Part shown: positions 1 to 11,502 of the stretch, one piece after another
Position numbering within the stretch: the first letter of the stretch is position 1
How the letters are laid out: each line of letters opens with the position of its first letter
From: a virus
Taxonomy: Duplodnaviria > Heunggongvirae > Uroviricota > Caudoviricetes
IMG/VR virus record: IMGVR_UViG_3300027733_000047
Direction: 5' to 3' (one strand)
DNA length: 11,502 bases
Notes under the pieces: model-generated
What the model was told of the DNA's origin: nothing
The model's database searches: none
What the model saw: only the letters and a program-made list of their open reading frames with translations
Position numbers and translations under genes: made by a program

Positions 1-17
1 CAGTTAATCTCAAACAT
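1..17 (-). CDS. 5' end of a gene running off the left edge (MFEIN...)
   Basis: ATG at 17..15, preceded on the minus strand by ATATTTAT (38..31) and an A-rich spacer, the same layout as other genes here. Only 5 full codons are visible. Confidence 0.5.
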
Positions 18-37
18 TTCTATTTTTTATATAAATA

Positions 38-454
38 TCACACCTCCCCAATAAATTCATGGCTAAAACAAATTCTCCTATTGTCAAAGTAATGTTCTTT
101 ATACATGTTTTTTATGGAAACATCTTTTCTAAGTTTTTTATTTTTACTTGTTGCAACCCACAATGGCGAATTTTCTCGATAATACCCCATCTTAGGGTGC
201 GCGGTTCTTGAAAAGAATCTAAGACCTTGTTCCACGTGGATTTCACCTATTCCATTAGAAAATCTAACACCCATACCCATACCTTGATAATCTGGGAGAA
301 TAACCGTCCTATGACTACGCCATGCATCCTTTAGTGTACCACTCGGCATTGCAATACTAGCACAAAACGCAACAATCTCATCTTCCCATACACCTAAATA
401 ACACCTAGCTGCTTTATTTATGTTACCATCTAAATAATGATAGTCTTTAAACAT
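38..454 (-). CDS. GNAT-fold acetyltransferase-like domain, probably the C-terminal half of a frameshift fusion with the upstream ABC ATPase
   Basis: GNAT motif A-like segment RTVILPDYQGMGMG and an N-terminal HYL motif. The frame stays open upstream from 454 to the T9 tract at 509-517 (ARPKINLEIYRTSHNIWP-MFK). Confidence 0.8.
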   Translation of the reverse strand: MFKDYHYLDGNINKAARCYLGVWEDEIVAFCASIAMPSGTLKDAWRSHRTVILPDYQGMGMGVRFSNGIGEIHVEQGLRFFSRTAHPKMGYYRENSPLWVATSKNKKLRKDVSIKNMYKEHYFDNRRICFSHEFIGEV

Positions 455-1107
455 GGGCCAGATATTATGGCTTGTTCGATATATCTCGAGATTGATTTTT
501 GGGCGGGCAAAAAAAAACCCTGATGGAATTCACCAGTATCAGTATCTATAACCCAATCAGGTTCTAACCAATCTAGTATATCGCGGTGACATGTAGCTAA
601 AACAATATTGTTTATATCATTATTTTTAACATATTTACTCAAAGACACGCTAGCAGCTTTTGCTACATTCCTATCTACAACGCTTGTAAACTCATCAATG
701 ACAGCATTTGACTTTAATTTTCTAGCTAAATCAGCTCTAAACTTTTCACCGTTTGATAATACATGATATGGTTTATACCAAGAAGGTATTGTATTTAACC
801 CAACGGCACCTAACTTGTTTATTGATTCATCTGGAGATTCAAAATGTGATACGATTGATTTTGTACCATCCCATTCTGGTGAATCTTCAACACCAAAGTT
901 TTTTAGTAATGTTGACTTACCAGAACCGCTGGAACCAACAATTACACCAATCTTAAATTGTTTTGGAATGTTACTTGGAAGAATCCAAGGATAAAATTTA
1001 GATGTACCGTCAAATATACAATCAAATGCTCTTTCACTGGCTTTGATAAAATCATCTCTATCTACTGTAGAGATTAAAGGGGTTGAAGTTTTAATTAATT
1101 TTTCCAT
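430..1107 (-). CDS. Soluble ABC-family ATPase domain (N-terminal half of an ABC-GNAT fusion)
   Basis: Walker A GSSGSGKST, ABC signature LSNGE, Walker B AVIDEF and H-loop ATCH. No transmembrane segments. Confidence 0.9.
   Translation of the reverse strand: MEKLIKTSTPLISTVDRDDFIKASERAFDCIFDGTSKFYPWILPSNIPKQFKIGVIVGSSGSGKSTLLKNFGVEDSPEWDGTKSIVSHFESPDESINKLGAVGLNTIPSWYKPYHVLSNGEKFRADLARKLKSNAVIDEFTSVVDRNVAKAASVSLSKYVKNNDINNIVLATCHRDILDWLEPDWVIDTDTGEFHQGFFLPAQKSISRYIEQAIISGPCLKTIII
509..520 (-). other. Slippery site GGG-T9 (candidate -1 ribosomal frameshift or transcriptional slippage site)
   Basis: Minus strand reads CAG GGT TTT TTT TTG in the ATPase frame. This contains in-phase X_XXY_YYZ heptamers G_GGU_UUU and U_UUU_UUU, and a -1 shift enters the GNAT frame. 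Confidence 0.7.
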
Positions 1108-1160
1108 CTATGATAAATATAGATATCTACCATACGATGTAAAGTATATAAAATACAATA

Positions 1161-1186
1161 GCTATTGGGTCTCTCAACCCAATAGC
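1161..1186. terminator. Stem-loop, probable terminator for the 1215-1421 gene
   Basis: Perfect 10-bp stem GCTATTGGGT/ACCCAATAGC with a 6-nt loop. The U-tract on the minus strand is imperfect. Confidence 0.6.
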
Positions 1187-1214
1187 CTTTAATATTTTTA
1201 AAACTTAATTTAGA

Positions 1215-1421
1215 TTACTTACCTTCAGTAAGTTTGTTGATTTTAGCTTCCAAAGCAGCTAATTTTGTTTCTAAAATAGAGTTTTTGTTACCTTTAGATG
1301 CTTGTTCTGCTAACCATTCTGTTTTCTTGATTTGAACCGCTTCACTAACGATATTGTCGATTAAGTTAACTAAATCGCTTTCAGAAATTTTAACTGTTTT
1401 TGTTGTTTTAGACATATGCAT
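1215..1421 (-). CDS. Small hypothetical protein with a KISESDLVNLIDNIVSE leader and a coiled-coil-like C-terminus; possible head-internal protein (start at 1421 or 1415)
   Basis: Intact ORF with ATATTTAT upstream (1461..1454), repeated [ILV]xE triplets (ISE, VSE, LAE, ILE, ALE, LTE) and a hairpin downstream. Confidence 0.75.
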   Translation of the reverse strand: MHMSKTTKTVKISESDLVNLIDNIVSEAVQIKKTEWLAEQASKGNKNSILETKLAALEAKINKLTEGK

Positions 1422-1489
1422 AAGTTTTTTAAAAAGATAGATTATCTTAATATATAAATATATTAAATTTTATAAAAAGATAAAAAAAA

Positions 1490-1999
1490 TTACTTGGCAT
1501 ATTTATCGCCGCAATAACTTGCAGCCCACGCACTCGGCTTTACCTTAAACTCATAACCCATACCCAATATATAACCAATGGCTTGACTTAACGATTTGCT
1601 AGATTCCCATTTTGGGTCTGGGTTTATATCAGCATGAATCTCCATGCTTATACCATACAATTCAAGCAATGGCGCAATCTCATAAGCAACCTCAATTGAT
1701 TTGCCAACTTCTGTTAACATCCTTTCATTCACGCCCTCTTTATCTTTACCAAAAACATTGATATTATATGTTGCAGATATAATCTTCCCACCCCTACCAA
1801 CTGTTACACCACCACCAATATCTTCTCTAACGGTAATCAAGATAACTGTTGCAAACTTATAACCCCTACTATTTTTTTGTGAGTCGGTACCAACAGAAAC
1901 CCTTAACTCATGTTTCAATTCTAATTCTTCCTTGATTAAAGATTCTAAATACTCTAACAATGGAACATTAATTTTTTTACCAGCTCTTTCCCATTTCAT
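1490..1999 (-). CDS. RNase H-like protein of the YkuK/DUF458 type
   Basis: Motifs SVGTDSQ, ERMLTEVGKSIEVA, EIHADIN and KVKPSAWAASYCGD match the family pattern as I recall it. Confidence 0.8.
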   Translation of the reverse strand: MKWERAGKKINVPLLEYLESLIKEELELKHELRVSVGTDSQKNSRGYKFATVILITVREDIGGGVTVGRGGKIISATYNINVFGKDKEGVNERMLTEVGKSIEVAYEIAPLLELYGISMEIHADINPDPKWESSKSLSQAIGYILGMGYEFKVKPSAWAASYCGDKYAK

Positions 2000-2130
2000 A
2001 ACTTTTAATTTTTTAAAATATTTATGTATAACATTTAGTTTTTATATGACGATAAAACAAATACAGTCTGTTAATAATACAATAATATGTATTATTATAA
2101 ACCCTATTATCGCTATAATAGATACTAAAC

Positions 2131-2158
2131 AAAAGTCCCCATTTCTGGGGACTTTTTT
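2131..2158. terminator. Bidirectional intrinsic terminator
   Basis: 11-bp stem AAAAGTCCCCA/TGGGGACTTTT with loop TTTC and A/T tracts on both sides. It abuts the stop codon of the LRR gene. Confidence 0.85.
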
Positions 2159-3566
2159 ATAATTTAACTGAAGGCAACAACTTTTTGAGCCTTTCATAAT
2201 TATTTTCCCCTATTTGTTCTTTTTTAACTGCTAAACGAAATAACGAACCACCATTTGATTTATCTAATTTAGAAATCTCATCAGGAATCTCCGTTATCGG
2301 ATTACCAATTAGATTTAAAAACGTTAGATTTTTTAAATTACCTATTTCTCTTGGTAATGCTTTAATTTTATTTTCCGACAATACCAACATCTCTAGGTTT
2401 TCAAGCGCCCCAATTGACGGATGCAATTCAACCATACCCGCGTTTGTTATTATCAACTGGTCAACATCTTTAAACTTACTAATATCTGGCATTCTAGGAA
2501 TTTCCCTAGTCATAAATCTAATAACAGGTGTTTTTTCATCCAACAACTCAAATAAACTCTCACAAAAGCCAAATTTAATTAAGAAATCTAAGTATTTGTT
2601 ATTATCTAATCCTGTTGAAACCATTTTAGCCATTTCCATCAACTCATCATGAAAAAAACTTGAAAGGTTTTCACTTTGGTTAATTACATTTTCAAAAATA
2701 CTAACATTTTGTGAATTATGCCTGTCCTTTATCTGACCAGTTTCAAAATGAATTTGATAGATTTCATTTGATTCATTTTCAAAAAACTTATTGTTTATGA
2801 TAATGTAAATCTTAGATTTATCACCATTTGGTTTTCTATTGTTTTCGGTATAACTCTTAAACATACCATTCTCTGGTTTAGCCGTACACCAGTTAGCAAA
2901 CTTATCAAACACAACATTAGCATCCCTTACTTTTGGTATAAACAACGTAAACTTTCTATCTCTGACTGGTATCTCTGCTTGACCTAAATTAACAAACCTT
3001 TCCATCATGCTCTCAACTTCACTTGGTTTACGTTCAATAAACGGGTCAACAGCATCAAATAATTGCGCTAATGAAACATACTGATTAATATCCGTTGGGT
3101 CTTTAATATGTTTTAATATATGAGAAGAGCTGCAAAAATCTTTAAACTTTTTCTTCCTTTTGTTCGATTCAAATAGCGTAATATATGAACTAGCCTGCGG
3201 TAAATCTTCAACAACAAATCTAATAGCTACATGGGTGTTACTACCACCAGATTTAATCAATCTAGTAAAAACATTTAACATCCATTGAACACATGATTTG
3301 TTTGGTGTCGGGTCTGCTTCAATTATTTTGGTGAAAATATCAAAAGATATGCTGACATTTTTCTGTATACGACCTTCATTTTTTTTATATGAAACTAAAC
3401 ATAGCAACACATCTGATGAAGTTATATTACTAACTTCAAACTCATCATCATTTAACTTTTTTATCTTACGCTCCACAGCTTTGGCGTCTTCTGTCTCGAA
3501 AACATCAAATTTTTCAGCTAAAAATGTTAACCTATCTTTTACTATATTTTTTTTGTCGTCAAACAT
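2157..3566 (-). CDS. 469-aa protein: phage-type N-terminal and central region (DPTPNK...QWML, WCT motif) plus C-terminal leucine-rich repeats
   Basis: LRR units LEMLVLSENKIKALPREIGNL and LTFLNLIGNPITEIPDEISKL fit LxxLxLxxNxLxxLPxxIGxL. Start moved to ATG 3566 because the ORF-track start (3593) lies inside the promoter. Confidence 0.85.
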   Translation of the reverse strand: MFDDKKNIVKDRLTFLAEKFDVFETEDAKAVERKIKKLNDDEFEVSNITSSDVLLCLVSYKKNEGRIQKNVSISFDIFTKIIEADPTPNKSCVQWMLNVFTRLIKSGGSNTHVAIRFVVEDLPQASSYITLFESNKRKKKFKDFCSSSHILKHIKDPTDINQYVSLAQLFDAVDPFIERKPSEVESMMERFVNLGQAEIPVRDRKFTLFIPKVRDANVVFDKFANWCTAKPENGMFKSYTENNRKPNGDKSKIYIIINNKFFENESNEIYQIHFETGQIKDRHNSQNVSIFENVINQSENLSSFFHDELMEMAKMVSTGLDNNKYLDFLIKFGFCESLFELLDEKTPVIRFMTREIPRMPDISKFKDVDQLIITNAGMVELHPSIGALENLEMLVLSENKIKALPREIGNLKNLTFLNLIGNPITEIPDEISKLDKSNGGSLFRLAVKKEQIGENNYERLKKLLPSVKL

Positions 3567-3582
3567 ATAACCGTATTTATTA

Positions 3583-3614
3583 CAAATATACAAAAACTAA
3601 ATTGATTATACAAA
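3583..3614 (-). promoter_or_regulatory. Bacteroidota housekeeping-sigma promoter (-33/-7)
   Basis: TTTG (3614..3611), 20 nt, then TATATTTG (3590..3583): an exact match to the TTTG-N19-21-TAnnTTTG consensus. Confidence 0.85.
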
Positions 3615-3959
3615 CTATTCAAAAAATCTTTTGTAAAAATCATCCTCAGCGTATTCTTCAAGTCTTCGTTTAAGATTCCAAACTAAATAACTTAAATCAG
3701 ATTCTTTATATCTAGAAATAACATCTAATATGACATGATTTGGGTCCTCGCCATCGGTTATCCTGTATTTTATTTCTTGGAAATATTTACCCCCGTCGGT
3801 ATCACATAACTCACTTATTATTAAATTGTAAGTTTCCCATCTAATCTCCTTATCTTCATCATTTGTTAAAATGACATTATTGATTATTTTTCTGTATTCA
3901 TTATCTAATGTCGTATGTTTACCCGTCCCAGCTTTTACGATAAAATTAAAAATCTCCAT
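3615..3959 (-). CDS. Hypothetical protein, paralog of 4065-4388
   Basis: Shares the W-x-TYN-x-[IV]I-x-EL...E-xx-Y-xx-TD-xx-DPN-x-V core with the neighbouring gene. Has its own ATATTTAT at 3996..3989. Confidence 0.8.
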   Translation of the reverse strand: MEIFNFIVKAGTGKHTTLDNEYRKIINNVILTNDEDKEIRWETYNLIISELCDTDGGKYFQEIKYRITDGEDPNHVILDVISRYKESDLSYLVWNLKRRLEEYAEDDFYKRFFE

Positions 3960-4064
3960 AGGTCTAGTTTTTAATAAACGTTATATACATAAATATCTTT
4001 TAAATCTTCATAGGACTAACCCAAATAAAGCTAAAAGGTTAAATTTAAATTTTTTCAAAATTTT

Positions 4065-4388
4065 TTAAATGAAATTAATTATTTTGTAATATAGTCTCTC
4101 TAATTCGGGTGAACGATGTTTAACATCTTCCATCACCTCTATACAGACCTCATTCGGGTCAAGATTGTCGGTTAGTTTATATTGTAGTTCTTTGACTTTT
4201 AGATTATCTTTAATTGAATGCTTGAGCTCTAAAATGACTTGATTGTAGGTGAGCCAAGCTTTCTTATTTTTCATGTTACCACCAATTAAAATATCGGTCA
4301 CCTTATCTTCGTATATGTGCTCTAAATGAGTTTTAAAATCACCATATTCCGTTCTCAAAGTTTCTTTTATCTTATTCTTGATGTTCAT
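4065..4388 (-). CDS. Hypothetical protein, paralog of 3615-3959, with an IKE-type leader
   Basis: Intact ORF 6 nt downstream of 4395-4733, carrying the shared TYN...TD..DPN core. Confidence 0.8.
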   Translation of the reverse strand: MNIKNKIKETLRTEYGDFKTHLEHIYEDKVTDILIGGNMKNKKAWLTYNQVILELKHSIKDNLKVKELQYKLTDNLDPNEVCIEVMEDVKHRSPELERLYYKIINFI

Positions 4389-4394
4389 ACCATC

Positions 4395-4733
4395 TTAATT
4401 TATAGGCACATTTTTGGTTAGCTGGTTGTTTTTAATATTACCAAACATCCAATCTTGAATTACTTGTTGGGTAAATGAATCACCCAATTTATATTTCTTT
4501 TTAAAATATTCAAATAACTCTTTAGGTGTTATCCCCTCGCCATCAACTTTAATTTTAATCATTGGTTCTTCCTTATATTCACCGTTCTCCCTCACCACAC
4601 CAAGCATAGGCTCATAATTCATATCTAAATCAGAAACCAATTCCGCAACCAATTTTTGGTGGGTATTGCTCTCATTGATATGATTTAGTATTTTTTTATA
4701 CTGATTTTCCGTTATAATTAATTTAACACTCAT
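4395..4733 (-). CDS. Hypothetical protein with a KLIITENQYKKI...INE leader
   Basis: Intact ORF with ATATTTAT (4746..4739) 5 nt before the ATG. Confidence 0.8.
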   Translation of the reverse strand: MSVKLIITENQYKKILNHINESNTHQKLVAELVSDLDMNYEPMLGVVRENGEYKEEPMIKIKVDGEGITPKELFEYFKKKYKLGDSFTQQVIQDWMFGNIKNNQLTKNVPIN

Positions 4734-4759
4734 ATACCATAAATATCTTTATAAATAAA

Positions 4760-4782
4760 AAAGAGCTGTCAAGCAGCTCTTT
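4760..4782 (-). terminator. Intrinsic terminator after thioredoxin
   Basis: 9-bp stem AAAGAGCTG/CAGCTCTTT with a 5-nt loop, followed by a T-run on the minus strand. Confidence 0.85.
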
Positions 4783-4785
4783 AAT

Positions 4786-5100
4786 TTAATTTTTAAATTC
4801 GTCTATAACGCTTTGTAGAGCTGATTTAGGTACCGCACCCTTTTGTCTGTAAACCTCAGCACCATCTTTTAAAAAGATAATTGTTGGGATGCTGGTAACA
4901 CCGTATTTTGCCGATGCTTCTGGGTTGCTAGTAACATCTACCTTGCCAATAACAACGTCAGTGTTTTCATTAGCTAATTCGTTAATGATAGGTCCTATCA
5001 TTCTGCATGGGCCGCACCAAGCCGCCCAAAAATCCATAACAACAAGTTTTTCACTTGTTAAAACCTCACCAATGTTCTGGTCTGTAATCTCTAATGCCAT
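4786..5100 (-). CDS. trxA: Thioredoxin
   Basis: Active site DFWAAWCGPC, cis-Pro motif SIPT, FLKDG...GA and a typical length of 104 aa. Confidence 0.97.
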   Translation of the reverse strand: MALEITDQNIGEVLTSEKLVVMDFWAAWCGPCRMIGPIINELANENTDVVIGKVDVTSNPEASAKYGVTSIPTIIFLKDGAEVYRQKGAVPKSALQSVIDEFKN

Positions 5101-5148
5101 AATTTAATTTTTGTTTAATATAATTTTATTGTTCTGAAAATAAATACC

Positions 5149-5457
5149 TCAATTTAATGAGTTTTTAAAATATTCGTTGATTAACCTTATAGGTCTTTCA
5201 AATTCTCTAAATTTTTCCTCTATAAAGTATTCCTTGATATAATCACCACTCTCGTTGTATTCCAACCCGTATATTTTTCTGATATAATCAAATATATCCA
5301 TAATTCTATGACTATCCGCATAATCCATTTCTTCCAATAAAATAGAATTCTTTATACCGTTACAAAAAGCGGTATACGTCATATAGTTTGTTTTTTCAAA
5401 CAATTCATATGATTTCTCACATATACTATAATAAATATAATTTTTTAAATTGTCCAT
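5149..5457 (-). CDS. Hypothetical protein
   Basis: Intact 102-aa ORF with ATATTTAT 10 nt upstream. Confidence 0.75.
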   Translation of the reverse strand: MDNLKNYIYYSICEKSYELFEKTNYMTYTAFCNGIKNSILLEEMDYADSHRIMDIFDYIRKIYGLEYNESGDYIKEYFIEEKFREFERPIRLINEYFKNSLN

Positions 5458-5466
5458 TTTATATTA

Positions 5467-5480
5467 GATAAATATTTATC
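5467..5480. promoter_or_regulatory. Palindromic bidirectional ATATTTAT element between divergent genes
   Basis: Perfect 14-bp palindrome GATAAATATTTATC in a 27-nt gap, providing one ATATTTAT per strand. Confidence 0.7.
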
Positions 5481-5484
5481 ATAT

Positions 5485-5733
5485 ATGATAGAATTGCAAG
5501 AACAAGAATTAATGCTAAAATTTCTTAAAAAGAATTTTCCTGTTTATAGGTTAAAAAATGGTCTAAGATTTAAAAGGACAATAATACTTGAAACTGGAGA
5601 ATCGTACTTATTAAGCAACAAGGATTCGGTTAATGACCTGTATTTTAAATTATACGATGTACTTAGAACCGTATTTAATACCGATAAAAATACGAATAAA
5701 TTTGTTTTAGATAAATTTTTAAACGTAAAATAA
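5485..5733 (+). CDS. Hypothetical protein
   Basis: Intact 82-aa ORF with ATATTTAT (5472-5479) 5 nt before the ATG. Confidence 0.7.
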   Translation: MIELQEQELMLKFLKKNFPVYRLKNGLRFKRTIILETGESYLLSNKDSVNDLYFKLYDVLRTVFNTDKNTNKFVLDKFLNVK

Positions 5734-5839
5734 TATTAGTTCTAATAAAACTAACTAGTGGTATTATACCTAAAAAGTACAATATATTTGGGTGTCCATC
5801 TCCGCACAGCCCAAATGAATGCTTTAAAATTTCTATCAT
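5675..5839 (-). CDS. Small (54 aa) membrane-associated protein with an HxxGxCGxxHP motif
   Basis: MIEILKHSFGLCGDGHPNILYFLGIIPLV, with a hydrophobic stretch after the motif. A perfect host-type promoter and A-rich leader lie upstream of ATG 5839. Confidence 0.7.
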   Translation of the reverse strand: MIEILKHSFGLCGDGHPNILYFLGIIPLVSFIRTNIILRLKIYLKQIYSYFYRY

Positions 5840-5854
5840 TTTATTTTTTTGCAA

Positions 5855-5886
5855 CAAAGATACAAATTTTTGACACAAAAAACAAA
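5855..5886 (-). promoter_or_regulatory. Bacteroidota housekeeping-sigma promoter
   Basis: TTTG (5886..5883), 20 nt, then TATCTTTG (5862..5855). Confidence 0.85.
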
Positions 5887-5893
5887 TTTTTTC

Positions 5894-6319
5894 TTAAATT
5901 TCTAGCGGTTTAATATTATTAAACTGAGCCGTTATATTGAAATCTTCTTGGTAATCTTGAATCTCTTCCAATTTGTCTAATATTAATGTAAGGTTTGTAG
6001 CTTTATCCGTAACAACATCTGCCATATCATATATTGCCGATTCTATTTCGCCATCATCGTCCTGTCCGTACATGCTCATGAACTGTTTTCTTGCTTTATA
6101 CATAAAATCCTCAATACTATACACAATCTTGCCAAGATTTTTTATGTTTATGTTCATAGATAAGATATCACCAACACTCTCAAATGTAATTTTTGAATAT
6201 ATTTTATCCAGTTCAGCAGATTTTTCATTACACAATTGCTTAAATTTGGCTAATTGGTCTTCGCTCTCCTTTATAAGCCTAATTTTATTATACTGATTTT
6301 CAGTTACTTTTATTTTCAT
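5894..6319 (-). CDS. Hypothetical acidic helical protein with a KIKVTENQYNKI...IKE leader
   Basis: Start moved to ATG 6319, downstream of ATATTTAT (6342..6335) and an A-rich spacer. Confidence 0.8.
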   Translation of the reverse strand: MKIKVTENQYNKIRLIKESEDQLAKFKQLCNEKSAELDKIYSKITFESVGDILSMNINIKNLGKIVYSIEDFMYKARKQFMSMYGQDDDGEIESAIYDMADVVTDKATNLTLILDKLEEIQDYQEDFNITAQFNNIKPLEI

Positions 6320-6343
6320 TTTCTTTATTTTAATATAAATATA

Positions 6344-6375
6344 TTTGACAATCACAAAAATATTTAGTATATTTT
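6344..6375 (+). promoter_or_regulatory. Bacteroidota-type promoter (one mismatch)
   Basis: TTTG (6344-6347), 20 nt, then TATATTTT (6368-6375), 5 nt before ATG 6381. Confidence 0.65.
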
Positions 6376-6380
6376 AGCAT

Positions 6381-6875
6381 ATGGCTAATTACAATTTTAA
6401 TAAAGACCTTATACTAGGTGAAGAAGGTGAAGAAGTTATAATAAAAGACCTGCTAACGATGGGCGCTAATTATGACTCAAACAATAAAAATAACACACAT
6501 GACGTTATCGTTACCTATTTAGGTAGAAAAATTAGTTATGAGTGTAAAACAGATTTCTTTGATGATACTGGTAATATGTTTATTGAAACATCTTGTCGTG
6601 GTAAAGAATCAGGTATATCGGTAACAAAAGCCGATTGGTTTGTAACATACTTTAAAGTATTAAATGAAATCTGGTACATCAAAACGGCTAAATTAAAAGA
6701 AATCTTAAGTAGCCATGACCATAAAAAAGCTACCCAAAGCGGTGACCTTGGTAGCGATACCGAAGGTGTCCTTCTAAATAAAAACATGTTTCGTGACGAT
6801 TTTATTGTTAGACATGCGACAAAACATATTGAAATCATTAAAAAATGGCAAAAAAAGTACAAGAGCCAAAACTAA
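6381..6875 (+). CDS. PD-(D/E)XK (restriction-endonuclease-like) nuclease-fold protein
   Basis: Helix G-x-x-G-E, then THDVIV and YECK, followed by TGNMFIE...GKESGISVTKADW, a common phage PD-(D/E)XK pattern. Confidence 0.7.
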   Translation: MANYNFNKDLILGEEGEEVIIKDLLTMGANYDSNNKNNTHDVIVTYLGRKISYECKTDFFDDTGNMFIETSCRGKESGISVTKADWFVTYFKVLNEIWYIKTAKLKEILSSHDHKKATQSGDLGSDTEGVLLNKNMFRDDFIVRHATKHIEIIKKWQKKYKSQN

Positions 6876-7423
6876 TCGTAGAACTAATACCTAAAACTTG
6901 CCAATACTCAAATGTCAGAACCACACTCAAAAAAAAAGAATGGGATAAAATACGATTAATCGTATACGAAAAAGCTGGACATAAATGTGAAATATGTCAC
7001 CAAACTGGTTTAGAACAAGGTTATCGACATAAATTAGAATGTCACGAAATCTGGAAATATAACGACACAAAAAAAATACAAAAACTTGTTGGTCTTATAG
7101 CACTATGCCCACTATGCCACCAAGTAAAACATATCGGAAGAACCTCATTCATTGGCAAACAAAAAATAGCGCTAGATAGACTATCCAATATAAACAAATG
7201 GAATCTAGAAGAAGTTACACAACACGTAGCTGAAGCCTATGAAAAAAATAAAGAAAGGTCCAATTTTGATTGGACCCTTGATATATCTTTATTGAAAAAA
7301 TCACCCTATAATATTGTTATCAATTCAACAGAAACTCGTAAATACGAAAAAGTTAAATACAAAAAACGTAAATATATAAAAAAGAAAACCGCTAAAAGAA
7401 AAAGACCAAAGAAAAAAAATTAG
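6845..7423 (+). CDS. HNH-family (beta-beta-alpha-metal) endonuclease-like protein with Zn-binding Cys pairs and a basic tail
   Basis: CEIC...LECHE...LIALCPLCHQVKH and a Lys/Arg-rich C-terminus. Overlaps the upstream gene by 31 nt. Confidence 0.8.
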   Translation: MAKKVQEPKLIVELIPKTCQYSNVRTTLKKKEWDKIRLIVYEKAGHKCEICHQTGLEQGYRHKLECHEIWKYNDTKKIQKLVGLIALCPLCHQVKHIGRTSFIGKQKIALDRLSNINKWNLEEVTQHVAEAYEKNKERSNFDWTLDISLLKKSPYNIVINSTETRKYEKVKYKKRKYIKKKTAKRKRPKKKN

Positions 7424-7650
7424 CCTTTATTGCTAGCAGGTATGCTCTTAAATAATATACCAAAAAGGGTATAAAGTGCAAACGATTCCCAATAGCTAAT
7501 TGCTGGCAATTGGAAAATATCTACAATAACCCAATTCCATAACCACATCACTGGAAAGGCCAACAATAACGCCGCGCCAAATAATCCAATGGTAACAAGC
7601 GCTAACGCACCTAAAAAAACTCCTAAATACTGTAATAAATTTCTTTTCAT
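7420..7650 (-). CDS. Integral membrane protein (76 aa, about two transmembrane segments)
   Basis: Long hydrophobic segments and the MWLWNW...IF.L..ISYWES..L pattern seen in phage membrane proteins. Start set at MKRN (7650) behind an A-rich leader. Confidence 0.75.
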   Translation of the reverse strand: MKRNLLQYLGVFLGALALVTIGLFGAALLLAFPVMWLWNWVIVDIFQLPAISYWESFALYTLFGILFKSIPASNKG

Positions 7651-7660
7651 TTTTTTAATT

Positions 7661-7834
7661 TTATTTTTTATCATTATTAATAATTGATTTATATCTAATA
7701 CTGTCTTCTTTTGTAAATTCCACAATTTTCCACACTTTTGGATTAAATGTAAAATTTATATTTTCTTTTTTAACTGTTGTCATTGATGGTTTACATGCTG
7801 TAAACAACAAAGCAATTAATAATAATTTTTTCAT
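7661..7834 (-). CDS. Small lipoprotein (signal peptidase II substrate)
   Basis: MKK-LLLIALLF-TA-C14: basic n-region, hydrophobic h-region and lipobox Cys. Start set at 7834. Confidence 0.7.
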   Translation of the reverse strand: MKKLLLIALLFTACKPSMTTVKKENINFTFNPKVWKIVEFTKEDSIRYKSIINNDKK

Positions 7835-7868
7835 AATTTTTTTTATAAATGTGTAAAGCAAAACCCTA

Positions 7869-8135
7869 CTAATATGTAAACTCGTATTCAGAATTACCAG
7901 TTTTAAACTTAACGTAGCCATCCCGCTCCTCCAATATCTCAGTAACTGTTGTTGTTAGCCAATAATCTTGACCCGAATAACTTCTAGCCGTTACAGCGCC
8001 AACCAATAAACTACACCCAATCGTTGGTCTGTTGCCAACAACCTCTTTAAATGTGCCATCTTCATTCCAAGATATTGCTTCAACCCTAGAACCAGAATCA
8101 CCAGCACCATCTCGTAAACGTTTTAAATTTGCCAT
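7869..8135 (-). CDS. Hypothetical beta-rich phage protein
   Basis: Intact ORF with the pattern PTIG...VG...ARSY..QDYWLTT.VTEI...FKTGNSEY and a host-type promoter upstream. Confidence 0.8.
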   Translation of the reverse strand: MANLKRLRDGAGDSGSRVEAISWNEDGTFKEVVGNRPTIGCSLLVGAVTARSYSGQDYWLTTTVTEILEERDGYVKFKTGNSEYEFTY

Positions 8136-8150
8136 GATATAATTTTTGTG

Positions 8151-8182
8151 TAAATATACGCACTTTCTTTATAAAATGCAAA
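8151..8182 (-). promoter_or_regulatory. Bacteroidota-type promoter (one mismatch)
   Basis: TTTG (8182..8179), 20 nt, then TATATTTA (8158..8151). Confidence 0.65.
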
Positions 8183-8189
8183 TATTTAT
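8182..8189 (+). promoter_or_regulatory. ATATTTAT putative late promoter for the 8200-10770 operon
   Basis: Exact motif copy, 10 nt before an in-frame GTG at 8200. Confidence 0.6.
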
Positions 8190-8199
8190 AATAAAAACT

Positions 8200-9054
8200 G
8201 TGATATTTTATAAAAACATATTATTAGAAGCTGACGACGTTATTAAACGCCCAATATTTCATTTTACGGAATTAACAGGTATGTATGAAACGGCTATGAA
8301 AGGGTTGGATACAGAACTAAACATTCCAAAGGATGTGTTTAAAAGTTTCCAAATAAAAGATGAACTATACCCAAAAATGTGGGCAAATGAACAACTTAAA
8401 CCAGAAATTAGAAAACAATTACTCAAAATAGCTGTAGATTTTTTTACAAAATTAGAATTACCAGATGAAATAAAACTAAAAGATGTCTTGTTGGTCGGCA
8501 GCCTAGCTAATTATAATTGGTCCGAATACTCAGATGTTGATATGCATCTTGTTGTTGATTTCTCACAATTTAAAGAAGATGAAGAATTTATAAAAAAATT
8601 CTTTGACGCACAAAAAAATCTTTATAATATAAAACACGACATCAAAATCGCTGGCCATGACGTAGAAGTCTACGTACAAGACAAAAACGACAAGGTACAC
8701 GCTGGCGGCATATACTCATTGCCTAAAGATAATTGGGTACGTATGCCTATTAAAAATAGATTTACAGTTGATAGAAAAAATGTTAAACTAAAGGTAGATA
8801 AGTTCTTTGATAAAATCAAAAGCATTGAAAACACTTACAAAAAAGAAAATTATAAAGACGTAATCACTAAAATAGACGCACTAAAAGACTCGATAAAAAA
8901 AATGAGACAGGCTGGATTAGAAAAAGGTGGGGAGTACTCAATAGAAAATATTGTCTTTAAAGTGCTAAGAAGAACCGATTTTATGGAACTTCTAGATACA
9001 TATAAAAATAAATCTTACGATAAAATGGTAAGTGTAAACGAAGAACAACCATGA
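8200..9054 (+). CDS. DNA polymerase beta-superfamily nucleotidyltransferase (probable GTG start at 8200)
   Basis: hG[GS] motif LLVGSLANYNW, catalytic SDVD, third acidic strand VEVYVQD and C-terminal GEYSIENIVFKVLRR. The ORF-track starts at 8146 and 8176 lie upstream of or inside the promoter motif. Confidence 0.85.
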   Translation: MIFYKNILLEADDVIKRPIFHFTELTGMYETAMKGLDTELNIPKDVFKSFQIKDELYPKMWANEQLKPEIRKQLLKIAVDFFTKLELPDEIKLKDVLLVGSLANYNWSEYSDVDMHLVVDFSQFKEDEEFIKKFFDAQKNLYNIKHDIKIAGHDVEVYVQDKNDKVHAGGIYSLPKDNWVRMPIKNRFTVDRKNVKLKVDKFFDKIKSIENTYKKENYKDVITKIDALKDSIKKMRQAGLEKGGEYSIENIVFKVLRRTDFMELLDTYKNKSYDKMVSVNEEQP

Positions 9055-10073
9055 AAAATCTTATTTTAGAAAAATTACATATATTGCTTGAAGATAAGGG
9101 CTATAGGATTGCACCCCAAGACTACGGTGCGGAATTTAGACAAACTGGCTCAGGTAAGTCTATGACTGGTATTCCAAACAAAAATGTTATCTCTGACGAA
9201 AAACTTAATCAAGTAATGGCTCAATTAGCCCTAGCAAAAGAAATATCTCTAAAATATAAAAGAGCTTGGGATAAAGGTGAAGAAGGCATTTTCGTAAATT
9301 GGATGGGTAGAAAAATGCTTATGAGAATTCCTAAAGAACTTAGAACAGCTACAGACCCTAACGGAAGACCAGTAGACTATTCTAACTACTTTAATATCGC
9401 AACAATTGGTGATGGCGGATTCCAATACAAATTATACCCAAACGGAAATATACTAGGTGGTGTTGTACAATCTAGACCAGATATGGCCGATAGACCAAAT
9501 TTAACTGGCGCCGTAGATGCTGGATATGACAAAACATTTGACGATAGAATCAAATACTTTTTTGTTAAAGCTGGTATCATGGGCAAATATAAAGAAGAAG
9601 CTGGCAGATTCGCTAGCGTATTGGACACACCTGCCATAGACGCATCTGTTAAAGTACGTGTAATATTCCATGACGAAATACTAGACTTTCTTACCAAAGA
9701 TAAAGGTGCAGCACAATATACCGCAGATAAAAAAGGTGCCGAAATAGCAAACAAAATGGAATTCGAAAAGAAATTAGAAAAGATTAGAAAAGACGCTGAA
9801 ATCGCAATCGGTAAACCAGTTTATGGTAGCAAAACTTGGATGGACTTTAAAGATAAGCTTAAAATCATGTTTGATAACCCAGAAGAACAAAAGGCTATGG
9901 ATATCAACCAAATGACCAAAGATTTTATTAAACAATATCAAGAAACCAATACCGTTCTATATAAAGGTAAACAACAAATAACCATGGACCCAGACGAAGA
10001 AGCAGAATGGGAAAAAGAACAAAAAGAAAAATTAGCTAGAATAACAGCTGCTAAAGCTAGAATGAAAAAATAA
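9051..10073 (+). CDS. Hypothetical 340-aa protein with an ILE...LLE leader
   Basis: ATGA stop/start overlap with the nucleotidyltransferase. Charged helical C-terminus. Confidence 0.85.
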   Translation: MKNLILEKLHILLEDKGYRIAPQDYGAEFRQTGSGKSMTGIPNKNVISDEKLNQVMAQLALAKEISLKYKRAWDKGEEGIFVNWMGRKMLMRIPKELRTATDPNGRPVDYSNYFNIATIGDGGFQYKLYPNGNILGGVVQSRPDMADRPNLTGAVDAGYDKTFDDRIKYFFVKAGIMGKYKEEAGRFASVLDTPAIDASVKVRVIFHDEILDFLTKDKGAAQYTADKKGAEIANKMEFEKKLEKIRKDAEIAIGKPVYGSKTWMDFKDKLKIMFDNPEEQKAMDINQMTKDFIKQYQETNTVLYKGKQQITMDPDEEAEWEKEQKEKLARITAAKARMKK

Positions 10074-10077
10074 ACAT

Positions 10078-10770
10078 ATGAAAAAGAAACTATTAAAACA
10101 AAAAGAAAGGGCTATCATCGAAAGCTTTGCTAAGAATTTTAATAAAATTAAAAGACTTGACGAAAATGAAATTAGTGAAGAACCATTAAACGCCACCAAT
10201 CATTTACAGGTGGGCGATAGATTAGAAAAAATAAATACATCAACACCAGACACTTTAACTATTGTAAAAATAGATGGTAATAAACTTTTTATAAAATCAG
10301 ATGCGGCCAACCACGAATTTCAATGGACTCTAGATAGCGTCGATGATGAAATTAAAAGAGGTAAATTAAAATGGTTTCCAAAAAATGAATCACTAGATGA
10401 AATCAACCTTAAAAAAAGTTTGGCAACCCTAGGGTTAGCAGCAACCATGATGGGTGCACCTAAAGACGCTGCAGCTCAAATGCCACAACAACCACAAGGT
10501 ATAGAAAAATCGGTTGCTAGTGCTCAAGCTTTGGGCTTGCCAGAAGACAATCGCAAAGCGGGTAAAGTAGTTATTGATTCTTACACAAGAAATCCTTTTA
10601 CTGCCGATATGTGGAGCAAAAAAAGCCGTGAAAATCTAAGGTTTTTTAAAACACTTAAAAAACTTGTTGATTATTATATGGGCGGTGGACAAGTAGACGA
10701 TTCTGATATTGAAGAATTAGGCGCAATGGTAAAACAATCACCAGTTGCTATGGATTTCTTACAAAGATAA
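10078..10770 (+). CDS. Hypothetical modular protein: [IL]xE-rich leader, small beta-barrel-like module, internal signal-peptide-like segment, C-terminal domain
   Basis: 4-nt gap from the upstream gene. Contains IIE, LDE and ISE, then LQVGD...TIVKIDGNKLFIK, then LDE-INLKKSLATLGLAATMMGAPKDAAA-Q. Confidence 0.85.
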   Translation: MKKKLLKQKERAIIESFAKNFNKIKRLDENEISEEPLNATNHLQVGDRLEKINTSTPDTLTIVKIDGNKLFIKSDAANHEFQWTLDSVDDEIKRGKLKWFPKNESLDEINLKKSLATLGLAATMMGAPKDAAAQMPQQPQGIEKSVASAQALGLPEDNRKAGKVVIDSYTRNPFTADMWSKKSRENLRFFKTLKKLVDYYMGGGQVDDSDIEELGAMVKQSPVAMDFLQR

Positions 10771-10771
10771 T

Positions 10772-10797
10772 AAAAAAGGGGCCTAAAGCCCCTTTCT
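10772..10797. terminator. Bidirectional intrinsic terminator between convergent genes
   Basis: 8-bp stem AAAGGGGC/GCCCCTTT with loop CTAAA and A/T tracts on both sides. Confidence 0.85.
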
Positions 10798-10801
10798 TAT
10801 T

Positions 10802-11502
10802 TTAAAATGGTAATATATTATTCTCGGTAAAATCATCGACGTCCATTAAATTTAATCTATCCGCCATTGTAATTTCTCGTATCTCAAACTCTTGGACATT
10901 GTTCTCAAAATTAACATCGTACATCATAACCTTTGGCTTATTCTGAATCAACAATTGCATATCCCCGTCACACTTATGAGCATTGGCCAAAGCCTTGTTA
11001 AATGCCAATATCTTTTCTTGAACCTCAATCTGTAATTCAACAGGTGTATTACAATTATACTTGCCCCTGAATTGACCATTTTCCAAATATTTGTTTTGAG
11101 TACTTACCGTCCTAAAATTATCACCAATACCATATGATGATAATTGACGATAGTTTAATTCTAATGTATAACCGTTAATGTGATATATCCCAGCACCACC
11201 GTTGTCAATTTTATTGATGTAAGTGGCAACACAATGCTTTTGTGTCATACCCTCATATAGAACCTCTCTATTGGTTGTCAATAGCTTATATCCAGTCACC
11301 TCAGCAAATTTGCGATATATCTTGGAAACATTTAATTCACGATGCTCCTCAAACTCCAATACCGTGTTGGTAATCTCTTTGGACCAATCATTATGCATCT
11401 GAACCAATCGCTTAACACTCCAAGAACAATTAACCTTCATATCTAGTGTTCTGGCCATCTTACACGTATCAACAAACATATGATGTGACATCAATTCTGG
11501 CT
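10802..11502 (-). CDS. PcfJ-like domain protein, 5'-truncated by the window edge
   Basis: YKLLTTNREVLYEGMTQKHCVATY...IYHI...TLEL...GQFRGKYN matches the PcfJ-like EGxxMxHCVxxY pattern. The frame is open to the window end; the track start is a TTG at 11494. Confidence 0.75.
   Translation of the reverse strand, partial: PELMSHHMFVDTCKMARTLDMKVNCSWSVKRLVQMHNDWSKEITNTVLEFEEHRELNVSKIYRKFAEVTGYKLLTTNREVLYEGMTQKHCVATYINKIDNGGAGIYHINGYTLELNYRQLSSYGIGDNFRTVSTQNKYLENGQFRGKYNCNTPVELQIEVQEKILAFNKALANAHKCDGDMQLLIQNKPKVMMYDVNFENNVQEFEIREITMADRLNLMDVDDFTENNILPF

Follow-up and report, generated by a model that had tools for sequence, protein, structure and literature searches.

An ABC ATPase and a GNAT Domain Meet at a T9 Run

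The stretch of DNA analyzed here (the window; 11,502 nucleotides) comes from a virus contig of 168,871 bases that is 48% complete and has relatives of up to 360–370 kb. On the minus strand of the window, an ABC-type ATPase open reading frame (ORF) runs into a GNAT domain that is encoded in the −1 frame (Table 1). The ATPase half keeps its Walker A (GSSGSGKS), signature (LSNGE), Walker B (IDEF), and H-loop (CH) motifs, and the GNAT half carries HHYL/YHYL and Q-x-x-G-x-G motifs as well as the GNAT acyl-CoA motif. The two halves match, in order, one fused profile, phrog_11143—positions 40–194 for the ATPase half (E = 6.5e-63) and positions 200–351 for the GNAT half (E = 5.8e-39)—and together, with all ABC motifs and a C-terminal GNAT present, they show the features of that family.

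At the junction the ATPase frame reads CAG GGT TTT TTT TTG (522..508), with the T9 run at 517..509, just as the initial annotation had it. The run holds two overlapping heptamers, U_UUU_UUU (517..511) and U_UUU_UUG (514..508). The −1 frame opens past a TGA at 532..530, is open from 529, and meets a stop only at 40..38. A −1 shift or one extra U yields a 356-aa ATPase–GNAT reading composed of 199 zero-frame and 157 −1-frame codons and joined at GFFF-ARPK; this stop-free fusion had been claimed before, and our recomputation was identical. The zero-frame tail that follows GFF has 26 residues rather than the 23 counted previously, and the 225-aa ATPase ending in this tail would be the default short product. 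Within ORFs on the coding strand of the contig, T9 occurs only once, besides a T10 at an overlap of ORF ends, while 5.6 occurrences are expected from codon shuffles of the contig; A9+ and T9+ runs are ~5-fold depleted within its ORFs.

Table 1. Features at the ATPase–GNAT locus (positions are those of the window)
Feature	Position	Strand	Remarks
ABC-type ATPase ORF, zero frame, 225 aa	430..1107	minus	~196-aa ATPase domain + GFF + 26-aa tail
Putative T9 slip run (GGT TTT TTT TTG)	509..517	minus	T9 in 46/50 split clade representatives
GNAT domain, −1 frame	38..511	minus	Entered at T run (F-ARPK...); 356-aa fusion
Dual-coding overlap, 26-codon zero-frame tail ending -TIII-stop	430..510	minus	Overlies GNAT strand 1 and helix 1
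Degenerate stimulatory-hairpin position	456..504	minus	8/12 pairs here; 11–12/12 in non-T9 members
Internal ATG taken by gene callers as GNAT start	452..454	minus	3′ of strand 1 and invariant Trp; probably false start
ATATTTAT motif, candidate phage promoter	1113..1120	minus	Just 5′ of ATPase start
Second ATATTTAT copy	38..31	minus	Over GNAT stop
Neighbors	1215-3593, 4786-5100, 6845-7423, 8146-9054, 10802-11494		RNase-H-like, 478-aa protein with C-terminal leucine-rich repeats, thioredoxin-like ORF, HNH nuclease, nucleotidyltransferase, PcfJ-like protein, 68-aa ORF

Genomic Neighborhood and Host Signals

The candidate promoter motif ATATTTAT has 78 copies in the contig, and either it or GTATTTAT lies upstream in 17 of the 50 split loci of the clade described below. 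A sigma-70 factor is encoded at C1:110598-110768 of the contig; neither RNA polymerase beta nor a ParB partner was found in this 48%-complete sequence, and it contains no tRNA genes. Gene starts of the contig show no enrichment of Shine–Dalgarno (SD) sequences and a strong enrichment of TAAAA (56 vs. 10.6). Signals of this kind suggest a Bacteroidota-like host, SD-poor and TAAAA-rich starts being, by inference, a Bacteroidia-like pattern (PMC13000457). Neighbors in the clade include an RNase-H-like gene and a gene with leucine-rich repeats, which are uninformative on function, and a 68-aa ORF is conserved in 47 of 50 clade loci. In small phages, members of the phrog_11143 family adjoin ParB-like, formyltransferase, ASCH, and terminase genes, neighbors that fit but do not prove the prediction of DNA base acylation.

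The Split Is Conserved in a Single Clade

How widely is the split kept among homologues? We gathered ~340 homologous loci, drawing on viral, metagenomic, and genomic collections and taking the best 80 matches per scan, together with 19 GenBank phages; junction classes were assigned with profile hidden Markov models (HMMs), and clustering at 95% identity left 248 representatives. Among the matches listed, these comprise 46 with T9, 1 with T8, 3 with GGA AAT TTT, 2 with an in-frame T10, 8 with other −1 junctions, and 188 in-frame fusions. The T9, T8, GGA AAT TTT, and T10 classes form a single clade of 52 members (SH support 100), in a phylogeny that is FastTree only and whose related sequences are not independent of each other. 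The split falls at the same junction in 50 of the 52 (64–90% identity, among the matches listed), and the GNAT downstream of T9 is kept at 55–75% identity without stops. An independent assembly (L267), 91% identical in DNA, also has the T9 split; at another locus, L244, a sequencing indel may lie behind the apparent shift. The tree suggests at least two independent origins of the switches, and probably three or more.

The element conserved at the junction is U9, or U_UUU_UUU, and not the preceding G_GGU. Exactly nine T are found in 46 of the 50 split members, with no further run of T8 or longer anywhere in these 50 coding sequences, and TTT encodes Phe at the site in 96–100%, as compared with 65–90% at conserved Phe columns outside the overlap. 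The heptamer register is also kept, U_UUU_UUU covarying to A_AAU_UUU in L032, L035, and L276. The nucleotide at position 520, by contrast with the run, is C in 37, T in 8, A in 2, and G in only 3 of the 50; the G_GGU heptamer is therefore incidental, and we reject G_GGU_UUU as the operative site. Thus, of what the initial annotation proposed, the programmed and conserved shift that would give a short ATPase and an ATPase–GNAT is supported by conservation of the split, and the "perfect" G_GGU_UUU site is not supported. A set ratio of the two products and a tuning of genome modification, also proposed there, are speculative.

The Zero-Frame Tail Is Kept Open

The overlap encodes two frames, and its synonymous diversity within the clade is 0.37, as compared with at least 0.83 in any equal-sized window elsewhere. 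The tail frame is stop-free in 50 of 50 members and ends at the same codon; only 22% of synonymous shuffles are stop-free. Even the two in-frame T10 lineages keep the tail open to the same stop. The fixed stop position was set aside as evidence of selection, being weak alone (the HHYL codons yield that stop in ~55% of synonymous shuffles); on these counts the informative part of the tail signal is the absence of earlier stops. A test for protein-level selection within the T9 clade alone gave values equaled in 5 of 50 control windows. In in-frame members, first-position changes favor those that are synonymous in the tail (excess 0.22, vs. −0.08 to 0.10 in nine control windows), and there the tail peptide shows signs of protein-level selection. 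The initial annotation had missed that the tail of its "ATPase-only" product is, by the comparisons given here and below, kept open across the whole family. The tail may be a docking or degradation signal.

Which Machine Would Slip at T9?

The junction has sequence features of both kinds of slipping. A run of at least nine A or T lies at the frame junction (T9, 517..509), its length is kept beyond what the protein needs (exactly T9 in 46/50), and it has nine T where a ribosomal heptamer requires seven. An X_XXY_YYZ heptamer also lies in zero-frame register (U_UUU_UUU here, A_AAU_UUU in three relatives). Nine consecutive A or T support efficient polymerase slippage in vivo, and in Escherichia coli ribosomes shift only weakly on U_UUU_UUU (PMC5009743).

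Downstream RNA structure separates the members. The window folds at −8.1 kcal/mol downstream of T9 (z = −1.07), which agrees with the earlier remark that strong downstream structure is lacking, and no 3′ stimulatory hairpin was found 5–9 nt downstream of the site; the mean of the 46 T9 members is likewise −8.1 kcal/mol. The four most stable folds of the 50 (−18 to −21 kcal/mol, z ~ −4) are those of the four clade members that have A_AAU_UUU or T8 in place of T9 (L032, L035, L276, and L170), which represent only about three independent lineages; each has a stem of 11–12 bp beginning 6 nt past the heptamer. RNAalifold found no hairpin conserved clade-wide, and pair counts for stem covariation across the clade were no better than shuffles (39–216 of 500).

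Strong 3′ hairpins are otherwise present only in Firmicute phages. The distant temperate phages P335, phiNIH1.1, and MismyG have G_GUU_UUU and a hairpin at the same junction place (in a set of four loci: L081, L082, L360, and L353), and Vinitor-27, in the same set, has a −1 split too. The GenBank records of P335, MismyG, and Vinitor present the GNAT half as a separate gene of reduced length, and that of phiNIH1.1 leaves the GNAT unannotated. Enterococcus phage 9184 (L357) has a dnaX-type A_AAA_AAG followed by a hairpin at ~2345; its downstream GNAT-containing ORF is annotated as "DNA polymerase." Two metagenome-assembled genome contigs have A9 and A10 runs at the junction. Thomasclavelia phage TR-TP1 (L347) has a −1 split at ~2590 with the same tail stop and no clear heptamer (CTG GGG GAG).

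The four strongest folds occur only in non-T9 members, so T9 would work without a hairpin. Short heptamers are always paired with hairpins, which points to ribosomes at those junctions, and T9 stands alone; the A_AAU_UUU members have runs of only T4–6, which argues against simple polymerase slippage there. On this distribution of hairpins, which favors the preference for transcriptional slippage voiced in the initial annotation, we judge with modest confidence that slippage by RNA polymerase is the most likely process at the window's T9; ribosomal −1 shifting may also operate.

The same two products could instead come purely from ribosomes, by tandem −1 slipping on U_UUU_UUU and/or U_UUU_UUG with the help of a weak residual stem. 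This possibility is consistent with the register of the heptamer and with the same-register A_AAU_UUU in L032, L035, and L276, and the 8 of 12 stem pairs left in the window and the G_GUU_UUU-plus-hairpin junctions of the distant Firmicute phages point the same way. We nevertheless regard it as less likely, given the nonsignificant fold of the window, the covariation no better than shuffles, and the hairpins that accompany all short heptamers and are missing from T9 members. Nor was an SD-like stimulator 9–14 nt upstream apparent: GGTGA lies 12 nt 5′ of the site, GGT is the usual Gly codon (72% here, 42–86% elsewhere), and the clade alignment shows no synonymous constraint upstream of T9 (value 1.02).

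Homopolymers are classic phase-variable sites, and two lineages have an in-frame T10 (L012 and L027/L028, the latter in two assemblies), so that replication slippage within a phage population might switch the gene on (T10) and off (T9). We consider this improbable: T9 outnumbers T10 by 49 to 2, the heptamer-plus-hairpin and SD–CUU versions of the same junction cannot phase-vary, and the tail is under selection.

The GNAT Domain Probably Starts Upstream of the Internal ATG

Gene callers start the GNAT at an internal ATG. An AlphaFold model of a natural in-frame relative (L012) had a mean pLDDT of 92.5 and placed the slip site within a linker, with the GNAT fold beginning at about residue 190 of the fused protein. 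The ATG at 454 comes only after strand 1, a portion of helix 1, and the invariant GNAT Trp, and according to the model the frameshift is required for a complete GNAT fold. The AF2 model of the short form had a pLDDT above 89 in the ATPase domain and ~44 in the tail (disordered). Structure searches found no solved structure of an ABC-ATPase+GNAT fusion relative.

Could the two halves be separate overlapping genes, with the GNAT made from ATG 454, perhaps by translational coupling, and the T run incidental? The Met is found in 47 of 50 clade members, and truly separated versions are known (L180–L185 and L323). It is, however, replaced in three members and variable in fused homologues; a protein started there would lack the invariant Trp along with strand 1 and half of helix 1; the −1 frame 5′ of it conserves R-P-x-I-x-I-x-I-Y-R and W; and T9 conservation would be left unexplained. 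We therefore hold separate genes to be very unlikely at this locus. L323 and L180–L185 were themselves rejected as frameshift members, as they appear as separate overlapping ATPase and GNAT genes; the ATPase of L180–L183 still ends in a G-T-I-T-like tail.

A homopolymer assembly error or a pseudogene has next to no claim on these data: one more T (T10) would put both frames in register, but exactly T9 with the −1 split recurs in 49 of 56 distinct homologous junctions, on contigs from many samples, which excludes an assembly error, and the downstream GNAT, conserved and stop-free, speaks against a pseudogene.

In-Frame Fusions Appear to Hide a +1 Cassette

What has become of the tail in relatives whose ATPase and GNAT are fused in frame? 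We examined openness of the same frame in 177 in-frame representatives as a control in which stops were expected. Among the matches listed, this frame (+1) was open in 97.7% of the 177, as compared with 53% under a synonymous null, 34% in control windows, and 31% in the third frame; in the AT-richest in-frame class the tail frame was open in 90% vs. 27%. The open frame reaches the same I-T-I end, where 104 of the 177 stop, most others stopping 19–44 codons later. The HHY codons stay CAT CAC TAT in in-frame homologues whatever the GC content.

A candidate shift signal lies at the entrance to this frame. The cassette GG[A/G]GG, one codon, and then CTT (123 cases), GTT, GAA, CAA, or AAA—a pattern defined post hoc from the sequences—is found in 159 of the 177, vs. 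a background of 0.5%. A separate codon test that is anchored on amino acids, and is independent of the cassette pattern, found the Leu before RRP encoded by CTT in 97 of 100 cases, vs. 17% gene-wide. By the same test, the Arg is AGG in 81% (vs. 10%) and the Gly is GGG in 81% (vs. 17%). The SD sequence GG[A/G]GG ends exactly 3 nt 5′ of CTT, the spacing used for +1 shifting (PMC5009743). The codons in the A site after CTT are sense codons (CGG 47, CAA 21, AGG 15, CAT 10, and TGG 10), and the UGA stop that follows CUU_U in prfB was not found in the in-frame relatives. Carriers of the cassette include the cultured phages PX29, Axumite, Jace, EastWest, and phiE255 and contigs of Nonomuraea, Bradyrhizobium, and Botrimarina. 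The Bacteroidota-linked members (pT24, Porphyromonas 006a, and L192) have CTT/CAT CGG and an open tail but no SD, and the window itself is without the +1 cassette. Thus, homologues that look simply fused apparently hide a reverse switch, a +1 shift into the same tail; the direction would apparently be −1 in the T9 clade and +1 in in-frame fusions, with the same two predicted products. Such a +1 form would escape frameshift finders, which are presented with an intact annotated ORF.

Two relatives have stops of their own. Tenacibaculum phage pT24 (L084, 2312-3484) encodes an in-frame ATPase–GNAT with a stop ~50 residues into the GNAT (gp038/gp037), and its +1 tail frame is open despite that stop. 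In Nonomuraea sp. (L256), an in-frame TAG directly precedes the cassette SD at ~2962, where relatives have GAG or GCG; this would be either a point mutation or a case of readthrough.

Might SD-less hosts have forced a switch away from the +1 cassette? An SD is present at 2% of neighboring gene starts, vs. 39%, which fits such a switch. In prfB, loss of the SD has no obvious link to genome-wide SD use (PMC10798248), and the idea is therefore only a lead.

Among the papers covered by a literature search, none dealt with the +1 cassette or with a tail shared across the family, and none was relevant to frameshifting in the ABC-ATPase+GNAT family.

A Proposed Model: Two Products by Interchangeable Routes

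How would the gene work? Most transcripts would be read straight through to give the ATPase with its 26-aa tail. A fraction would gain one U when RNA polymerase, probably that of the host, slips on T9, and ordinary translation of these U10 transcripts would produce the 356-aa ATPase–GNAT; ribosomes shifting −1 on U_UUU_UUU may contribute some of the fusion. On balance we favor one gene of the phage ABC-ATPase+GNAT family giving two proteins in this way, with polymerase slippage on T9 as the main route.

Across the family, an ATPase with tail and an ATPase with GNAT are apparently made by up to four interchangeable routes: (a) T9 or A9–10 runs; (b) a −1 heptamer followed 5–6 nt later by a hairpin; (c) for the majority of members, ATPase and GNAT fused in frame, with a prfB-like +1 cassette that would divert ribosomes into the same tail; and (d) for a small number, ATPase and GNAT genes that are separate and overlap. 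The default would thereby be reversed, from the short form in the T9 clade, where a slip gives the long one, to the long form in most relatives, where a +1 shift gives the short one. Going further, we think it fairly likely that nearly all members of the ABC-GNAT family, which is widespread in phages and prophages, are obligately dual-coded, requiring both the short ATPase with its "-ITI" tail and the full fusion, and that lineages have swapped T9/A9 slippage, the −1 heptamer with hairpin, and a sense-codon ("hungry" Arg/Gln/His) RF2-type +1 cassette, reversing the default product.

What would two forms be for? Since ABC ATPases dimerize, the simplest purpose would be a mixed complex in which ATPase outnumbers GNAT. 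By analogy with the gamma and tau forms of dnaX, ATPase subunits without a GNAT could, by way of the ABC dimer, join subunits that carry one in a machine predicted to acylate DNA bases, a proposal on which we are evenly divided.

If true, this reading offers one orthologous family with both shift directions and both machines leading to the same two products, an unusually clean natural experiment on the retention of recoding. A stop-less RF2-type +1 cassette in ORFs that look intact would be a recoding class unseen by annotation pipelines, and expressing only the fusion of this predicted DNA-modifying enzyme may miss a needed subunit. Cultured examples are at hand: PX29, Jace, Axumite, and phiE255 for +1, and P335 and Vinitor for −1.

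Comparison with Known Systems

The "GNAT coupled with an ABC ATPase" of Iyer et al. is cited in PMC7824862, where DNA base acylation is predicted only and the ABC-ATPase-linked GNAT is treated as a family separate from Mom. The phrog_11143 family is described there as a plain fusion, with no mention of a frameshift; here it is split by T9. Like Mom of phage Mu, the protein is a phage-encoded GNAT fold with predicted DNA base acylation; unlike it, it comes with an ABC ATPase. Pfam and PHROG scans and the top fold matches gave no hit to Mom, only generic GNATs at 7–13% identity, and the Pfam/PHROG scans gave no Com profile match. In the Mu-like phage phiE255, the ABC-GNAT gene directly follows the tail-fiber genes, the position of com-mom in Mu. 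A small ORF, the ABC-GNAT gene, and a formyltransferase gene follow the tail-fiber genes in phiE255 (L351), Komp_PAO1_1 (L355), and Porphyromonas 006a (L354); when a Com-like regulator was sought upstream in Mu-like phages, the small ORFs there had no Pfam hit.

The T9 junction resembles the Mg-chelatase and GeneTack poly-A −1 clusters and the G/GT shift of phage tail-assembly chaperones in its conserved −1 junction, its homologues fused elsewhere, and its short and long products. Those are different genes, and the ABC-GNAT family was not found among the entries examined.

The in-frame relatives resemble prfB (RF2) in the 3-nt spacing between an SD and a CUU codon in the P site. One junction (L151) reads AGG GGG TAT CTT, which matches the E. 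coli prfB signal. They differ from prfB in that the A-site codon is a sense codon and not UGA, so the cassette cannot sense RF2, and a shift would shorten the protein instead of completing it.

The closest parallel in organization is dnaX, which uses a −1 ribosomal shift in E. coli, slippage on a 9-base run in Thermus thermophilus, and a reversed layout in Chlorobi (PMC5009743, PMC3711429). As in dnaX, an ATPase gene would give a short and a long form, slippage and ribosomal shifting interchange between lineages, and the default product can be either form. Unlike dnaX, the protein is unrelated, the short form ends in a 26-aa selected tail and not in an immediate stop, and the family has the SD–CUU +1 route as well. 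The direction of shift is reported to be conserved among orthologues with ribosomal frameshifting (PMC3711429). Each type of mechanism is already known.

Follow-up and report, generated by a model that had tools for sequence, protein, structure and literature searches.

A signal-peptide-like unit buried behind a portable leader and a candidate prohead-protease site in proteins of uncultured T4-like phages

We identified in an uncultured T4-like phage a 230-aa protein (translation of the open reading frame at 10078-10770, plus strand) in which residues 109-133 carry every sequence feature of a Bacteroidota Sec/signal peptidase I (SPase I) signal peptide, in the interior of the translation product and directly behind a candidate prohead-protease site. 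The protein may represent a new type of cargo that is targeted to the capsid, trimmed by the prohead protease, and equipped with a buried Sec signal, a proposal that is partly supported by the comparisons given below. The whole chain of packaging via the leader, trimming at xxE sites, ejection, Sec export, and cleavage at A133|Q134 falls, in our estimate, somewhat short of an even chance because we infer every step after translation. A preliminary description of this DNA had put forward such a protease-gated export route for virion cargo, and we find that mechanism plausible and partly supported.

The window (the whole stretch of DNA analyzed, 11,502 nucleotides) belongs to virus record IMGVR_UViG_3300027733_000047, which has 168,871 bp, a G+C content of 32.5%, and a completeness of 48% (CheckV). 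The locus is syntenic in contigs of ~320 kb, and the source genome is a fragment of an uncultured T4-like jumbo phage. The record encodes a prohead protease of the T4 gp21 family (Peptidase_S77, 79.8 bits) and a gp23-family capsid protein with LLTE|S in its propeptide, which we take to occupy the place of the LTE|A site of T4. The closest cultured capsid protein was that of Flavobacterium phage vB_FspM_immuto (42% identity over the aligned 39% of the query). The ordinary signal peptides of the phage start with MKK followed by a strongly hydrophobic run, 3 of 4 having Gln at +1, and the genome also encodes lipoproteins. A Bacteroidota host is well supported by the capsid relative, the Gln at +1, and the lipoproteins, and the Q-rule, by which Gln at +1 is a hallmark of Bacteroidota SPase I substrates (PMC5837995), therefore applies.

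The gene starts 4 nt past the stop codon of an upstream gene for a 340-aa protein. Behind a copy of ATATTTAT at 8182, the operon consists of a nucleotidyltransferase gene, the gene of the 340-aa protein, and the gene described here, with no further copy of ATATTTAT and no plus-strand terminator between 8182 and 10770 (Table 1). Genome-wide, ATATTTAT lies 5-40 nt 5' of the genes for protease and scaffold, of the terminase-like and sheath-like genes, and of many further large genes, and this gene content suggests that it is a late promoter. The terminator hairpin begins 5 nt past the stop codon of the gene. Membrane and lipoprotein genes were also identified nearby in the window, at 7420-7921.

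Table 1. Positions of the features discussed, numbered from the first letter of the window.
Feature	Position	Strand	Evidence
ATATTTAT, candidate late promoter of the three-gene operon	8182..8189	+	12 copies in the window vs 3.6 expected
Leader A, residues 1-34, predicted helix with conserved IIE15, LDE29, and ISE34	10078..10179	+	~90% conserved; model helix 3-29
Optional insert, residues 35-108, predicted small SH3/KOW-like beta-barrel ending in L106-D-E108	10180..10401	+	model strands 48-100
L106-D107-E108, candidate prohead-protease site (P3-P1), with I109 as P1'	10393..10401	+	E108 and I109 nearly invariant
Signal-peptide-like unit, residues 109-133: INLKK, h-region SLATLGLAATMMGA, P128, c-region to A-A-A133	10402..10476	+	translation, conservation
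Putative mature domain, Q134-R230: Gln/Pro-rich linker and ~75-aa helical bundle with SYxxNPFTADMW motif	10477..10767	+	Q134 nearly invariant; model
Bidirectional terminator hairpin, operon end	10775..10795	.	8-pair stem with 5 G-C pairs, T-runs on both strands

The preliminary description had divided the protein into a leader, a beta-barrel-like module of roughly 70 aa, a hydrophobic segment, and a tail of 97 aa, and the translation together with an AlphaFold2 model built on the family alignment bears out this division. The model places a helix at 3-29, a small five-stranded barrel at 48-100 (pLDDT ~70), an unstructured stretch at 103-151 that includes the signal-like unit, and a confident helical domain at 158-229; folded alone, the C-terminal domain (C-domain) reaches pLDDT >90 for domain residues 21-98. 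All 3 xxE sites that had been read in the leader (IIE15, LDE29, and ISE34) are present. Residues 106-134 read LDE / INLKK / SLATLGLAATMMGA-P / KDAAA / Q exactly at 10393-10479, with the basic n-region, hydrophobic stretch, and AAA|Q site as had been described, and the signal indeed has no Met in front of it, the first Met after M1 being M124. Foldseek matches of the barrel were weak, the best being KOW/Tudor/SH3-type barrels. Pfam and PHROGs returned nothing for the 230-aa protein, and for the C-domain no fold or sequence relative with a known function was found in PDB Foldseek (whole model), AFDB clusters, VIA-align, BFVD, or the Atlas model. Its fold matches were generic helical bundles (best Z 4.7 among 48,161 chains in VIA-align), and nothing stood out as T4 Spackle-like in fold or sequence in these searches, which separate small helical bundles poorly. 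The C-terminal helical domain is novel, having no detectable relative of known function.

A word-based search recovered 36 proteins at E <= 0.01, of which 31 have the signal-peptide unit and the C-domain and 5 have only the leader or an upstream module in common with our protein, and an exhaustive C-domain profile search of 1.8 billion proteins yielded 24 representative clusters. Layout was counted on a family of ~47 metagenomic homologues and charge on 46. The modular order is leader A, an optional insert, the signal-peptide unit with the C-domain, and optional C-terminal modules after an "RLEE" site. The 163-aa minimal forms have no insert, at least 6 unrelated inserts occur elsewhere in its place, and the barrel of our protein recurs as the terminal module of P0021. 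Leader A is ~90% conserved over 30 residues where the C-domain drops to 35-40% identity, and more distant members have a different leader, leader B ("MKxQINEIKRMQQLAG..."), in front of the same junction and signal-peptide unit. Homologues have 25 to ~190 residues ahead of the unit, the minimal forms 16-40, and even the shortest of these upstream segments (16-26 residues) end in xxE. The arrangement of xxE followed by a signal peptide, for which the preliminary description had proposed conservation as a check, was thus found in nearly all of the ~47 members, under 2 unrelated leader types and behind many upstream modules. No member with a plain N-terminal signal peptide was identified in the exhaustive profile search (1.8 billion representatives) or in the search for shorter forms, the latter giving only a 53-aa fragment where stand-alone "signal peptide + domain" proteins were sought. 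Other genes of the phage do have plain "MKK..." signal peptides, so the leader would seem to be kept for a reason. In megablast and tblastn searches against 50,697 cultured-phage records, no match was found for the locus, for P0001, for a leader-B homologue, or for leader B alone, and the family has no homologue in cultured phage.

Across the ~47 members, the distance from the xxE junction to the A|Q site is nearly constant at 25 residues, and the hydrophobic run follows the junction Glu at a distance of 4-5 residues in all but 2 or 3 cases. Residue P3 is L/I/V in nearly all members, and P4 and P2 vary; Glu at P1 and a nearly fixed P3 between variable positions agree with T4-type prohead proteases, which cleave C-terminal to Glu (PMC5694885). 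The n-region, INLKK here, has 1 or 2 K/R in nearly all homologues, and the uncharged run between the flanking Lys residues comprises 14-16 residues and ends in Pro or Ser-Pro in nearly all members. Its mean Kyte-Doolittle value of 1.1-1.6 is weakly hydrophobic, and the h-regions of the phage's own N-terminal signal peptides are far more hydrophobic. In the c-region, Pro stands at about -6, position -1 is occupied by A (by S in one member), position -3 mostly by A or S, and position +1 by Q with a single exception; together with the Gln at +1 of the ordinary signal peptides, this conservation of Q134 favors the earlier Q-rule reading. The letters of the h-region vary by sub-group (GLATLGLAATMMGAP, TLVPAAAMAIGSMLPS, ILAPIAFAAGMAGAP, and ALGTAALGAALAFGSP) and its length and character stay constant, so that the unit evolves as signal peptides do. 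A run of 14-16 residues has the length of an h-region and is too short for a membrane anchor, which spans at least ~18-20 residues; given this length and the final Pro, the run is read as an h-region and not as an anchor. A type I signal peptide is located at the N-terminus; here, 108 residues stand in front, and the unit would become N-terminal only following the proposed protease cut.

A loose scan of the 385 ATG-started ORFs of the 169-kb record for a basic residue, an uncharged hydrophobic run, and small-x-A|Q gave 3 matches, and the full layout was present in 1 of them, the gene described here; the layout is beyond chance. Of the 46 uncut forms, 43 have no net charge or a negative one over the 15 residues leading up to the h-region; after the proposed cut, the n-region would carry +2 or +3 in 39 of the 46 when the freed amino group is counted. 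These charges fit a masking of the signal by its upstream flank.

The leaders recur on other proteins. Over 18 codons of leader A, 19 DNA versions contained 148 synonymous vs 48 non-synonymous changes, with up to 11 of the 18 codons changed at an identical peptide, a pattern that indicates a translated leader under protein-level selection. Leader A also heads P0021 and P0033-P0036, all of which are without the signal-peptide unit and C-domain, P0033 being a precise deletion variant in which these are missing. A motif scan of IMG/VR identified at least 19 distinct leader-A and at least 65 distinct leader-B proteins, mostly unrelated to one another, and 1 syntenic contig had 2 tandem leader-A genes at the locus. 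The sequences thus support leaders A and B as portable tags, and an N-terminal tag common to many proteins need not be a capsid address.

For leader B, the sequences clearly point to a tie with the head-gene module. Peptidase_S77 was identified in all 5 near-complete leader-B genomes (147-183 kb), and in these the leader-B genes are close to the protease and scaffold genes or stand between them, the latter in G001, G003, and G004. The acidic scaffold protein of all 5 has the C-terminus "...R(M/W)Q(K/M)LA(N/G)I...", equivalent to the core of leader B, and the motif common to the leader and the scaffold C-terminus is RMQ(K/Q)LA. In G001, the scaffold tail and the leader of the gene next to it both have the Trp variant. 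Further, in P0047 an extra module is fused to leader B, signal-peptide unit, and C-domain, and this module matches, at 61% identity (E 2e-75), the separate leader-B gene that sits between the protease and scaffold genes. The link of leader A to head genes appears weak, with only a faint "(K/R)IK(R/D)L" resemblance between the leader and the scaffold C-terminus of its own lineage. Among the 385 ORFs, leader A best matched the C-terminal end of a 52-aa ORF that lies directly 5' of the protease gene, at E = 0.008, too weak to rely on as a head link. Peptidase_S77 was found in 1 of 4 leader-A contigs, a count that is uninformative since these contigs are themselves only 24-39% complete.

Of 84 proteins gathered solely because they have a leader motif, 2 that are unrelated had an internal lipobox-type signal. 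In L011 (7155-8036, plus strand), the sequence "...NE|GIKSNIIK-GVVCTILASGMVS|C" forms an internal lipoprotein-type signal, and in L062 (3162-3554, minus strand), such a signal reads "INE|...KLLANK-GFLTAAMASAILAS|C"; each case is a single sequence. They suggest that the arrangement of a leader followed by an export signal extends beyond one domain family. Within the record itself, leader A is unique, no further copy being found in its 169 kb. A wider claim, that T4-like Bacteroidota phages preload their capsids with periplasmic or outer-membrane proteins for the next host by means of leader-masked, protease-unmasked export signals on which the Sec and lipoprotein machinery would act within moments of injection, is one that we regard as doubtful.

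In the mechanism that we propose, the pro-protein would be modular, with a portable leader resembling a capsid-targeting sequence (CTS), an exchangeable barrel, and a 122-residue unit of signal peptide and helical domain, the modules being joined by [L/I/V]-x-E prohead-protease motifs. It would be synthesized late and taken by its leader into the prohead core, where the gp21-type protease would cleave after E15, E29, or E34 and after E108. The fragment kept in the head would begin at I109, its positively charged signal peptide freed from the neutralizing acidic flank. Once ejected into a new cell, the fragment would be exported by the host Sec system and cleaved by SPase I at A133|Q134, the Gln would cyclize, and the helical domain would reach the periplasm ahead of any phage gene expression. 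Leaders as short as 16-40 aa might permit direct export without a cut.

The protein may instead be a late envelope protein that is never packaged, in which case its internal Sec signal would act in the producing cell, SPase I would free the helical domain to the periplasm, and the leader and insert would remain in the cytoplasm or at the membrane. The leader would then have another common purpose, and the protein could act, for example, in lysis timing or superinfection control. This reading gains from the facts that the signal-peptide features themselves need no prior cut, that only 16-40 residues lie upstream in the minimal forms, and that membrane and lipoprotein genes are close by (7420-7921). 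It leaves unexplained the nearly fixed P3 and P1 right before the n-region, the acidic flank, the same leaders on dozens of proteins without a hydrophobic segment, the leader B motif in the scaffold C-terminus with the head-module location, and the complete lack of members that have merely lost the leader. Folded modules of 70-130 aa ahead of a weak h-region would, moreover, be poor Sec substrates, which would count against export from the uncut form, and we consider the unpackaged protein unlikely though by no means negligible as an explanation. Packaging and cutting could also be followed by a different fate, with the exposed hydrophobic N-terminus inserting directly into the inner membrane during DNA entry, without Sec and with SPase I cleavage incidental or absent, on the model of the hydrophobic segments of phage ejection proteins or of the penetration peptides that a protease sets free in non-enveloped animal viruses. 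Gly/Ala-rich hydrophobic segments right after xxE and without AxA|Q do occur on other cargo behind these leaders, as in IDE|AAGLALGLIAGAPGL... of the G001 gene between protease and scaffold and in the cargo of L008, L022, and L024. However, our unit combines a nearly constant length of 25 residues with Pro at -6, A at -1, and Q at +1, features that specifically mark Bacteroidota SPase I substrates (PMC5837995) and for which a plain insertion peptide has no need. The 2 lipobox cases likewise point to export machinery, and insertion of this kind seems to us unlikely.

That the segment has no export role, being a conserved hydrophobic linker or oligomerization helix of a cytoplasmic or head-core protein with a coincidental likeness to signal peptides, is improbable. 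The weak hydrophobicity of the h-region (mean Kyte-Doolittle about 1.2) and its small-xxx-small spacing would suit a helix of this kind, but the length, the helix breaker, and the -3/-1/+1 residues are kept jointly while the h-region letters change (domain identity 35-40%), only a single full match exists in the 169-kb record, and the segment is unstructured rather than packed in the model. Translation from a misannotated start just before the hydrophobic stretch, which would yield an ordinary secreted protein and which the preliminary description had named as a refuting case, has the oddity of the layout and nothing else in its favor. No ATG is present between codon 1 and M124, the leader peptide is maintained although up to 11 of 18 codons carry synonymous changes, every homologue reads through in one frame even where an insert of 70-130 aa is present, and the gene begins 4 nt past the upstream stop codon. 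We rejected an internal start near codon 109 on the missing start codon and the protein-level selection on the leader, which together remove this explanation, and regard it as hardly credible.

The nearest parallel to the packaged, protease-trimmed protein that we propose is found in T-even phages, in which a conserved CTS stands on varied internal-protein genes at a polymorphic locus, and Mullaney and Black reportedly described, in 1996, the removal of this sequence from T4 internal proteins by gp21. Alike in both systems are a short leader that is common to unrelated, exchangeable cargo and ends in hydrophobic-x-Glu, a gp21-family protease, and genes at a variable locus outside the core head module, with late expression presumed here. 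The leaders described here differ in their length of 16-40 aa, in having no kinship to MKTYQEFIAE, and in offering 2 or 3 candidate cut sites; the cargo differs in being multi-module with internal xxE junctions. One module here also starts with a Sec-type signal peptide, and we know of no T4 internal protein with such a signal. CTS and gp21 processing in T-even phages have been described, with the CTS of IPI, IPII, IPIII, and Alt of T4 being removed by the prohead protease gp21 (PMC9958956, PMC5694885).

With the SPase I signal peptides that follow the Bacteroidota Q-rule (Bochtler et al. 2018, PMC5837995; PMC10653852), the unit has in common a basic n-region, an h-region of 14-15 residues, a Pro preceding the c-region, small residues at -3/-1, and Gln at +1. 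It differs from them in being internal and not at the N-terminus of the translation product. The nearest analogue in principle is the alphavirus structural polyprotein, in which the capsid protease cleaves itself off and thereby uncovers the signal sequence at the start of pE2/E3. That system is alike in that a cut by a viral protease within a polyprotein activates a signal sequence by giving it a free N-terminus, and unlike in that the virus is eukaryotic, the cut is made co-translationally on the ribosome, and no packaging or delivery precedes export. Ejection proteins, including gp14-16 of T7, gp7/gp16/gp20 of P22, those of N4, and the inner-body or ejection proteins of phiKZ and SPN3US (PMC8954989, PMC7411985), offer a further comparison. 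They too are stored in the capsid, are sometimes trimmed after Glu by the prohead protease, are expelled at infection, and end in the envelope, but they reach their envelope positions by self-assembly on leaving the tail. We found no precedent for Sec export of an injected virion protein. A full-text literature search gave no matching description of a signal peptide buried behind a capsid-targeting leader, and signal peptidase was not mentioned in the best-ranked full texts on ejection proteins.

Known injected phage proteins are either cytoplasmic (T4 IPI, Alt, and N4 RNA polymerase) or build the entry channel. If the proposal is true, re-export of a virion-delivered protein by host secretion would be a third destination, allowing action in the envelope at infection time zero, and a phage could alter the envelope before expressing its genes, e.g., to exclude other phages or blunt periplasmic defenses. 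A protease-unmasked signal peptide would also be, to our knowledge, the first case in a bacterial virus of a device known from animal-virus polyproteins. The match of leader B to the scaffold C-terminal motif may offer a way into the mechanism of capsid targeting across a large group of uncultured T4-like phages. The case is directly testable: the proposal specifies, at single-residue resolution, where the prohead protease and SPase would cut and which pyroGlu N-terminus would result.

The acidic scaffold protein had the C-terminal end '...R(M/W)Q(K/M)LA(N/G)I...' in all 5 near-complete T4-like genomes (G001-G005), and the same motif forms the core of leader B ('INEIKRMQQLAGI'), which is widespread at protein N-termini. 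Cargo leader B may mimic the capsid-binding tail of the scaffold. For leader A, which heads the window's 230-aa ORF, the best match to the core 'IESFAKNFNKIKR' among 385 ORFs of its 169-kb genome record (G000) was 'IDSFHKNDKIKR' (E = 0.008), the C-terminal end of a 52-aa ORF followed downstream by a terminator and by the protease's own ATATTTAT, a candidate late promoter.

Internal lipoprotein-type signals downstream of an xxE site, a candidate prohead-protease site, were identified in 2 unrelated leader-bearing proteins, with one sequence each. Long Gly/Ala-rich hydrophobic stretches resembling glycine zippers were found in 4 leader-A proteins (L008, L011, L022, and L024) and in L095:1995-2600 (-), and such stretches in leader-bearing cargo often lay directly behind an xxE site. 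Modules in leader-A proteins were linked by a conserved 'EDYEKxxREVEYGINPYEE', and the leader-B family members P0042-P0047 shared a conserved basic C-terminal tail, '...LEE|xxNEAL+KFRKGK', behind an L-x-E site, which may represent a further detachable peptide.

Features identified in the window and in related loci
Feature	Location	Strand	Remarks
Head module, G001-G005	L094:3310-4374
Head module, G001-G005	L095:726-1928
Scaffold ORF, G001-G005 head module	L096:2757-3863
Scaffold ORF, G001-G005 head module	L097:4425-5504
Scaffold ORF, G001-G005 head module	L098:2796-3926
52-aa ORF	G000:C1:124147-124305	(-)	just upstream of prohead protease gene
Leader-bearing protein with internal lipoprotein-type signal	L011:7155-8036	(+)	basic n-region, h-region, lipobox Cys
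Leader-bearing protein with internal lipoprotein-type signal	L062:3162-3554	(-)	basic n-region, h-region, lipobox Cys
ORF	window 430-1107	(-)	P-loop/ABC-like; phrog_11143 positions 40-194
ORF	window 38-454	(-)	phrog_11143 positions 217-351
Two-span membrane protein, 76 aa, with adjoining small ORF	window 7420-7921	(-)	small ORF has lipoprotein signal (MKKLLLIALLFTA, then Cys)
Small protein	window 4395-4733	(-)	preceded by ATATTTAT
Small protein	window 5894-6319	(-)	preceded by ATATTTAT

Because they match different parts of the same PHROG (phrog_11143, 357 positions), the 2 ORFs at the window start each correspond, by sequence comparison, to one half of a single family, which is either split or frameshift-joined. 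The gene for the 76-aa membrane protein was kept in syntenic contigs, and together with the adjoining lipoprotein-signal ORF it could serve a lysis or envelope function. The 2 small proteins, otherwise unrelated, had the N-terminus 'K(L/I)x(I/V)TENQY(K/N)KI' in common, and similar 'ITE.Q' starts were present elsewhere in the genome in genes of 587 and 979 aa.
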